DNA of 64,000 nucleotides from contig JAUQVK010000025.1 of NCBI GenBank assembly GCA_039794845.1, forward strand, positions 1 to 64,000, given 5' to 3'. The translations under genes were made by a program, and so were the position numbers. The notes beneath the pieces were generated by a model, which saw only the letters and a list, made by a program, of their open reading frames with translations, was not told where the DNA came from and searched no databases. Shown here in pieces: positions 1 through 64,000 of the stretch; position 1 is the first letter of the stretch, and the number at the start of each line of letters is the position of its first letter. Source of the stretch: Thermostichus sp. DRC_bins_24 (lineage in GTDB: Bacteria > Cyanobacteriota > Cyanobacteriia > Thermostichales > Thermostichaceae).

Positions 1-2
1 GC

Positions 3-143
3 CGGGGAACGGAAACCGCCTACCAAGTCGGTCTGTCGGGGGTTGCCGACCTGGATCGGTGGCGTGGGGCAGGAATGCTCAAGAGCAATCTTGGGAAGCC
101 CGCGCTCTACCCGCTAGGCATTGCGTCAAGAGGATGTCACTAA
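3..143 (+). mobile_element. tnpB: 3' tail of an IS200/IS605-family tnpB gene plus element right end (partial, runs off the window)
   Basis: The frame from nt 3 reads RGTETAYQVGLSGVADLDRWRGAGMLKSNLGKPALYPLGIASRGCH*, resembling cyanobacterial TnpB C-tails and the GQRGTENACGV tail of the remnant at 49 kb. It ends in GAGGATGTCAC (130-140), similar to the GAGGATGTCAA end at 48886-48896. Confidence 0.75.
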
Positions 144-264
144 ACTATCGGCGAAGATCCTGTCGGGAGTGTCGGGCACCAACATTCCCCTTACGGATCT
201 TTGCCAAGTCTTGAGAAGACTTGGGTTTTCAGAGCGCATCAAAGGCCGCCATCATATTTACAGC
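141..264 (+). pseudogene. hicA: HicA-family toxin fragment, lacking both N- and C-termini
   Basis: KLSAKILSGVSGTNIPLTDLCQVLRRLGFSERIKGRHHIYS matches the HicA pattern (LGF..RI.GSHH.F). The start is replaced by the IS end and no hicB follows. Confidence 0.65.
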
Positions 265-454
265 CCTTCACGCCCAGGGCATGCTGGTACATTCGCCCAT
301 GGCGGTCCATAGAGCACCGCCAGTCACGTGTAACACACGTGTAACAACTGTGAACCTGCCTTGATCCAGAGCAAGGTCACGGAGGTACTGGCCCCTTTAC
401 AACCAAGGATCCTGAATTAACCCAGGTTCCTCCCATCCAAAGCACCATCTGCCT

Positions 455-1297
455 CTACCCCAGCAACCCAGACCAACGCAAATACTCCTCCACCAACCGG
501 GGGCCTGCCAAAGCCGCCACCCCCCCACCCAAAGCCAAGTAGGGGCCAAAGGGGATCGGCTTTCCCAAACGGGCTTGCCCTAAGCCCATCGCCAAACCAC
601 TGCCCAACAAGCCAAACACACAGCCCAGAATCAGGGTCACCACCACTCCCGGCCAGCCCAACCACATGCCGATCAGGGCCATCAGCTTGCCGTCCCCTAG
701 GCCCATCGCCTCTCGTTTCAAAGCCCAACGGGCCAAGAGGCCGATCCCCTCCAGTAGCCAAATGCCCAGCACGGCCCCCGCGATCCCCTCTACCAATGAC
801 AAACCCGCAGCTGCCAAAGAGCCGGATCCCTGCAGCCAGGGCAAAGCCAACCGAGCCAAAAGGCCTACCACCAATCCCGGGCGGGTCAGCTCTTCGGGTA
901 ACAAAAATGTATCCAGATCGATCAGTGCCAGAGCCAGCAGCCAGCTAAACAGAATACAGGTGAGGATCCCTTGGGCAGTAAACCCCCAAACTCCGATGCT
1001 GAGAGCAAAAAGCCCCATCGTCAAAGCTTCCACGGCAGGGTAACGCCAGCTGATTTTCACCCCACAATGGCGACAGCGGCCTCGCAGGAGGAACCAGCCC
1101 AAAATCGGAATATTCTCCGTTGGCCCCAGGGGGGTTTTGCAACTCGGACAATGGGATCCGGGATGAACCAAAGAAAGACCATTGGGTAGGCGATAGACCA
1201 CCACATTCAAAAAGCTGCCCACACAGGCCCCCAATAGCAACAGCGCCACCCAACCCAGCAGGCGAAACTCCCAGGTGGTGAGGAGAAAGTTGAGCAT
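455..1297 (-). CDS. pilD: Prepilin peptidase / N-methyltransferase
   Basis: GSFLNVVVYRLP, CPSC...CRHC Zn motif, IDLD and MGLGDGKL aspartate motifs, IPFGPYL. Confidence 0.95.
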   Translation of the reverse strand: MLNFLLTTWEFRLLGWVALLLLGACVGSFLNVVVYRLPNGLSLVHPGSHCPSCKTPLGPTENIPILGWFLLRGRCRHCGVKISWRYPAVEALTMGLFALSIGVWGFTAQGILTCILFSWLLALALIDLDTFLLPEELTRPGLVVGLLARLALPWLQGSGSLAAAGLSLVEGIAGAVLGIWLLEGIGLLARWALKREAMGLGDGKLMALIGMWLGWPGVVVTLILGCVFGLLGSGLAMGLGQARLGKPIPFGPYLALGGGVAALAGPRLVEEYLRWSGLLG

Positions 1298-1383
1298 CAG
1301 CAGCTATATGACGTAAGAAAGGACAGGTGTGCCTTGCCATCCTATCGGGCTCAGGAGTCTATCAAGATCCTCAGGCAAGATTC

Positions 1384-1584
1384 TCAGGCCACCTGTTCCA
1401 AATGCTGAATGGGGATGAAAGTTTCTTGAGGGAGCAGGATAGGAAAATCTGAAAAGATCAGGTCTCCTCGCAATGTACGGCGATGGATAACCACTCCACG
1501 CGGGGATTGTTCCAGCACATCCGGTCGATACTGCAGATGAAACTGGTAGATTTGGCGAGCCGCTTGAACCAAAGCGCTGTCCAT
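1384..1584 (-). CDS. Small conserved cyanobacterial hypothetical protein (66 aa)
   Basis: ATG start; the AARQIY...P.GV.I...T.RG.LIF...PILLP.E.F.P pattern is recalled from cyanobacterial small proteins. Confidence 0.7.
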   Translation of the reverse strand: MDSALVQAARQIYQFHLQYRPDVLEQSPRGVVIHRRTLRGDLIFSDFPILLPQETFIPIQHLEQVA

Positions 1585-1873
1585 GAGCTGTTTCCCTACC
1601 TTGCGAAGCTCACTATTACCCTAACAACATTCCAAGGATCCCTTTGGAACCATAACGTTCTGTCCGCTGCCCTTAGACTTTTTTAGAAACGCTTAAGGTT
1701 CCTTAAAATCTATGGATCCTTGACGGCGACACACGGTTTTCGTGTCCATCGCCGAGACAGAAGTTTTCAAACCCGCCCACCTGTCGGCAAGGCTGAACCC
1801 TAGAATATCGCCAATATCGACTGATGGGCCAACTTAACCGATTCTTAAACCCGTTTTGGAGCAGGCAGTCAGG

Positions 1874-4606
1874 CTATTCGGGGGTTCCCGTGGCAACGAC
1901 GCCATCCACCTCCAAGGGTTGACTACCGGGGGGGTGGGGAACAAAGTCTGGGCCTATGCTGTAAGGGGAGCTGCGGTAGCTGGGTTTGGGGTTGAGCTTG
2001 TCTTGGAAGCGGCCGATGATCTGAATGGTGCGCTGCACATCGGCGGGGAAGATCACCACCAAGTCCCCTGTTTCGGCTTTTTCTAGGGCTGTCTCGATCG
2101 CTTTTGCCTCATCGAGAATGTCTTGTAGGCTGCCACCTGCTTTTTCCTGCTCCCAACCTTGCCGGATGAGGGCCGCCACCTCCCCTGGAGCCCGTCCGCG
2201 CCGGTCATCATCTTCTTTGACAATGGCCCGATCGAACATGCGGGCCGCCAACACCCCCAGCTCCCGCAGATCGCTGTTGCGCCGATCCCCCGGCCCACCG
2301 ATGACACCTATTTTTTGCTGGCAATCCCAGCGCTCTAGGGTGGTTTGAATTGCCTCGTAGCCCGCCGGGTTGTGGGCATAATCCACCAATACCTGGTAAC
2401 CGCCAACATCGAATAGGTTCAACCGACCGGGGGTTTGGGCCACGGAGCTGGTGAAGGTGCCCAAGGCCATGCGGATATCATCAATCGAGACCCCATGTAG
2501 GAAGGCTGCCAAGGTTGCGGCCAGAGCATTTTGGATCATGAAGCTGGCTTTGCCGGAGAGGGTGAGGGGAATGTTGGTAACGTCCTCAATCCGCAGTTTC
2601 CAGCCCCGTTTCAAAATCGAGATGTGCCCTTCTTCGTAAACGGCTGCTGTGCCCCCAGAGGAAACATGCTTCTGAATCAGGGAATTTTCTGGGTTCATGC
2701 TGAAGTAGGCCACCGTCGCCTTGACGTTTTCCGCCATGGCCGCCACTAAGCCATCGTCTGCGTTCAAGACGGCATAGCCCTGCTCGTGCACCGCCTCCAC
2801 CAGGACCGACTTGACACGGGCCATTTCCTCCAGGGTGTCGATATCCCCAATGCCCAGGTGATCTGAGGTTACATTTAACACCACGCCGATATCGCATTCC
2901 GGGAAACCCAATCCCTCGCGCAAAATGCCTCCTCGCGCCGTTTCCAACACCGCCACCTCCACGGTGGGATCCCGCAACACCAGGCGGGCACTGTAGGGGC
3001 CGGTCATATCCCCCTTGGCAATTTGATGGTTCTGGATGTAAACCCCATCGGTGGTGGTAAAGCCCACCCGTTTGCCGATGCCTTTGAGGATGTGGGCAAT
3101 CAGGCGGGTGGTGGTGGTTTTGCCGTTGGTGCCGGTCACCGCCAGGATCGGAATGCGGGTATGGCTGCCGGGGGGAAAGAGCATATTGATGATGGGCTCC
3201 GCCACATTGCGCGGGATCCCTTCGCTGGGGGCCAGGTGCATCCGCAGGCCCGGGGAGGCATTCACCTCGACAATGCCGCCGCCGGTTTCGTTAACAGGCT
3301 GGGTGATGTCGGGGCAGATCAGGTCGATCCCGGCCACATCTAGGCCGATAATTTGGGCGGCTCGCTCGGCGATAAATACGTTGTAGGGGTGGATGATATC
3401 GGTGCAATCCACAGCTATACCGCCGGTGCTCAGGTTGGCGGTGGATTTGAGGGTGCAATGTTCGCCACGGGGCAGCACAGTGTCGAGGGTGTAGCCTTTG
3501 CCCTCTAGCACGCGCCGGGTCATGTCATCGACGCTGATCAGGGTCAAGACATTTTCATGGCCAAACCCTCGCCGCGGATCTTTATTCACCTCATCGATCA
3601 GCTCTTGAATGGTGGAGCGGCCATCCCCTACCACATAGGCCGGGATCCGTTTGGCCACCGCCACCAATTTGTTGTTGATCACCAGCAGCCGGTAATCTTC
3701 TCCCACCAGGTGCTTTTCCACCAGCACCACATCCGAGTGCTGGCTGGCGGCATCGTAGGCGGTCTCGGCGGCCTCTAGGCTGGTGATGTTGACGGTGATG
3801 CCTTTGCCGTGGTTGGCATTCAGGGGCTTGATCACCACCGGGTAGCCCCCCACATCTTCGATGGTGGCCTCCAGCTCGCTGCGGCGACGCACCGTATAGC
3901 CCTTGGGCACGGGGATCCCCATATCCTGCAGCAGTTCTTTGGTGGCGCGTTTGTCTGAAGCCAGATCGGTGGCGATGATGCTGGTTTTTTCGGTGGTGGT
4001 GGCCTCAATGCGTTTTTGATGCACCCCATACCCCAGTTGCACCAGGGATCCTTTGCTGAGGCGCAGATGGGGGATCCCCCGCAGGGTGGCTTCGTCCAAC
4101 AAAGATTGGGTACTGGGGCCAAAGCGGACGTTTTCGCGAATTTCCCGCAACTCTTGAATGTCCAGCTCCAAATCGCGGCGATAGTCTTCTCCATCCACCA
4201 GGGCTTGACAGAGATACACCGCAGCCTTGGCGGCAAACCGGCCTGCTTCCGCCTCCTGGTACTCAAACACCACGTTGTAGGTGCCGGGGGTAGTGGTTTC
4301 ACGGGTACGGCCAAAATCCACGGTCATCCCCGCCATGGTCTGCAGTTCTAGGGCCACATGCTCAACCACGTGCCCCATCCAGGTGCCCTCCTCCACCCGC
4401 TGCAGAAAGCCCCCGTAGCAGCCCCGGGAGCAGTGGTGTTCCCACAACCCCGGCAACAACGCTTCCAATCTTTCCTTAAAACCGGGGATCTCGTTGGTGG
4501 GCCGCTCCTGCAGGTCTTCCAGGTCAAGCCGCATTTGAATCAGCTTTTGACGACGGATGCTCCAGTAGTTGGGGCCACTGAGAACGCGGATGGATTTGAT
4601 GCGCAT
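1874..4606 (-). CDS. cphA: Cyanophycin synthetase
   Basis: MRIKSIRVLSGPNYWSIRR N-terminus, ATP-grasp domain, Mur-ligase domain (GTNGKTTT, ETARGG, DYAHNP). Start taken at ATG 4606. Confidence 0.97.
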   Translation of the reverse strand: MRIKSIRVLSGPNYWSIRRQKLIQMRLDLEDLQERPTNEIPGFKERLEALLPGLWEHHCSRGCYGGFLQRVEEGTWMGHVVEHVALELQTMAGMTVDFGRTRETTTPGTYNVVFEYQEAEAGRFAAKAAVYLCQALVDGEDYRRDLELDIQELREIRENVRFGPSTQSLLDEATLRGIPHLRLSKGSLVQLGYGVHQKRIEATTTEKTSIIATDLASDKRATKELLQDMGIPVPKGYTVRRRSELEATIEDVGGYPVVIKPLNANHGKGITVNITSLEAAETAYDAASQHSDVVLVEKHLVGEDYRLLVINNKLVAVAKRIPAYVVGDGRSTIQELIDEVNKDPRRGFGHENVLTLISVDDMTRRVLEGKGYTLDTVLPRGEHCTLKSTANLSTGGIAVDCTDIIHPYNVFIAERAAQIIGLDVAGIDLICPDITQPVNETGGGIVEVNASPGLRMHLAPSEGIPRNVAEPIINMLFPPGSHTRIPILAVTGTNGKTTTTRLIAHILKGIGKRVGFTTTDGVYIQNHQIAKGDMTGPYSARLVLRDPTVEVAVLETARGGILREGLGFPECDIGVVLNVTSDHLGIGDIDTLEEMARVKSVLVEAVHEQGYAVLNADDGLVAAMAENVKATVAYFSMNPENSLIQKHVSSGGTAAVYEEGHISILKRGWKLRIEDVTNIPLTLSGKASFMIQNALAATLAAFLHGVSIDDIRMALGTFTSSVAQTPGRLNLFDVGGYQVLVDYAHNPAGYEAIQTTLERWDCQQKIGVIGGPGDRRNSDLRELGVLAARMFDRAIVKEDDDRRGRAPGEVAALIRQGWEQEKAGGSLQDILDEAKAIETALEKAETGDLVVIFPADVQRTIQIIGRFQDKLNPKPSYRSSPYSIGPDFVPHPPGSQPLEVDGVVATGTPE

Positions 4607-4714
4607 AAAGTCGGAGGAAACAGGGTGGGAAAGGCTGAGGATGAACCGAGGATGGGATCCCTTCAGCACACACTCTGCCCTAATCTACACTCCCTTTGAG
4701 CAAGCCAAGAAAGA

Positions 4715-4728
4715 GTATTGTTCAATAC
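4715..4728. promoter_or_regulatory. Putative NtcA box in the cphA/comEC divergent region
   Basis: GTATTGTTCAATAC = GTA-N8-TAC with a perfect 6-bp inverted repeat, about 110 bp upstream of cphA. Confidence 0.55.
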
Positions 4729-4900
4729 GGTTTCTCCCTACGGCTGCGGGCTGTTTCAAGGGGGTTGGTGGCGGGGCAGATCCAGATCCCAAGAATTGAA
4801 CCCAGACCGGAACGGGCCTCGGGCCCTCAAGGTTAAGACAGCTGGATGGATCCCTCTTGACTGCGACGATACAGTGGGGGGCAAATGTGCCGTCAGGGAC

Positions 4901-7153
4901 ATGGAAAGTACCTACCTGCTGGGGTTGGGCTGGATTTTGGGCTTGTTGATGCGGGCTTGGCCCCAGGCTGCGGGCTGGGGCTGGGGAGTGCCCTTGGCGG
5001 TGGGCTTGCTGGGATCCCTGCTCTGGCGGCGACGACCGCGCTTGGCGCGCACCTGGCTGGTGATGGGGGTGGTGGGCTGGGTGGCTTGGGGTTACCTGGG
5101 CTGGCGACAACCTTTTCCCGGCCCGACGGACATCAGTCTGTTGGCCCCGCAGCAGGGGATCAGTGTTGTTGGCCAAGTCACTTCAGAGCCGCGCCTCACC
5201 CGCAGCGAACGGCTGCAATTTTGGCTGCAAGCCGAACAGGTGTTGAACGCGGATCAAACGGCGCGCCTGGTATCGGGCAAGCTCTATATCACCACCGATC
5301 CCAATGCCCTAGCAGGGCAAGATCTGCACCCCAACCAACGGGTACGCCTGACGGGATCCCTGTATTTGCCCAGTCCGGCCTTAAATCCTGGGGCTTTTGA
5401 TTTTCAAGCCTATTTGCAGCGTCAGGGATCCTTTGCGGGGTTGAGCGCTCAGGAAATGGCCCTCCAGAATGGCGGAGGGGGCTGGGGCGGGTGGGCCTTG
5501 CGGCGTCGGGTGCGCGGTGCTTTCGTGAAGGGGCTGGGGGAGCGACAGGGGAATTTGTTGGCTTCGCTGGTGTTGGGATCCCGTGCGGCTCAGTTGGACC
5601 ATGACCTGCAGGATGCCTTTCGAGAAATTGGCATGGCCCATGCGCTGGCGGCTTCTGGATTCCATGTGTCGCTGTTGGTGGGGGTGGTCTTTGTCTTGAC
5701 GCGCAAACTGGCGGTGCGCGGACAGCAGCTGCTCATCGTGGCGGCGCTGGGCCTCTACATCACCTTGACGGGGTTTAGCCCTTCGGTGTTGCGGGCGGGC
5801 CTGATGGGGTTGGCGGCCATGGCGGTGCTGACGGAGCCCCGGCTACACGGGAAAGTCAAGCTCAACCCGCCGGGCACGTTGCTGTTGGCGGCAGTGGTGC
5901 TTTTGGTGTATCAGCCCACATGGATCACCGATCTGGGGTTTCAACTGAGTTTTGCTGCCACCTTGGGATTGCTGGTGGGTACGGCACCGATTGTCTCGAG
6001 GCTGAGTTTTTTGCCCCCGACGCTGGCGGCGGCTTTGGCGATTCCCCTGGCGGCGTTAATCTGGACGTTGCCACTACAAATTGTCGTGTTCGGGCGGATC
6101 CCCACCTACTCTCTATTGGCCAATCCACTCCTGATGGTGTTGCTGTTGCCGCTGTTGGTGGCGGGGTTTGGTGTTGCCTTTGTGGCTTTGCTCCTGCCCA
6201 GTTTGGGATCCCTGCTGGCGCAGCCCCTTAGCCTGTTGCTCACCCCCTTGATCAATTGGGTGGGGTGGATCGCCAGTTGGCCCTTCAGCTCTTATTACAC
6301 AGGGGCCATCTCTGGGATCCAATCGGTACTGCTCTATGGGGCGTTGGTGGCGGTCACCTTTTGGCCCCGGTGGCGACGCGCTTTGCGTTGGCAGGGTACA
6401 GCTTTGGTTATGGTCGGGATCCTGATTGGGCCGGGGTTGTGGCCGGGGCCGCCGGTACAGATGACGGCCTTGGCCAGTGGTCGTACGCCGGTTTTGGCCA
6501 TCCAAGCAGAAGGGCGCAACCTCTTGATCAACAGCGGGGATCCGCGCTTGGCGGAGTTAACGGTGCTGCCTTTTTTGCGGCAACGGGGTATCCGCAGCTT
6601 GCAGGGGGCCGTTTCTGCCACCTCCGTCGGATCCGCCAATGGGGGTTGGGTCAGCTTGTTGCCCGCCGTTTCGATTCACCAATTTTGGGATGGGGGGGGA
6701 GCCCATGTCGCGTCCGAGAGCTACCTGCGGGCTTTGAGTGCAGTGCAGTCGGCAGGGATCCCCTATCAAGTGTTGCGGCCCGGCGATCAGATCCCGTTGT
6801 CTGAGCGCTTGAGTCTGCAGGCGATCCACACCAACCCCCTGGTCTTGACCCTAAAGACGGAGGGCTCCCGTTGGTTGCTGTTGGGTTCTGCTGGGACGAA
6901 TGTGCAAGCGGAACTGACCGGATCCCCCTTGATGCCAACACAAGTCGACTGGCTGTGGTGGGATGGCGGATCCCTGGTGTTGGACTTGCTGGAACGCTTT
7001 CAGGTCCAAGCAGGGATTAGCTCTGGCCCCAGCCCAGACGCTGTGACTCGTTGGTTTCGGCAACGACAGAGACCTCTGTACGTGACCGATCAGGCTGGAG
7101 CGGTCAGCTGGTCACGACGTGGGGTTCAGACTCTGCGGGCTCAGCTGGAGTGA
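4901..7153 (+). CDS. comEC: ComEC/Rec2 competence protein
   Basis: NPGAFDF..YL, HALAASGFHVSLL, PSVLRA, GFQLSF motifs and many TM segments. The ORF is open from 4718; ATG 4901 is preferred. Confidence 0.92.
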   Translation: MESTYLLGLGWILGLLMRAWPQAAGWGWGVPLAVGLLGSLLWRRRPRLARTWLVMGVVGWVAWGYLGWRQPFPGPTDISLLAPQQGISVVGQVTSEPRLTRSERLQFWLQAEQVLNADQTARLVSGKLYITTDPNALAGQDLHPNQRVRLTGSLYLPSPALNPGAFDFQAYLQRQGSFAGLSAQEMALQNGGGGWGGWALRRRVRGAFVKGLGERQGNLLASLVLGSRAAQLDHDLQDAFREIGMAHALAASGFHVSLLVGVVFVLTRKLAVRGQQLLIVAALGLYITLTGFSPSVLRAGLMGLAAMAVLTEPRLHGKVKLNPPGTLLLAAVVLLVYQPTWITDLGFQLSFAATLGLLVGTAPIVSRLSFLPPTLAAALAIPLAALIWTLPLQIVVFGRIPTYSLLANPLLMVLLLPLLVAGFGVAFVALLLPSLGSLLAQPLSLLLTPLINWVGWIASWPFSSYYTGAISGIQSVLLYGALVAVTFWPRWRRALRWQGTALVMVGILIGPGLWPGPPVQMTALASGRTPVLAIQAEGRNLLINSGDPRLAELTVLPFLRQRGIRSLQGAVSATSVGSANGGWVSLLPAVSIHQFWDGGGAHVASESYLRALSAVQSAGIPYQVLRPGDQIPLSERLSLQAIHTNPLVLTLKTEGSRWLLLGSAGTNVQAELTGSPLMPTQVDWLWWDGGSLVLDLLERFQVQAGISSGPSPDAVTRWFRQRQRPLYVTDQAGAVSWSRRGVQTLRAQLE

Positions 7154-7187
7154 TGCGCCGCTCAAGCTCAACCCTCTTCCCTTGCAT

Positions 7188-7622
7188 CTATCCCGCTTCG
7201 GCTCGAGATTTGAGGGCCTGATTCATGGCTTCAAACCCCTGGCGAACATTGTCATCCAAACTCTTAGCCAGCAACGGCAAAAGCAATCCCGAAAAACGCT
7301 CACTGTGGGTTAGCCGCACCTGATTTTCTCCCAAGGCTTCCAGTTGAAAGCGATGTTCTCCATCAAACAATCCCGGCAAAATGAAGTGCCCCAGCCAGCA
7401 AAGCTCACGCTCCGGCTGAGCCGACAAAACCTTGGGTTTGAAGACCATACCCTGCCCCCCCGGCGGTTGAATGTGTACCTGCAACCGGGATCCCTCGATG
7501 GCCTGACCCCCAATTGAGCGGATAAGTGGGTTCCACTGCTCGTAGGCCGAAAAGTCCATCAAAATGTCCCACACCTTCCGGGCGGAGGCATGGATGTCAA
7601 TGCAAGTTGAGATCTCTTTCAT
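7188..7622 (-). CDS. SRPBCC (polyketide cyclase/START-like) protein
   Basis: VWDILMDFSAYEQWNP, W.G...PGLFDGEH.F, HSERFSG, GFEAMNQALK. Confidence 0.85.
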   Translation of the reverse strand: MKEISTCIDIHASARKVWDILMDFSAYEQWNPLIRSIGGQAIEGSRLQVHIQPPGGQGMVFKPKVLSAQPERELCWLGHFILPGLFDGEHRFQLEALGENQVRLTHSERFSGLLLPLLAKSLDDNVRQGFEAMNQALKSRAEAG

Positions 7623-7812
7623 GGTACCCGGTTGAACGCAAATGGCGCTGCGCATGCTGCGCATATTTAGTCTGGCAACTGCTTGCCTGCCAGAGACGGT
7701 GCTTCTCTACCTTTCCTGCTGGGTCAAACAGAACCCCTGTCATAGGCGTCATGAAGAATCTGTTGTGCCAAGAGGAGGGATCCGCTATAACCCAGTCAGG
7801 GATCCCTAACCC

Positions 7813-8427
7813 ATGGAACGGATGGATCAAAGTCGTTGTTCGAGGCGGATACACCTTCTCACTGGGCTGGGGCTGCTGATGGGATCCCTTGCCGCTTGTC
7901 GCACCATGCCCGCCCCGATTCCGCCAGAAATCACCCAGCCGGATCCGATTCGTCGGCACATCAGCAAAGATGGCACTCATTTTGAGGCATCCTTGGGCGA
8001 TATGCGTGCCCTTCCCTCGGAGTTTCCCAGCCAGTTGCAGTTACCCAACGCCTCCATTGTCTCTTCCGGCCAAATTCGAGATCGCAGCGGCGGCATCGCC
8101 TCCCTGATTTTGCAAACCTCCCAACCCCTCCCCGAAATCACCACCTACTATCGTCGTACCCTCTGGGGCCGAGGCTGGGAAATCCTCTCGGATGTTGAGC
8201 AACCCGACGGGATCCGCACCCTGGTGTTCGAGTCTCCTTACCGCCCGCACAAACTCCCCCAACAGGCTGTGATACAGGTGGGATCCCCGCGGCAAGGGCC
8301 GGATCAGTCTGAGCATCGCGATATTTTAATTTTGCTGAGCACTGTGCCTGAAGAAACCCCGAGAGCCCATGAGGATTTACCCCCAAGCAAACCCTCAACC
8401 AAGCTCTCCCCCTCCTCCATGCCCTAA
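7813..8427 (+). CDS. Hypothetical lipoprotein
   Basis: Hydrophobic signal with lipobox LAAC; first gene of a tightly packed + strand run. Confidence 0.7.
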   Translation: MERMDQSRCSRRIHLLTGLGLLMGSLAACRTMPAPIPPEITQPDPIRRHISKDGTHFEASLGDMRALPSEFPSQLQLPNASIVSSGQIRDRSGGIASLILQTSQPLPEITTYYRRTLWGRGWEILSDVEQPDGIRTLVFESPYRPHKLPQQAVIQVGSPRQGPDQSEHRDILILLSTVPEETPRAHEDLPPSKPSTKLSPSSMP

Positions 8428-8429
8428 CC

Positions 8430-8867
8430 ATGCCCCTTTACACCCAATCCATTCAGATTGCGGCGGCCATTCCCCAAGTGGATCGCTGCATTACCGATCT
8501 GGACTTGATGAAACGCTGGCTCAACCCGCTGTTGCACTGCGAGGCCGTCGGATCCCCGGAGGCCAAATTGGGCAGCCGCTACCGGTTTTCGATTCGGATC
8601 CCTTTTGGCGCGCCGGTCCTAGATTGTGTGATCACAGAGCGGGCAGAAGGCTTGGTGCAGTGGCAGTTTGAGGGATTTTTTCAGGGAACCGATCGCTGGG
8701 AATGTCGGGCGCAGGCAGAAGGCACTCTTTTGGTGAATCACTTTGACTTTCGCATCCCCAACCCGTGGGTGGCGGCGGGGTTTTACCTGTTGGCAGCGGG
8801 CCTGACCCAGCGGGATATGCGGGCCCAACTGCGAAGGCTGAAGGCGGTGGCGGAGTCTTTGGGTTAG
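8430..8867 (+). CDS. SRPBCC family protein (cyanobacterial)
   Basis: LMKRWLNP.L.C, W.F.GFF.G.DRWEC, DMRAQLRRLK. Confidence 0.8.
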   Translation: MPLYTQSIQIAAAIPQVDRCITDLDLMKRWLNPLLHCEAVGSPEAKLGSRYRFSIRIPFGAPVLDCVITERAEGLVQWQFEGFFQGTDRWECRAQAEGTLLVNHFDFRIPNPWVAAGFYLLAAGLTQRDMRAQLRRLKAVAESLG

Positions 8868-8904
8868 GCTGGAGCCGAGTAGTAAAGAAATGTGAAACGC
8901 TGCG

Positions 8905-9486
8905 ATGACCAGCAACACCGGACTGTTTAACCATCGTTTTGCCGACAACTTTATCCCCAAACCGGCCACCAACACCCTAGAAATTGGCCAACTCACCCCC
9001 GATTTTGAGCTGCCACGCGTGCAAGGGGATCCGATTCGCCTGTCGGAGTACCGCGGTCGGAAGCCTGTGGTATTGGCCTTTACCCGCATCTTTACCGAAA
9101 AGCTCTTTTGCCCCTTCTGCTACCCCCACATTCAAGACTTGAAAGCCCGCTATGGCGAAATCCAAGCCTTGGGGGCGGAACTGCTGATGATCACCAGCAC
9201 CGATCCACTACAGAGCGAACAAATCCAACGGGATCTGCAATTGCCCTACCCGCTTCTGGTGGATCCCGACTGTAGAACCTTTCGCCTTTATGGCGTTGGG
9301 CAGGCGCTGGGAGCACCGCTACCAGGGCAGTTCATTCTCGACCAAGAGGGTAAGCTGCGCTTCAAGCATGTTTTCTCGTTTGGGGATCCCAATGCCGATA
9401 CCGACGAGGTGCTGAGGGTCTTGCGGGAAGGGCTACAAACCGGCTGGGATGGAACCCGTAGGGCTGCCCCGATTCCCTTCTTTTAG
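8905..9486 (+). CDS. AhpC/TSA redoxin (peroxiredoxin-like) protein
   Basis: PDFELP...I.LSEYRG.KPVVLAF, CPFC motif, FILDQEGKLRF. Confidence 0.85.
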   Translation: MTSNTGLFNHRFADNFIPKPATNTLEIGQLTPDFELPRVQGDPIRLSEYRGRKPVVLAFTRIFTEKLFCPFCYPHIQDLKARYGEIQALGAELLMITSTDPLQSEQIQRDLQLPYPLLVDPDCRTFRLYGVGQALGAPLPGQFILDQEGKLRFKHVFSFGDPNADTDEVLRVLREGLQTGWDGTRRAAPIPFF

Positions 9487-9542
9487 GTCTTTTAGGTCTT
9501 CTGGGGGCTTATCCGTCCACTGCTGCATGGGGGAGAGAGACT

Positions 9543-11177
9543 GTGGTGTTCGCTCGTCTGGCCCAAAGTGGGGCGCGTCAGGCCGAGATCCTGGAGGTGG
9601 TCTTGCGCCATGGCTGGGACTACATGCGGCGCTTGCTCTCTTTTGGCAAAGCCGGAGAACCGCAACTGCCTCCCCCAATGGTGCTGCGCAACATTTTGGT
9701 GGATCTGGGGCCGGTTTACGTCAAGCTGGGTCAGCTCTTGAGCACCCGCCCAGATCTGTTGCCACGGGAGTATATTGAAGCCCTCAGCACCCTACAGGCG
9801 AATGTGCCCCCCGTTCCCTGGAGTGGGGTGGAAATGGTGCTACGCCAGCAGTTGCGGCAGCCCTTAGAGCAGGTTTTTAGCAGCATCGAAACGGAAGCTG
9901 TGGCGGCGGGATCCATCGCCCAGACCCATCGGGCCTGCCTCACGAGTGGTGAGTGGGTTGCTCTGAAAATCCAACGGCCTGGGCTAGAGGCAGTAGTAGA
10001 ACGAGATACCCGCCTGATTCGCGGTATTGCCGAGTTGGTGGCCCAAACGGATTTTGGCAAGCTGGCGGATGTGGTGTCGTTGGCGGAGGAGTTTTGTCGT
10101 GCCCTTCAGGTGGAGCTGGACTTTACCCAGGAGGCCCACCATACGGATCAATTGCGTCAACATTTGCAGGGCAGCCGTTGGTTCGACTCTACGCAGCTGG
10201 TGGTACCGCAGATCCATTGGCCCCTCACCACCCCGAAAGTGTTGGCCATGGAGTGGATCGAAGGCCAACCCCTGCTGGAGGCGGATCGCAGTGACGGGGA
10301 TCCGAAAAAGATTGCCCGGATGCTAACCCGTGCCTTTTTTCAGCAGATCTGCATCGATGGCTATTTTCACGCCGATCCCCACCCTGGCAATTTGTTTTAT
10401 CTGGGCTCCGGGCGGGTCGCCCTTCTAGATTGCGGCATGATTGGGCGCTTGGATCCCCGCACACAGCAAATTCTGCTGGAAATGATCCTCTCGATTGTCA
10501 GCCTAGATGCCCAACGCTGCGCGGAACTGACTCTGGAGCTGGCCCCCCCGGATCAACCCATCAACCTGGCTCAGTTGCAAAACGACTACGAGCGCCTCTT
10601 GCGGCAGTACTACACCCTTAGCGTCTCGGAAGTCGATTTTAGCCAGCTCTTTTACGAGGTATTGCAGGCGGCTCGGCGTAACCACATTCGCATTCCAGGG
10701 AATCTGGGCCTCTGCGCCAAGGCACTGGCCAACCTTGAGGGGATCGCACGGCAGCTCACCCCTGACTACAACCTGCCTGAGCAGATTCGCCCCCTGATGG
10801 CGGATGTGTTTCGGGCCCAGTTGGTGGGAGAAGCCCCTCTGCCCTCTCTGTTGCGCACCGCCTTGGATTTGAAAAATCTCTCTTTGCAGTCACCACGCCA
10901 GTTGGAATTGCTTCTCAGCCGCATCACCTCGGAGACCCAGCGCTGGAACCTGAGCCTGCGAGAACTAGAGGGGATCCGCAGCAGCCTGGACAACTCAGCC
11001 AACCGTCTTTCCTACAGCATTGTGGTCGGCTCTTTGATCATCGGAGCCGCCATCATTTCCGCCCAAACCCAACGGTTTCAGGTCTTTTGGCTGAGCGAGC
11101 TGCTGTTTGGGGCAGCCAGCCTGTTGGGGCTGTGGCTGATCATCAGCATTTTGCGTTCCGGACGCCTTCGGGGATAG
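9543..11177 (+). CDS. ABC1/AarF/UbiB atypical kinase
   Basis: LGPVYVKLGQLLSTRPDLLP, AAGSIAQTH, FHADPHPGN, LDCGMIG, two C-terminal TMs. Confidence 0.93.
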   Translation: MVFARLAQSGARQAEILEVVLRHGWDYMRRLLSFGKAGEPQLPPPMVLRNILVDLGPVYVKLGQLLSTRPDLLPREYIEALSTLQANVPPVPWSGVEMVLRQQLRQPLEQVFSSIETEAVAAGSIAQTHRACLTSGEWVALKIQRPGLEAVVERDTRLIRGIAELVAQTDFGKLADVVSLAEEFCRALQVELDFTQEAHHTDQLRQHLQGSRWFDSTQLVVPQIHWPLTTPKVLAMEWIEGQPLLEADRSDGDPKKIARMLTRAFFQQICIDGYFHADPHPGNLFYLGSGRVALLDCGMIGRLDPRTQQILLEMILSIVSLDAQRCAELTLELAPPDQPINLAQLQNDYERLLRQYYTLSVSEVDFSQLFYEVLQAARRNHIRIPGNLGLCAKALANLEGIARQLTPDYNLPEQIRPLMADVFRAQLVGEAPLPSLLRTALDLKNLSLQSPRQLELLLSRITSETQRWNLSLRELEGIRSSLDNSANRLSYSIVVGSLIIGAAIISAQTQRFQVFWLSELLFGAASLLGLWLIISILRSGRLRG

Positions 11178-11238
11178 GGTAATCTGCTCAGGGGGGATCC
11201 CGGTTAATCCTCCACCCCAGAGACGAGAAGCGGCTGCT

Positions 11239-12480
11239 TCAACGGCCGCCAATCACACCGATGTAATTGGTCACCCACTCGTAGTAGGGCACACAGTCCA
11301 TGCGGCCATCGCCACAGTCGGCCACGGGGGTTTTCCAGAAGGAGATGCGCTCAAAATTGTCGATGCCGTTGGTCTGGCAACCCTCCGGCCCCAGGAGCTC
11401 GCTGGCCTGACAAGCGGCAGGCACCACCGGTACCGATCCAAACCAAGCCGCCAGATCCCCTTGTACCTTCGGGTTCAAGGAATGCTCCATCCACAGGTAG
11501 GCACAGTTGGGGTGCTTGGCCGTGGCACTGAGCATGGTGGTATCCGACCAGCCGGTGGCTCCTTCCTCCGGCACAACACTGGCAATGGGTTGTCCTTCCG
11601 ACTGCAACAGGTTCACCTGGAAGGGCCAGGAGCCAGAGGCCACCACCCCCTCATTGACAAAATCATCCACCTGCACCGCCGCATCGTGCCAGTAGCGCCC
11701 GATCAGCTGCCGTTGTTGCCGCAACAAATCCAAAGCCGCATCAAATTGTTCGCGGGTAAGCTCGTAGGGATCCGTAATGCCCAATTCCGGGCGGTGGGCC
11801 TTCAGGTACAGGGCGGCATCGGCAATGTAAATGGGGCCATCGTAGGCTTGGATGCGACCCTTGTTGGATTTGCCATCCGCCAGGATTTTTTCCTCAAACA
11901 CCACATCCCAGCTGGTGGGGGGCTCCCGGAAGGCCTGGGTGTTGTACATCAAGACATTGGATCCCCATTGGTAGGGCACGCCGTAGTGTTTGCCCTCCAC
12001 GGTGTGCCAGGGGGCATCCTGCAGGCGGGGGTCGATGGTGTCCCAACTGGGAATCAGACGGGGGTTGATTTGCTGTACCCGTTCCCCCTTGATCAGGCGC
12101 AGCGTGGCATCCCCAGAAGCGGTCACCAGATCGAAGCCACCTTCGTTCATCAGGGCCACCATCTCATCGGAGGTTGCCGCCACCTTGACGCTGACTTTGC
12201 AACCGGTTTCTTTCTCAAAGCCGGTGACCCAGTCGTAGGCGGGATCCGTCTCCCCCCGTTCGATATAGCCTGCCCAAGCCACGATCGAGACCGCCCCCTC
12301 CGGGCGGCCCAAGCGATACAGAGGGCCACGGGCAGCGTGAGCAGAATGAGGGGTGAGCAGCAACGTCAGCAGGGCCAAGCCCAGCGAGAGCAACAGGGTC
12401 AGCCCCAGCCGCAACCACAGGCGAGGAGGCACCGAGAAGATACTGCGTAGACGAGTGAAGGGTTTGAGGTTGGCGATCAC
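11239..12480 (-). CDS. Polyamine/spermidine-type ABC substrate-binding protein (YdcS-like)
   Basis: Signal peptide ending AHA; AWAGYIE, FEKETGCKV, YGVPYQWG, PEEGATGWSD, HPNCAY. Confidence 0.88.
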   Translation of the reverse strand: MIANLKPFTRLRSIFSVPPRLWLRLGLTLLLSLGLALLTLLLTPHSAHAARGPLYRLGRPEGAVSIVAWAGYIERGETDPAYDWVTGFEKETGCKVSVKVAATSDEMVALMNEGGFDLVTASGDATLRLIKGERVQQINPRLIPSWDTIDPRLQDAPWHTVEGKHYGVPYQWGSNVLMYNTQAFREPPTSWDVVFEEKILADGKSNKGRIQAYDGPIYIADAALYLKAHRPELGITDPYELTREQFDAALDLLRQQRQLIGRYWHDAAVQVDDFVNEGVVASGSWPFQVNLLQSEGQPIASVVPEEGATGWSDTTMLSATAKHPNCAYLWMEHSLNPKVQGDLAAWFGSVPVVPAACQASELLGPEGCQTNGIDNFERISFWKTPVADCGDGRMDCVPYYEWVTNYIGVIGGR

Positions 12481-12592
12481 AAGCTTCTCCCAGGCAACGA
12501 CCGTGCTGGTTTAAGGGTAAATCATTCCACCGGGGGGGTATCGCCACATTGAAAACAATATTCAACTTCCCGCCCTGGGAGTCCCCGAAGGC

Positions 12593-14596
12593 TTAGCGCC
12601 GCTTGAGCACCAGCAGGGTGAGGTCATCGTAAAGGGTTTGGGATCCGATAAATTGCCGCACCTCTTTGATGATCGACTGGCGGATCTGGCTGGCGCTCTG
12701 GTGCCAGTGGCGGCCAATGGCTTCACAGAGCCGGTCTAGGCCAAATTGCTCTTTGGCTTCGTTTTCGGCTTCGGTAATGCCGTCGGTATAAAGCACTACC
12801 CCGTCTCCTGGCTCTAGGAAAAGTTCGTGCTGATCCACAAAGGCGCTGATGTCGGCCTCCAGCCCGATGGGAAAACCCAAGTCGATCGTATCGATCCGCT
12901 GGATCTCACCATTGGCCCGCACCAGGATCAATTCTTCGTGTTGGCCGCTTAACTTGAGCTTGCCCGAGTGGTAATCCAACAGCGATAGGCTGAGGTTCTT
13001 ATCGGTGCGCATGCGCTGCAGATTCTCGTAGATAACCTGGTTCAGGGTGGATAAAAAGCGTTTGCTGTCGGTTTCCCCATTGGCCAGTAGCGTGCGTATG
13101 GCCATCTGCACCATGATCATCAACACGCCACTTTCTAGACCATGCCCGGTGACATCGCCGATGCCAATTTTGACGTGACCATTTTGATGCAAAACATCGT
13201 AGTAATCTCCCCCCACCTCTGCTGCCGGTTCCATAAAGCCTGCTATATCCAGCCCTGGGATCCCTTGCAATTCTTCATCCTTGGGTAGGATCATCTGCTG
13301 TAGGCGACGGGTGATCTCCACTTCGGCACTGAGGCGAAAGTTCTCCACTTGCAGAGCTTGGTTCAGTTGCGAGATCTCGTGGTTGGCCTCCGCTAGGGCT
13401 TTTTGGGAGCGTTTCAACTCTTCGGTTTTTTGGTTGAGCAGCCACTGATCATGAATAGCCTGTGGCACCGCTTGGAGCAAATCCACCACCACGGCGGCGG
13501 TGGCAAAACCTGCCTGCTCCACCCCTAGCCAGGGCAAGGGATCCACCGGCCCAGGGCTGCTGGCCAGAATGTCAAATTGCAAATCTGGGCGGATTTGGCC
13601 GATGTGATAGTCGCGGCGCACATGATGGTTGGGGGCAATTTGCCAAAGGCCACCGGGCGACTCCAACGTTTGGCCGATGGCAGCCTGTCGCACCGCTTCT
13701 ACGTCTGGCGATTGGGCTGCTTGGGCGGATTGCCACCACAGATACACCTGCGCGTAGGCAGCAGCGACCGGATCGTTGATGACGCGATGACGACCATAAC
13801 GCCGCCGGAACCGGCTTAAAAAGGCTTGGTTGGCGGGGGTTTGCAGATTCTGAAAATGCCCCCAACAGGCGTAGTGTCCCACTGCTGCCGAGCCAATGTG
13901 CAACAGCTCCACCTCGGAAATGCTCACCGCCATCACCGGCATTTGGGCCGCTAAGATCCCTGCCTCCGACAAGGCGGTGTAAAAGCCGAGGTTGCTGTCG
14001 CCATTGAGGGTGCTGAAGATGGCATCCGGGGCGGTCTGACGGAGGGCTTGCAACACGCTCCCAAAGTGCCGGGATCCCAGTGGGACATAGCATTCCCCCG
14101 CCAACTGTCCGCCCCAATGGTGTAACTGCCCCTTCAGGTAGGTATGGGCCACCCGCGGAAAGACATAGTCGGATCCCACCAAAAAGATGCGGCGATGCCC
14201 CTGCTGCAACAACCAATGCAAGGCCGGCTCCACCTGCTGGTTGAGACAGGCCCCGGTGTAAAACACCTGCCGCGACTGCTCCATGCCCTCGTACTGTACC
14301 GGGTACCACAACAGGGCATCCGCTGCTTCAAAGATGGGCAACACCGCTTTGCGACTAAGTGAAGTCCAGCAGCCAAACACCGTCGCCACCTGTGGAATCA
14401 ACCACTCGGCAGCCGATAAGAATCGCTCCGGGTTGGAAGCCCCATCTTCGATGATGGGTTCGATCTCTGAGCCGAACAGGCCCCCCTGTTGGTTGATCTC
14501 ATCGATGGCCAACAGGGCTGCATCCACCAGGGGGGCTTCACTGATGGCCATGGTGCCGCTGAGGGAATGCAGGATCCCAACTTGGATGGTAGACAT
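12593..14596 (-). CDS. UrtA/AmiC-like ligand-binding domain fused to a SpoIIE/PP2C (RsbU-like) Ser phosphatase
   Basis: N-terminus VGILHSLSGTMAISE...VFGCWTS.SRKAVLP..YPVQYEG; coiled coil; C-terminus VGGDYYD, IGDVTGHG, YTDGITE, DDLT. Confidence 0.9.
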   Translation of the reverse strand: MSTIQVGILHSLSGTMAISEAPLVDAALLAIDEINQQGGLFGSEIEPIIEDGASNPERFLSAAEWLIPQVATVFGCWTSLSRKAVLPIFEAADALLWYPVQYEGMEQSRQVFYTGACLNQQVEPALHWLLQQGHRRIFLVGSDYVFPRVAHTYLKGQLHHWGGQLAGECYVPLGSRHFGSVLQALRQTAPDAIFSTLNGDSNLGFYTALSEAGILAAQMPVMAVSISEVELLHIGSAAVGHYACWGHFQNLQTPANQAFLSRFRRRYGRHRVINDPVAAAYAQVYLWWQSAQAAQSPDVEAVRQAAIGQTLESPGGLWQIAPNHHVRRDYHIGQIRPDLQFDILASSPGPVDPLPWLGVEQAGFATAAVVVDLLQAVPQAIHDQWLLNQKTEELKRSQKALAEANHEISQLNQALQVENFRLSAEVEITRRLQQMILPKDEELQGIPGLDIAGFMEPAAEVGGDYYDVLHQNGHVKIGIGDVTGHGLESGVLMIMVQMAIRTLLANGETDSKRFLSTLNQVIYENLQRMRTDKNLSLSLLDYHSGKLKLSGQHEELILVRANGEIQRIDTIDLGFPIGLEADISAFVDQHELFLEPGDGVVLYTDGITEAENEAKEQFGLDRLCEAIGRHWHQSASQIRQSIIKEVRQFIGSQTLYDDLTLLVLKRR

Positions 14597-14654
14597 ATCC
14601 CTCTCTCTATAAAGATGAGGCAAAGATGAGGCCCAAGGCTCGCACGACAGCCCT

Positions 14655-14668
14655 GTAGTCTAATGTAC
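14655..14668. promoter_or_regulatory. Putative NtcA box upstream of the UrtA-PP2C gene
   Basis: (T)GTAGTCTAATGTAC = GTA-N8-TAC, about 60 bp upstream of ATG 14596. Confidence 0.45.
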
Positions 14669-14687
14669 CTAACCCCACCGCCGGGGA

Positions 14688-15290
14688 TTAGATGCCTTCT
14701 AAGTTGACATTCAGAAAGCGGGCCATCTCCGCCGCTTGATTTTCGATCTCGGCCAGAGGGGGTGGCTGCCCAACGCCCGTGAGGGGAATATCGCCACGCC
14801 CCTTCACCCGCAAATAAATGGCTCGGCGGGGGTTTAGCCCTTCTCTTAGCTCTACCCTTAGGCTTTGCACATCGGCAAAGTCATACTCGAGGCGTACTTC
14901 GCGGTTTTTGCCCGGAAAACCCTGCCGTACTAAGGTTACCTTTTGGGTTTGGCGGTCAAATTCGTTGTAGCCGCCCCCCAAGTTCCAGTACAAACTCAGC
15001 CATTGGTACAGCCCCGCCAGGGATCCGAGCACGCCGTAGAAGAGCATGGCAATGCCTTGAGGGATGAACACCAGCGCCGCTGGCTGAGAAAAGGGCAACA
15101 GATTTCGGTGGAAATAGCTCGAGAGGCCTGCCAAAGTAAAGCCCAGGCCGCCTGCCGTCAGCGCCACCGCCCAAAAGTAGACGCTGGCCCGCCGCGATCC
15201 AATCACGGTGTAGCGCAACCTATCGGCAGAGCGGATTTCTGGCACAGTTGTGGACACAAGCGGGATCCCTACAGGCTCTCCGATTTTCAT
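14688..15290 (-). CDS. ycf4: Photosystem I assembly protein Ycf4
   Basis: GSRR..YFWA, GLSSY, FIPQGIAM.FYG, GGGYNEFD, GFPGKNR, EGLNPRR, IPLT. Start is ATG 15290 or GTG 15257. Confidence 0.95.
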   Translation of the reverse strand: MKIGEPVGIPLVSTTVPEIRSADRLRYTVIGSRRASVYFWAVALTAGGLGFTLAGLSSYFHRNLLPFSQPAALVFIPQGIAMLFYGVLGSLAGLYQWLSLYWNLGGGYNEFDRQTQKVTLVRQGFPGKNREVRLEYDFADVQSLRVELREGLNPRRAIYLRVKGRGDIPLTGVGQPPPLAEIENQAAEMARFLNVNLEGI

Positions 15291-15441
15291 CTTAAGCCGC
15301 AGTGTCCCCCCCTGCAGAAATTGCGCCAAGTTGCAGCCCAACCTGCGTCAGGCCGACAGCTCAGACGGCTTCATGAGGCTCCTAAAGGGGTAATTTATTT
15401 GCCAAGCTGGAAAAAAAGTCTTTGCCCACTCTTTCATCCGT

Positions 15442-16416
15442 GTGACCATGAGCATGAGCGTTCTCTCCCGCCCCGGTTCTCCTCGGTTGTCCCGCTGGTG
15501 TTCGGTGGGCTTGCTCACCCTTGGCCTGCTAGGGCTGCAGGTCCATGCCAACCCGGCTGAAGTCCTGCCCACCCAATTCAACCGCGAAGAACAAACCAGC
15601 ATCGATGTTTACCAGGCGGCTAGCCCGGCGGTGGTGACCATTGGCAACGGTCGCAGCACCGGCTCAGGCACCTTTGTCCGTCCTGAGGGGTTGATCCTCA
15701 CCAATGAACACGTGGTCAGGGGAGCCCGCCATGGGCTGGTGCAGGTACGCACCGCGGCGGGTAGAACCTACACGGGCGAGGTGATCGCGGTGGATCGGCC
15801 CAACGACCTGGCTTTGGTGCGCTTGAGGGATACGGGCGGCGCGACCTTCCCGACGGTGCCCTTGGCTTCTGAGTCGGGCATTCGCGTCGGCCAGCAAGTT
15901 TTTGCCATCGGCAGCCCCTTTGGCCTTTCCGGCACTCTCACCACCGGTATTCTCAGCCGCATTGCCCCCAATGGGGATCTGCAAACCGATGCCGCCATCA
16001 ACCCCGGCAACTCCGGCGGCCCTTTGCTCAACTCGCGGGGGGAATTGATCGGTGTTAACAAAGCCATCCTCTCCTCGGGGCGGGGGAACTTAGGCATTGG
16101 CTTTGCCACCAACGCCATTGTTGCCCGCTCCTTCATCGACCAAAACCTGAACAACCCGCCTCTGGTGGCCGGCGCTCCGACCGGCCCACGCTTGGGGGTG
16201 GCTGTGGATCCCCAGACGTTGGTGATCCGGGAAGTTCAGGTGGGATCCCTGGCAAGCCGCATCGGCCTGCAACCGGGGGATCGTCTGGTGGGGCTGAATG
16301 GGCGTCGTTTGACCAGCTTGGAACAACTGCTGGATTACCTGGATTCCCGTCCGCAATCGGCGCGGCTGACGATCGGGCGTGGGCGACAACTGGCGGAGAT
16401 CCCGGTGCAGTTTTGA
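15442..16416 (+). CDS. HtrA/Deg-family serine protease with PDZ domain
   Basis: GSG, LTNEHV, DLAL, QTDAAINPGNSGGPL, C-terminal PDZ; signal peptide. Confidence 0.92.
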   Translation: MTMSMSVLSRPGSPRLSRWCSVGLLTLGLLGLQVHANPAEVLPTQFNREEQTSIDVYQAASPAVVTIGNGRSTGSGTFVRPEGLILTNEHVVRGARHGLVQVRTAAGRTYTGEVIAVDRPNDLALVRLRDTGGATFPTVPLASESGIRVGQQVFAIGSPFGLSGTLTTGILSRIAPNGDLQTDAAINPGNSGGPLLNSRGELIGVNKAILSSGRGNLGIGFATNAIVARSFIDQNLNNPPLVAGAPTGPRLGVAVDPQTLVIREVQVGSLASRIGLQPGDRLVGLNGRRLTSLEQLLDYLDSRPQSARLTIGRGRQLAEIPVQF

Positions 16417-16464
16417 GGGGGGTGGCGTGGCTTTCAGCTCTGCCTGAAATCCCCTAGAAATCTT

Positions 16465-17610
16465 CTAGGGCTGCGGTTCAGTAGGGGTGACGAACTCCCC
16501 AGGGGCTGCATCAGGAGGATTGGGGGAAGTCGGCTCAGGAGACTCTGAAGATGAAGAGGGTTCAGAGGTTTCGCTTTTGGGCGTGGGTTCCGGGCTAGTT
16601 GCCGGTTCTGGAGTTGCCGTCGGTTGGGGTTCTGCGGCTGGGGAGGGGGCTTCTGGTTCCGAATCGGACACAGGGGCAGCGGGCAGTTGCAGAGCCTCTT
16701 GGGCGGTGCGCTCCCCAAAGGCGGAAAGGGCAATGGCGGCTTCCCCGCGGCTGACGGGCTCGAAGGGGTTGAAGGTGCGAATCGGGCCAAAGGTGCGCAA
16801 CACGGTCGAGGCATTGTTCAGGCGGCGATCCGCAACCAAGGGGGCAATTGCCTCCGGGGGCACCTGTGCCGCATCCGTAAAGCCCCACCCCTCCTCCAAT
16901 TCCTGCAGGGATCCCTTCACTTGGCCGGGGGGCAGATCCAGCGGTACTTTCATGCGGATCAGCTCGGCCCGAGACAGTAGGCTGTTGGGGCGAAACTCCT
17001 GATTGGCATCACCATCAATTAACCCGGCTGCTCCCAGGGCTTGAATGTAGCGAAAGTGGGGATCCTCCTCCGGCACATCCAAGAAGATCGGGCGCTCTGT
17101 GGCGGAGCCGAGACGGATCTGGCGGCTGGGCTCATCGGCATGAATGGCATTGTTGGCCAGCACCAGCCAGCGGGCAAATTCACCCCGACGGATGCTGCGT
17201 TGCGGCTGAAATTCGTTGCCCGTCAGATCCTCAAACACCCCCAGCCGATCCAACTGATTCACCGAGCGGGCCACCAGGGATCCCGCCTCCACATCCGCAA
17301 AACGACCGTTGCCTTCGGGGGGAATTGGGCGGGATGGGGCCGCGGTGGCCGGAGGGCTGGATAGACCCGGAGAAGGGATGGGGTCGGGGCTGGAGTCCGG
17401 TAGAGATTGGAATCTGGGGAGGGCGGGAGCTTCTGCAGGCGGGAGGGGCCGAACCACCTGTTCCAGGCGATCCCCCCACTCGGTGCCCTGACAGGCAGCC
17501 AACAACCACGCCAGCAAGACGATCCCACTCGGCTTGAGCCGGTGGCCGGGCTTGCACCGTAACGAATCGGGCTGATGATGTAGCACCCTATCTTCCCCCT
17601 TTAGGCCCAT
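16465..17610 (-). CDS. S-layer homology (SLH) domain lipoprotein
   Basis: Lipobox LAAC; F.DV, RGEFARW, F.P...LSRAE, P.EPVSRGEAA SLH repeats; Pro/Ser/Glu-rich tail. Start uncertain. Confidence 0.85.
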   Translation of the reverse strand: MGLKGEDRVLHHQPDSLRCKPGHRLKPSGIVLLAWLLAACQGTEWGDRLEQVVRPLPPAEAPALPRFQSLPDSSPDPIPSPGLSSPPATAAPSRPIPPEGNGRFADVEAGSLVARSVNQLDRLGVFEDLTGNEFQPQRSIRRGEFARWLVLANNAIHADEPSRQIRLGSATERPIFLDVPEEDPHFRYIQALGAAGLIDGDANQEFRPNSLLSRAELIRMKVPLDLPPGQVKGSLQELEEGWGFTDAAQVPPEAIAPLVADRRLNNASTVLRTFGPIRTFNPFEPVSRGEAAIALSAFGERTAQEALQLPAAPVSDSEPEAPSPAAEPQPTATPEPATSPEPTPKSETSEPSSSSESPEPTSPNPPDAAPGEFVTPTEPQP

Positions 17611-17912
17611 TTGCGGCTGAACTCCTCCAAAACATCCAGCAGGTTGAGCAGGCTCTGCATCGGCAACAGATCCGCTAGGGGCAACTCTTTGCGTCCCCCC
17701 CCTAGCTTCACCGGGATCTCCCGCAACACTTGGGTCACCGCTGCTTCATCCACCTTGCCGGCCATCACTTGTGGGGCCAGCCGCTCCGCCAAAAGCGTAT
17801 GCAGATGGGCATCCCGCAGGTAAAGGTGCCAGCGGGCCACATCCATGTACACTTCCTCGCCAATAGCGGCGGCCAGTTGCTCGAGTTCAGGGTTGCTGGG
17901 CACTGTGGCCAT
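17601..17912 (-). CDS. DUF3181 family protein
   Basis: LAAAIGEEVYMDVARWHLYLRDAHL, IPVKLGGG...LPL.DLLP. Confidence 0.85.
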   Translation of the reverse strand: MATVPSNPELEQLAAAIGEEVYMDVARWHLYLRDAHLHTLLAERLAPQVMAGKVDEAAVTQVLREIPVKLGGGRKELPLADLLPMQSLLNLLDVLEEFSRKWA

Positions 17913-17976
17913 CGCTCAACTCCGTTGGTGTTCGAGTTTGCCCTCAGTCACAGCATAACCTGGGGCAAAGGGATCC

Positions 17977-18684
17977 TCAGGGGGAGCCGGCAGCGGAGCG
18001 GCTGGGCAGGGGAAGGGCAAAGTTGTCTTGGAGCTGCCGCAGCATCAGCAGGTGTTCTAGGGCCAGGCGATCCCGTTCGGTGCGCAATTCGCTCAGCTGG
18101 GCTTGAATTTGGCGAATATCGGTTTCGGCGGAGTCCCAGTCTTGCAACAGGCGATAGAGACGCTCCTGTTTGTCGGCAATTTGTGCGTTCAAACGGGCCA
18201 GCTGTTGGCTGAATTCCACATTCATCTCCTCTGCCAGATCTGCATCCGGCAGCAGGGCCAAGCGCTCCAAATGAATGCCCAGCTCCGCCAGGGTCGGGGG
18301 GGGTGGATCCAATTTTTTCAGGAGGGGAAACCGGGAAAAGGGAAACAACTCCGCCTCTGCACCGGGCAAAACGGGCCGCCAACGTTCGGGGGCAGGGGTT
18401 TGGGGGCGGGCCATCGGGGTGGTAAGACGGGGCAGTCGCCCTGGCAACGGCAGGTTCGTCGGGTCGGGGTCGGGTTCCAAGGCAGCAGGTGAGGAAGAGG
18501 GCCGCCCCGGATCCCTCTCATTCAACCCATTCAGCTCCGGGGAGCGGATCCCATTTGGGGCTGCGCCAAGTCCGGGGGTACTCTGGGCCTGTACCTCCAG
18601 GGATCCGAAACCCCACAGCCAAAGGCAAGCTCCTAGCCCCCAGACCCAGCGAAAAGCTTTTCCCACACCCCACTCCACAGACAT
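17977..18684 (-). CDS. Spy/CpxP-like periplasmic protein
   Basis: Signal peptide (VQAQ), Pro-rich linker, helical C-domain; directly downstream of the anti-sigma gene. Confidence 0.6.
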   Translation of the reverse strand: MSVEWGVGKAFRWVWGLGACLWLWGFGSLEVQAQSTPGLGAAPNGIRSPELNGLNERDPGRPSSSPAALEPDPDPTNLPLPGRLPRLTTPMARPQTPAPERWRPVLPGAEAELFPFSRFPLLKKLDPPPPTLAELGIHLERLALLPDADLAEEMNVEFSQQLARLNAQIADKQERLYRLLQDWDSAETDIRQIQAQLSELRTERDRLALEHLLMLRQLQDNFALPLPSRSAAGSP

Positions 18685-18686
18685 TC

Positions 18687-19268
18687 CTAGGGCACCTCAG
18701 CTCCGCCGTAGGGCGGTACCTCAAACAAAATCGAGTAGGCGTCCTGCTTTTGGACCGGCTCGAACAGGTAGCGCTGGGCAACGCGAGCAGAGGCCGGCAC
18801 GATGGCCACGCGCACCGGCGGATGATCCAGGGACACCAACGGCTGCGGGTTATACCAGTGCCAGCCCGCCCAGCCTGCTCCCGCCAAAACCACTACAGCA
18901 GCGGCCACCCGCCCCCAGGGATTGCGACTGCGCCGCCGCCGGGATCCCCAGCCCAGATCGACCACCGGTGCTTGATCCAACTCATCGAACACGCGGCTGA
19001 TCAGCAGCTCCGTCTGGGCGCCGTCCAAAGTCGGGGTCTCTAGGTTGGCCAAACCCGCCTGCAAAGCCGCCAGTCGGCTGTACAGTTGCCGCCCCTGGGC
19101 ATCGGCTGCCAGCCAGTCCTCCACTTGCCGCGCCTCTTGGGGCGATAATTCCCCATCTAGGTAGGCGCTCAACTGTTCAAAGCGCTCCTCAACCTTCGGT
19201 AACTCTTGCGGCGGGTGATTGCGGGGATCCCCGCAGTTGGGGTTAGAGTTGCCGCGAAACATGCTCAT
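18687..19268 (-). CDS. Anti-sigma factor (RseA/zf-HC2-like, one TM)
   Basis: FEQLSAYLDGELSPQEARQVEDWL, single TM; overlaps the sigma stop by 4 nt. Confidence 0.88.
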   Translation of the reverse strand: MSMFRGNSNPNCGDPRNHPPQELPKVEERFEQLSAYLDGELSPQEARQVEDWLAADAQGRQLYSRLAALQAGLANLETPTLDGAQTELLISRVFDELDQAPVVDLGWGSRRRRSRNPWGRVAAAVVVLAGAGWAGWHWYNPQPLVSLDHPPVRVAIVPASARVAQRYLFEPVQKQDAYSILFEVPPYGGAEVP

Positions 19269-19933
19269 TCACCATCGAGATAGGGTTTCAGGGTGGATTG
19301 CAACCGGGCGCGGGCCCGAGCAATACGGGATTTCACAGTGCCCAAAGACACCCCTGTAATTTCGGCAATTTCTTCATAGGCCATACCCTGAATTTCGCGC
19401 AGCAGAATGGTTTGGCGAAAGGCCGGTGGTAGATCTCGGACGGCCTGATGCAATTGCTCGTAAAACTCGCAGGTGGTGAGGTGATCGTGGGGGCTAGGGC
19501 TATCACTGGGTAGTTCCCACTCCATTTCGCTGTCGCGCATTGAAATGGGGGCATCCAGAGATAGGGGCTGCTGCTGACGCTTGCGCTTGCGCAGCTCGTC
19601 GTAAAAAAGGTTGGTGGCAATTCGACCCAACCAGCTGCGAAACTTGACCGGCTCCTGTAACCGCTTTAGGTGGCGGTAGGCACGGATCCACACTTCTTGG
19701 GCCAGATCGTGCCGGTCATGCCAGTCGGGGGCAAGGTGATAGAGTACCTTATCCACATGAGCTTGATAACGACGCATCAGCTCAGCAAAGGCTTCGCGGT
19801 GGGGCTGGGATCCCTGCTGACAGAGCAGCACCAGGTCCAGATCGGCGAGCTTTTCAGGCCGCACAGCCACACTCGTCGCCGAGATCGACCAGGGCTGACA
19901 AGGGATATCGCTGAGGGCAGCATTCATAAGCAT
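19265..19933 (-). CDS. sigG: ECF sigma factor SigG (RpoE-type)
   Basis: YHLAPDW.DR.DLAQEVWIR, FRSWLGRIATNLFYDELRKRKR, YEEIAEITGVSLGTVKSRIARAR. Start is ATG 19933 or 19927. Confidence 0.92.
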   Translation of the reverse strand: MLMNAALSDIPCQPWSISATSVAVRPEKLADLDLVLLCQQGSQPHREAFAELMRRYQAHVDKVLYHLAPDWHDRHDLAQEVWIRAYRHLKRLQEPVKFRSWLGRIATNLFYDELRKRKRQQQPLSLDAPISMRDSEMEWELPSDSPSPHDHLTTCEFYEQLHQAVRDLPPAFRQTILLREIQGMAYEEIAEITGVSLGTVKSRIARARARLQSTLKPYLDGE

Positions 19934-20207
19934 CCATGGAGTGAAAAGCAAAAATGGAGGGATCCCCTCCCGAGCAGAACCTTTATTCCTAGGACGAATT
20001 GGCAGAAGTAGGGTTCCCCTGCTCCCCCCATCCAATCGGCAGGAGGCCGGCGGACGAAGGGACAAGACCGTTCGCGCTTTCCCTGATTGTGACGCAAACT
20101 CCAGGGGACAAGTTACCCCAACCACCACACCACTTTTGCAGGATAGCCCGTGGCTCCGCCACTGGGCTACAGTGGGCTTGCCGAGTGCCCGGACAGCCTG
20201 ACAGCGC

Positions 20208-20948
20208 ATGACTTCTGATTCCCCTGCTGCCGATTCTCTATCTGCTGTTCTTGCCGAGCTCAAGGCTGTGCCGATGCTGACGGAGATCTCGGCGGCCTCT
20301 TTGCAATGGCTGGGATCCCAAGTGAAGCTGCGGGAGGTCCCGGCAGAACGGGCACTCTTCATGCAAGATGCCTGGGGCAGTGTTGTTTATTTGCTGCTCT
20401 CCGGCTGGGCCAAGGTACGGCGGGCTTTGCGGGTACCCACTGATGAGTCGGTGCAGGATAGCTCCAGAACCCTCGCAATTTTGGGGCCGGGCTCTTGGGT
20501 GGGGGAAATGGCCGTGCTGGACGAGTCCCCCCGTTCGCGGGATGTGCTGACGCTAACCCCGGTGCGGGTGGCCGGGATCCCGGCGGCAGTGTTCAGCGAA
20601 CTGATGCTACAGGAGCCACAGCTGTGTTACCAGCTGGCCTGTAGCCTTTCCCGCCGCCTGCGCCTGACCAACCTGCAAGCAGATCTCAGCCATCAAAGCC
20701 CGCCGGTACGACTGGTGCACACGCTGGTGCAGCTGGCAGAAGCCTTTGGCGAGAAAACCTCCCAAGGGGTGCGCATCTTTCACCCACCCCTGCAGGATTT
20801 GGCCGATATCAGCCAGATCAGCTTGCAGGCGGCGACGACTGTGTTGGATCGCTTTGTACAACAAGGGGTTGTGAAGTTGCTGCCGGAGCAACCATCGCTG
20901 CTGTTGGTGCAGTACGCCAAACTGGTAGAGGCCACCCGTTTGACCTAG
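20208..20948 (+). CDS. Crp/Fnr family transcriptional regulator
   Basis: cNMP-binding domain (GEMAVLDESPRS) plus C-terminal HTH (QDLADISQIS). Confidence 0.88.
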   Translation: MTSDSPAADSLSAVLAELKAVPMLTEISAASLQWLGSQVKLREVPAERALFMQDAWGSVVYLLLSGWAKVRRALRVPTDESVQDSSRTLAILGPGSWVGEMAVLDESPRSRDVLTLTPVRVAGIPAAVFSELMLQEPQLCYQLACSLSRRLRLTNLQADLSHQSPPVRLVHTLVQLAEAFGEKTSQGVRIFHPPLQDLADISQISLQAATTVLDRFVQQGVVKLLPEQPSLLLVQYAKLVEATRLT

Positions 20949-20967
20949 GTACTGCAGGGACTGCCCC

Positions 20968-21462
20968 ATGCGCCCACAACCCATTCCCCCACAGCCGGGA
21001 CAAGAATCCGTCTGGGACTATCCGCGCCCACCCCGCCTGGAGCCTACCTCAGCACTCGTGGAGGTGCAGTTCAACGGCCAGATCATTGCCAAAAGCCGGG
21101 GTTGCTACCGGGTTTTGGAAACCAGTCACCCGCCGGTGTACTACATTCCACCCGCCGACATCCAGATGCAATACCTGCGCCCCAGTTCACGCACCTCCTT
21201 CTGTGAGTTCAAGGGATCCGCCCATTACTGGACCCTCAAGGTCGGTTCCCAAACTGCTGAGGATGCCGCCTGGAGTTACCCGGATCCCAGCCCGGACTTT
21301 TTGCCCATCCGCGATTATCTCGCCTTCTATCCCGGGCGGATGGAAGCCTGTCGGGTGGATGGAGAAGAGGTGCAACCCCAACCTGGGGGCTTTTATGGCG
21401 GTTGGATCACCCACAAGGTGGTGGGACCTTTCAAGGGTGGGCCGGGCAGTTGGAGTTGGTAA
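20968..21462 (+). CDS. DUF427 (NTP_transf_9) protein
   Basis: ESVWDYPRPP, LETSHPPVYYIP, CEFKG.A.YW, QPGGFYGGWIT. Confidence 0.9.
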   Translation: MRPQPIPPQPGQESVWDYPRPPRLEPTSALVEVQFNGQIIAKSRGCYRVLETSHPPVYYIPPADIQMQYLRPSSRTSFCEFKGSAHYWTLKVGSQTAEDAAWSYPDPSPDFLPIRDYLAFYPGRMEACRVDGEEVQPQPGGFYGGWITHKVVGPFKGGPGSWSW

Positions 21463-21761
21463 TCCTTTTCAAGAGCACTCAAAACCCGCAGTCGGGTCTG
21501 GATCCCAACGCAGGGGATCCCTTTTGCAGGCGAAAAAGACTAAAGTAAATCTGATTAATTGTTCTCGACGGCCGGTGATCACGCTAGGTGTAGGTTTATG
21601 ATTTTGACCCTACCTCGTAGATCCTGCACATTTCGTCCACAGTTGGTTGCCAATCCTGCTTCTCTGACAGGGGGCCGCAGGCAGAGGGTGTTCCAGATTC
21701 TGGGGCACGAGCGTAGGGAGGACGAGCTTTCGGTGATTCGACAGGAGAGCAGACAGGAACC

Positions 21762-23762
21762 ATGACGGTGCGGGTGGCCCTCGACTACTATCGGGTTTTG
21801 ATGCTGTCGGCACGGGCAGATGAGCATCAAATTGAGCAAGCGTACCAGGAACGCATCGACTTCAAACCAGGGGAACGCTCTTGGTTGCTGGGGTTTTCAC
21901 CACAGGCCGTAGAGGGTCGAACCCAGCTGATCCAGGAGGCGGCCTCTGTCTTGCTCAACCCTGAGGCACGCCAAAACTACGATGAACATCTGACTCCCGC
22001 AGATCCTACCCTGGCAGTGGAGGAACCGCTCCTGGCGGGGGTGCTCTGTCTGTATTGTGAGTCCGGGGAATATCAAGCCGCGCTGGATTTGGCTCAAGCC
22101 ATGTTGGATCAGGGGCACCCTGCTCGTGCGGATGCCATTTTGTCACGGGCCATCGGTCGTCTGGAGTTGGGTCGAGAAGCTTGGCAACAGGGATCCTACG
22201 AAGAGGCGGCGCGTTCTTTACAGGCGGGGCTGGCAGAGCTGGAGGAGTACCAGGCTTTTCCGCAGATGCAGGCGGAGATCCGCGTCGATTTGGGTAAGCT
22301 GCGCCCCTACCGCATTTTGCAGCTCCTCAGCCCTCCTGCCCCCGCCGAAACCGGCACGGAGACTTTGGGGGATCCCGCCCTGATGCGACAGCAGGGGCTC
22401 ACCCTGCTCAAGGCGATGCTGGATGAACGACGCGGCATTGAGGGAACCGGCCAAGATGGCTCTGGCCTCAGCACCGAGGATTTTCTGCGCTTTATCCAAC
22501 GGGTTCGCCGCCAACTGACCTTGAAGGAGCAACAGGAGCTGTTCGAGCGGGAGGCAGAGCGGCCCTCGATGGTGGCGGCTTACCTGGCGGTGCAGGTGTT
22601 GCTGGCGGGAGGGTACCTAGAAAATCGTCCGGCACTGGTGCGGCGTGCCCGTGGCTATCTGGCGCGGCTGGCACAGCGGCAGGACGTGCATTTGGAACAG
22701 GCCATCTGCAGTCTGTTGCTGGGGCGCACCGAAGAGGCTCTTGAGCATCTGCACTCCGCCCAAGAGGAGGAGGCGTTGCAATTCATTGCCGAACACTCCG
22801 CCGGATCCCCCGACTATCTACCTGGCCTTTGCCGCTTCACCGAAAAGTGGTTTGAGGTGGAGGTGTTCCCCGAATTCCATGGGCTGGAACCGGCTCAAGC
22901 CACCCTGCAAGCCTATTTTGATAACCCGCAGGTGCAGGCTTATCTGGATGAGATGCCCAGCCGCGAAGACCCGCTGGAGGGGATCCCTGGCTTGCTGCCT
23001 CCTCAAGCCCCAAGCCCGCCCCCCCATTTGCCCGCCATGGTGGGGGGCTCGCGGGCCTCTGAGCAAACGCAAGAGCTGCCTCGCCCGACTGCTCCTGTGC
23101 AACGGGGAGGGCCCCTGCCCCCCCCAGCCACGTCGCTAGACCCCCCGCGCATGTCGGATTTGCCCTCCTACCGGGGCACCGCTAGGCCAGAGGGCTCCTC
23201 CTTAGGGGATGAGATCCCTTACGCCCATGATCGTGGTTTGCCAGGTGTGGAGCGTCTCCGTCGCAGTCGCTCCGGGCCCAGGCGCAGTCGTGGGGAGCGT
23301 CCTGCTATTCCCGCCGCAGTTCGTCTGGCCGGGGTGGTGAGCATTGGCATCCTTTCTCTGCTGGTGATCTGGCAAATGCTGCGGGGTCTGTTCACCCCAC
23401 CGCCTGCGCCGCCAATTGAGCAGCCTCAGGTACAGATTGATCAGCCGCCGGTTGCCATCGCCGATCCCGGCCAAACCGAACCTCCGCCCCTGCCTGAGCC
23501 CGAGCTCACCGGCCCCTTAGCCGAGTGGCAAGGGGTACAACAGGTGCGGGTGATCTCGAACGATGGGATCAATATTCGCCAGCAGCCCAGCCTAACGGGA
23601 GCAATCGTCGGGGCAGCCCCCCGCCAAGCCCTGCTGCGGGTGGTGGAGGTACAGGCTGGGGAGGGACAGGTGCCCGTCTGGTTGCGCATCGAGCGGGACG
23701 GTGCCCCGGGGGGGTGGGTTGCCGCCCAGTCGGGCTCTACCCGTTTGGTGGAACGGCCCTAA
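21762..23762 (+). CDS. ftn2: Cell division protein Ftn2/ZipN (ARC6 homolog) with C-terminal SH3b-like domain
   Basis: LDYYRVL J-like N-domain, LGKLRPYRILQLL, RGIEG.G.DGSGL...DFL.FIQ, QDVHLEQAICSLLLG, D.LPGLC; TM followed by INIRQQPS...W..I...GWV. Confidence 0.88.
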   Translation: MTVRVALDYYRVLMLSARADEHQIEQAYQERIDFKPGERSWLLGFSPQAVEGRTQLIQEAASVLLNPEARQNYDEHLTPADPTLAVEEPLLAGVLCLYCESGEYQAALDLAQAMLDQGHPARADAILSRAIGRLELGREAWQQGSYEEAARSLQAGLAELEEYQAFPQMQAEIRVDLGKLRPYRILQLLSPPAPAETGTETLGDPALMRQQGLTLLKAMLDERRGIEGTGQDGSGLSTEDFLRFIQRVRRQLTLKEQQELFEREAERPSMVAAYLAVQVLLAGGYLENRPALVRRARGYLARLAQRQDVHLEQAICSLLLGRTEEALEHLHSAQEEEALQFIAEHSAGSPDYLPGLCRFTEKWFEVEVFPEFHGLEPAQATLQAYFDNPQVQAYLDEMPSREDPLEGIPGLLPPQAPSPPPHLPAMVGGSRASEQTQELPRPTAPVQRGGPLPPPATSLDPPRMSDLPSYRGTARPEGSSLGDEIPYAHDRGLPGVERLRRSRSGPRRSRGERPAIPAAVRLAGVVSIGILSLLVIWQMLRGLFTPPPAPPIEQPQVQIDQPPVAIADPGQTEPPPLPEPELTGPLAEWQGVQQVRVISNDGINIRQQPSLTGAIVGAAPRQALLRVVEVQAGEGQVPVWLRIERDGAPGGWVAAQSGSTRLVERP

Positions 23763-23771
23763 GGGTCTCTC

Positions 23772-23845
23772 GTAAACTACCCGACGCAATGCCTAACGGT
23801 AGGCTCACGCCAACACGCTACCGGGTAGAGTGCGGGGCTCCTGCT
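23772..23845 (-). mobile_element. Orphan IS200/IS605-type right-end / reRNA-like remnant
   Basis: Shares TAGGCATTGCGTC (13/13) and CCCGC.CTCTACCCG with the tnpB end at 99-127; ends GGGTAGTTTAC; CTACCCG/CGGGTAG stem. Confidence 0.65.
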
Positions 23846-23919
23846 GCAATATGCTGAAGCTCTTCGCTACCTGAGTTCTGCTCCTTTATTGGGGATGGTT
23901 TGCTCCCCTCCCGCTGGTT

Positions 23920-24906
23920 GTGGATATTCTGCGCAATGCCCCGCTAGGGGTTTACCTGGAAGAACCCCATACTTGGCTGCATCGTCTGGATCCACGGGTC
24001 AAGCTGATCTGGCTGCTGAGTGTGCTGCTCAGCCCGATTTTGGCCAGCAATGTTTGGCGCCTGGCGGTGCTGGTGGCACTGTTGTTGTTAACGGTTGGGG
24101 CCCACCTACCCCGCCGGGTCTGGTCGCGCCAGCTCTCTTGGGTTTTGGCCTTGAGCCTGCTCACCTTCGGAATCACCAGCTTGGCCCCGGATGGCCTGGG
24201 AGTCTTCCCCCAGCCGCAACGGCAGGATGTACAGGTGGTGGGCTACGGGTTGATCCCGAGCCCGGACTCTGAATTGGAGCAGGCAAAGGACTCCGTCCCG
24301 CTGACGCGAGCGGCCAGCCGTGCCTGGCAAGAACAAGCTCGTCGGTGGCCAGCCTCCTATCGCTACCGTCTGGCTCACTTTTCCCTGCTGGGGCGAACCT
24401 TTCAGATCACCCGCCGTTCTTTGTCGGTGGCCCTGCGGCTGGGCACCCTGATTTTCACGCTGCTCTATGCCACCAATTTGTTCCTGCTCACCACGGCCTC
24501 GGAGGAGATTACCGAAGGGATTGGGCGACTCCTACAGCCTCTGAAACGCTGGGGATTGCCGGTTGCAGAGGTCATTCTCACCCTCACCCTGGCGCTGCGC
24601 TTTCTGCCCCTGGTCATGGAGGAGGTGCAGAATTTGGTGCGGGCAGTGCGGACTCGGGATGTGCGCTGGGGATCCCTGAGCTTTCGGGGGGGCATTCAAA
24701 CCCTGCTGGCGCTGGTGGAGCGCTTTTTTGAAAACTTGCTCCTGCGGGCAGAACAAACAGCAGCAGCCATGCAAGCCCGTGGGTTAACCGGCCCCGATCA
24801 CCCCCTGCGCTGGCACCCTTTACGGTTGCGACGGCTGGATCGCTGGCTGCTGGCTCTACTCCCCTTGTTTTGGTTGGTACGAATAGTGGGCTTTAGTCAG
24901 GTTTAG
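23920..24906 (+). CDS. ECF transporter transmembrane T component (CbiQ/EcfT)
   Basis: LHRLDPRVKL, LLTT..EEI..G, LRFLPLVMEEVQNL.RA..TR, AMQARG. Confidence 0.9.
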   Translation: MDILRNAPLGVYLEEPHTWLHRLDPRVKLIWLLSVLLSPILASNVWRLAVLVALLLLTVGAHLPRRVWSRQLSWVLALSLLTFGITSLAPDGLGVFPQPQRQDVQVVGYGLIPSPDSELEQAKDSVPLTRAASRAWQEQARRWPASYRYRLAHFSLLGRTFQITRRSLSVALRLGTLIFTLLYATNLFLLTTASEEITEGIGRLLQPLKRWGLPVAEVILTLTLALRFLPLVMEEVQNLVRAVRTRDVRWGSLSFRGGIQTLLALVERFFENLLLRAEQTAAAMQARGLTGPDHPLRWHPLRLRRLDRWLLALLPLFWLVRIVGFSQV

Positions 24907-25008
24907 ATCCGGGTTGGGAGTGTTGCGATCACGTCGTGAGCATTGAGAATCATTGAGATAGATGGGGTAAAGACTTGGACCAAAAGGATAAGGGCTTCAT
25001 GGGGAGAC

Positions 25009-27864
25009 TCAGGTTACCGAACCAACCTCCTCGCTGCCCACCGGTAAAAGTAGGCGAGAGACGTAGCGCCCATCGGAAGACTGATAAAAGGAGAGCTGCC
25101 CCCCCATTCGCTGCACCATCCGTTGGCACAGACTCAGCTCTAAGCCGGGGCTAACCGTGAGGGGAGACTTGAGCAGGGGATCCGCGTAGATCACCATCTC
25201 CGGATCCAGCTGCAGCGCCGCCATCAAGTTGGGATCAAAGCTGCCCTGATCCACCACCAACAGCTCCACATAGCCATCACTTGCCTGACTCCACAAATCC
25301 AGCCGCCCCCCCTCGGGGCTGCGCAGGGCCGCCGCCATCAACATCTCCCAGAGAATCATCTCCAATCGTCCTGGATCCCCCTGGACGGCGATGCCCATAT
25401 CCCCGTGGGCCCGTGGCCACAGTTTGCGTTTTTGGGTAAGGCTCTCCAGTCGGCGCAGCCCCTTGCGCACCAAAGCCGCCAGGGGTACGCTCGTCGATTC
25501 CGGCTGTACTTGCCAAGCCTCCGACTGCAACAACGGCCCGGTGTGGATGGTCAAATCCCGCAGGCCTCTGCCGATCTCCACCACCTTCTGCCAGCGGGTG
25601 GCCTCGTCCCCCGGGGTTTCCGGCACCTGACCGAGGCGGCGCAGGTTCTCCAGAAGGGTATTTTGCATATCCAGCAGACGACGATGCTTGTACCAGTTCA
25701 GCTCGCTGAGCACCTCCTGTCGCTCTTGCAGGGTTTGGATCCAGAGCAAGCGCCGCAATGTCCAGCAGCAGGTTTGGGCAACCACCATCACCGCTGCCCG
25801 TTCGTAGGGATCCCAGATTTTGCCCGCTTCAGCCCCCAAGATCAAAACCCCCAGAGGAGCCAGCAGATCGGCACCGGATCCCAGGGGCATGAGCAGCCAG
25901 GATCCCAAGCCGACGGAATTTAACCAGCTGCGGCTGGCAGGGGGGATCTGTTCGTGGGTGAGGGACAGAGGCTCTACCGATTGCAGCGCGTAAGCCAGTA
26001 GGGGATCCTGCAGATCGATCTCGGTGGGGCCGGTAGGACGAACCTCGGAAGTCGTGGCAAAGGGCGGTTGCAGTTGGCCGTGACCGGCCCCCGGACGCCA
26101 ACTGACCACCAGAGCCAAGGGGATCCCGAGCAGTTGGGCCGTTTGTTGAACGGTGGTGTTGTAGATCTCCGGCAGGGTGGTCAGGTTTTGCAGGGTGATG
26201 CAGGTGGTGCTCAGCCCGCTCAGCAGTTGCCCTTGCCGCTGGCGAGCTTCCTCCAATTGGCTTTGGCGCAAGACTACCCCCAGTTGTTGGGCGATCCCCC
26301 GCAGCAGTTGCCGTTCTTCTCGGCTCCAGGCCCGCAGTTGTTGGTGCATGACCAGGATCAGCCCTTCAATGGGGGTGGCGTTGCCGTCCCCCCCATGGCC
26401 GGTGTAGGTGAGCATCAGGGATCGCGTGCCCAAGGTTGCGAATTCTTGCCGCCAGGAGAGCAGGCGCAGATCTTGGTCGTAGTTTTCTGCCACCAGCACC
26501 TCGCTGCGCAGCAGATCCCCCCAATCTTGTTCGCTCAAGGGGCTGAATTGCTTGGGCAGGGGCTGCTTGCCCTCGCTGCGGTACTCGTAAAAAAGGCGGG
26601 GGGTTTGGCTGCCGGGATCCAACATCAGCACGACCACAGCACTGGCTTTCAGGCGCTGCCCCAAACCGATAATGGCTTGCTGTAGAGCCTGCTGCAGATC
26701 CGCCTGGCTGTAGACGGAGCGGGCCACCTGTTGCACAAACTCTTGGTCACCGGCCAACTGTCGCACCATGCGATCCAGAGTTTCCAGGGGGGTGGCCAGG
26801 GCCAACCAGTTCCCGGCGGCTGCCACCAACTGCCGCTCGATGTCCTGCCAGGTGCGGGGCACATCCGATTCAACACTGATAAATCCGAGCAGGTCCTTTT
26901 GCAACAAAATCGGGGCTGCCAAAACTGCCTGGGCCCGCAACTGCTGCATCAGTTTGGGGGTGATCTCAGAGCGCGTGGTGCCCGTGGCATCACTGGCCAC
27001 CACCACCTGTCCATCGGCGAGGGTGTAGTACATATCCCCCAGTTCCCGTAGCAGTAGGTTGCCATCCCGGGTGGGTGTCGGGGCGGCTCCGGGTTTGGCC
27101 CCTTTGGGGGGAGGGGGGTTGGCCTTGGAGGGGCTGATCTGGGGGATAAACTGCCCCTGGCCGCGCTCATGCCAATACACCTGAACGCGCACTGCGCCGA
27201 TGAAGGACTGCAACTCTTGTGTGACCAAACTCACCCGCTCCTGCAGGGATCCGGCTTGGCGCATGGCGATCCCGAGGGCCAGGAGGGGATCCTCAAGGCG
27301 CCTTTCGGTCTGCTGTTTCCAGGCATTTTCCAACTGCTGCAACGAAGCCGCCAACTGTCCCAGCAGAATGCCCAAGAGGGCTTTTTCTTCTTCGCTGGTG
27401 GTAATGCCCCACACCTGGGATCCCAGCATCAGCACTCCTAAGCACCGCCGCTGGCTGCGAATCGGATGGATCAAACAGCCCTGGATCCCGCCCAATCGCT
27501 TCGCCTCCCGCTGCCAGATACCCATGCGTGGCTCCTGGGACATATCCGGCAGGCTGATCGGCCGCTGTTCGATCACCACCTGCTCCATGATCTCCCCCGG
27601 CTGCAGGGGGTGTACCGCTCGCAACAGGGTTTGATCTTCGGTGAGGGTGACCCCCCCCTGGCCCACCAACTGATGATTTTGGTAGTCGTAAAGAGCCAAC
27701 CAGATCAGCGGCGCCACAAACACGGCCCCGATGTAGTCGAGGGTGAGCTGAATCAGCACCTTAGCATCCGTCTGCTCCCGCATCTGCTGCAACGTGGCTT
27801 GGAGGGCCACTAGGGGCGTCGTCGCCTCAGAGCCACCCGAGTAGTGGGGAACAGACTGAACCAT
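25009..27864 (-). CDS. Multi-GAF sensor with degenerate histidine-kinase-like output
   Basis: Three to four GAF-like repeats (..P I...GVL...W...E..LL) and a C-terminal HATPase-like fold (VDQG, GLELSLCQ..V..MGG). Confidence 0.82.
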   Translation of the reverse strand: MVQSVPHYSGGSEATTPLVALQATLQQMREQTDAKVLIQLTLDYIGAVFVAPLIWLALYDYQNHQLVGQGGVTLTEDQTLLRAVHPLQPGEIMEQVVIEQRPISLPDMSQEPRMGIWQREAKRLGGIQGCLIHPIRSQRRCLGVLMLGSQVWGITTSEEEKALLGILLGQLAASLQQLENAWKQQTERRLEDPLLALGIAMRQAGSLQERVSLVTQELQSFIGAVRVQVYWHERGQGQFIPQISPSKANPPPPKGAKPGAAPTPTRDGNLLLRELGDMYYTLADGQVVVASDATGTTRSEITPKLMQQLRAQAVLAAPILLQKDLLGFISVESDVPRTWQDIERQLVAAAGNWLALATPLETLDRMVRQLAGDQEFVQQVARSVYSQADLQQALQQAIIGLGQRLKASAVVVLMLDPGSQTPRLFYEYRSEGKQPLPKQFSPLSEQDWGDLLRSEVLVAENYDQDLRLLSWRQEFATLGTRSLMLTYTGHGGDGNATPIEGLILVMHQQLRAWSREERQLLRGIAQQLGVVLRQSQLEEARQRQGQLLSGLSTTCITLQNLTTLPEIYNTTVQQTAQLLGIPLALVVSWRPGAGHGQLQPPFATTSEVRPTGPTEIDLQDPLLAYALQSVEPLSLTHEQIPPASRSWLNSVGLGSWLLMPLGSGADLLAPLGVLILGAEAGKIWDPYERAAVMVVAQTCCWTLRRLLWIQTLQERQEVLSELNWYKHRRLLDMQNTLLENLRRLGQVPETPGDEATRWQKVVEIGRGLRDLTIHTGPLLQSEAWQVQPESTSVPLAALVRKGLRRLESLTQKRKLWPRAHGDMGIAVQGDPGRLEMILWEMLMAAALRSPEGGRLDLWSQASDGYVELLVVDQGSFDPNLMAALQLDPEMVIYADPLLKSPLTVSPGLELSLCQRMVQRMGGQLSFYQSSDGRYVSRLLLPVGSEEVGSVT

Positions 27865-28004
27865 ATGCAAGCTCTCCCAGCAACAAAAGAGCAACAAAAA
27901 GCTGCATCAGCCAGAGTCTGGCTCACCTTGAGCTTAGCCCCCAAATCGGAGGCTGGGTAGCGCTTGCGGCTGGGAGAAGCCTCAGGGAGAGGGGTAACGT
28001 TTGT

Positions 28005-28625
28005 TTAGTGTCCTTGAACCGGGATGCCGCGCAATTTGTGAGTGTTGGTTACCAAGCTCTGAACAAAGCGCTGAAAGCGTTGTTGTAAGCTCTCATCCTT
28101 GAGATTGCCCTGCTCATCAAAAGCGTTCCAAGCCCGACCGATAGCGATTTGATCGGGGATTACCCAGCCGCGCACCCAGCGCACGATCAAACGCATTTGG
28201 TTGAGGGTGTTGCTGTTGGTTTCACCCCCCAAAACGCTGATCAAGCCGAAGACCTTGCCCTCCAGTTGGTCAAAGCTCAAGAGGTCTAGGGCGTTTTTCA
28301 AGCTGCCGCTGATGCTGCCGTGGTACTCGGGGCTGGCCAGAATGATCCCATCCGCCTGCTTCAGGGTTTCTTGCAAAACCACCACATCGGGATACTCCGC
28401 ATACGATTCTGAGCCATCCACAAAGGGCAGGTTCATCTGCCGCAGATCAAGAATACGCAGTTGGATCCCCAGTTTTTCAAACTCGCGCCGCGCCACCTCC
28501 AACGCCCGATAGGTGGAGGAATTGGGCCGCATGCTGCCCCCAATCGCCACAAAACGCGCCGGAGAAGCTGTCGTTACAGTGGTTTGCGGATCGACAGTAA
28601 GGGGCTGAAGGGTTGAGGTAGACAT
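28005..28625 (-). CDS. NADPH-dependent FMN reductase
   Basis: GGSMRPNS, ADGIILASPEYHGSISGSLKNALD. Confidence 0.93.
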   Translation of the reverse strand: MSTSTLQPLTVDPQTTVTTASPARFVAIGGSMRPNSSTYRALEVARREFEKLGIQLRILDLRQMNLPFVDGSESYAEYPDVVVLQETLKQADGIILASPEYHGSISGSLKNALDLLSFDQLEGKVFGLISVLGGETNSNTLNQMRLIVRWVRGWVIPDQIAIGRAWNAFDEQGNLKDESLQQRFQRFVQSLVTNTHKLRGIPVQGH

Positions 28626-28824
28626 AGGCCGAGTTCCCAAACAAACATTACTCTGGTTACGAACAATCTTAACTCATACTAAATCCGGCTTGTAAAGATC
28701 CCTTTAGCTTTTTCATCCCTTTAGCTTTTTCGGCGGGTAGACCGCAGGTCGTTCCTAGCCCCGCACCCTATAGGATGGGGGATAGGATGGGGGTCGGGAT
28801 GAAAGCCGAGTGAGGTTCTCGGGT

Positions 28825-31083
28825 CTAGGTCACCCCCAACGAAGGGATCCCTGGCCAACGGATCACCTGCAATGGGTTGGAGAAATCATCGCGCCAGATC
28901 GGGTCACCGGGTTGGGGCACAAGGGGTTGCCAGGGATCCTGCTTCTCAAACTTCACCTGCTCCCTGGCCATGAGCACCCAATGGGAGGGGGCCAGCCCTG
29001 CCTGTCGTTCGGCCTCGGAAAGATCCCGCTGGGCCTGCTGCCAAGCCTGCAGGTGCAACTGCCCCGCCAACCCCGCCAACAGGGGGGTCAAATCCAGATG
29101 GCGATTGGTGATATTGAACAGCAGCCAACCCTGGGGCTTCAGCTTGGCCAAGTAGAGGGCCAGAGCTTCTTGGGTAAGCAAATGCACCGGCACCGCGTCA
29201 GAACTGAAGGCATCCATCACCATCAAGTCATAACGAGCATCGGGGATCCCCCCCAAGGACAGCCTGGCATCCCCCAAGATCACCGTTGGCTCAATCCTGC
29301 TGAGGTAGGAGAAGTAGGTTCGGGCCAAGCGCTCAACCGCCGGATCCAGCTCGAAAAAGGTCCAGCGATCTCCCGCCTGGGCATAGGCGGCCAAGGTGCC
29401 GATCCCCAACCCCAACACCGCGATTTCGGGAGTGGGATCCGCCATCTGAGCTCTAAAGGCAGTAAACACCTGCCCAACCGGCCCCGAGCGGGCGAAATAG
29501 GTGAGGGGTTCTGCTGCGGATTCTCCGTCCAACCGTTCGGTGCCGTGGAGGGTAGTGCCGTGCAAAAGGCTGCGAAAGGATCCCACCTCACTTTGAGACT
29601 CCACAATGCGGTTGAGGCCCAAGGCATTGCGCTCGGCGTGAATCACCTGTAACCCCGGCTTGAGCCACGGTTGTCCCAGCAGCAACACCAACCCCGCCGT
29701 CATTCCCACCCCCATGGCTCTGGTGCGCCAACGGGATCCCTTATCGCCCCCTGACACCATCACGGCCAGCCAACCCAACCCCAAGGCCACCAGGGATCCC
29801 ACTTGAAGTACGTTCTGTAGCTGAAAGCGAAGCCCCAACAGGGGCAGGATCAACCCCAACCCAAGCCATAGGGCCCCCCCCCCCCCCTGAGTCGCCAACA
29901 CCCCAGCCGACAACCCCAACAGCAGGGGATATTCCAGCACCGTCTCAAACACCTGCGGCGCCAAGAGGGCGCTGAACATGCCGCCCAACCCTCCCCCCAA
30001 GGCCAGCCACAGGTAAAACTGCGTCAACTGCTGCGCCTGCGGGCGACGACGGGCCAACTCACTATGGCAAGCCCAAGCAACCCCACCAAAAGCCGCCAAA
30101 TGCAACGGCAGCAACAGGAGCAGCGGCTTCACCAGGCCCAAGGCCTGCACCCCCACCGCCAAACAGGCCAAGAGCGCCGTTAGCCCCAAGCCCAGCCCAT
30201 TGGGGAAGATACCCCCAAAAGCCAGCATCAAGGTGATCAAATAAATCCCCAGAGGGATGGCCCACAGCAAAGGCACCGCCGCCACATCGGTGGTTAACAG
30301 GGTGGTGACCGCCACCAACAGACCCGAGGGCAAAAAGGCCAGCCCCGCCCAGCGCCAGGGATCCCGTCCATGGACCGTCACAGCCAAGGGAACAGATTCC
30401 TGATTGTGCAGACCAGCATCGGATTCCTGAGACTGCTCCAGCTCTGGCAGACCAGCACCCCTATACCCAGATTCGCCCCGAGCCAACAGCAGCCAGCCCC
30501 CACACAGCAGCACCAGCCCTGCCACCAGCGCGTAGGATCCCATCCACAGGCGAGTTTGCCAGGCCAAGGGCAGCCAAGGCTCCAACAGCAGCGGATAACC
30601 CAGTAGCCCCCCCAAACTGCCAGCATTACTGGCCACATACAGAAAGTAGGGATCCTTGGCCCAGCGACTCCTGCTCCCCGGCGCCGCAAACCCCTGTTGC
30701 AACAAAGGCGTAGTGCCAGAGAGCAGCAGCAGCGGCATCCCGACCGCCAGCGTCAGTTGCACCCACAAAGCCAACAGCGGCGACTGCCCCCCCAACTCCG
30801 TGGGGATCCCAGCCGTGGGCCCCAGGCGAAAGGGCAGCCACCACAACCCCGCCAGCAGCAACGCCCCATGCAGCAGCACGCCAGACCTGGGGTTAACCCA
30901 CCGCTGCACCCGATCCGCCCACAGGTAGCCCAGCAACAACACCACCTGAAAAAAGGCCAAACAGGTATTCCACACCAACGGGGATCCCCCCCAGAGGGGC
31001 AACAGCAACTTGCCCACCAACAGCTGCCCCCAGAAGAGGCAAAAGGCGCTGCCAAACAAGCTGAGGGAAAACAGCAGAATCAA
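28825..31083 (-). CDS. Fused MFS-like membrane domain / spermidine-synthase-like SAM-binding protein
   Basis: LLPLWGGSP.VW, DPYFLYVASNAGS, HGTTLHG, VLGLGIGTLA, FELDP, DAFSSDAVP.HLLT. Confidence 0.88.
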   Translation of the reverse strand: MILLFSLSLFGSAFCLFWGQLLVGKLLLPLWGGSPLVWNTCLAFFQVVLLLGYLWADRVQRWVNPRSGVLLHGALLLAGLWWLPFRLGPTAGIPTELGGQSPLLALWVQLTLAVGMPLLLLSGTTPLLQQGFAAPGSRSRWAKDPYFLYVASNAGSLGGLLGYPLLLEPWLPLAWQTRLWMGSYALVAGLVLLCGGWLLLARGESGYRGAGLPELEQSQESDAGLHNQESVPLAVTVHGRDPWRWAGLAFLPSGLLVAVTTLLTTDVAAVPLLWAIPLGIYLITLMLAFGGIFPNGLGLGLTALLACLAVGVQALGLVKPLLLLLPLHLAAFGGVAWACHSELARRRPQAQQLTQFYLWLALGGGLGGMFSALLAPQVFETVLEYPLLLGLSAGVLATQGGGGALWLGLGLILPLLGLRFQLQNVLQVGSLVALGLGWLAVMVSGGDKGSRWRTRAMGVGMTAGLVLLLGQPWLKPGLQVIHAERNALGLNRIVESQSEVGSFRSLLHGTTLHGTERLDGESAAEPLTYFARSGPVGQVFTAFRAQMADPTPEIAVLGLGIGTLAAYAQAGDRWTFFELDPAVERLARTYFSYLSRIEPTVILGDARLSLGGIPDARYDLMVMDAFSSDAVPVHLLTQEALALYLAKLKPQGWLLFNITNRHLDLTPLLAGLAGQLHLQAWQQAQRDLSEAERQAGLAPSHWVLMAREQVKFEKQDPWQPLVPQPGDPIWRDDFSNPLQVIRWPGIPSLGVT

Positions 31084-31183
31084 AGCCGAGCCACCCCAAA
31101 CCTTTGTCTGACAGTATGGCCTAGCCCCGGAGAGTGGCCTGTGGGCAGCCGGATTTAACCCCCATGCACAGGTTCAATCCCGA

Positions 31184-31864
31184 TTAGCGGGTCATCACCT
31201 GCAAGGGAAAGCGCTCCCCCAACTCCCCTTCCACCTTGGGCAGCCATTCTTCTTGAAACACCCAAACTTGCCCCTGTTGCACACTCCCATCAGGATTTTG
31301 CGTCAGTTCCAGCCAGTACACCAGTTGATTGCCCCGCAGCACCACCCCCTGAATAGCCAAAGACAAGCTAAACGTTTGATTGGCCGCCAAGGCTTCGGGG
31401 GCAGGGTAGCGAATTACCTCCACCGCTTGGTCCAAATCGGCAGCGATCTCCGGCCCGTACACATCTCGAATCGCTTGGAAGAGATCCTCAGGGGTCAGTC
31501 CCTGCGGACGAAAGAAGGTCATGCGTTCCGAGCGAATCGTCTCCCGATCAAGGGGGTTAATGATCCGCCCTGGCGGGGCCACCGAGGCCAAAAACGTAAA
31601 CCGGGATCCATCCGGCTCGACACGGTTGATGTTGAGGGTTTCACCCGGACGAGGCCGCAAAAAGGGGTTGTCTCGCACCCAGGCCGCTGCTTGATCCGGA
31701 GACTGCCCGGGGATCCCCCAAGCCGCCGGCTGAAGGCCCAACACCGCCAAAGAGGCCATGCCCAAACCGATGCAGCTCGACTGCCAAGTTCGGTTCACTC
31801 CCCGATTGAAGACCGGCCACCTGTTGCAAAACACTTTCCCCATTCCTCCCAGCAAACAATACAA
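31184..31864 (-). CDS. Conserved secreted cyanobacterial hypothetical protein
   Basis: Signal peptide followed by IPGQS...W....P.L.P..GE.L, RFTF.AS..PPG, IR..YG. Start uncertain. Confidence 0.7.
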   Translation of the reverse strand: MYCLLGGMGKVFCNRWPVFNRGVNRTWQSSCIGLGMASLAVLGLQPAAWGIPGQSPDQAAAWVRDNPFLRPRPGETLNINRVEPDGSRFTFLASVAPPGRIINPLDRETIRSERMTFFRPQGLTPEDLFQAIRDVYGPEIAADLDQAVEVIRYPAPEALAANQTFSLSLAIQGVVLRGNQLVYWLELTQNPDGSVQQGQVWVFQEEWLPKVEGELGERFPLQVMTR

Positions 31865-32117
31865 AGTACAAAAATGAATTTCGTGAGGGCAGACCGGGCC
31901 ATTCTCAATCTTGAGCGCCCACCTGTCTCACCCTTACCTACTGTATCTGGAGATGTCGGCGGGCCTGTTGCGTCTGAGCGTGAGGGTTGCGGCCACTTGC
32001 TGCAAGGATCCCTCGGCCAGATCCCCAGGCGGCTTATCCCGAAAACGTGAAAAGTATCTTAAGATCAACGGTAAGCAAATCTCACATGCATTAGGTCAGC
32101 ACCTCAGGAGGTAACCG

Positions 32118-33197
32118 ATGGCTCTCGTTGCAATGCGGACGCTGCTGGATCATGCCGCTGAAAACGGCTACGGCATTCCTGCCTTCAATGTCAACAATAT
32201 GGAGCAGATCCAGTCAATCATGCAGGCAGCCCACGAAACCAACAGCCCCGTCATTCTGCAAGCCTCTCGGGGGGCACGCAAATATGCGGGCGAGAACTTC
32301 CTGCGGCACCTGATCTTGGCGGCAGCGGAAACCTACCCCCACATTCCCATTGCCATGCACCAAGACCATGGCAACAGCCCCGCCACCTGCTACTCCGCCA
32401 TCCGCAACGGCTTCACCAGCGTCATGATGGATGGCTCCCTCAAGGCCGATGCCAAAACCCCCGCCAGCTACGAGTACAACGTGGAAGTGACCTCTGAAGT
32501 GGTGAAGGTGGCCCACTCGATTGGGGTGAGTGTAGAAGGGGAACTGGGCTGCCTGGGATCCCTGGAAACCGGCATGGGGGACAAAGAGGACGGCCACGGG
32601 GCTGAGGGCGTACTCAGCCACGATCAACTGCTGACGGATCCTGACCAAGCGGTGGATTTTGTGGAGCAAACTCAGGTGGATGCCTTGGCGGTTGCCATCG
32701 GTACCAGCCATGGGGCCTACAAGTTCTCCCGTAAGCCCACCGGCGACATCCTCGATATGGAGCGTATCGCTGAAATTCACCGTCGTCTGCCCAACACCCA
32801 CTTGGTGATGCACGGATCCTCTTCGGTGCCCAAGGAGCTGATCGACATCATCAACGAGTTTGGGGGCTCCATCCCGGAAACCTACGGGGTGCCTGTGGAA
32901 GAGATCCAGCGGGGCATTAAAAACGGGGTGCGTAAGGTCAACATTGATACGGACAACCGGCTGGCAATTACGGCAGCGGTACGGCGTGCCTTGGCGGAAA
33001 AACCGGAGGAGTTTGATCCCCGTCATTTCCTTAAGCCCTCCATCAAGGAGATGCAGAAGGTGTGTGCCGACCGTTATCAGCAGTTCGGCTGTGCCGGTCA
33101 GGGAACCAAGGTGCCGGTGGTTACTCTGGATGAGATGGCTGCTAAGTATGCCTCGGGCGCTTTGGCGGCCCAGGTGAAAAAGACCGTTGTGGTTTAA
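32118..33197 (+). CDS. fbaA: Class II fructose-bisphosphate aldolase
   Basis: [55 protein letters not shown]. Confidence 0.97.
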
Positions 33198-33258
33198 GGT
33201 AAAGGATCCGATCAGCCTGGGCAACATCCGGGGCTTGATCGAGAGAGTCTGATGAGCG

Positions 33259-33286
33259 AAGGGATCCCATGCGGATCCCTTTTTTT
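33259..33286 (+). terminator. Rho-independent terminator of fbaA
   Basis: AAGGGATCC-catgc-GGATCCCTT stem followed by a T run. Confidence 0.8.
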
Positions 33287-33289
33287 GTT

Positions 33290-33471
33290 GCCTGTTGGGA
33301 GAAGATGGATACCCCTTGGGGTGCTCCTAACGCCTGACGGATTTCCTGTTGCGCTGAGGCAGAAATGGTGAGGCCGATTTTGCGGCGGAGCTTCTCAATG
33401 TTGCGGGCGGGGGTGCTGTACTCGGTTAGCTCATCCTCCGCCATCATGATCAGCCGTTTGAGCTGGGACAT
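33290..33471 (-). pseudogene. Truncated conserved cyanobacterial membrane protein (N-terminal part only)
   Basis: MSQLKRLIMMAEDELTEYST.AR.IEKLR.KIGL resembles a conserved family that normally continues into TM helices; here the frame runs into the fbaA terminator. Confidence 0.55.
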
Positions 33472-33604
33472 ACATGGGCTCTCCTGGCTTTGACCTTGGT
33501 CTGGAGCCCAGTATGGGGCAAGCAGGAGAAGCATGAGGCGAAAGTGTCAACGGGATCCCTGATTCGCCCACCTCAACACACCCTTTTCAGGAATCCCGCC
33601 AACG

Positions 33605-33862
33605 CTAGAGGGGGAAATTAAGCCGTTCGTGCTGGGGGAACGGAACCTTTTCCGCCACAATATCGTGGTTGAGCAGTGCCAAAATAAGGCGATCCAGCAT
33701 TTCCAGCTCGGCCTCGGAATAACGGCGCCCGAAGAGCAAATCGTTGATCATGTTCTCTTGACTCAAGCTCAGGAACCCGCTGCGAAACACTTGCTCCACA
33801 ATTTCTTGAATGCTGGAGGTGGAGAGAGAAACTGTGTTAGGAGGATAAATCAAGGTATTCAT
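33605..33862 (-). CDS. Small conserved cyanobacterial hypothetical protein
   Basis: IQEIVEQVF.SG.LS..QE..I..LL......E...LD.L..AL pattern. Confidence 0.75.
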   Translation of the reverse strand: MNTLIYPPNTVSLSTSSIQEIVEQVFRSGFLSLSQENMINDLLFGRRYSEAELEMLDRLILALLNHDIVAEKVPFPQHERLNFPL

Positions 33863-33864
33863 GG

Positions 33865-34104
33865 TTACTTTTGACGGGGTGTAAGATAGCGTTGTTCAAT
33901 TTGCTGCCATGAAAGACGGGGTAAGGATACCCCAGATTCAGCAGGCGCAGGAGAGGCAGAGGCTTGCCACATCAGGGAAATGCCCCGCAGCTCCCCCAAT
34001 TCCAAGTGCTCGTTCAGCAGGGTGGCCAAACGATAGGCACGGTAGTCTAATGTTGGATCTACGGCAGTTGCCATCCGTATTTCCTCGCTGTTTCCAAAAC
34101 TCAT
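33865..34104 (-). CDS. Small hypothetical protein
   Basis: Abuts the downstream gene (2-nt gap). ATG at 34104 or 34074; no family recognised. Confidence 0.5.
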   Translation of the reverse strand: MSFGNSEEIRMATAVDPTLDYRAYRLATLLNEHLELGELRGISLMWQASASPAPAESGVSLPRLSWQQIEQRYLTPRQK

Positions 34105-34271
34105 GGCCCTATCGTAGCCATTAACCGGGGAAAAACCGGGGAAATACCGAAAATACACGTAGGTAGTTTATACGTATTCCCTACGCGATTTAGCGGAGAG
34201 CAGACAGGTTCCCTGAGGATCTTTGGTTTTGCTTTAGATTCGTTGGGGAACACCGTTGTTTTGGGAACGAG

Positions 34272-34649
34272 CTAGGGATCCCAGCCCGCGAAAGCAGAGA
34301 TTTCAGCAGCCAAGGTAGCCGCATTAAAGGGTTTGCTGATAATGCCATCAACCCCCAAGTGATCGAAGGAGCCATCGCGGGCATCCTTCACTTTGGCCGT
34401 CAGGAGAATGACAGGGATCCCCTGGGTTTCGGGACGTGCTCGCAATTGGGCTAAGGTTGCCGGGCCGTCCATCCCCGGCATCATCACATCCAGCAAAATC
34501 GCCTCCGGTTGTTCTTGGGCGGCTTTTTGGATCCCTTCCGGGCCGGATCCCGCCGTTAACACCTCCCAACCCGCCAAGTTTTCCAGGATGAGCTGAGTCA
34601 TTTCCCAGATATCGGGCTCATCGTCGATGATCAACAGGCGATGGGTCAT
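34272..34649 (-). CDS. Single-domain response regulator (CheY-like)
   Basis: LIIDDEPD, ILLDVMMPGMDG, LLTAK, KPF. Confidence 0.93.
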   Translation of the reverse strand: MTHRLLIIDDEPDIWEMTQLILENLAGWEVLTAGSGPEGIQKAAQEQPEAILLDVMMPGMDGPATLAQLRARPETQGIPVILLTAKVKDARDGSFDHLGVDGIISKPFNAATLAAEISAFAGWDP

Positions 34650-35023
34650 GAGGTTTGGGCTAGCAGTTGGTGTACCCGTTCTTGAAATTCTGCCGGGCTA
34701 ATGCGCCCCTTGGTAAAAACCTGAGTGAGCTGAGATTCTAGGCGGAGGCGCTCCTGATACTCCACATCGCGGGCGGTATAAATCAGAATCGGGATCGGTT
34801 TGGCAGGAGGATGCTGCTCCAACCAATCCAGCAGGGCAAAGCCTTCGTCTCCCGCCAGTTCCAAGTCCAGGATGATCAGATCGGGGGTTGAGGTTTGACA
34901 ATGGCTGATGGCCCTGCGAGCCGAAGCAACCGTGACAAATTCCGTGCCCTGCCGCTCCAGCAATAAGCTCAGAATATAGGCGAGATTGGGATCATCCTCG
35001 ACAATTAACACCTGCTGAGACAT
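34646..35023 (-). CDS. Single-domain response regulator (CheY-like)
   Basis: LIVEDDP, PDLIILDL, IYTA, K; ATGA overlap with the next gene. Confidence 0.88.
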   Translation of the reverse strand: MSQQVLIVEDDPNLAYILSLLLERQGTEFVTVASARRAISHCQTSTPDLIILDLELAGDEGFALLDWLEQHPPAKPIPILIYTARDVEYQERLRLESQLTQVFTKGRISPAEFQERVHQLLAQTS

Positions 35024-35112
35024 TGTGGGCCCCTAATGGAAATCGTGGAGCTTAAAAGGGAGAACCCTATTCAATTTAGCCATCAAGTGGGGTAAAACCA
35101 GAGAAAGATCAA

Positions 35113-35589
35113 TCAATCGCCGGCTTCGTTGCTGACAAAGGCCAGGGCGTTTGGTTCCTTCGATTCCAGTGCATATTTCAGGGTGTGCCAGGCCAAATTG
35201 GCACATTTGATCCGTACCGGAAACTGGGCCACCCCTTTCATGGCGTTGAGGGCCCGTTGCTCCCGTGGAAACTCTTCACCCCCGCGCATCATGCCCTGAA
35301 ACCGCTCGACCAACTGCAGCGCCTCCGGCACCGTTAGCCCCCGCAAGGCATCCGCCATCAAATCTGCCGAGGCCAAGGCAATTGCGCAGCCTTCCCCCTC
35401 AAATTTCACATCTGTGATTCGCTCTTGAGCGGGATCCAGTTGCAGGGTGAGGTCGATGGTATCGCCACAGGAGGGATTGTGGCCCCGCTGGTGACGATGC
35501 ACGGGATCCACTCTGCCGCGGTTGTGGGGCTTTTTGTATCGCTCCAGAATGACTTGCTGATAAAGTCCGCGCAGGTTATCTAAAGGCAT
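35113..35589 (-). CDS. sufU: SUF system NifU-like protein SufU
   Basis: LYQQVIL..Y..P.N.G, NPSCGD, FEGEGCAI..ASA, FPVRIKCA.L.W. Confidence 0.92.
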   Translation of the reverse strand: MPLDNLRGLYQQVILERYKKPHNRGRVDPVHRHQRGHNPSCGDTIDLTLQLDPAQERITDVKFEGEGCAIALASADLMADALRGLTVPEALQLVERFQGMMRGGEEFPREQRALNAMKGVAQFPVRIKCANLAWHTLKYALESKEPNALAFVSNEAGD

Positions 35590-35698
35590 TCTTGCTCCTG
35601 ATGTGCCGCCGCTTTTGCTGAAGAAAGTCCGGCTGGTCGATGAAAGAAAGGGATCTGAATCTATGTCTGATCTTAACCCCGTTCTTGGGGGGCTTGGA

Positions 35699-36889
35699 TT
35701 AGTAGAAAAACTCTTGCCAGCGCACAGGTTTGAGCTGGCGCATGTAGAGCCAATCGAACAGGTTTTTCAAAGCTGTGGCCCAATATCCCCGCCAAATTAG
35801 CCACCCCTTCTTGGCCACAGCGATGCGGTTACCCACCGTTACACAGACAAAAGCCGTGGCTTGCGGGCGGTAAGGGATCAGAGGTTGAGCGCGGATCAGC
35901 CGCAGCAGGTTTTGGGCTGCAATCGGCCCCTGTCGCACCGCATACACGCCGATCTTGGGTAGCAGCCGGCCTTTGGAGGCAAAATCGGCACAGTCCCCCA
36001 TGGCCAAGATGCGTTCGGTTCCTTGCACCCGCAGGCATTCATCCACAATCAGGGATCCCTCTGGCCCCACCGGCAAGCCACATTCCGAGAGCCACGCCGG
36101 CACTTGTAACCCACCGGCCCATAGGCGCGTCTGGGCCACCAACTCGCTGCCATCGGTCAGCCAAACTTGCTCCGGCCCAAAGGCTTTAACCTGGCGCTCG
36201 GCCCAAATTTCTACCCCCAATCGGCGGATCCCGGCTTCGACGGAGCGGCTGAAGCGGTTGTCTTCCCCTGCGGCAACGCCGGCGGCCAGGTGTCGATTGC
36301 GGCTGATCAACACGAATCGGGCTTGGGTTATGGGGATCCCGGTTTTTGCGCTCATCTCTTGGCACAGGTCGTAGAGTTCTCCCATCAGCTCGGTGCCTGT
36401 GCAGCCGCCCCCTGCCACCACAAAGGTGAGTAAGCCTGGGGTCGGATCCTTCTGGGCAGCCCGTTGCCAGCAGTGGCGGATCCAGGCTTGGGCAGCCAGC
36501 AATTGCTGGGCAGGGCGAATTGTAAAGGCGTGTTGGATCCCCTCGATGGTGCGTAGCTCACGGCCCACATTCACCAGCAAATAGTCGTAGGCAAGGGTCT
36601 GTACCCCGGTTTCGCTCTGTACTGTCAGGGTTTGGGCTGCGGGTTGGATATGGGTAACTCGTCCTGGCAAAAACTGTGCTCCATTGGCCTGAATATGCTC
36701 TAGTAGCGGGATCCGTACCAGCTCTAAGGAAAACCGACCGCTGAGAAGCCGCGTCGACATCCCGGAATTAACAATGTAGGGATAGGGATTAATGGCGATA
36801 ACCCGTGCCTGCCCTTTGAGCGCCCGCAAAGCATCGATGGCGCCATAGCCGCATCCGGCCAAGATCACCGTGGGCAGGGATCCCGTCAT
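35699..36889 (-). CDS. FAD-dependent pyridine nucleotide-disulphide oxidoreductase (NDH-2-like, resembles the N-terminal domain of SelD fusions)
   Basis: ILAGCGYG, SGM, YDYL, VVAGGGCTG.E, GDCA, PKIGVYAVRQGP, PL.PYRPQ. Confidence 0.8.
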   Translation of the reverse strand: MTGSLPTVILAGCGYGAIDALRALKGQARVIAINPYPYIVNSGMSTRLLSGRFSLELVRIPLLEHIQANGAQFLPGRVTHIQPAAQTLTVQSETGVQTLAYDYLLVNVGRELRTIEGIQHAFTIRPAQQLLAAQAWIRHCWQRAAQKDPTPGLLTFVVAGGGCTGTELMGELYDLCQEMSAKTGIPITQARFVLISRNRHLAAGVAAGEDNRFSRSVEAGIRRLGVEIWAERQVKAFGPEQVWLTDGSELVAQTRLWAGGLQVPAWLSECGLPVGPEGSLIVDECLRVQGTERILAMGDCADFASKGRLLPKIGVYAVRQGPIAAQNLLRLIRAQPLIPYRPQATAFVCVTVGNRIAVAKKGWLIWRGYWATALKNLFDWLYMRQLKPVRWQEFFY

Positions 36890-37836
36890 CTTTCCAGAGG
36901 ATAGTCTTGGGGGTCACTAGCCGCCCATTCGTAAATGGATCCAGAATAGTTCTTCGCCCTCAAGCCCAAGTGGGTCAAGACGGTGGTTAACCAAGCTGAA
37001 CGGATCCCGGCTGTGCAATAGGAAACGATCTCAGCATTGAGATCCACTCCTGCTTTTTGTAACCGCGAGCGAATTTCCTCAGGTGGCAACAGGGATCCCT
37101 TCGCATCCATCAGTTCTTTGTAGTGGAGATGCACAGCACCGGGGATATGGCCACCGCGCACCTCGCCATAGGGGGTAGCCCCCTCGTATTCTTTGGCTTC
37201 GCGGCTATCGATGATCACCACGCTGTCGGATCCAAGGCTGGCCTGCAGGGTCTCGCGGTCAATCTCCCACCGGTCGGTGCGTTGCACCACAAAGTCACCT
37301 CGTTGCGGTTCGATCAGTTGAGTCGTCGTGGGCACCCCCAGCTCCACCAAAGCCGGATAGCCCCCATCCACCATGACCGCCTGCTGATGACCCAGACTGC
37401 GCAACATCCAAACAATGCGGCCATCTTCTCCCCAGCCCTGCAGGGGATCCGCCACCACCACAACCGGGCGCTCCTGAAACACTCCGATTGCCTGGAGCTT
37501 CTCGGTAAGGAGGGCATCATCTGCCAAGAGCTTGCCGTTGTTGGGGGCCTCTGACTGGGAAAACTCTCCCCATGTCACAGGAATTGAGCCCGTTAGGATC
37601 CCGGCGGCTTGCAACTTTGCGCTGCGTGTATCCAGAAGGGTTGCCCCTTGTTCGATCAACTGACGGGCGGTTTCGGGGCCGACCACCCACTCTTGCAGTT
37701 GGGTCATGGGTTGAGCTTGGGCCGAGAGGAACCTGACCGAAGAACTCGCCGGAAAGAGGGCAACCAGGGGATCCCCGATTGCGATGAAACCGAGGATCCC
37801 TGCAGTCAGCGTCAATCTGGAAAAGGTACGGAACAT
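36886..37836 (-). CDS. Two-domain rhodanese/sulfurtransferase with predicted signal peptide
   Basis: GRIVWML..LG, DGG, IDSR...EY.G, RGGHIPGA, YCTAGIRS, YSGS..EW; hydrophobic N-terminus ending AQA. Confidence 0.9.
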   Translation of the reverse strand: MFRTFSRLTLTAGILGFIAIGDPLVALFPASSSVRFLSAQAQPMTQLQEWVVGPETARQLIEQGATLLDTRSAKLQAAGILTGSIPVTWGEFSQSEAPNNGKLLADDALLTEKLQAIGVFQERPVVVVADPLQGWGEDGRIVWMLRSLGHQQAVMVDGGYPALVELGVPTTTQLIEPQRGDFVVQRTDRWEIDRETLQASLGSDSVVIIDSREAKEYEGATPYGEVRGGHIPGAVHLHYKELMDAKGSLLPPEEIRSRLQKAGVDLNAEIVSYCTAGIRSAWLTTVLTHLGLRAKNYSGSIYEWAASDPQDYPLER

Positions 37837-37981
37837 CCTCAGTCTCTCAACAGGCCCTGAAGATTCTATCTCACCTTTGCCTGAGGCCCTCTCTTGTGTT
37901 CATGAGGGATCCCAGCCCTCCAACTCTTGGCATTAGCTTCGGTTCTGCTTCTGGAAGCCTGTGAGTTTTCTTCAGGACAGC

Positions 37982-38839
37982 TCAAGCCTCGAGTTCCTCA
38001 TTTTTGACAACATCAACTGGCAGCCAATGGGCCTGAGAAAGCCAGTTGAGAGCAACGAAAGTCACCCCAAGCGAGAGCACCCCCATCAGTCCGGCCAGCG
38101 GGTTTTCCCCGATCCCCGTCACCCATTCCGGCGCCCTGCCGGTGTAGTCGAACCAACCCACATTATTGACCCAAGCAATGCCCCATACCCAGCCAGCATG
38201 AAGCCCCAAGCTCAAGCCCAGTCTTCTTTGGGTCCACAGGCGAGCCTGCACCAGCAACAACCCCATCAGCCACAACCCCGGAAACTGGGGCCAAGTGGCG
38301 AGGATCTCTTCCAGGGGCTTGAGAAAATGGGCCACCGCAAAAAGGAGGCTAGAACCCCAGCCGGCAGCAGCTAGGCCGTAGTCTAGGGCCATTTCTTCCA
38401 GCATCCAACCGCGAAAAAACAACTCCTCCACCAAGGCTACCGCCAAACCCAAGAGCAAACCCAGCAACCCGTAGCCCAACAGGGATCCCCAGCCAACCGA
38501 CCTCCAGGCCAGCCAACCGAACCACCCTTCCACAACAAAAAGCAGCAACAGTCCCCCGCACCCCGTCACCAGGCCCTGTAGAATCCCGCCCCGGCAGGCC
38601 CAACTGCGATCCAGGCCATAGGTGGCAAACCCCTGGGATCCGCGCCATTCCCCCCACAGCCACAGCCAACCCAGCAGCAGGCCGTACAAGGGCAACCACA
38701 GGTAGTCTCGTCCCTGCGGAAACAGCCACCAACCCAGCCCGACGAAGGGCAGCCAGGCCAAAGCCAGGATCCCCAGAAACACGAGCAACCGCAATGGGAA
38801 CGGATAGGCCCTCCAGCCAGTGGGCATCGGCCTCAACAT
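37982..38839 (-). CDS. CPBP family intramembrane glutamic endopeptidase (Abi/CAAX)
   Basis: EELFFRG, FAVAH, GLHAGW. Confidence 0.9.
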   Translation of the reverse strand: MLRPMPTGWRAYPFPLRLLVFLGILALAWLPFVGLGWWLFPQGRDYLWLPLYGLLLGWLWLWGEWRGSQGFATYGLDRSWACRGGILQGLVTGCGGLLLLFVVEGWFGWLAWRSVGWGSLLGYGLLGLLLGLAVALVEELFFRGWMLEEMALDYGLAAAGWGSSLLFAVAHFLKPLEEILATWPQFPGLWLMGLLLVQARLWTQRRLGLSLGLHAGWVWGIAWVNNVGWFDYTGRAPEWVTGIGENPLAGLMGVLSLGVTFVALNWLSQAHWLPVDVVKNEELEA

Positions 38840-39123
38840 TCCGGCTCAATCGAGCTGGTCAGGCCATGTTGGCGCAGCTGTTCACAGTAAAACTCGGCGT
38901 GTTCTCGAGGAACCACGATCACCACGGCCATGCCATTGTTGTGGGCCTCTAGCATGATCTCCGTGGCTTGGGGGGGCATCATCGCCGGGATCACCTGCAC
39001 CAAAACCCCTACCACATACTCCATCGTGTTGAAATCGTCGTTGTGCAGCAGCACCCGGTACATGGGCATGTGCTTTGGGGTGACAGAGGGCTTAACCAGA
39101 GTCTCCGTAGGCACGACGATCAC
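38833..39123 (-). CDS. clpS: ATP-dependent Clp protease adaptor ClpS
   Basis: YRVLLHNDDFNTMEYVV, IMLEAH..G.A.V, GL.SSIEP. Confidence 0.95.
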   Translation of the reverse strand: MIVVPTETLVKPSVTPKHMPMYRVLLHNDDFNTMEYVVGVLVQVIPAMMPPQATEIMLEAHNNGMAVVIVVPREHAEFYCEQLRQHGLTSSIEPEC

Positions 39124-39301
39124 TCCTTAGAAGGTAAAAACAGAGGATAGAAAGCAAGTGGATGACGAACTGTAGTGAAATTTTAGCCTTCTCAGCAGAG
39201 CCTGTGGAGTAAAAAAGGTAACCACAACAGGATCCCAAGATTTAGCCCGTAGGAAAACTGCCCATAGGAGCGGTCAATCTTGGATTTATTAAACAGATTT
39301 A

Positions 39302-39341
39302 TTAAACAAGTGCTAACCCAGCCTTCACCTGCTCACAACCT
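39302..39341 (+). promoter_or_regulatory. Putative Pho box (SphR/PhoB) upstream of phoD
   Basis: Four degenerate TTAACC-like units at an exact 11-bp period: TTAAAC 39302, CTAACC 39313, TTCACC 39324, ACAACC 39335. Confidence 0.65.
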
Positions 39342-39429
39342 CACCCTAGGCGCAAAAATGCTTGACTAAGGGCGACTGGTTTTGATTGCGGATCCCTTTA
39401 CATTCGCCGGCGTCGCTGAGGTTGGTTTC

Positions 39430-41160
39430 ATGAGTTCCCTGCATTCCCGTCGCTTTTTCTTGCAGCTGATGATGTTTGGGGGTGGGGCAGCTGCCCTTGC
39501 CGCCTGTGGGGGTAGTTCCAGTTCTTCGGTTGCCCCATTGGGGGAACCGGGTTTTCCGCAGGGGGTGTTCGCCGGGGATCCCACGGCTCAGGGGGCGGTG
39601 CTCTCGACGCGGGTGATCCCTGCCGCTGCAGCGGATACGGTATCTGTCACCCTGCAAATTGCCGAGAATCCTGATTTTGCGCCGCTCCTACAAGAGATTC
39701 CCCTCAGCGCCCGTCGTACCGCTGGCAGTAATTATCGCAACGAGCCCGGAGACTACATTGCCCGCGCCGTGGTGCAGGGGTTGGGTGCTGCTCAAACCTA
39801 TTACTACCGCTTTGTCAGTGCCGATGGCTTTACCAGCCCGGTGGGTCAGTTCCGCACGCTGCCGGATGCCGGGGATGGACGCACCATTCGCTTCATGCAC
39901 ATCAGTTGTGCCAATGAGCCGCCTTTTCCCATTGGGGCTGCCATGCTCGCGGAGGTGAGCCGGGGGGATATCGACTTCATTTCTTTTAACGGCGATACCG
40001 TTTATGCCGACCGCTTCTGGCTGGGTCTGGATCCAACGGGGAACTTGGATTTTTACCGCAGCCTTTACCGCGACCAACGGGATCCCAACTACGCGGGGCC
40101 GGAGTTTCCGCAACTGTTTGGCCGCACCTCTTTTGTGATCAACTGGGATGACCATGAGGTAATCGACAACTACAGCGGTCAGAAGGATCGCGGTGGCCCT
40201 GCGACTCAATTGGATGACACGACGGGGCAAACCCGCGATGTCGAGGATCTCAAGGTTCTCGGCTATCAAGCCTTTTTCGAGTACAACCCCATTACCCCCA
40301 ACCTGACGGATGTGGGGGGTGTCGATGCTCGGGATCGGGTGTTTCGCAGCTTCCGCTATGGGGCCAATGCGGAGGTGTTCATTCCCGATTTGCGCCAGTA
40401 CCGCGATCTGGCAGTGGTGACTCCGATTCTGCCCATCTTGCCCCCGGGTTTGACTCGCGATCAATTTTTGGCCCTCTCCGGCATTAGCCTCACCCCCGAA
40501 CAGGAGGCCCTTTTCTTCGGCCCCCCCGGATCGGAAGAGGCCCTGTTTAACCTGCTGCGTCGCACCCCGCGTACCCTGTTGGGCGGCCCCCAAAAGCAGT
40601 GGTTGCTGAATGGCCTGCGCAACTCCACCGCCACCTATAAGTTCATCGTCAGCCAGTTCCCGATCACCGTTACCTATTTCCGCTCCAACGATGTTTGGGA
40701 AGGCTACTGGTTGGAACGACAAGAAGTGATCGACTTTATCGAGGCCAACAACATCCGCAATGTGGTGTTCTTGACGGGGAATAACCATGCGGGCTTTATC
40801 GGCCAAGTTAACCCCGGCAGCAACAATCCGATCTGGGAGGTCTGGGCCGGCCCCACCGGGCGCAGTGTCACCGCCCTCAGCATTGATGAGCTGGGCAATC
40901 AATTGGGGATCCCCAACGCCAGCCGCATCTACTACGGCATTGTCAATGGCTTTTTGGCCCCGGTGAATCCTGGCAACCCGCAGATCAGCGGCATCCCAGG
41001 AGTGACCACCAGTAACCTGCGCTTTTTGGAGCTGGCGGTGCCCAACTACCACACCATTGAGGTTTCCGGCAGCCGGTGCACCATCCAGATTAAAGGGCCG
41101 ACGGGCAGCGTCTTGACGGATCCCTTCGGGCGGCGGGGGGAGTTGATCTTGCCGCAATAA
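39430..41160 (+). CDS. phoD: PhoD-family alkaline phosphatase, Tat-exported lipoprotein
   Basis: SRRFFL Tat motif plus LAAC lipobox; FPQGV.AGDP, YYYRF, SC, GD.VYAD, WDDHE, DLRQYRD, LLG..Q..WL. Confidence 0.9.
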   Translation: MSSLHSRRFFLQLMMFGGGAAALAACGGSSSSSVAPLGEPGFPQGVFAGDPTAQGAVLSTRVIPAAAADTVSVTLQIAENPDFAPLLQEIPLSARRTAGSNYRNEPGDYIARAVVQGLGAAQTYYYRFVSADGFTSPVGQFRTLPDAGDGRTIRFMHISCANEPPFPIGAAMLAEVSRGDIDFISFNGDTVYADRFWLGLDPTGNLDFYRSLYRDQRDPNYAGPEFPQLFGRTSFVINWDDHEVIDNYSGQKDRGGPATQLDDTTGQTRDVEDLKVLGYQAFFEYNPITPNLTDVGGVDARDRVFRSFRYGANAEVFIPDLRQYRDLAVVTPILPILPPGLTRDQFLALSGISLTPEQEALFFGPPGSEEALFNLLRRTPRTLLGGPQKQWLLNGLRNSTATYKFIVSQFPITVTYFRSNDVWEGYWLERQEVIDFIEANNIRNVVFLTGNNHAGFIGQVNPGSNNPIWEVWAGPTGRSVTALSIDELGNQLGIPNASRIYYGIVNGFLAPVNPGNPQISGIPGVTTSNLRFLELAVPNYHTIEVSGSRCTIQIKGPTGSVLTDPFGRRGELILPQ

Positions 41161-41448
41161 ATCTACAAAAGTAATCCTGTAAACAATCATGCTAAAGATG
41201 TGATTTGGATCATCCACCAGATGAAAGGGATGGATGCTAGAGTAGGGGCAAGACAAGTGTTAGGAATAGCCAGGCATCGGTTGCTTAAACTTGGGTTGTT
41301 AGATTAGAGCAACAGAAATGACTGGTTTGTGTTGAGGTTTTTCAGACAGATTCCTATTCTGTAGGTGTTTGATAGTAAACTTAGCTGGTATTCCTAATCT
41401 ATCTTGTTTTGCCAAATATCTTTTTATAGTTTATAGGGATGGTGAAAG

Positions 41449-41811
41449 ATGGGTTCTCTTTGGAGGGGCGGAGCCTCTGCTTTCCTGGTGGCAGCTTTGG
41501 GATTGTGCATGAGTGGGGAAGGTTGGGCTCAAAGTCGAACTTTCCTGTTGCGTCGTGGGCAGTCCACGCTTACCACCGGCTACTTTGTCAGGAATGAAGC
41601 CATTTGGGCCGAATGCGATAGAGATTGTTTGGATGTAGATCTTAAACTTTTTGATCGCAATAATCGGTTGGTTGATGCTGATGAATTGAGGGATGACTTT
41701 CCGGTGGTGCGGGCACCCTTCGATGGGGAGTTTACCCTTGAGGTAATTATGTTTGACTGTCGCAGTTCCGCTGGATGTTATGTAGTGGTTGATTCTGAAT
41801 TGGGCTTTTGA
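41449..41811 (+). CDS. Secreted hypothetical protein with CDxDC.DxDL (PPC-like) motif
   Basis: Signal peptide ending GWA-Q; CDRDCLDVDLKLFD...D...DDFP; AT-rich context. Confidence 0.7.
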   Translation: MGSLWRGGASAFLVAALGLCMSGEGWAQSRTFLLRRGQSTLTTGYFVRNEAIWAECDRDCLDVDLKLFDRNNRLVDADELRDDFPVVRAPFDGEFTLEVIMFDCRSSAGCYVVVDSELGF

Positions 41812-41982
41812 AGCGATTGGGTAGACTGCGGAGGGATGGTGCTCTGCACATGGCCTAGCGAGAGCAGGAGTAGGAAGCATAAGCCAGCCCTGTGTAGAAA
41901 ACCTGCGCAAGGGCTGTAACCTGAAGGGGTGCTTCTGGGGCGACAATGAGAGGGATCCCTCATTTTTTCGCTTGCCGATCCC

Positions 41983-42441
41983 ATGCTGCAGAATCTTTCT
42001 CTCGAGTCGATTCCTTTGTTCTCCATTGCGGCAGCCATGTTTTTGGTTTATTTGCCAATGGGGGTCGTGGGCTATGCTCGCGCCCGTGTGGGTTACGACA
42101 TCAGTGCGCCTCGCGCCATGTTTGATAAGCTCCCTCCTTACGGGCAACGGGCGACTTGGGCCCACCAGAATGGCTTTGAGACCTTCGGTATGTTTTCGGC
42201 AGCGGCGTTGGTCGCCTACGTGACCCGGCCCCATGGGGATCCCTGGTATTTGGGCCTGAGCGGTGAGGAAGGGGTGGCCCTGCTGTGTGGGGTTTTTCTG
42301 GTGGCACGGCTATTTTACAACCTCTGCTACATTGCCGATATTCCCATCGGGCGGTCGCTGTCGTTTCTGGCGGGATCCCTGGCCACGTTGGGGCTGTTGT
42401 TGATCAGTTTGTTGCCGTTGCTCCAGCCGGGATTGGCCTAG
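41983..42441 (+). CDS. MAPEG family membrane protein
   Basis: APRAMFDKLPPY.QRATWAHQN.FE.F..F. Confidence 0.88.
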   Translation: MLQNLSLESIPLFSIAAAMFLVYLPMGVVGYARARVGYDISAPRAMFDKLPPYGQRATWAHQNGFETFGMFSAAALVAYVTRPHGDPWYLGLSGEEGVALLCGVFLVARLFYNLCYIADIPIGRSLSFLAGSLATLGLLLISLLPLLQPGLA

Positions 42442-42442
42442 T

Positions 42443-43717
42443 TCAGGAAAGTGCAGATCTTGAGGGATCCGATTTGACTTCGCCTTGGGAATCCCGGGTT
42501 GGGTTCTGGGCTTTGAGGGCGCGCAGCACCTCGTAGCACGCTCCCATGGTGTGGTAGTCGGTTTTGCCGGCGGGGCTTTTCAGGTCGTCGTATCTCTGGT
42601 TGGTGCGGTTCAGAATGCGGTACCAAGCCCCCCACCGATGATCCACCAAATGCTGCCAACTGTAGGCCCAGAGGCGGTCGTACCACTGCCAATAGCCGGG
42701 ATCCCCTGTCCGTAGAGCCAACAGGGCTGCTGCCGCCAACGACTCCGCCTGTACCCAGAAGTATTTGTCGCCGTCGCAAACCTTGCCCTCCAGATCCAAC
42801 CCGTAGCAGAGCCCGCCATACTCGGGATCCCAGGCCAATTGCACAGCGCGGTCAAACAAAAATTGGGCACGGGAAAGCCCATTCATCTGCGGAGCATAGC
42901 GTTCCAGAATCAACAGCAGCTTGGCCCATTCCGTTTGGTGGCCAGGTTGATATCCCCAGGGGCGAAACAGGTGGCGGGGATCCGAGCGGTTGTAATTCCA
43001 ATCGGGATCCCAGTTGGGGTCATAGTGCTCCCAGATCAGCCCCAGCGGGGAAAGAGCCGCCTGCCGCTCACAAAGGTTATGGGCTAGGGTGAGGGCCCGC
43101 TCCAGGTAACGCCCGTCTTGGGTGGCCTCATAGGCGGCGATCAGAGCCTCGCAGGTGTGCATGTTGGCGTTTTGGCCGCGGTAGGGGGAAAGGGATCCCC
43201 AGTCGGCAGTAAATTCATCGGCGTACAGGCCGTCGGCTTCTGACCAAAAGTGCTCCTCCATCAGGGTGAAGGTTTCTGCCAGATAGTCCCCACAGTGGGG
43301 GATTCCGGCTTTAAGGCCACAGGCATAGGCCAAGAGCACAAAGGCATGGCCGTAGCAATGTAGGGTGGGATCCACCACCTCTGGGCCCCGTAACATCCAG
43401 GCATACCCACCTGAGGCCTGGCGATGCCTCTCCCGCAAAAACCGGATCCCATGCTCCGCCCAGTGGCGGTACTCCGAGTTTTGGAAATACACCGCCGCCA
43501 TGGCGTAGTTGAAGACAAAACGGGTGCTGCTCACCAAGTGGCGGGTTTCGCGGTCGTAAAGGCTGCCATCCTCCCGAAAGTGCTGGAAAAAGCCCCCTTG
43601 CTCGTCAATGCAGCGGGGATGATAAAACGCCAGGGTTTGGCGAATGTGGTCTTCGAGAAAACGGGGATCCCAGTCGCGGTAGCGTTGCGGAGCAACAACG
43701 TTGGGGAGAGGAGGCAT
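42443..43717 (-). CDS. AGE-family epimerase/isomerase (N-acylglucosamine 2-epimerase / mannose isomerase-like)
   Basis: RHLVSSTRFVFNY, YRGQNANMH.CEA, QPGHQTEWAKLL, KYFWVQAE, KSPAGKTDYH. Confidence 0.9.
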   Translation of the reverse strand: MPPLPNVVAPQRYRDWDPRFLEDHIRQTLAFYHPRCIDEQGGFFQHFREDGSLYDRETRHLVSSTRFVFNYAMAAVYFQNSEYRHWAEHGIRFLRERHRQASGGYAWMLRGPEVVDPTLHCYGHAFVLLAYACGLKAGIPHCGDYLAETFTLMEEHFWSEADGLYADEFTADWGSLSPYRGQNANMHTCEALIAAYEATQDGRYLERALTLAHNLCERQAALSPLGLIWEHYDPNWDPDWNYNRSDPRHLFRPWGYQPGHQTEWAKLLLILERYAPQMNGLSRAQFLFDRAVQLAWDPEYGGLCYGLDLEGKVCDGDKYFWVQAESLAAAALLALRTGDPGYWQWYDRLWAYSWQHLVDHRWGAWYRILNRTNQRYDDLKSPAGKTDYHTMGACYEVLRALKAQNPTRDSQGEVKSDPSRSALS

Positions 43718-43776
43718 CGGGTCTTTAGAGCAGGTGAATCTCTTGTGATGGTCTCATGATGATCTCACGGGATGAC

Positions 43777-44820
43777 TTAGCTTGCGGGCCAAACCGAGGC
43801 CAAAGCCACCCCGGCCCTGTGGGCGACGACCGCCCCGACAGCCTCTAGGTAGGATCCCACCTGCACATGAGGGATCCCCAATTGGCGCGGATGCACCTGC
43901 ATCAGTGTGGTATTTTCCGCAACCGCGATGAAGAGGGGTGGGCGGGAGCGGCTGGCCAAATGCAACAGGCCCGGCCCCCCAAAAGCGGTTGCTGGAGCAA
44001 TGACGCTATCCACCTGCTCGGCCTGAAGATCTCCCGGCTGGGGGGAATCGGAACGGCTTACGAACCGGGGGGCGTAACTGAGCCCTGCCAAAACCGAAGG
44101 CAAAAAGGTAAACCCCACCTCTTCTGCAGCGGCGCGGGGATGAACAGGCTTGGGTTGGGTCTCTGCGTAAAAGGCCGGGGCATGGGCACAGGGGATCCGC
44201 AACTCCCGTACCACCAGATGGCTGATGATCGCCTCGACCCCCGCCAAGGGATCCACCCCCACCCCCTGCTCGTATTGGCTGAAATCCAGATCATCCGGGA
44301 AGCGTGCCACCACCGCAATCGCCTCTGCCCCTGCATTCAACAGGTCTTTGGCGGCTGCCAAGAGCACCTCAGGATGGGCCAAGGAGCCCTGGCTGGCTCC
44401 AGAAGGGGAATGGCCGAGGGATAGGCCCAAGGGCCGGCTTGTCACACGCCAAGGGCCGATGTCCAACCCCAGCGTGGCTTGAGCGGCTTGCATCACCTGG
44501 ATCTGTCGTTGCTGCAGATCGGCAGGGATCCCGGCATCCAGCACTACCCCAACACAGTTTTGCCGCACGGGCCGCAGGTTCCAGCTCCCGGCACAGAACT
44601 GGTCAAGGCCATACCCTTCCACGTAGAGTACATTCCTCAGCGGCCAAAACAAGCTGGCTCCGTTCAACACATTCGGATGGGTGAGCACCCGTTCAGCCGC
44701 CGCTGCCAACATGCGGGCAATGGGCAACGCGTCTCCGGCGAAGCCCCCAATACGGGCTCCGATACCGGTAGGAATGAGCAGTAGGGTGGTGTAGGGGTTC
44801 AAAGTACCAAATGCGCCCAA
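43777..44820 (-). CDS. DUF3326 domain protein
   Basis: PTGIGA.IGGFAGDALP, THPNVLNGA, GVDPLAGVEA.ISH, AAAEE.G.TFL. Confidence 0.88.
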   Translation of the reverse strand: MGAFGTLNPYTTLLLIPTGIGARIGGFAGDALPIARMLAAAAERVLTHPNVLNGASLFWPLRNVLYVEGYGLDQFCAGSWNLRPVRQNCVGVVLDAGIPADLQQRQIQVMQAAQATLGLDIGPWRVTSRPLGLSLGHSPSGASQGSLAHPEVLLAAAKDLLNAGAEAIAVVARFPDDLDFSQYEQGVGVDPLAGVEAIISHLVVRELRIPCAHAPAFYAETQPKPVHPRAAAEEVGFTFLPSVLAGLSYAPRFVSRSDSPQPGDLQAEQVDSVIAPATAFGGPGLLHLASRSRPPLFIAVAENTTLMQVHPRQLGIPHVQVGSYLEAVGAVVAHRAGVALASVWPAS

Positions 44821-44875
44821 AGACAGGGGTGAAACCTCTCTTGGTCGCCCCTTCGGCGGGCTCAGTGTTCATCGA

Positions 44876-45142
44876 TCATCGTTTATCGATCATCTTCCGG
44901 GAGCTTTGGCGACGTTTCTCCAACCAGCCCCAAACCCCACTCAACAGCGCCCCAACCATCAGGATCCCCAAGGCGGGTTGAAACAAAGGCAACCACAACC
45001 GCATCCAAAGTTTATAGCCCAACGGGATTCCGATGAATGCTCCCGTCACCGAAAAGACAAACCAAACAAACCCGACAAACACCAGAAAGACAACGGCAAC
45101 CAGGAGGTTATCCAGCCAGCGCTTGAGCTCAGAGGAAGTCAT
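44876..45142 (-). CDS. Small two-TM conserved membrane protein
   Basis: L..LDNLLVA..FLV, W..LW.PLFQPALGILM.GA. Confidence 0.75.
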   Translation of the reverse strand: MTSSELKRWLDNLLVAVVFLVFVGFVWFVFSVTGAFIGIPLGYKLWMRLWLPLFQPALGILMVGALLSGVWGWLEKRRQSSRKMIDKR

Positions 45143-45192
45143 AGGAGTTACAGGAGATCGGGGGAGAAAGAGGTGGATCCAGGCAGCGCTCC

Positions 45193-45534
45193 TCAAATCT
45201 TATCCTTTACAGGAGACAGACCCTTTCGGGATCCCCCCAGATCTTGTCGTTGGGCAACCGGTTGAATGCGATTTTGGGCGAAAATCCGCTCTACCTTGCG
45301 GCCTTCCTGCCAAAGCTGTAAGGAGAGAGGTTCTTGATGGGTTCGAGTCGGGCTGACGGTCGGCACCACCCGCAAAGAGCAAGATCCTCGCGCTTCTCTC
45401 CGAAGCCGAGGGGCGGGCTGAGGAGAAACGGCCTGTGCCACAGGTGCATCCCCTCGCAAAAAGCGCAGGTAACGTTGCAGCCAACTCTCCCGCCGCAAGG
45501 GCAACATAGGTGGATGACCCGATTCCGATTGCAT
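45193..45534 (-). CDS. Hypothetical protein, divergent from the S24 repressor
   Basis: ATG 45534 preceded by GAGGAGAGG; no family recognised. Confidence 0.5.
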   Translation of the reverse strand: MQSESGHPPMLPLRRESWLQRYLRFLRGDAPVAQAVSPQPAPRLRREARGSCSLRVVPTVSPTRTHQEPLSLQLWQEGRKVERIFAQNRIQPVAQRQDLGGSRKGLSPVKDKI

Positions 45535-45704
45535 AGCCTCTCCTCAACAGAACAAATCGGCAGGACTCACCAAAAACAACCAGCCTCAACAGAGAAATTC
45601 ACTAAATCTAGCAAGTCCCGGAATCAGGGTATCCACAAATTGTCGGTCAGTCAAGATATAGTGGTAAAGACCTCTGCTTACCACAACCTATAGCGTTGAA
45701 CCCA

Positions 45705-46367
45705 ATGCACTCCCCTTCCAGCTCCACCTTTGCAGCCCGCCTGCGGCAGGTGATCGGCCATGAGGCCATTTATGCGTTTGGACGCCGCGCCGGCATCAGC
45801 GACACCGCTCTGCGCAGCTACCTGAAGGGATCCGTTCCCAGCATTGATAAGGCTCTGCAAATTGCCCAAGCGGGCCAGGTGAATCTCAGCTGGTTGATTA
45901 CGGGCGAGGGATCCCCGCAGTTGAATCCTGCTAAGGCCGAGACCGAGTATGTGTACGTGCCCTTTGTCGATGTGGCGGCCTCCGCCGGAACAGGGGTGCT
46001 GGTGCGGGAAGAATCGATCGAATCGGTGATTGGTTTCGAGCGCAACTGGTTGCGGACGTACTTGAAGGGAAGTCCTGCCGAACTCAGCCTGATTCGGGTG
46101 CAGGGGGATAGCATGTCCCCCACCTTGGAGGACGGGGATCTGATCTTTGTGGAACGACAAGCGGGAGAAGACAACAGCCGCGAGGGTATCTACGTCTTTC
46201 AAATGGATGGAGATTTGTTGGTCAAACGCCTACAGCGCTTGCCCGGATCCCAGATCAAGGTCATCAGCGATAACCCGCGCTTTCCCCCTTTCGTGGTGGA
46301 TTTGGCGGATCCCGCCAACGGGTTGAACCTGATCGGGCGCTACCGAGGCCGTATCAGTTTTGATTAG
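45705..46367 (+). CDS. Phage CI/LexA-like repressor (HTH + S24 peptidase)
   Basis: N-terminal HTH (AGIS..ALRSYLKG..P, WLITGEG), ASAG cleavage site, GDSM and VKRL catalytic dyad. Confidence 0.9.
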   Translation: MHSPSSSTFAARLRQVIGHEAIYAFGRRAGISDTALRSYLKGSVPSIDKALQIAQAGQVNLSWLITGEGSPQLNPAKAETEYVYVPFVDVAASAGTGVLVREESIESVIGFERNWLRTYLKGSPAELSLIRVQGDSMSPTLEDGDLIFVERQAGEDNSREGIYVFQMDGDLLVKRLQRLPGSQIKVISDNPRFPPFVVDLADPANGLNLIGRYRGRISFD

Positions 46368-46417
46368 CTCAAAAGATGGGTGACAGGAGGTAAGCTTTTC
46401 CGTTAGCATTAAAGACT

Positions 46418-46474
46418 GCTGTAAACGCTCGGATCAGGTTCCAAGATCCACAGGTAGGTGGGCACCTGTACGGC
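46418..46474 (+). promoter_or_regulatory. Structured 5' leader of rplU-rpmA (candidate three-way junction)
   Basis: GCTGTA/TACGGC outer stem enclosing GGATC/GATCC and ACAGGT/ACCTGT hairpins, just before the RBS GAGGAG. Confidence 0.5.
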
Positions 46475-46485
46475 GAGGAGAAACC

Positions 46486-46893
46486 ATGACTTATGCGATT
46501 GTTGAAACCGGTGGCAAGCAGCTTTGGGTGGAACCAGGGCGCTTTTACGATGTAGAGCGTCTACCTGAGGCCGACGAAGATAGCCCTCTGGATCTGTCTC
46601 AAGTGTTGTTGGTGAACCATGAGGGACAAGTAACCCTAGGGCATCCCTACATTTCGGAGGCGGTTGTTAAGGCCCGAGTTTTACACCATCGACGCGGCAG
46701 CAAGGTCATCGTTTACAAAATGAAGCCGAAGAAAAAGACCCGCAGGAAAAAAGGCCATCGGCAAGAATTGACCCGGGTGTTGATCGAGTCTATCGAGCTA
46801 AATGGGGTTTCCCTGGGAGCTGCAGAATCCACGGCTGAATCAACAGCCTCTGCGGAAGTGGAAACGGCAGGGATCCCTGCTGATGGGGAATAA
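46486..46893 (+). CDS. rplU: 50S ribosomal protein L21
   Basis: YAIVETGGKQ, KMKPKK, GHRQELT; acidic C-terminal extension. Confidence 0.97.
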   Translation: MTYAIVETGGKQLWVEPGRFYDVERLPEADEDSPLDLSQVLLVNHEGQVTLGHPYISEAVVKARVLHHRRGSKVIVYKMKPKKKTRRKKGHRQELTRVLIESIELNGVSLGAAESTAESTASAEVETAGIPADGE

Positions 46894-46957
46894 AACCTCA
46901 AAGCAGCACTCATTTTTTTCAGTGAAGACATAAGGACAAAGTTGCTCAGGAGGCGTT

Positions 46958-47239
46958 ATGGCTCACAAGAAAGGGACAGGCAGTACCCGCAACGGGCGTG
47001 ACTCCAATGCCAAACGGCTTGGGGTGAAGCGCTACGGCGGCGAACTGGTTCATCCTGGTCACATCCTGGTGAGACAGCGAGGAACCAAGTTTCACCCAGG
47101 AGTCAATGTGCGCATCGGCGGAGACGATACCCTCTTCTCGGTGGTGAGTGGCATTGTTACTTTCGAGCACTACGGCAAGCGTCGGCAGAAAGTCAGTGTC
47201 TATCCGGTTGAGGCCGCTACTGAAGTAATGGAGAAGTAA
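46958..47239 (+). CDS. rpmA: 50S ribosomal protein L27
   Basis: [34 protein letters not shown]. Confidence 0.98.
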
Positions 47240-47389
47240 TGGAGTAATGGCGGATCCCTGAAGTGTCTTGATTACCCCTTGGGAGCCTTTTATACCCGCC
47301 TCCTTGACGATTCTCATCACAATCTGGGCATGATCAAGGAGAGACAGGTACGGGCCCTCTGACCTGCAGGTTGTTTCCTGAGAAAGCTT

Positions 47390-48889
47390 GTGTGGGAGAT
47401 GAAGCCGATGCGGCTGCATCTGTTTCGCTGGGTGGGGTTGCTTCACCTGATCATGGGGGTGATGTACCTTTACTGGCGGTTGACGGCGGGCTTGACCGGT
47501 TTTGGTTCCTTTCTGTTCTGGATGGCGGAACTGTTCGTCTGGGTGGCAGCGGTCGGTTTTTCTTTGAGTCGTTTCCCTCGAGAATTTGTATTTGTTCCGG
47601 AGCCGGAGGCAGTACAGCAGGCCTTCTTTCAGATGCCGCGGGTGGATGTCTTGGTGATGCGTTGCTGGGACTCGCCAGAGGCCACGCGACAGACAGTCCT
47701 GGCGGCTCTGCGCCTCAACTATCCCTGGGATCGGCTGTTCGTTCATGTTGTCGATCTGGCCGAAGATGAGGAGATGGCCAAGGTGGCTCGGGCCGTTCCC
47801 TGCGAGTACTGGGCTTGCCCGGACCCAACTGTGGATCCCTTGGCCTACGTTCTGCAATTGGAGCAGGTCAAAGGAGACTATTTTCTACTCTTGGATCCCG
47901 GTCAGTTTCCTGAGCCCAATTTGCTGTTTCAGACACTGCCCCTCTTTTTCGACTCCCCAGAACGCGCCCCCATTGCCAACCGCACGGGCTTTGTGCAGGT
48001 GATGTTGCGAACCCTTGGCCGGCCAAGAGCCGTTCACCCGCTGCAGCAGGTTTTGGCGGTGGGATCCCGAGGTTATCACGCGGCACCGCTGTTGGGATCC
48101 GGCTGCGTTGTGCGGCGGCAAGCTCTCGACGGAATCCCCAACCTAGACTCTCGTAAACCGGTGCGCTTGGGGTGCCAGATCCATCGGCAGGGGTGGGTAT
48201 CCCATCTGGTGAGGGAAACCCAGGTGACGGGGGCCCTGTTGCCTTTGCGCAATCGGCGCATTGCTTTGCTGGCTTTGTTTTCTGCCCTCAAGGAAAATCC
48301 GTTTTGGGGTGGGCAAACCAGCCAACAGCAGCGGTTTCAATACCTGTGGTTGGCCCTTTGGGGGGCGGGCGGGGTGGCAGAGCTGGCCTACCTGGCGGTG
48401 CCGATTGCCTATCTGTGGACGGGGTGGATGCCGGTACCGGCTTTTGATGGGCAGTTCTTTGCGTGGTTCTTGCCCTATGCGCTGTTGGGTCGCCTCAGTG
48501 GGTTGCTGGCCTTTCCCCCCCATCTGTGGAGGGCCGCTTGGCGGTCGGAACGGCAGACGGGCAGCCAGTTTTTTCAGTCGATTCAGGCCCTGGTTCAGTT
48601 GTTTCAGGGGGTGATCCCCGACCGAGAACAGCCGTCGCAGTTGTCGTTGGGGCCTCAGGCCCTGGCCATTTTGCTCACCCTCTCGGGGATCGGGGTGGGA
48701 TCCGTTCGCTTTGTGGGATCTTGGGATCCCGGTTGGCCTGGATTTGCCTTTGGCTTGCTTTGGGCTGTTTACAATTTGCTGATCCTGACGGTGCGCCCTG
48801 ACGATCACGATGTTGGCGGGTTTCAATTCCCCAGAAAAAGACTGGCCAATCCTCCTGCAGATCCGGTTGCGAGCCTGAAAGAGGATTGA
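47390..48889 (+). CDS. Cellulose synthase (GT2)-like membrane protein with degenerate catalytic motifs
   Basis: YLYWR, P.VDV, TV.AAL.L.YP, P.PN.L..TLP.F, G.G...RR.ALD, W..YN scaffold; the D,D,D,QxxRW motifs are missing. Confidence 0.75.
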   Translation: MWEMKPMRLHLFRWVGLLHLIMGVMYLYWRLTAGLTGFGSFLFWMAELFVWVAAVGFSLSRFPREFVFVPEPEAVQQAFFQMPRVDVLVMRCWDSPEATRQTVLAALRLNYPWDRLFVHVVDLAEDEEMAKVARAVPCEYWACPDPTVDPLAYVLQLEQVKGDYFLLLDPGQFPEPNLLFQTLPLFFDSPERAPIANRTGFVQVMLRTLGRPRAVHPLQQVLAVGSRGYHAAPLLGSGCVVRRQALDGIPNLDSRKPVRLGCQIHRQGWVSHLVRETQVTGALLPLRNRRIALLALFSALKENPFWGGQTSQQQRFQYLWLALWGAGGVAELAYLAVPIAYLWTGWMPVPAFDGQFFAWFLPYALLGRLSGLLAFPPHLWRAAWRSERQTGSQFFQSIQALVQLFQGVIPDREQPSQLSLGPQALAILLTLSGIGVGSVRFVGSWDPGWPGFAFGLLWAVYNLLILTVRPDDHDVGGFQFPRKRLANPPADPVASLKED

Positions 48890-49340
48890 CATCCTCTCTA
48901 CACAAATCAAACAAAAACAAAAAAGATTATGCGTGGAGATTCCCTGGGTCGCCCCAAAGATTTCCTGTCTCACAGCCAGCCGGCTAGACTGTTCGCACCG
49001 GCGTGCCCGAGGCACTGTGACCCCGGCCCCCGCCGCCCCAACTCCACAGGCATTTTCAGTTCCCCGTTGCCCACGGGTACAGACTACTTGAGCCGCTGCC
49101 ATATCACAAGGTTCGATCGACCCGCACTCAGGACAGTGGTGAACACGAGTCGAGAGATTCTTGCGAACCTCCGCCCCGCAGTCAGGATACTCCTGAGACG
49201 TACCCCTTGCATCCACCTTTACACATCCCGCTTGAAGCACACCCACGGCAAAATCCGGTTCACAAATTGCCCCAGCTCCGCATCGAGGGTGTGCTTGCCC
49301 AGCATCCCCTTGGCCATGAGGCGAAAGTCCAAGTCCTAGC
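48886..49340 (-). mobile_element. tnpB: Degraded IS200/IS605 tnpB (3' part, stop and frameshift) with right end
   Basis: One frame gives *DLDFRLMAKGMLGKHTLDAELGQFVNRILPWVCFKRDV*; another gives KVDARGTSQEYPDCG...HCPECG...DMAAAQV; the end is GAGGATGTCAA. Confidence 0.85.
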
Positions 49341-49352
49341 ATCCCTGCACTG

Positions 49353-49529
49353 TCACAGAGACGATGAAAAAGATTTCATCACATCCAGCACCTCCCGCAC
49401 CATTTCCGGATCCAAGGCGGAGGTGGGCTCATCGAATAGCATGACCTGGGGCTCCATGGCCAGAGAGCGGGCGATCGCCACCCGTTGCTTTTGCCCACCC
49501 GAGAGCCGCGACGGATACACATCGGCTTC
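49353..49529 (-). pseudogene. Internal fragment of a polar amino-acid ABC ATPase (GlnQ-like)
   Basis: [47 protein letters not shown]; no Walker A or start. Confidence 0.85.
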
Positions 49530-49696
49530 GGTGCCCGTGGAACCAGTTTGGATACAAAAGCTATGCTGAAGTGTAGATCGACTCTTTGGGGCGACACATC
49601 TGTCTGTTGGTACCGAAGGGGATCCCTGGCCGGTGTGCTTTAGCCTGGCATTGCTTGCATTGCTTAAGTATGGCCTAGTGAATTCGGAACAAATCT

Positions 49697-51529
49697 GTGG
49701 AGCCAGCAAGACCGCCCCTTCGACTGATCCCCCTGGGTACGGATCCCCACCAGCAGGGTTGTGCACATTGGTTGGAGATGGGATCCCATTGCTTGCTCTT
49801 GGATTGCGGGTTGCCCGCCGCCACCCTTCTCAAGGTGTTGCCCGGGATCCCGGATGCGGTGATCTGTAGCCATGCCCACTTTGACCATTTGCAGGGGCTG
49901 CCCATCTTTCACCGTCGTTACCCGCAGGTCCCCCTTTACGCCACTCCGGTGACCGCCCATTTGGCCGGTGGCCTGTGGGAGCGCGGCATCTGGCCGGGGT
50001 ATGACCGGGATCTTCGCTTTCCCCCCTTTCGGGCACTGCCCTTGGGACAAGCACGAGAAATTTTGCCCCATCTGATGCTTACCTTCTTTGCGGCTGGGCA
50101 CCTGCCAGGGGCGGCGGTGACGCTGCTGCAAAACACCCAAATCTCTCCTGCCCAGACCTGTGTTTACAGTGGCGACTGTTCGTTGGCCTCCACCCGTTTT
50201 GCCCCCGGCTTTGATTTGACGGCCTTGCGGCATTGGCAGCCGGATTTGCTGCTGATGGAAGCCTCGCTGGGATCCACCCGATATCCTGCCCGTCGCCACC
50301 TGGAAAACCGGCTGGTGGAGCGGCTGCTGGCAGCCCTGGAGGCGGGCCAAACGGTGCTGCTTCCCTTGCCGGTTTTGGGGTTGGGACAGGAGTTGATCTT
50401 TTTGCTGAAGGCCCATCACCGCTTTACTCAATCTCTCAGGGAACTGAGGGTGTGGGTGGCCCCAGGGCTGGCGGCAGGCTGTGATCTGTACGAACGCTTG
50501 CTTGCCCAGATGCCGGAGCCGGTGCAAAATTTCGCCACCTATCAGCCTTTGTTTTGGGAAACGCGCCTACAGCCGCAGGTGCAACCCCTGACCGAGATGG
50601 ATCCCTTACCCCAGGGCCTGTTACTGTGCGATGCCGATGCCGGGCCAGAGTCTTGGGATCCCATCTGGTCGAGGGTGTTGGCCCAACCGCAGCGCTCCTG
50701 TTTGCTGGTGCACCTACCGGAGGTGAAACTGGCAACTCCCTTTGACCGTTGGCCGGCGCTGCTGCGCTCCCGCATTCAAGTGGAATCCATGACCTGGCAC
50801 AGCCACAACGATGTCGGGCACCTGACTCAAATCATTCACACCTTCCGACCGCAACACTTGGTTTTGATCCATGGCAGCCCCAAACAAGCTCAGGATTTGG
50901 CGGATCTGCCGGAGCTGTGCAATCGCTACCATGTCCACTGCCCCCAGCCCGGCCATTGGCTGGAGTTCCCCGATGGGCGCTTACAAACCCAAGTTAAGGC
51001 CCCAGAGCTGAATGGCACATCTGCTGCTGAGGTGGCGGATCCCGCTTTGCGCTATGAGGGAGAAGTGGAAGAAGTCTGGCAAGAGCAGGGATCCCCTCGG
51101 GTTCTGGCCGGGGTACAGGTACGCCTACCGGCTCAATTGACCGAAGATCCGCGCTGGTTAGCCTGGGCCGATACGGGTTTGGTGGAAGCCCGTTGGCAGG
51201 GATCCGAACTGGTACTGCGGGGTCTTTCGCCACGGGAGCTGATCCGTCCGGCAGCGGCCCCATCTGGAGGAGCATCAGGGCCACGCCCAACCCGCTCTTC
51301 TGCCCGTCTTGGCTCTGGGGGCGTTGGGGGTGCTGAGGGGGGGATGAAGTGCCAGAGTTGCCGTTTTGCCCGCCAGATCTTGACCTCCCGAACCCAATCC
51401 TTTCGCTGCGATCAGGAGCGCTCCCCCCTCTATCGCCTGACGGTGGATGCCCAGGGCACCTGCCCCTACTATCTTGCTACGCAAGGTGCGGAGCACCATC
51501 AAGCCCCGGAGATCTGCTCCTCTGGCTAA
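49697..51529 (+). CDS. MBL-fold / beta-CASP-type hydrolase (putative RNase) with Cys-rich C-terminus
   Basis: LLDCG, SHAHFDH, AGHLPGA, YSGD, LG.GQE, LVLIHG; C-terminus CQSC...C...SPLY...CPYY. Confidence 0.82.
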
Positions 51530-51724
51530 GATCCTGGGTTGGAAAGCGCAGGTGGCCCCCCACCCCCCAACGTTAGAATGGGCCAAAGATACAGCCTTTT
51601 CCGACTTTATGCGCGACATGAGGCAAAGAAGAAATCCTTGTCCGACAAAGGATTGGTCTGCATCTGCTGCAGTAGGTAAAGGACTCCGTCCCGCTGAGCG
51701 AACGCTGAAAAAAAGGCTGTAACC

Positions 51725-52489
51725 ATGCTTGAGCAAGAACACCGGCTAGCCCGCCGCAATGGGTCGAATGGGTCGGTCGGATCCCTAGAACGTCTGGCCG
51801 AAACTTCCACTCCGGCTCCCCCGCCCGTGGTACAGATGGCTGGGGTGAGTAAGGTGTATCTGCTGCCAGAGGGCAGTTTTCAAGCCCTTTACGATATCAA
51901 CCTGGTGATCGAGCCCGGAGAGTATTGCGCAATCATGGGGCCCTCGGGTTCGGGCAAATCCACCCTGATGAACATCATCGGTTGTTTGGATCGGCCCAGT
52001 TCCGGGCACTACTGGCTGGATGGGGTGGAGGTGTCTACCCTGTCGGATCGGGAGCTGGCCCACATTCGCAATCAAAAAATTGGCTTTGTCTTTCAGCAAT
52101 TTCATCTGCTCCCCGTGTTGACGGCGTTGGAAAATGTCATGCTACCCCTGGCTTACAGCGGGATCCCGGAACCGGAGCAACGCCGGCGGGCTAAGCAGGC
52201 TCTGGAACAAGTGGGGTTGGGGAGCAAATTGCAGCAGCGCCCGGCCCAGCTGTCTGGGGGCCAGCAGCAGCGGGTTGCCATTGCCCGTGCCATTGTCAAC
52301 CGACCCCGACTCTTGCTGGCGGATGAACCAACGGGGGCCTTGGATAGCCACACCAGCCAGGAAGTGCTGAACATTTTCGCCGATCTGCACCGGCAGGGCA
52401 TGACAATCGCCATGGTTACCCACGGCATTGAGGTGGCCCAAGCCGCTGAGCGCATTATCCGGGTTGGGGATGGACGTTTGTTGGGTTGA
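51725..52489 (+). CDS. ABC transporter ATP-binding protein (LolD/MacB/DevA-like)
   Basis: GPSGSGKST, IGFVFQQFHL, LSGGQQQRVAIAR, ADEPTGALD, VTH. Confidence 0.93.
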   Translation: MLEQEHRLARRNGSNGSVGSLERLAETSTPAPPPVVQMAGVSKVYLLPEGSFQALYDINLVIEPGEYCAIMGPSGSGKSTLMNIIGCLDRPSSGHYWLDGVEVSTLSDRELAHIRNQKIGFVFQQFHLLPVLTALENVMLPLAYSGIPEPEQRRRAKQALEQVGLGSKLQQRPAQLSGGQQQRVAIARAIVNRPRLLLADEPTGALDSHTSQEVLNIFADLHRQGMTIAMVTHGIEVAQAAERIIRVGDGRLLG

Positions 52490-52710
52490 GGAGAACAGGG
52501 ATCCCCACCAGTCTGTTCGGATCGGGATAGATCTATCTAATCCCTAATCCATCTGGTGCGCTTCTCCTGTTCTTGCTCCGTGAGGTGCGGAGCGCTATTC
52601 CTCCGGATGCTAAGTCTCAGCCTCCACAGTTGTTGTAGCTGTACATGACCAGCGAAAAGGCTGTAGGCTACTCTGGACGCAACTGAGGGCTTGGGCCAAG
52701 GGATCCGCCA

Positions 52711-53271
52711 ATGGGACTCATCGACGATCTGATCCGGTTTTTGGAAACCCGCCTGGAGGAGTTTCTTAAGGCCCACCCGGAGATCGAGCTGCAAGCCCTC
52801 GATGAGCAGTTGCGCCAGCAAGAATCCGATACCCTGCGCCTGCTGCAGGAGAGCCGTACCCAAGAACAAGCTTTACAAAAGAGCATTCTCAGCTTGGGAG
52901 AAGAGATCAAAACCTGGCACTTTCGCATTGAAAAGGCTCGGCGTGCCAACCGCCCCGATTTGGCTCAGGGTGCCCAACGGCGTGAGGCAGATCTGTTGCA
53001 AAAAGGCAGTCAGTTGTGGAGCCAAATGAAAGGCTTAAAAGAGAAAATCCAGCAAATGGAGGGGCTGTTGCCGCAAATTCGGCAGCGTCGCCAAGAGGTA
53101 AAAGCCAAGCTGCAGGAGGTGAAAGCTGCGCAAGCCAAAAGTGCCAGCCGCAACGACTTCGGATTTGGCGGTTGGGCCAAACCGTCCGATGCCTGGGATG
53201 ACTTGGAAAAGCAATTTCATCAGCTGGAAGTGGAGGAGGAGTTGCGGAAGCTGCGACAGCAGCGGCGCTAA
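52711..53271 (+). CDS. TIGR04376-like coiled-coil (PspA-like) cyanobacterial protein
   Basis: MGL.DDL.RFLETRLEEFL..HP..EL.AL.EQL, WH.RI.KA, DDLE..F...E.EEEL. Confidence 0.8.
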   Translation: MGLIDDLIRFLETRLEEFLKAHPEIELQALDEQLRQQESDTLRLLQESRTQEQALQKSILSLGEEIKTWHFRIEKARRANRPDLAQGAQRREADLLQKGSQLWSQMKGLKEKIQQMEGLLPQIRQRRQEVKAKLQEVKAAQAKSASRNDFGFGGWAKPSDAWDDLEKQFHQLEVEEELRKLRQQRR

Positions 53272-54272
53272 CGTTGCCCCCGCAAATAAGGGATCCCCAG
53301 AGCTGCCGGGGCCTCCACCTGTTTGCCCTTACGCCACAACACCGCCAAGGTGAGCAAATAGGGCAGCATCAACAAAAACTCATAGGGAAATTGCTGGGAT
53401 CCCAGGGCTTGAATGCGAAACTGCAGTGCATCCGCCACCCCGAACAACAAAGAACCCAGCAGGGCATGCCAGGGGTGCCAACGGGCAAAAAACACCAGCG
53501 CCACTGCGATCCACCCTCGTCCGGCAGTGATCCCTTCCGCAAACAGACGCAACTGCACCACCGTCAGCACAGCCCCCCCCAGCCCTGCCAGTGCCGAGCC
53601 GATCAAAATGGCAATCCAACGGGTTCTCTCAACGTCAATGCCAGATGTCTCCGCTGCCGCCGGATTTTCCCCCACCGCCCGCAACGAACGACCAAAGCGT
53701 GTGCGAAACAGCAAAAACCAACAGCCCACCACCAACAGGCCACTTAGGTATACCATCGGGTCGTGGTTAAACAACACCGTGCCCACCCCTGGGATCTCTG
53801 ACAAGCCTGGAATCGGCCAAGGGGAAAGCCCCGTCACCCGTACATTGCTGTTGGGCAACAGTTGCCGAAACAGATAGGTGCTCAACCCTTGCCCCAGCAA
53901 CACCAGCGTTACCCCCGCCACCACCTGATCCGCCTTGAGCCGCACCGCCAAAATCGCCATCACGGATCCCATTGCCATGCCCGCCAGGATCCCCGCCGCC
54001 AATCCTGCCCACGCTGCCCCCGGCACTCCCGCCTGTTCCAGATGATAGGTGGTGGCAAAGCCCGCCAGAGACCCCATCAGCAGGATCCCCTCCAGGCCCA
54101 AGTTGAGAATGCCCGACCGCTGGGTGATCACCTCCCCCAACACCGCCAGCAAGACCGGCACCGCCAAACGAATACCAGATACCAACAACGAGATCAAAAA
54201 GCTCCAGGTGAAGATGCGCTCCAGCAGGGTTTGGCCCAGCAGCCCATCTGGTGGGGGAAAAGGCAGGTTCAT
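53268..54272 (-). CDS. Nucleoside/sugar-type ABC transporter permease
   Basis: LGE...QRSGILNLGLEG, LRAVGENP.AA, AGRGWIAVALV, LPYLLT, PAALG.PY. Confidence 0.9.
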   Translation of the reverse strand: MNLPFPPPDGLLGQTLLERIFTWSFLISLLVSGIRLAVPVLLAVLGEVITQRSGILNLGLEGILLMGSLAGFATTYHLEQAGVPGAAWAGLAAGILAGMAMGSVMAILAVRLKADQVVAGVTLVLLGQGLSTYLFRQLLPNSNVRVTGLSPWPIPGLSEIPGVGTVLFNHDPMVYLSGLLVVGCWFLLFRTRFGRSLRAVGENPAAAETSGIDVERTRWIAILIGSALAGLGGAVLTVVQLRLFAEGITAGRGWIAVALVFFARWHPWHALLGSLLFGVADALQFRIQALGSQQFPYEFLLMLPYLLTLAVLWRKGKQVEAPAALGIPYLRGQR

Positions 54273-54491
54273 ATTTTTTAAGGATCAAATTTAAGAATCA
54301 AACCCCAAAAGCCGGAAGAGGTCTCTTTTAAGTAAGATGCCCCAGTTTGAGCATGGGATCGGTTAGTGGCGAACTTCACAGCCCAACTTGTAGTCACCCC
54401 AAGCAAGAACGATACACTTTTTGACTCCCCTCTCCCGCTCTGGGAGGAGGGCTACGGCCGGTGCCACGCTGCGCGAAGAGGGTGAGGGCAA

Positions 54492-56282
54492 GTGTTGCCA
54501 ACTCGATTCATAAGGACTATGGTCTATCCTCCGGGTTTTTATTGCGGTGGAGGCCCAAGACAAACTCCCCACTTCCTGTCTATGATCGGGGCCATTCTCT
54601 GGAGTTGGGGTGCCGAGGTGTTGGCTTGGTGGAAGACATCAGGGATCCGCTGGATGATTGGGATCCTCAGTGGTCTGGTGTTGTTATGCACCTGGAGTAT
54701 GGGGATGGAAGCCCAGATTTTCTGGCCAAGGACGGGATCCCCTGCTCTGCCGGACGCCAGTGAGCCGCAACGCACCCTCTCCTTAAACAGCTTTTGTCAG
54801 CAATCGCCTGCCGAAATCGCCCGTAAAACCGAACTACGCCAGCAAGCCAACCAGTCAGACTCCGCCTGGGCCGACTACACGCAAATCCTGGCAGACCATC
54901 GCGCTGCCCTAATCGCCTGCCGCAGCCAACGCTGGCCCCAGATCCAAGCCATTTGGGTCCGTCTTCATCCTTGTGATGCCCATCCAGGGGTGTTGGATCA
55001 AGTGTTCGACCAAGTGGTGAACTTGGGCTACAACCGCGTGTTTATCGAGACCTTTTACGATGGCCGCTCCATTTTGCCGGAGGGTGGGGCTTGGCCCAGC
55101 ATTCAGCCCAATGCCGATCTGTTGGATCTGGCCCTGAAAGCCGCACGACAACGGGGATTATCCGCCTACGCTTGGGTGTTTTCCCTCAACTTTGGCTACA
55201 GCTACGGGCAACGCCCCGATCGACAGGTGGCCTTAGCCCGCAACGGTCGAGGGATTACCACCGTCTTGGATCCCGCCACGGCCCATTTGGAGGACTTGGG
55301 TAGCCCGGATGAGGTGTTTGTGGATCCCTTTCATCCTCTGGCCCGACAGGATTTTGCCGAGTTAATGGGGCGTCTACTGCAGCGACGACCCGACGGGATC
55401 CTCTTCGACTACATTCGCTATCCGCGCGGTTCGGGAGGCTCCAGCGTGGCGGCCACTGTCAAAGATCTCTGGATTCATGGAGAGGCAGCTCGGCAAGCCT
55501 ATCTGGATAGGGCAGAAAACCCAGCCGGTCGTGCCCTGTTGGAGCGCTATTTGGCCCAGGGCTATGTGACGGTGGGCGATGTGTTGCAATTGGATGAACG
55601 CTATGGAGAGGAGCCCAAGTGGCATTGGCCGGGGGAACCGGAGCCCAACCCTGCAGGGATCCCTGAGCTGGAATTAGCCCTTTCTCCCGAGCTGTGGGAT
55701 GAGGAGGCCCCGTTGATGGGTTTGGACTCTGAAATCCAGATGGATTTTCCTCCCCCAAAGGACGTGGATCCCACCCCCACGCCCACCCCCAATGCGGCTA
55801 TCCGACAGGAGCGCTGGCAGAACGAGCTTTGGGCCTTCAGCACAGACTTCGCCCGCTACGGAATCTTGGACTACTTGAATCAGGCAGCCCAACCGGCCCA
55901 GGCCCTCGGGATCCCTACCGGGGCGGTCTTTTTCCCAGATGGCAACCAAGCGGTGAGGGGAAAAGGATTTGATGCCCGCCTCCAGCCGTGGGATCGCTTC
56001 GACCCGACCATGGAATGGCACCCAATGGCCTATGCCAAGTGTGAGGATGCCTCCTGTGTGGCGCAGCAGGTGGAGCAAGTCTTGACGATGGCCTCTCCCC
56101 AAACCTTTGTCTGCCCGGCCATCGCCGGATTGTGGGGGCAACCGCAACGCCAGCGTCCTGCCCTAGAGGTGCAAATGGGAGAATTGGCCCGTCGGTTTCC
56201 GCAGCTGCCTTGCGTAAGCCATTTTGCCCTTTCTTGGATTGAACCCGAACTGGAGCGCAGCCGCCGAGCCTGCCAATTGTAG
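54492..56282 (+). CDS. Glycosyl hydrolase-like 10 (DUF187-type) exported protein
   Basis: QAIWVRL.PCD, GYNRVF.E.FYDG, YAW.F..NFGY, FVDP, PDGILFDYIRYPRG. The true start is probably downstream of 54492. Confidence 0.78.
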   Translation: MLPTRFIRTMVYPPGFYCGGGPRQTPHFLSMIGAILWSWGAEVLAWWKTSGIRWMIGILSGLVLLCTWSMGMEAQIFWPRTGSPALPDASEPQRTLSLNSFCQQSPAEIARKTELRQQANQSDSAWADYTQILADHRAALIACRSQRWPQIQAIWVRLHPCDAHPGVLDQVFDQVVNLGYNRVFIETFYDGRSILPEGGAWPSIQPNADLLDLALKAARQRGLSAYAWVFSLNFGYSYGQRPDRQVALARNGRGITTVLDPATAHLEDLGSPDEVFVDPFHPLARQDFAELMGRLLQRRPDGILFDYIRYPRGSGGSSVAATVKDLWIHGEAARQAYLDRAENPAGRALLERYLAQGYVTVGDVLQLDERYGEEPKWHWPGEPEPNPAGIPELELALSPELWDEEAPLMGLDSEIQMDFPPPKDVDPTPTPTPNAAIRQERWQNELWAFSTDFARYGILDYLNQAAQPAQALGIPTGAVFFPDGNQAVRGKGFDARLQPWDRFDPTMEWHPMAYAKCEDASCVAQQVEQVLTMASPQTFVCPAIAGLWGQPQRQRPALEVQMGELARRFPQLPCVSHFALSWIEPELERSRRACQL

Positions 56283-56432
56283 GATTATTCTCAAAAACGG
56301 GATCCCCGAGGGTGAACCACTTTAAACCTTTGTTTCATCGTGATCCCTGCTACCGGCGCCAATCCACCCACCCTGCAAGATCAGCCTTGGGATCCGACCG
56401 GATGAACTCGGCTGGGCGCAAGAGCAAATGGC

Positions 56433-58223
56433 ATGGCAGAAAAACGGGTTGCGGATGGTTTCGCGGCGTATCGGCTTATGAACCCCTTGATCATTGTGTG
56501 TGGCCTCGGTCGCACCGGCTTAAACATTTTCCGGCTTTTGCAGCAGCAGGGGGCTCAGGGATCCCTGGTGCGCGGCATCAGTGATGTACCGATAGAGGGC
56601 GAGAATGGCGAGACGATTGTGATCGGGGATCCCCGACGGGCAGAAACCTTGATTGCTGCCGGTATTCAGCGGGCCCACACGCTGGTCTTGGCGGGGGCAG
56701 ACCATACGCTCAATTTGGCCATTCTCACCCAGGCACGGGTGCTCAACCCTCACATCCGCATCATCAACCGCATTTTGGATCCCCACTTGGGCGAACACCT
56801 GGATCGGATCTTGCCGGATCATTTCACCCTCAGCGTCGCCGCGTTGGCCGCCCCCATTTTTACCTTTGCGGCCTTGGGCAGTCGGGCGATTGGGCAACTG
56901 CAACTGTTCGACCAAACCTGGCCGATTCACGAAGAGGTGATCACCCCAGACCACCCCTGGTGTGGACGGCGCATGAACGAGTTTTGGGACAACAAAAACC
57001 GCATGTTGATCTACTATCTTTCGGCGCGGGATCCCATGGATTTGGTGTCAGCCGTGATCCAAGAGCGGGTGCTGCAACCGGGGGATCGCCTGTTGATCGG
57101 CAACAAACCCACCCAAGCGCGACGGCAACAGCCTTGGCAAGAGCGCTTGCGCAAGCTTTGGAAAGGGATCCAACGTCTGCAACACCACGATCAGCCGATT
57201 CTGGCGGTGACCCTCACCCTGTTGCTGACGATCTTTCTGGCCACCTGTACTTATCTGGCTGTGGATCTGGATACTCCGTTTGTGGATGCCCTGTATTTTT
57301 CGGTGGGCATGATCACCGGGGCCGGTGGCCAAGAAGAAGTAGCAGAAACAGCCCCGGCAGGGATCAAACTCTTTACTGCAGTGATGATGTTGGTGGGGGC
57401 AGGCATCATCGGCATTTGCTACGCCCTGCTCAACGATTTCATTTTGGGATCCCGATTGCGACAGGTCTGGGATATGGCGCGCGCTCCCCAAAGGGGCCAC
57501 TACATCATCTGCGGGTTGGGGGGAATCGGGATCAACATTGCCAGCCAGTTGCAGGCTGGTGGCCACGAAGTGGTGGTGATCGAGCGGGATGGGGAATGTC
57601 GCTTTTTAAGCAGTGCGCGGGAGCAGCGGATCCCGGTGTTGATCGCCGATGCCAGCCTTTCGGATACCCTGACGGCGGCCCACGTTCAACAGGCAGAAGC
57701 CCTGATCGCCGTCACCAGCAACGATACGGTCAATCTGCAGGTGGCCTTGGCAGCCAAAGGCTTGGCCCCGCGCCTGCCGGTGGTGGTGCGCAACCACGAT
57801 CCCGACTTTGCCCGGCAAGTGCAGCAGGTGTTCGAGTTTGAAGCGGTGCTCAGCCCGGCAGAATTGGTGGCACCGACCTTTGCAGCGGCGGCTTTGGGGG
57901 GCAAAATTCTCGGCAATGGCCTGGTGGGCAACCGGCTTTGGGTGGCCCTGGGCACGCTGATCACCCGCAACCACAGCTTTTTTGGCCGACAAATCAAAGA
58001 AATTGCCGCCGCAGTGGATCTAGTACCCCTTTACCTGGAGCGCCCCACCGGTCGAATCCACGGCTGGGAGTTGCTGGTTGCGGTTCTGCAAGAGGGGGAT
58101 GTGCTCTACCTAACGATCCCGGCGGCCCAGTTGGATCATCTATGGCGCTCCACCTCCAACCCGGACAGCCCAAAACGGGATCCCTACTTTTTCTCTCAGG
58201 TGGAGGGTTTGGCGGATGCTTGA
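56433..58223 (+). CDS. Potassium channel protein with TrkA-N (RCK) domains
   Basis: IIVCGLGRTG and IICGLGGIG Rossmann motifs flanking TM-pore-TM (DALYFSVGMITGAGG). Confidence 0.88.
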   Translation: MAEKRVADGFAAYRLMNPLIIVCGLGRTGLNIFRLLQQQGAQGSLVRGISDVPIEGENGETIVIGDPRRAETLIAAGIQRAHTLVLAGADHTLNLAILTQARVLNPHIRIINRILDPHLGEHLDRILPDHFTLSVAALAAPIFTFAALGSRAIGQLQLFDQTWPIHEEVITPDHPWCGRRMNEFWDNKNRMLIYYLSARDPMDLVSAVIQERVLQPGDRLLIGNKPTQARRQQPWQERLRKLWKGIQRLQHHDQPILAVTLTLLLTIFLATCTYLAVDLDTPFVDALYFSVGMITGAGGQEEVAETAPAGIKLFTAVMMLVGAGIIGICYALLNDFILGSRLRQVWDMARAPQRGHYIICGLGGIGINIASQLQAGGHEVVVIERDGECRFLSSAREQRIPVLIADASLSDTLTAAHVQQAEALIAVTSNDTVNLQVALAAKGLAPRLPVVVRNHDPDFARQVQQVFEFEAVLSPAELVAPTFAAAALGGKILGNGLVGNRLWVALGTLITRNHSFFGRQIKEIAAAVDLVPLYLERPTGRIHGWELLVAVLQEGDVLYLTIPAAQLDHLWRSTSNPDSPKRDPYFFSQVEGLADA

Positions 58224-58232
58224 CACAGCTCC

Positions 58233-60029
58233 CTACATCGACTCTGGTGCGCTCAGCCCCAGAATGCCCGTGAGCAGATTAAACAACACCTGGCGCGTGG
58301 CCTGTACCAGCTGAATTCGCGCTTGCGCCAACTCGGGATCCTCCTGTAGGAGGGGCAGGATCCGGCAGTTGTCGTAAAACTTGTTGAAATCAGCAGCAAC
58401 CGCTTCGGTGTAGCGGATGATTTTGTGGGGAGCCCGTTCTTCCGCAGCGGCGATCAACTCATCTGGCAAGGCCACTAGGCGCAGCAACAGGTGCCGTTCT
58501 TCCGGCTCTTTGTAAGGGAGTTCCCCCTTGTCCGAGAGTGACACTGTCGGGGTTAGTTCTACTTGTTCTTCTTCTTGCAGCCGCCGCAATAGGGTGCAAC
58601 AGCGGGCATGGCTGTAGTGCACATACACCACGGGGTTATCGAAGGTTTGCTTAACGGCCAAATCCAGATCGAAATGGATCGGGCTATCCATACTGTTGCT
58701 GAGCAAAAACCAGCGGGCAGCATCGGCTCCCACCCCAATGTCGGGATCCTCGATCAGATCGTTTAAGGAGACAAAATTGCCGGTGCGTTTGGACATGCGT
58801 ACTTCGGTTTTTTCGCCCGTTTCCGGATCCGTTTTGAACAATTTGACAAACTGACCGATTAAAATCTCCAGCTTGACCTCCAAGCTAAAAGCCCCCACCG
58901 CCGCATTCAGCCGACCGATGTAACCGTGGTGATCCGAGCCAAGAATGTTGATCAGCCGCTGGTAGCCACGCCGCACTTTATCTCGGTGATAGGCAATATC
59001 GGCCGCCAGATAGGTTACGGAGCCATCGGCTTTTTGTACCACCCGATCTTTGTCGTCGCCAAATTCTCGGGTTTTGAAATAGATGGCTTCTTCGGCATTG
59101 GGCTTGGGATCCTCACCGCGCGGAGCCTTGGCCCTGTAGAGAAAGCCTCGCTCCTGCAGTTCCTGTAGAGACTGTTGGATGGCGCTCAGGCCCGTCTGGG
59201 GATCGGGGGCGTGTAAACGGCGCTCGCTGAACCATTGCTCAAACTCCGTTTGCAGCTGCCGGAGGGTGTTTTTTTGCCAAGCGAGCATTTCCCCATAGGC
59301 AAAATCGGTGTACTCCTCCAGGGTGGCGGGCAGGGTACGGATCCCGGCTTTGACTTGATCCAACAGCCGTTGCGCCACATCGATCAAGTAAGTACCGCGA
59401 TAGGCATCATCCGGCAGGGGAATGTCTTCTCCTTGCAGCTGCTTCACCCGCACCGCCAAGGACTTGCCCAAAATCTGCATTTGGTTGCCGGCATCGTTGA
59501 TGTAAAACTCCCGATCCACCTGATGCCCTGTCCAGCGCAACAGATTGGCCACCGTAGAGCCGACGGCTGCCCAACGCCCATGCCCCACATGCAACGGCCC
59601 GGTTGGGTTGGCAGAGACAAACTCCAGCAGAATCCGCTCGGGGTGGGGGTTAGCTGTTTTGCCAAACTCCGACCCTAGGCTGAGTAATTCCTGTAAACGT
59701 TCCGCCAAAAAGGGATCCCCCAACCGAAAATTGATAAACCCGGCCCCTGCCACACGGGTTTCTACATTGGATAAATCCAGGTGTGCGAGGATCGCTTGGG
59801 CAATTTGCGCTGGGGCCATACCACAGAGCTTCTTCATCCCCAGGGCGGTCGGGCAGGCGTAGTCGCCATAGCGGGTATCGTTGGGGATTTGAATGACAGG
59901 GACCACCTGGGAGGTTTGGTCGGGGGCCAGGGATCCCAGATGGCCTGCTTCTGCCGCCCGTTGAATGGCCTCAGATACCGCAGCAGTGAGAAACCGAATC
60001 AAGGATGTGGACTGGGGTTGGAGTGCCAT
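58233..60029 (-). CDS. argS: Arginine--tRNA ligase
   Basis: [52 protein letters not shown]. Confidence 0.97.
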
Positions 60030-60244
60030 GAGGAAACCGGGGGCATGAGCAACAGAACTTAAGTATGACAAAAGACACCCGACAACAGGGGATCCAAGCG
60101 GGAGCAGGTAGCCAAGAGTGGGGGGATCCCGATCAAGCGGAATCGAGCCGCTGGTTCGGACCCGGGGCCAGATGAAGGCGTCCCCCCGTCTTTGAATGTC
60201 GGGAGAATGTCAGAATGAGGACGATATGCTTCCTGGCGTCAACG

Positions 60245-61438
60245 ATGAAACTAGCCTACTTTGACTGTGCGGCGGGTATTGCAGGCGATATGTGTTTGGG
60301 GGCGTTACTGGATTGTGGGGTGCCCCTGGAATACCTGAACCGGCAGCTGCAGGCGTTGGGGCTAGAAGGGGAATTTCACCTACAGGTGAACCGGGTGAAG
60401 CGCTGTGGCCAACCGGCTCTGCACGTGGTGGTGGAGGTGTTGGGATCCGAGGTACACCGCGCCCGTCATTGGCCAGAAATCCAGGCCATTATCGAGGGAT
60501 CCCAGTTGGCCCCCGCCATCAAGGCCCGCAGCCTCGCGGTGTTCCACAAGCTGGCCCAGGCGGAAGCAAAGGTGCACCAAATGCCCTTGGATAAAGTTCA
60601 TTTTCACGAGGTGGGGGCGGTGGATGCCTTGGTGGATATCATCGGCACTTGCATCGGCCTCGACTGGCTGCAGGTGGAGCAGGTGTTGTCTTCTCCTCAT
60701 CCGATTGGAGGGGGCTGGGTGAATACAGAGCATGGCAAGCTTTCTGTACCGGTGCCGGCAGTGATCGAGCTGTGGGAAATGGCCCGTGTGCCGGTCTTCA
60801 GCAACGGTGTCGAAGCGGAGCTGGTCACTCCTACGGGGGCAGCTTTGGCGGTGGCTTTGGCCCAGGAGTTTGTTCCCTGCCCGCCGATGCGGGTGGAGAA
60901 AGTTGGGCGCGGGGCCGGTACCCGTGATCTGCCGATCCCGAATGTGTTCCGCCTTTGGCTCGGGGAAACCGCCGGGGCAGAGCAGACAGAAACCGTGTCG
61001 GTCTTGCAAACCCAAATCGACGATCTCAACCCTCAGGTCATCGCCTACGCCTGCGAGCAGCTGTTGGCCCTCGGCGTTTGGGATGTGTTTACCCAGCCCA
61101 TCACCATGAAGCAAGGGCGACCAGGGGTGCTGCTGACGGTGATCTGTCCGCCGGATCGGGTGCCTGAGTGTCAAAATCTGCTCTTCCGAGAGACCACTAC
61201 CCTAGGCATTCGACATTCCCAGGAGCAACGCACCCTGCTGGAGCGGGTGATCGAGCGAGTGGAAACCCCCTATGGCCTGGTGGATGTCAAGGTGGCCCGC
61301 CATCACGGCCACATCGTCAACGCCCAACCGGAGTTTCGAGATTGTGCTGCCCGCGCCCAAGAATTTCGGGTACCGGTACAGACGGTATGGTTGGCGGCCC
61401 AGTCGGTTTGGCAAAAACGCCTACAAGTGAATCCCTGA
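60245..61438 (+). CDS. larC: Nickel pincer cofactor biosynthesis protein LarC
   Basis: FDC.AGIAGDM.LGAL, HFHEVGAVD, ELVTPTGAA, QIDD, MK.GRPG, ETTTLGIR, PEF.DC. Confidence 0.92.
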   Translation: MKLAYFDCAAGIAGDMCLGALLDCGVPLEYLNRQLQALGLEGEFHLQVNRVKRCGQPALHVVVEVLGSEVHRARHWPEIQAIIEGSQLAPAIKARSLAVFHKLAQAEAKVHQMPLDKVHFHEVGAVDALVDIIGTCIGLDWLQVEQVLSSPHPIGGGWVNTEHGKLSVPVPAVIELWEMARVPVFSNGVEAELVTPTGAALAVALAQEFVPCPPMRVEKVGRGAGTRDLPIPNVFRLWLGETAGAEQTETVSVLQTQIDDLNPQVIAYACEQLLALGVWDVFTQPITMKQGRPGVLLTVICPPDRVPECQNLLFRETTTLGIRHSQEQRTLLERVIERVETPYGLVDVKVARHHGHIVNAQPEFRDCAARAQEFRVPVQTVWLAAQSVWQKRLQVNP

Positions 61439-61464
61439 AGACAAAGAAAAGCGCCATGCCCGGC

Positions 61465-62271
61465 TCAGAGCAACTCGTCGATCAGCAACAACACCGGCTG
61501 TAACTCAGCCCTGAGGGATCCCGCTTGCTCCAGGTTGACCTCCACCAACTGCTTCAGGGCAAGCACCTTGATATTGGCCTCCACAGCGGCAGTGGCCATC
61601 GCCGGTGCCCCCGGCAAATAACCACTGGCCCCCAAATCCAAGAGGGCAGCCCGCCGCAAGTGAACATTCTCGTGAGCCAGCACCGGCAACAGGCGCTGGG
61701 CGAAGGCGGGATCCCCGCTGATGCGGTAGCAAGCCCGCGCAGCTGCACATTGCAGGCGAATCGAGTCGTGTTCCAGATAGGGACGAATCTGCTCGAAAGC
61801 GGTGGCCGAGCGCAGCTGGCCGAGGGCTTCGATAATCGCCTCAAGGGCAGCTAGAGCCTCTGTTTCCACCCCGACCCCGACAAAGTTCAGCCCCTCGAGC
61901 AAAACAGCCCCCAACTCCTCGATCTCGTGCCGGAGGGCAATTTCCGCCAGGGCCTGGGCCGCTGCCGCCACCACCTGGCCATCCGAGCAGCGCAGTGCCG
62001 TTTTCAGGGCTGGGATCCCGGCGGGGGATCCCAACTTGCCCAGGGCACGGGCAGCATTGCGACGCAGCGGATACCCCCCTTGGGCGGTGCGATCCCGCTC
62101 GTCTGCCAGCGCCTCGATCAAAGCCGGGATCCCTTCCGAGATGCGCATCCGCCCCAACCACCAGGCCGCATAGTAGCGTTCCCCCGGATCCCCGTGGCGC
62201 AGCTTGGCGATCTGTCCGGCGGGGGTCAGATCCGCCGGTGGATGGGGATCCAGGGGAACAGCAGTGGTCAT
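61465..62271 (-). CDS. cpcE: Phycocyanin alpha-subunit phycocyanobilin lyase CpcE
   Basis: RYYAAWWLG, DRT..GGYPLRRNAARALGKLG HEAT repeats, LRRAALLDLGA. Confidence 0.93.
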   Translation of the reverse strand: MTTAVPLDPHPPADLTPAGQIAKLRHGDPGERYYAAWWLGRMRISEGIPALIEALADERDRTAQGGYPLRRNAARALGKLGSPAGIPALKTALRCSDGQVVAAAAQALAEIALRHEIEELGAVLLEGLNFVGVGVETEALAALEAIIEALGQLRSATAFEQIRPYLEHDSIRLQCAAARACYRISGDPAFAQRLLPVLAHENVHLRRAALLDLGASGYLPGAPAMATAAVEANIKVLALKQLVEVNLEQAGSLRAELQPVLLLIDELL

Positions 62272-62304
62272 GGAAGCAATGGCAAAGGGAACAGCAAGGA
62301 GAGA

Positions 62305-63162
62305 TCAAGCGCTACGAACGCTGACGATCTTGGCACCCGATTTGAGTACCCGCTGCATCGTCGCCGACAGTTGATCGGCGGAAACAAAAATCTGCTGGTT
62401 GGATTTGCGCACTCGGCTGGAGGTGGCCAAGGCAGAGGCCGGGTTGAGCAGGCGGGTCACCTCCACACAGAACATGCGGTCGGATTCGCCCGTTGGGGGT
62501 CCCAAGTGCTTAGAAATGGGGCTAGGCGGCAACAGACCCCGTACCCCGATGCGCCGAATCGCCGGGGTAAACCCGGTTCCTAGGGCGGTCATCAAACGCG
62601 GCCTTGCCCCTTGGGAACGATCGTTGTTGGCATAGCCGCCGTAGAGGGCAAACAGATTGGTAAAATCGCGGGTGGAATGGGCCCGACGGTATTCAAAACC
62701 GCGCGGATAGGGGACGATGTTGTCGCCGAAGGATTCCAGATATTCTGGGCTGTCAATGTAGGAATCGATCTCCGCTCCATGGCCACCGGACTGGTAGATA
62801 TCCAAATGGCGGGCAATATCCTTGCCATCCGTGGGGGCGCGGCCCAACAGATGCTTGAAATTAAGTTCGATGGCACGGGTTTGGGAGTTGGGGTAGAAAA
62901 ACCGCTTCTTATAGGCTTCGGATTTAGCGATCAGGCGCACAAATTCCCGCACCGTCAGACTGCCCTGGCGCAGTAGCGATTCGGCACTGGCCAGCTCGTC
63001 CACATCGGCCCCGAACAGATGGTCGTTGCCCAGAATCTGGCGATAGATGGCCCGCAGCACCGCATTGAACTGATCCTGGCTGGCCTTGGGGCGCAACTCC
63101 AGTGGAGTGGTATCCGTGATGCCCCGGATCCCCATCTGGCTCGCCGCTGTGATTGCACTCAT
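62305..63162 (-). CDS. cpcC: Phycocyanin-associated rod linker CpcC
   Basis: AIYRQILGN, AESLL..G..TVREFVR, IELNFKHLLGRAP, EIDSYIDS.EY..FG..IVPY, C-terminal CpcD-like domain. Confidence 0.93.
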   Translation of the reverse strand: MSAITAASQMGIRGITDTTPLELRPKASQDQFNAVLRAIYRQILGNDHLFGADVDELASAESLLRQGSLTVREFVRLIAKSEAYKKRFFYPNSQTRAIELNFKHLLGRAPTDGKDIARHLDIYQSGGHGAEIDSYIDSPEYLESFGDNIVPYPRGFEYRRAHSTRDFTNLFALYGGYANNDRSQGARPRLMTALGTGFTPAIRRIGVRGLLPPSPISKHLGPPTGESDRMFCVEVTRLLNPASALATSSRVRKSNQQIFVSADQLSATMQRVLKSGAKIVSVRSA

Positions 63163-63212
63163 GCTGATTCCCCTGATGAACTGGATGGACAAAAGGCTTG
63201 CGTCGCCGGATT

Positions 63213-63240
63213 TCGGCTAGATCAAATCGGCTAGATCAAA
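63213..63240. repeat. 14-bp tandem duplication TCGGCTAGATCAAA x2
   Basis: Direct repeat seen in the cpcA-cpcC spacer. Confidence 0.8.
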
Positions 63241-63396
63241 GTAGATCGAACTGGAGCAACAGCAGTGCCCCTCTCCGGGAGATCGAACCCCAGCCCAAAC
63301 GGGGATCCATCCACCCGGCGACAGACTTACCACCATTGCCCCAAGTGACCTTCCCTCGGCATGAACCTGGGATCCCAGGCCATACCCCCTAGCTGA

Positions 63397-63879
63397 TTAG
63401 CTGAGGGCGTTGATGGCGTAGTCGATGTAGGTGTTGGCTTCGGTGGCCGCTTGTCCACTCAGGCCGTGGTTGGCCTTGATGTAGCGCAGGGCTTCGATGA
63501 ACCAACTGGGGGAGAGTTCAAAGGCGGTGTTGATCTCACGGATCCCGGCCAACTGATACTCATCCATGGGGCCGGTGCCACCCGCCACCAAGCAGTAGGT
63601 GACGTAGCGCAGGTAGTGGCGCACATCGCGGGCACACTTGTCTTTGCCGGCTTGGTTGTTGCACTGCCCACCGGGTTGGGTGGTGTAGGGGAACTTGGCG
63701 TAAACCGCTTCGGTAGCACCGCGCACAAGCTCATCCGCACGGCTGGTCAGGGCTTGAGCGGCTTCCATGCTGGCGGCAGCACGCTGAAGGCGGCCATTGA
63801 TGGCTTGCAGCTCGCTGTTGCTCAAATAGCGCCCTTGGCTATCGGCAGTGGCGATGGCATCGACAATCGGGGTTTGCAT
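63397..63879 (-). CDS. cpcA: C-phycocyanin alpha subunit (atypical, 160 aa)
   Basis: TP...[62 protein letters not shown]. Confidence 0.93.
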
Positions 63880-64000
63880 GATTCAAAACGCTCCTTTACT
63901 TAAGCTCAACGCAAAAAAACAAAGCAAAAACGGCAAGATTGCAACTGCGAAAAAATGAAAAGAGTTCTCTTCTGGGATCCCAAGACCATCACGGTCGCTC

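Follow-up and report, generated by a model that had tools for sequence, protein, structure and literature searches.

Organization of the locus

The window analysed here, the whole stretch of 64,000 nucleotides, carries on its minus strand a gene in which a UrtA-like ligand-binding domain is fused to a PP2C phosphatase. The gene lies between ycf4, its upstream neighbour, and a gene for an ABC substrate-binding protein. The features of the locus are the following:

11239..12480, minus strand: YdcS-like ABC substrate-binding protein, downstream neighbour (NF041888, 635 bits, under the cut-off of 725)
12593..14596, minus strand: coding sequence of the UrtA-like/PP2C fusion (P0001), stop codon included (ORF list, translation, Pfam)
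12599..13399, minus strand: output cassette, aa 400-666, distal linker plus SpoIIE-type PP2C (identity to the Amt-PP2C paralog, Pfam)
13292..13498, minus strand: long linker helix, aa 367-435, putative dimeric coiled coil (AF2 model)
13517..14590, minus strand: UrtA-type ligand-binding domain, predicted cytoplasmic, aa 3-360 (Peripla_BP_5, fold matches, urea contacts)
14598..14607, minus strand: Shine-Dalgarno-like GAGAGAGGGA before the ATG (sequence; kept in orthologs)
14655..14668, no strand assigned: palindromic GTA-N8-TAC (NtcA-type) box with two TAN3T hexamers (sequence; conservation)
14688..15293, minus strand: ycf4 (Pfam Ycf4, E = 3.4e-76)

The open reading frame of the fusion gene spans positions 12593..14623 of the minus strand. 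On sequence grounds its translation start is the ATG at 14596, because this codon is preceded by GAGAGAGGGA and both the ATG and the Shine-Dalgarno sequence are kept in two orthologs; translation from it yields a soluble protein of 667 amino acids. A TTG start at 14623 was rejected, the stretch from the TTG to the ATG not being conserved in two orthologs. The first-pass annotation had described a full UrtA-type domain starting at about residue 3, without signal peptide or transmembrane segment, and an RsbU/SpoIIE phosphatase with all its Asp motifs, and both descriptions were borne out. Peripla_BP_5 matches aa 4-360 (Pfam, E = 4e-130) and SpoIIE (PF07228) matches aa 472-666 (E = 1.5e-39, 136.4 bits against a gathering cut-off of 25), with the motifs GGDYYD (462), GDVTGHG (480), TDG (604) and DD (657) all present. 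No transmembrane segment or signal peptide is predicted, since the highest-scoring 19-residue Kyte-Doolittle window stands at 1.5, short of 1.6. The AF2 model of the protein has a pLDDT of 90.6.

The fusion is genuine and the possibility of an assembly artefact was rejected, because orthologs that are 91% and 88% identical occupy the same syntenic site in two genomes of the same genus and about 80 protein clusters display the same architecture. Strains of Nodosilinea and Leptolyngbya are among the carriers. We regard it as almost certain that the protein is a real cytoplasmic sensor phosphatase, and it is probably dimeric. No second full-length match was found among the 401 genomes of the phylum sample and the architecture is therefore uncommon among the sampled species. 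A homolog search using a family alignment keyed on the binding domain returned mostly ordinary UrtA genes, with a PP2C fusion at one of the 80 loci (L065). No conserved gene neighbourhood of the fusion was found in the 64-kb window and at L065, and no switch genes were found near the L065 locus. At actinobacterial loci, longer matches resembled tandem UrtA genes. The ycf4 gene is syntenic in all five genus genomes checked, and the YdcS-like gene directly follows it in two genomes without the fusion gene (G510 and G272). Homologs of the fusion bear the public names "urea ABC transporter substrate-binding protein" or "transporter substrate-binding protein", a transporter label that is wrong for a signalling enzyme and makes urea transporters seem more numerous than they are.

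The GTA-N8-TAC box upstream of the gene

The box, GTACATTAGACTAC, lies 58 nt upstream of the ATG and holds the hexamers TACATT and TAGACT, much as the first reading had placed it (about 60 bp upstream, overlapping these hexamers). When NtcA activates, its box has its centre near -41.5 and the -10 element follows some 22 nt further downstream; when it represses, the box overlaps the promoter. NtcA control of the fusion gene appears doubtful. The GTA-N8-TAC may instead be no NtcA site, but a conserved -10 region or a relic, with the gene read through from ycf4, a reading to which we give slightly less than an even chance. Its invariant positions spell the two TAN3T hexamers, and neither the source sequence nor the orthologs have a conserved TAN3T at the class II activator distance downstream of the box. 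Likewise, no terminator-like site was found between ycf4 and the fusion gene, no sigma-70 consensus promoter was found in a promoter scan, and the box is kept in G510 although the fusion gene has been deleted there. Conservation of the box was compared among closely related genomes only, with the GTA and TAC being kept in G462 and G617 and the flanks diverging. Two points argue for a functional palindrome. Its G1 and C14, both dispensable for a -10 element, are the same in all four genomes compared, against a background of varying N8 positions and flanks, and the window holds six GTA-N8-TAC matches for 1.85 expected, a number reached by only 3 of 100 shuffles.

A predicted urea-type pocket in the binding domain

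The study of P. marinus UrtA (PMC10392092) lists nine urea contacts, W120, S122, Y141, Q144, E146, Y190, F192, N246 and S274, and reports that mutation of four of them weakened or abolished binding. All nine are kept in the fusion domain, the four mutation-sensitive ones included, as W77, S79, Y98, Q101, E103, Y144, F146, N198 and S225, and each is kept in 64 to 80 of the 81 PP2C fusions. The best folds for the AF2 model are urea-binding proteins, either urea-bound or so named (UrtA, 8HIC, 7S6E and 7S6F; the Caldicellulosiruptor urea-binding protein, 8TG1), with TM scores of 0.88-0.95 and 43-47% identity. AmiC also matches the fold (TM 0.90-0.93) but is only 30-31% identical. The evidence supports a predicted pocket of urea type rather than AmiC type, and we consider with moderate confidence that the ligand would be urea.

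The genome's own transport UrtA differs at the N-terminus, where 41 residues with an NRRQLL Tat-like signal precede the shared TIRVGILHSL, and at most 22 residues lie ahead of the binding domain in all 120 homologs listed. The genome imports urea: urtABCDE is present on contig C11, away from the fusion gene, whose neighbours are ycf4 and the gene for the YdcS-like protein. A separate true UrtA scores 602 bits against TIGR03407, and a urease alpha subunit (969 bits) predicts urea hydrolysis.

The same architecture could nevertheless serve another ligand, such as a small amide or urea-like molecule (formamide, acetamide, hydroxyurea or a guanidine-type compound), or act as a ligand-free dimerising scaffold. 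The domain scores 433.5 bits against the UrtA equivalog TIGR03407, under the cut-off of 492.75, and the fused domains, including this one, form a clade apart from all 97 free UrtAs (99% SH-like split; FastTree, unrooted), so that the ligand could differ from urea despite the kept contacts. Moreover, in 13 of the 81 PP2C fusions, often the second paralog of a strain, His/His stands as a covarying pair where this protein has Gln101 and Tyr144 (P0046 is an example), and the pocket therefore does change within the PP2C-fusion family; an amide binder, AmiC, shares the fold. These points are outweighed in our judgement by the complete set of contacts, by the closer identity to urea binders and by the close relative L065, which passes the UrtA cut-off with 493.8 bits, and we hold a ligand other than urea, or a ligand-free scaffold, to be unlikely.

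Linker helix and output cassette

The linker is predicted by AF2 as a single 69-residue helix (aa 367-435, block pLDDT 75-88). The coiled coil proposed at first is thus upheld as a long helix, but its heptad signal is weak, being reached by 116 of 2000 shuffles. The output cassette (aa 400-666) is 65% identical, without gaps, to aa 489-755 of an ammonium-transporter-PP2C (Amt-PP2C) paralog in the same genome and only 30% identical to a GAF-PP2C paralog; it also matches PDB 6k4e. Residues D464, D467, D481, D605, D657 and D658, which we take to be the metal ligands, are present, and the motifs are kept in 78 to 81 of 81 fusion homologs. The domain is predicted to be a Mn-dependent PP2C of the SpoIIE/RsbU type and is apparently active. 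The match to SiaA (NF038263) is weak (51.3 bits against a cut-off of 700, E = 7e-14) and covers the linker and PP2C only; the membrane/HAMP architecture of SiaA is absent, the fusion protein having no transmembrane segment. Four other PP2C paralogs are encoded in the genome, GAF-, REC-, Hpt-REC- and stand-alone.

Candidate partners of the phosphatase

The genome has one slr1658/slr1659 pair, identified by the slr1658 equivalog (NF052618, SiaB-like; 245.1 bits, cut-off 200) and the slr1659 superfamily (NF047705, SiaC-like; 161.8 bits, cut-off 100). The best folds for the model of the Slr1659-like protein are SiaC, and the protein has an invariant FLNSSG loop. The fusion gene (contig C25), the Amt-PP2C paralog and the pair (contig C101) are on three different contigs and no phosphatase lies directly upstream of the pair in the source genome, so that the partner link rests on cassette homology and co-occurrence. 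In other cyanobacteria, a cassette homolog is found on the same strand within 1.2 kb upstream in 20 of the 30 best slr1658 loci, and within 270 nt in 15 of them; 10 of the 30 have no cassette within 1.5 kb. The slr1659 gene directly follows slr1658 at 27 of these 30 loci. The next gene after the pair encodes a class III cyclase at five and a GGDEF protein at one of 18 loci scanned, and in G002 the cyclase of an array of this kind opens with a UrtA-like domain. The source genome has two class III cyclases, neither linked to the pair. A search using a relative's PAS-cyclase returned mostly PAS-domain matches.

Within the genus, 4 of 12 genomes have both the cassette and the pair and the other eight have neither, a count of related genomes rather than of independent samples, and the four may form one sub-lineage that reflects a single event. 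All three other genomes checked with fused UrtA-like sensors have slr1658; in the family there is one exception, G536 (95% complete), with cassette matches and no slr1658 match.

The first-pass annotation had pointed to classical STAS/anti-sigma partners, and a search of the source genome for STAS substrates did yield three classical STAS genes, together with two RsbW-like genes, one of them 1.6 kb upstream of urtABCDE. SpoIIE-family phosphatases such as RsbU and SpoIIE classically act on STAS anti-sigma-factor antagonists, and the fusion could do the same, with a sigma factor then controlled through an RsbW-like kinase. However, each of the 12 genus genomes has three to four classical STAS genes, the eight without a cassette phosphatase included, whereas cassette homologs adjoin slr1658/slr1659 in two thirds of the best loci, and the four other PP2C paralogs are available for the STAS proteins. 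We find a classical STAS substrate improbable, and the gene content and neighbourhoods point to Slr1658/Slr1659 as the partner with a better than even chance. The protein, first read as a one-component system, fits better as the input component of a switch made up of several proteins, because the cassette tracks slr1658/slr1659 and not classical STAS.

Comparison with known systems

Compared to UrtA, with which it shares the fold and the nine contacts, the fusion has no export signal and no adjacent urtBCDE, carries a linker and a phosphatase, scores under the TIGR03407 cut-off, and groups in the tree with the fused cytoplasmic domains. The type I binding-protein fold is also common to AmiC/AmiR of Pseudomonas aeruginosa (1PEA, 1QO0). 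AmiC, a cytoplasmic sensor of small amides, is a protein of its own and works by sequestering an antiterminator, whereas the sensor described here is covalently joined to an enzyme.

The analogy for the output is SiaABCD of Pseudomonas aeruginosa (PP2C SiaA, kinase SiaB, phosphoprotein SiaC and diguanylate cyclase SiaD), whose switch logic is the basis of our comparison (PMC7278518). A PP2C with a helical linker is found in both, the source genome encodes a kinase like SiaB alongside a switch protein of SiaC-like fold, and cassette homologs occur in operons of PP2C, kinase, switch and cyclase. In contrast, SiaA is a HAMP protein of the membrane with no known signal, while the fusion is a soluble protein that carries a domain of defined ligand type; its gene also lies away from the kinase/switch pair, and class III cyclases predominate among the cyanobacterial outputs, where SiaABCD has a GGDEF enzyme. 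RsbU and RsbP of Bacillus subtilis likewise have their regulatory module at the N-terminus, joined by a helical linker to a SpoIIE-family PPM phosphatase, and a linker-driven dimer switch has been put forward as general (PMC12143880). The input of the fusion is a small-molecule domain instead of the RsbT partner or a PAS domain, and its substrate is probably SiaC-like, not RsbV.

The equivalog pair of the source genome corresponds to the slr1658/slr1659 cluster of Synechocystis sp. PCC 6803. The neighbouring Slr1657 appears as a GGDEF protein in a table of PMC10124867, and mutation of slr1658 gives a phenotype in recovery from iron starvation (Zer et al. 2018, cited by PMC7555055). No published biochemical mechanism or input signal and no urea-type input were found for this cluster in the literature searched. 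Outside subscription journals, our literature search returned no paper combining Peripla_BP_5 with SpoIIE and, among the 30 of 282 matches that were listed, nothing relevant on a UrtA-like or AmiC-like urea sensor; a review of SBP signalling makes no mention of Peripla_BP_5, SpoIIE or urea, and an Amt with SpoIIE is mentioned in one paper, for Pelagibacter.

A possible urea input to a SiaABCD-like switch

We place at about even the chance that the fusion, an orphan, is a phosphatase that feeds a urea signal into a SiaABCD-like partner switch and not into a classical anti-sigma switch. Urea, arriving via the UrtABCDE importer or from metabolism, would close the two lobes of the binding domain, and this closure would be transmitted through the paired linker helices to switch the phosphatase dimer, on or off, as in RsbU-type enzymes. 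The target would be the only Slr1659-like protein of the genome in its phosphorylated state, which the Slr1658-like, SiaB-type kinase encoded beside slr1659 would re-phosphorylate. The unphosphorylated switch protein could then control a cAMP or c-di-GMP cyclase, an output proposed because of the SiaABCD analogy and the cyclase genes that follow the pair in other cyanobacteria. Since the output cassette of the Amt-PP2C paralog is nearly identical, signals from urea and from ammonium would meet at one switch.

For cyanobacteria, urea is one of the major sources of nitrogen. To our knowledge, cyanobacterial nitrogen sensing works indirectly, through 2-oxoglutarate, PII and NtcA, and no dedicated cyanobacterial urea sensor was found in the literature searched. 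More tentatively, and at less than an even chance, the fused domains may be a cyanobacterial family of cytoplasmic urea receptors, an old clade apart from transport UrtA that has been coupled to phosphatases, to histidine kinases and to nucleotide cyclases. In the source genome, urea and ammonium-transporter receptors would share a cassette that sets one SiaC-like switch, providing a nitrogen-source route to second messengers beside 2-oxoglutarate/PII/NtcA. With a urea-sensing fusion as its input, the widespread and mechanistically unstudied slr1658/slr1659 switch would gain a defined chemical signal, and the nitrogen source would be tied to cAMP or c-di-GMP signalling.

New here are the cassette common to the fusion and the Amt-PP2C paralog, the position of cassette homologs upstream of slr1658/slr1659 and their co-occurrence in the genus. 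A soluble receptor with a complete urea pocket wired to an enzyme is a directly testable urea-sensor candidate, for which the Amt version with the same output cassette provides a built-in comparison, and the isolated binding domain is a possible scaffold for a cytoplasm-compatible urea biosensor.

A genuine fusion gene for a cytoplasmic sensor-phosphatase

The gene under study, P0001, encodes a UrtA-like binding domain fused to a PP2C phosphatase and lies close to a GTA-N8-TAC box:

12593..14623, minus strand: P0001 open reading frame, from the ORF listing of the window
14655-14668: box GTACATTAGACTAC, 58 nt from the P0001 ATG and 20 nt past the ycf4 stop codon

Translation most likely starts at ATG 14596, giving 667 amino acids, because this ATG and its SD are kept in two orthologs and the upstream TTG stretch is not; the ATG is preceded by GAGAGAGGGA. 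Pfam assigns residues 4-360 to Peripla_BP_5 (E 4e-130) and 472-666 to SpoIIE (E 1.5e-39), while with NCBIfam the UrtA model scores 433.5 bits, under its cut-off of 492.75, and a weak SiaA-type match covers residues 388-664. The first-pass annotation had described a protein lacking signal peptide and transmembrane segment. This holds, since no hydrophobic window reached the TM threshold in a hydropathy scan of the whole protein and the transport UrtA of the same genome (602 bits) carries 41 additional residues, with a Tat-like NRRQLL signal, ahead of the point where P0001 begins. The four Asp motifs that it had listed are likewise present, and are kept in 78-81 of 81 PP2C-fusion homologs. Its coiled coil fared less well: the AlphaFold2 model (pLDDT 90.6, built on 56 family members) places one unbroken helix, residues 367-435, between the binding domain and the PP2C fold, but the heptad signal of this helix is weak, being equalled by 116 of 2000 shuffles.

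That the fusion is a genuine gene is borne out by about 80 protein clusters of the same architecture from filamentous and other cyanobacteria (50-93% identity) and by full-length orthologs in two genomes of a 23-genome family sample, G462 (91%) and G617 (88%), at a syntenic site ordered htrA-like, ycf4, fusion gene and YdcS-like substrate-binding protein (SBP) gene. No second full-length match was found in a 401-genome phylum sample. In the same-genus genomes G272 and G510 the SBP gene directly follows ycf4 and the fusion gene is absent. What remains between these two genes in G510 looks like a clean deletion scar: the fusion gene's 5' region, box included, runs straight into its 3' intergenic sequence (L201, contig C79, 2095-2340). 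Besides PP2C, the fusion partners of the signal-less UrtA-like domain include histidine kinases, class III cyclases, and GGDEF, PAS and GAF domains; all 120 homologs listed have at most 22 residues ahead of that domain. Public sources name the P0001 family as transporter binding proteins; in the literature searched, we found no description of this architecture or of a bacterial urea-sensing phosphatase. As a side observation, an ORF of 148 aa matches the Pfam family of the Tse2 ADP-ribosyltransferase toxin (L200, G631 contig C171, 906-1352); the gene for a UrtA-like-PAS-HK-REC protein begins some 1.5 kb downstream of this ORF, which is probably unrelated.

The binding pocket is of the urea form

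Among solved structures, those of urea binders match P0001 best by sequence (359 and 315-320 bits, against 167 bits for AmiC), and fold comparison of the model repeats this order:

Caldicellulosiruptor urea-binding protein: TM 0.95
three urea-bound UrtA structures: TM 0.88-0.89, 43-44% identity
AmiC: 30-31% identity

The UrtA structure report places nine residues near urea and describes binding as weakened or abolished by mutation of Ser122, Gln144, Tyr190, Asn246 or Trp120 (PMC10392092). All nine align to identical residues in P0001. Seven of these contacts are kept in 77-80 of 81 PP2C fusions and the Gln101 and Tyr144 positions in 64 of 81; both are His in 13 (P0016, P0037, P0038, P0042, P0046, P0052-54, P0056, P0063, P0065, P0066 and P0073), often in the second paralog of a strain, so the pocket changes within the family. 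Since some strains hold one paralog of each pocket type (Nodosilinea PGN35, LEGE 06152 and CCP3), the His/His pocket suggests a second ligand specificity. Judged by its residues, the P0001 pocket is of the urea form, though the pocket varies in the family. In a FastTree phylogeny of 223 binding domains, effectively unrooted, 123 of 126 fused domains fall on one side of a split with 99% SH-like support and all 97 free UrtAs on the other. By this split the fused sensor is an old separate lineage and no recent copy of the host UrtA. The source genome encodes urtABCDE and urease alpha, which equips the organism for both uptake and hydrolysis of urea.

The upstream box permits two readings

The window contains six GTA-N8-TAC boxes against 1.85 expected, a number reached by 3 of 100 shuffles. 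Upstream of the fusion gene, GTA and TAC are kept in G462 (GTATATTAGCTTAC) and G617 (GTATAGTAGTTTAC), the N8 positions and flanks diverging with indels, and the box persists in G510 despite the loss of the gene. NtcA control through this candidate box is possible. The box could equally well be a plain -10 element, because the invariant positions also spell two TAN3T hexamers. No conserved -10 at activator distance was found when the source, G462 and G617 were compared, and a search upstream of the gene returned neither a promoter consensus nor a terminator. Another box, GTATTGTTCAATAC (4715-4728), sits 46-59 nt ahead of the minus-strand cyanophycin synthetase ORF, which starts at 4669, and overlaps the start of a divergent ComEC-like ORF.

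Slr1658 and Slr1659 as candidate partners

The source genome has six SpoIIE-family loci: P0001, GAF-PP2C, REC-PP2C, Hpt-REC-PP2C, a stand-alone PP2C and Amt-PP2C. The P0001 output cassette (distal linker plus phosphatase, residues 400-666) aligns gap-free to that of Amt-PP2C at 65% identity and reaches only 30% with GAF-PP2C; across cyanobacteria it occurs behind many sensor types (52-66% identity). The window holds no partner-switch genes. Elsewhere in the genome we located:

contig C26, L062:5012-7282, plus strand: Amt (PF00909)-PP2C cassette fusion, 756 aa
contig C101, L063:5935-6901, minus strand: slr1658/slr1659 pair, single in the genome by profile scores

The Amt-PP2C gene has chlorophyllide-reductase-like genes and an aminotransferase as neighbours, and no switch genes. 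In the pair, the slr1658-family gene scores 245 bits (cut-off 200), with weak SiaB similarity, and the adjoining slr1659-superfamily gene 162 bits (cut-off 100). After the pair, on the same strand, come a TPR protein gene, an ORF of 107 aa and a TnpB-like gene, with no adjacent cyclase; the two class III cyclases of the genome are both unlinked to the pair. The Slr1659 model (pLDDT 93) finds its best fold match in SiaC (TM 0.70-0.73), above SpoIIAA and RsbV, and its FLNSSG loop is invariant in 28 aligned sequences.

Among 301 sampled genomes of the class, 114 have slr1658. Of the best 30 loci, 20 carry a same-strand cassette homolog no more than 1.2 kb upstream (15 of them within 270 nt) and 10 have none in the 1.5 kb searched; slr1659 follows immediately in 27. 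The ORF just downstream of slr1659 (18 scanned) carried a class III cyclase domain in five cases, GGDEF in one and HAMP in one; four were PAS proteins truncated where the locus ended, six were unrelated and one had no match. Co-occurrence points the same way, favouring slr1658 as the cassette partner: in the genus (12 genomes) both are found in the source genome, G462, G510 and G617 and neither in the other eight, while classical STAS antagonists number 3-4 in every genome. The four positive genomes may form one lineage, so this could reflect a single event. The family genome G536 is an exception, having cassette matches and nothing that matches slr1658. In each of three additional genomes that carry fused UrtA-like sensors, slr1658 is present. 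A four-gene array (L199, G002 contig C3, 145-9250) encodes a CHASE3-HAMP-HK-REC-PP2C protein, an slr1658-like protein, a 114-aa protein in the slr1659 position and a 1385-aa UrtA-like-GAF-PAS-PAS-class III cyclase; as annotated, a urea-type domain is here on the output enzyme of an slr1658-type module.

We rate P0001 as the candidate input arm, encoded by an orphan gene, of a partner switch resembling SiaABCD, with a cytoplasmic input domain that is new and chemically defined. Urea would close the binding domain, and closure would be relayed to the phosphatase dimer through paired linker helices, a transmission proposed as general for RsbU-type enzymes (PMC12143880). The P0001 phosphatase and the Slr1658 kinase would then set Slr1659 phosphorylation, and unphosphorylated Slr1659 would control a nucleotide cyclase, by analogy with SiaC, which controls SiaD (PMC7278518). 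Amt-PP2C would bring ammonium information to the same node. In Synechocystis, an iron-starvation-recovery phenotype is reported for the slr1658 mutant (PMC7555055), a published table gives Slr1657 as a GGDEF protein (PMC10124867) and a predicted interaction sub-network joins Slr1657-1660 with Sll0537 and Sll0536 (PMC4614683).

Other regulatory genes were noted. Within the window, about 4 kb from P0001, lie:

18687-19268, minus strand: anti-sigma-like gene, downstream of the ECF-type sigma factor
19265-20362, minus strand: ECF-type sigma factor
20208-20948, plus strand: divergent CRP-family cNMP-binding regulator

On contig C11 of the source genome, an RsbW-like HATPase_c_2 gene (L061:7788-8267, plus strand) is situated 1.6 kb upstream of urtABCDE, with a divergent FAD oxidoreductase between them.
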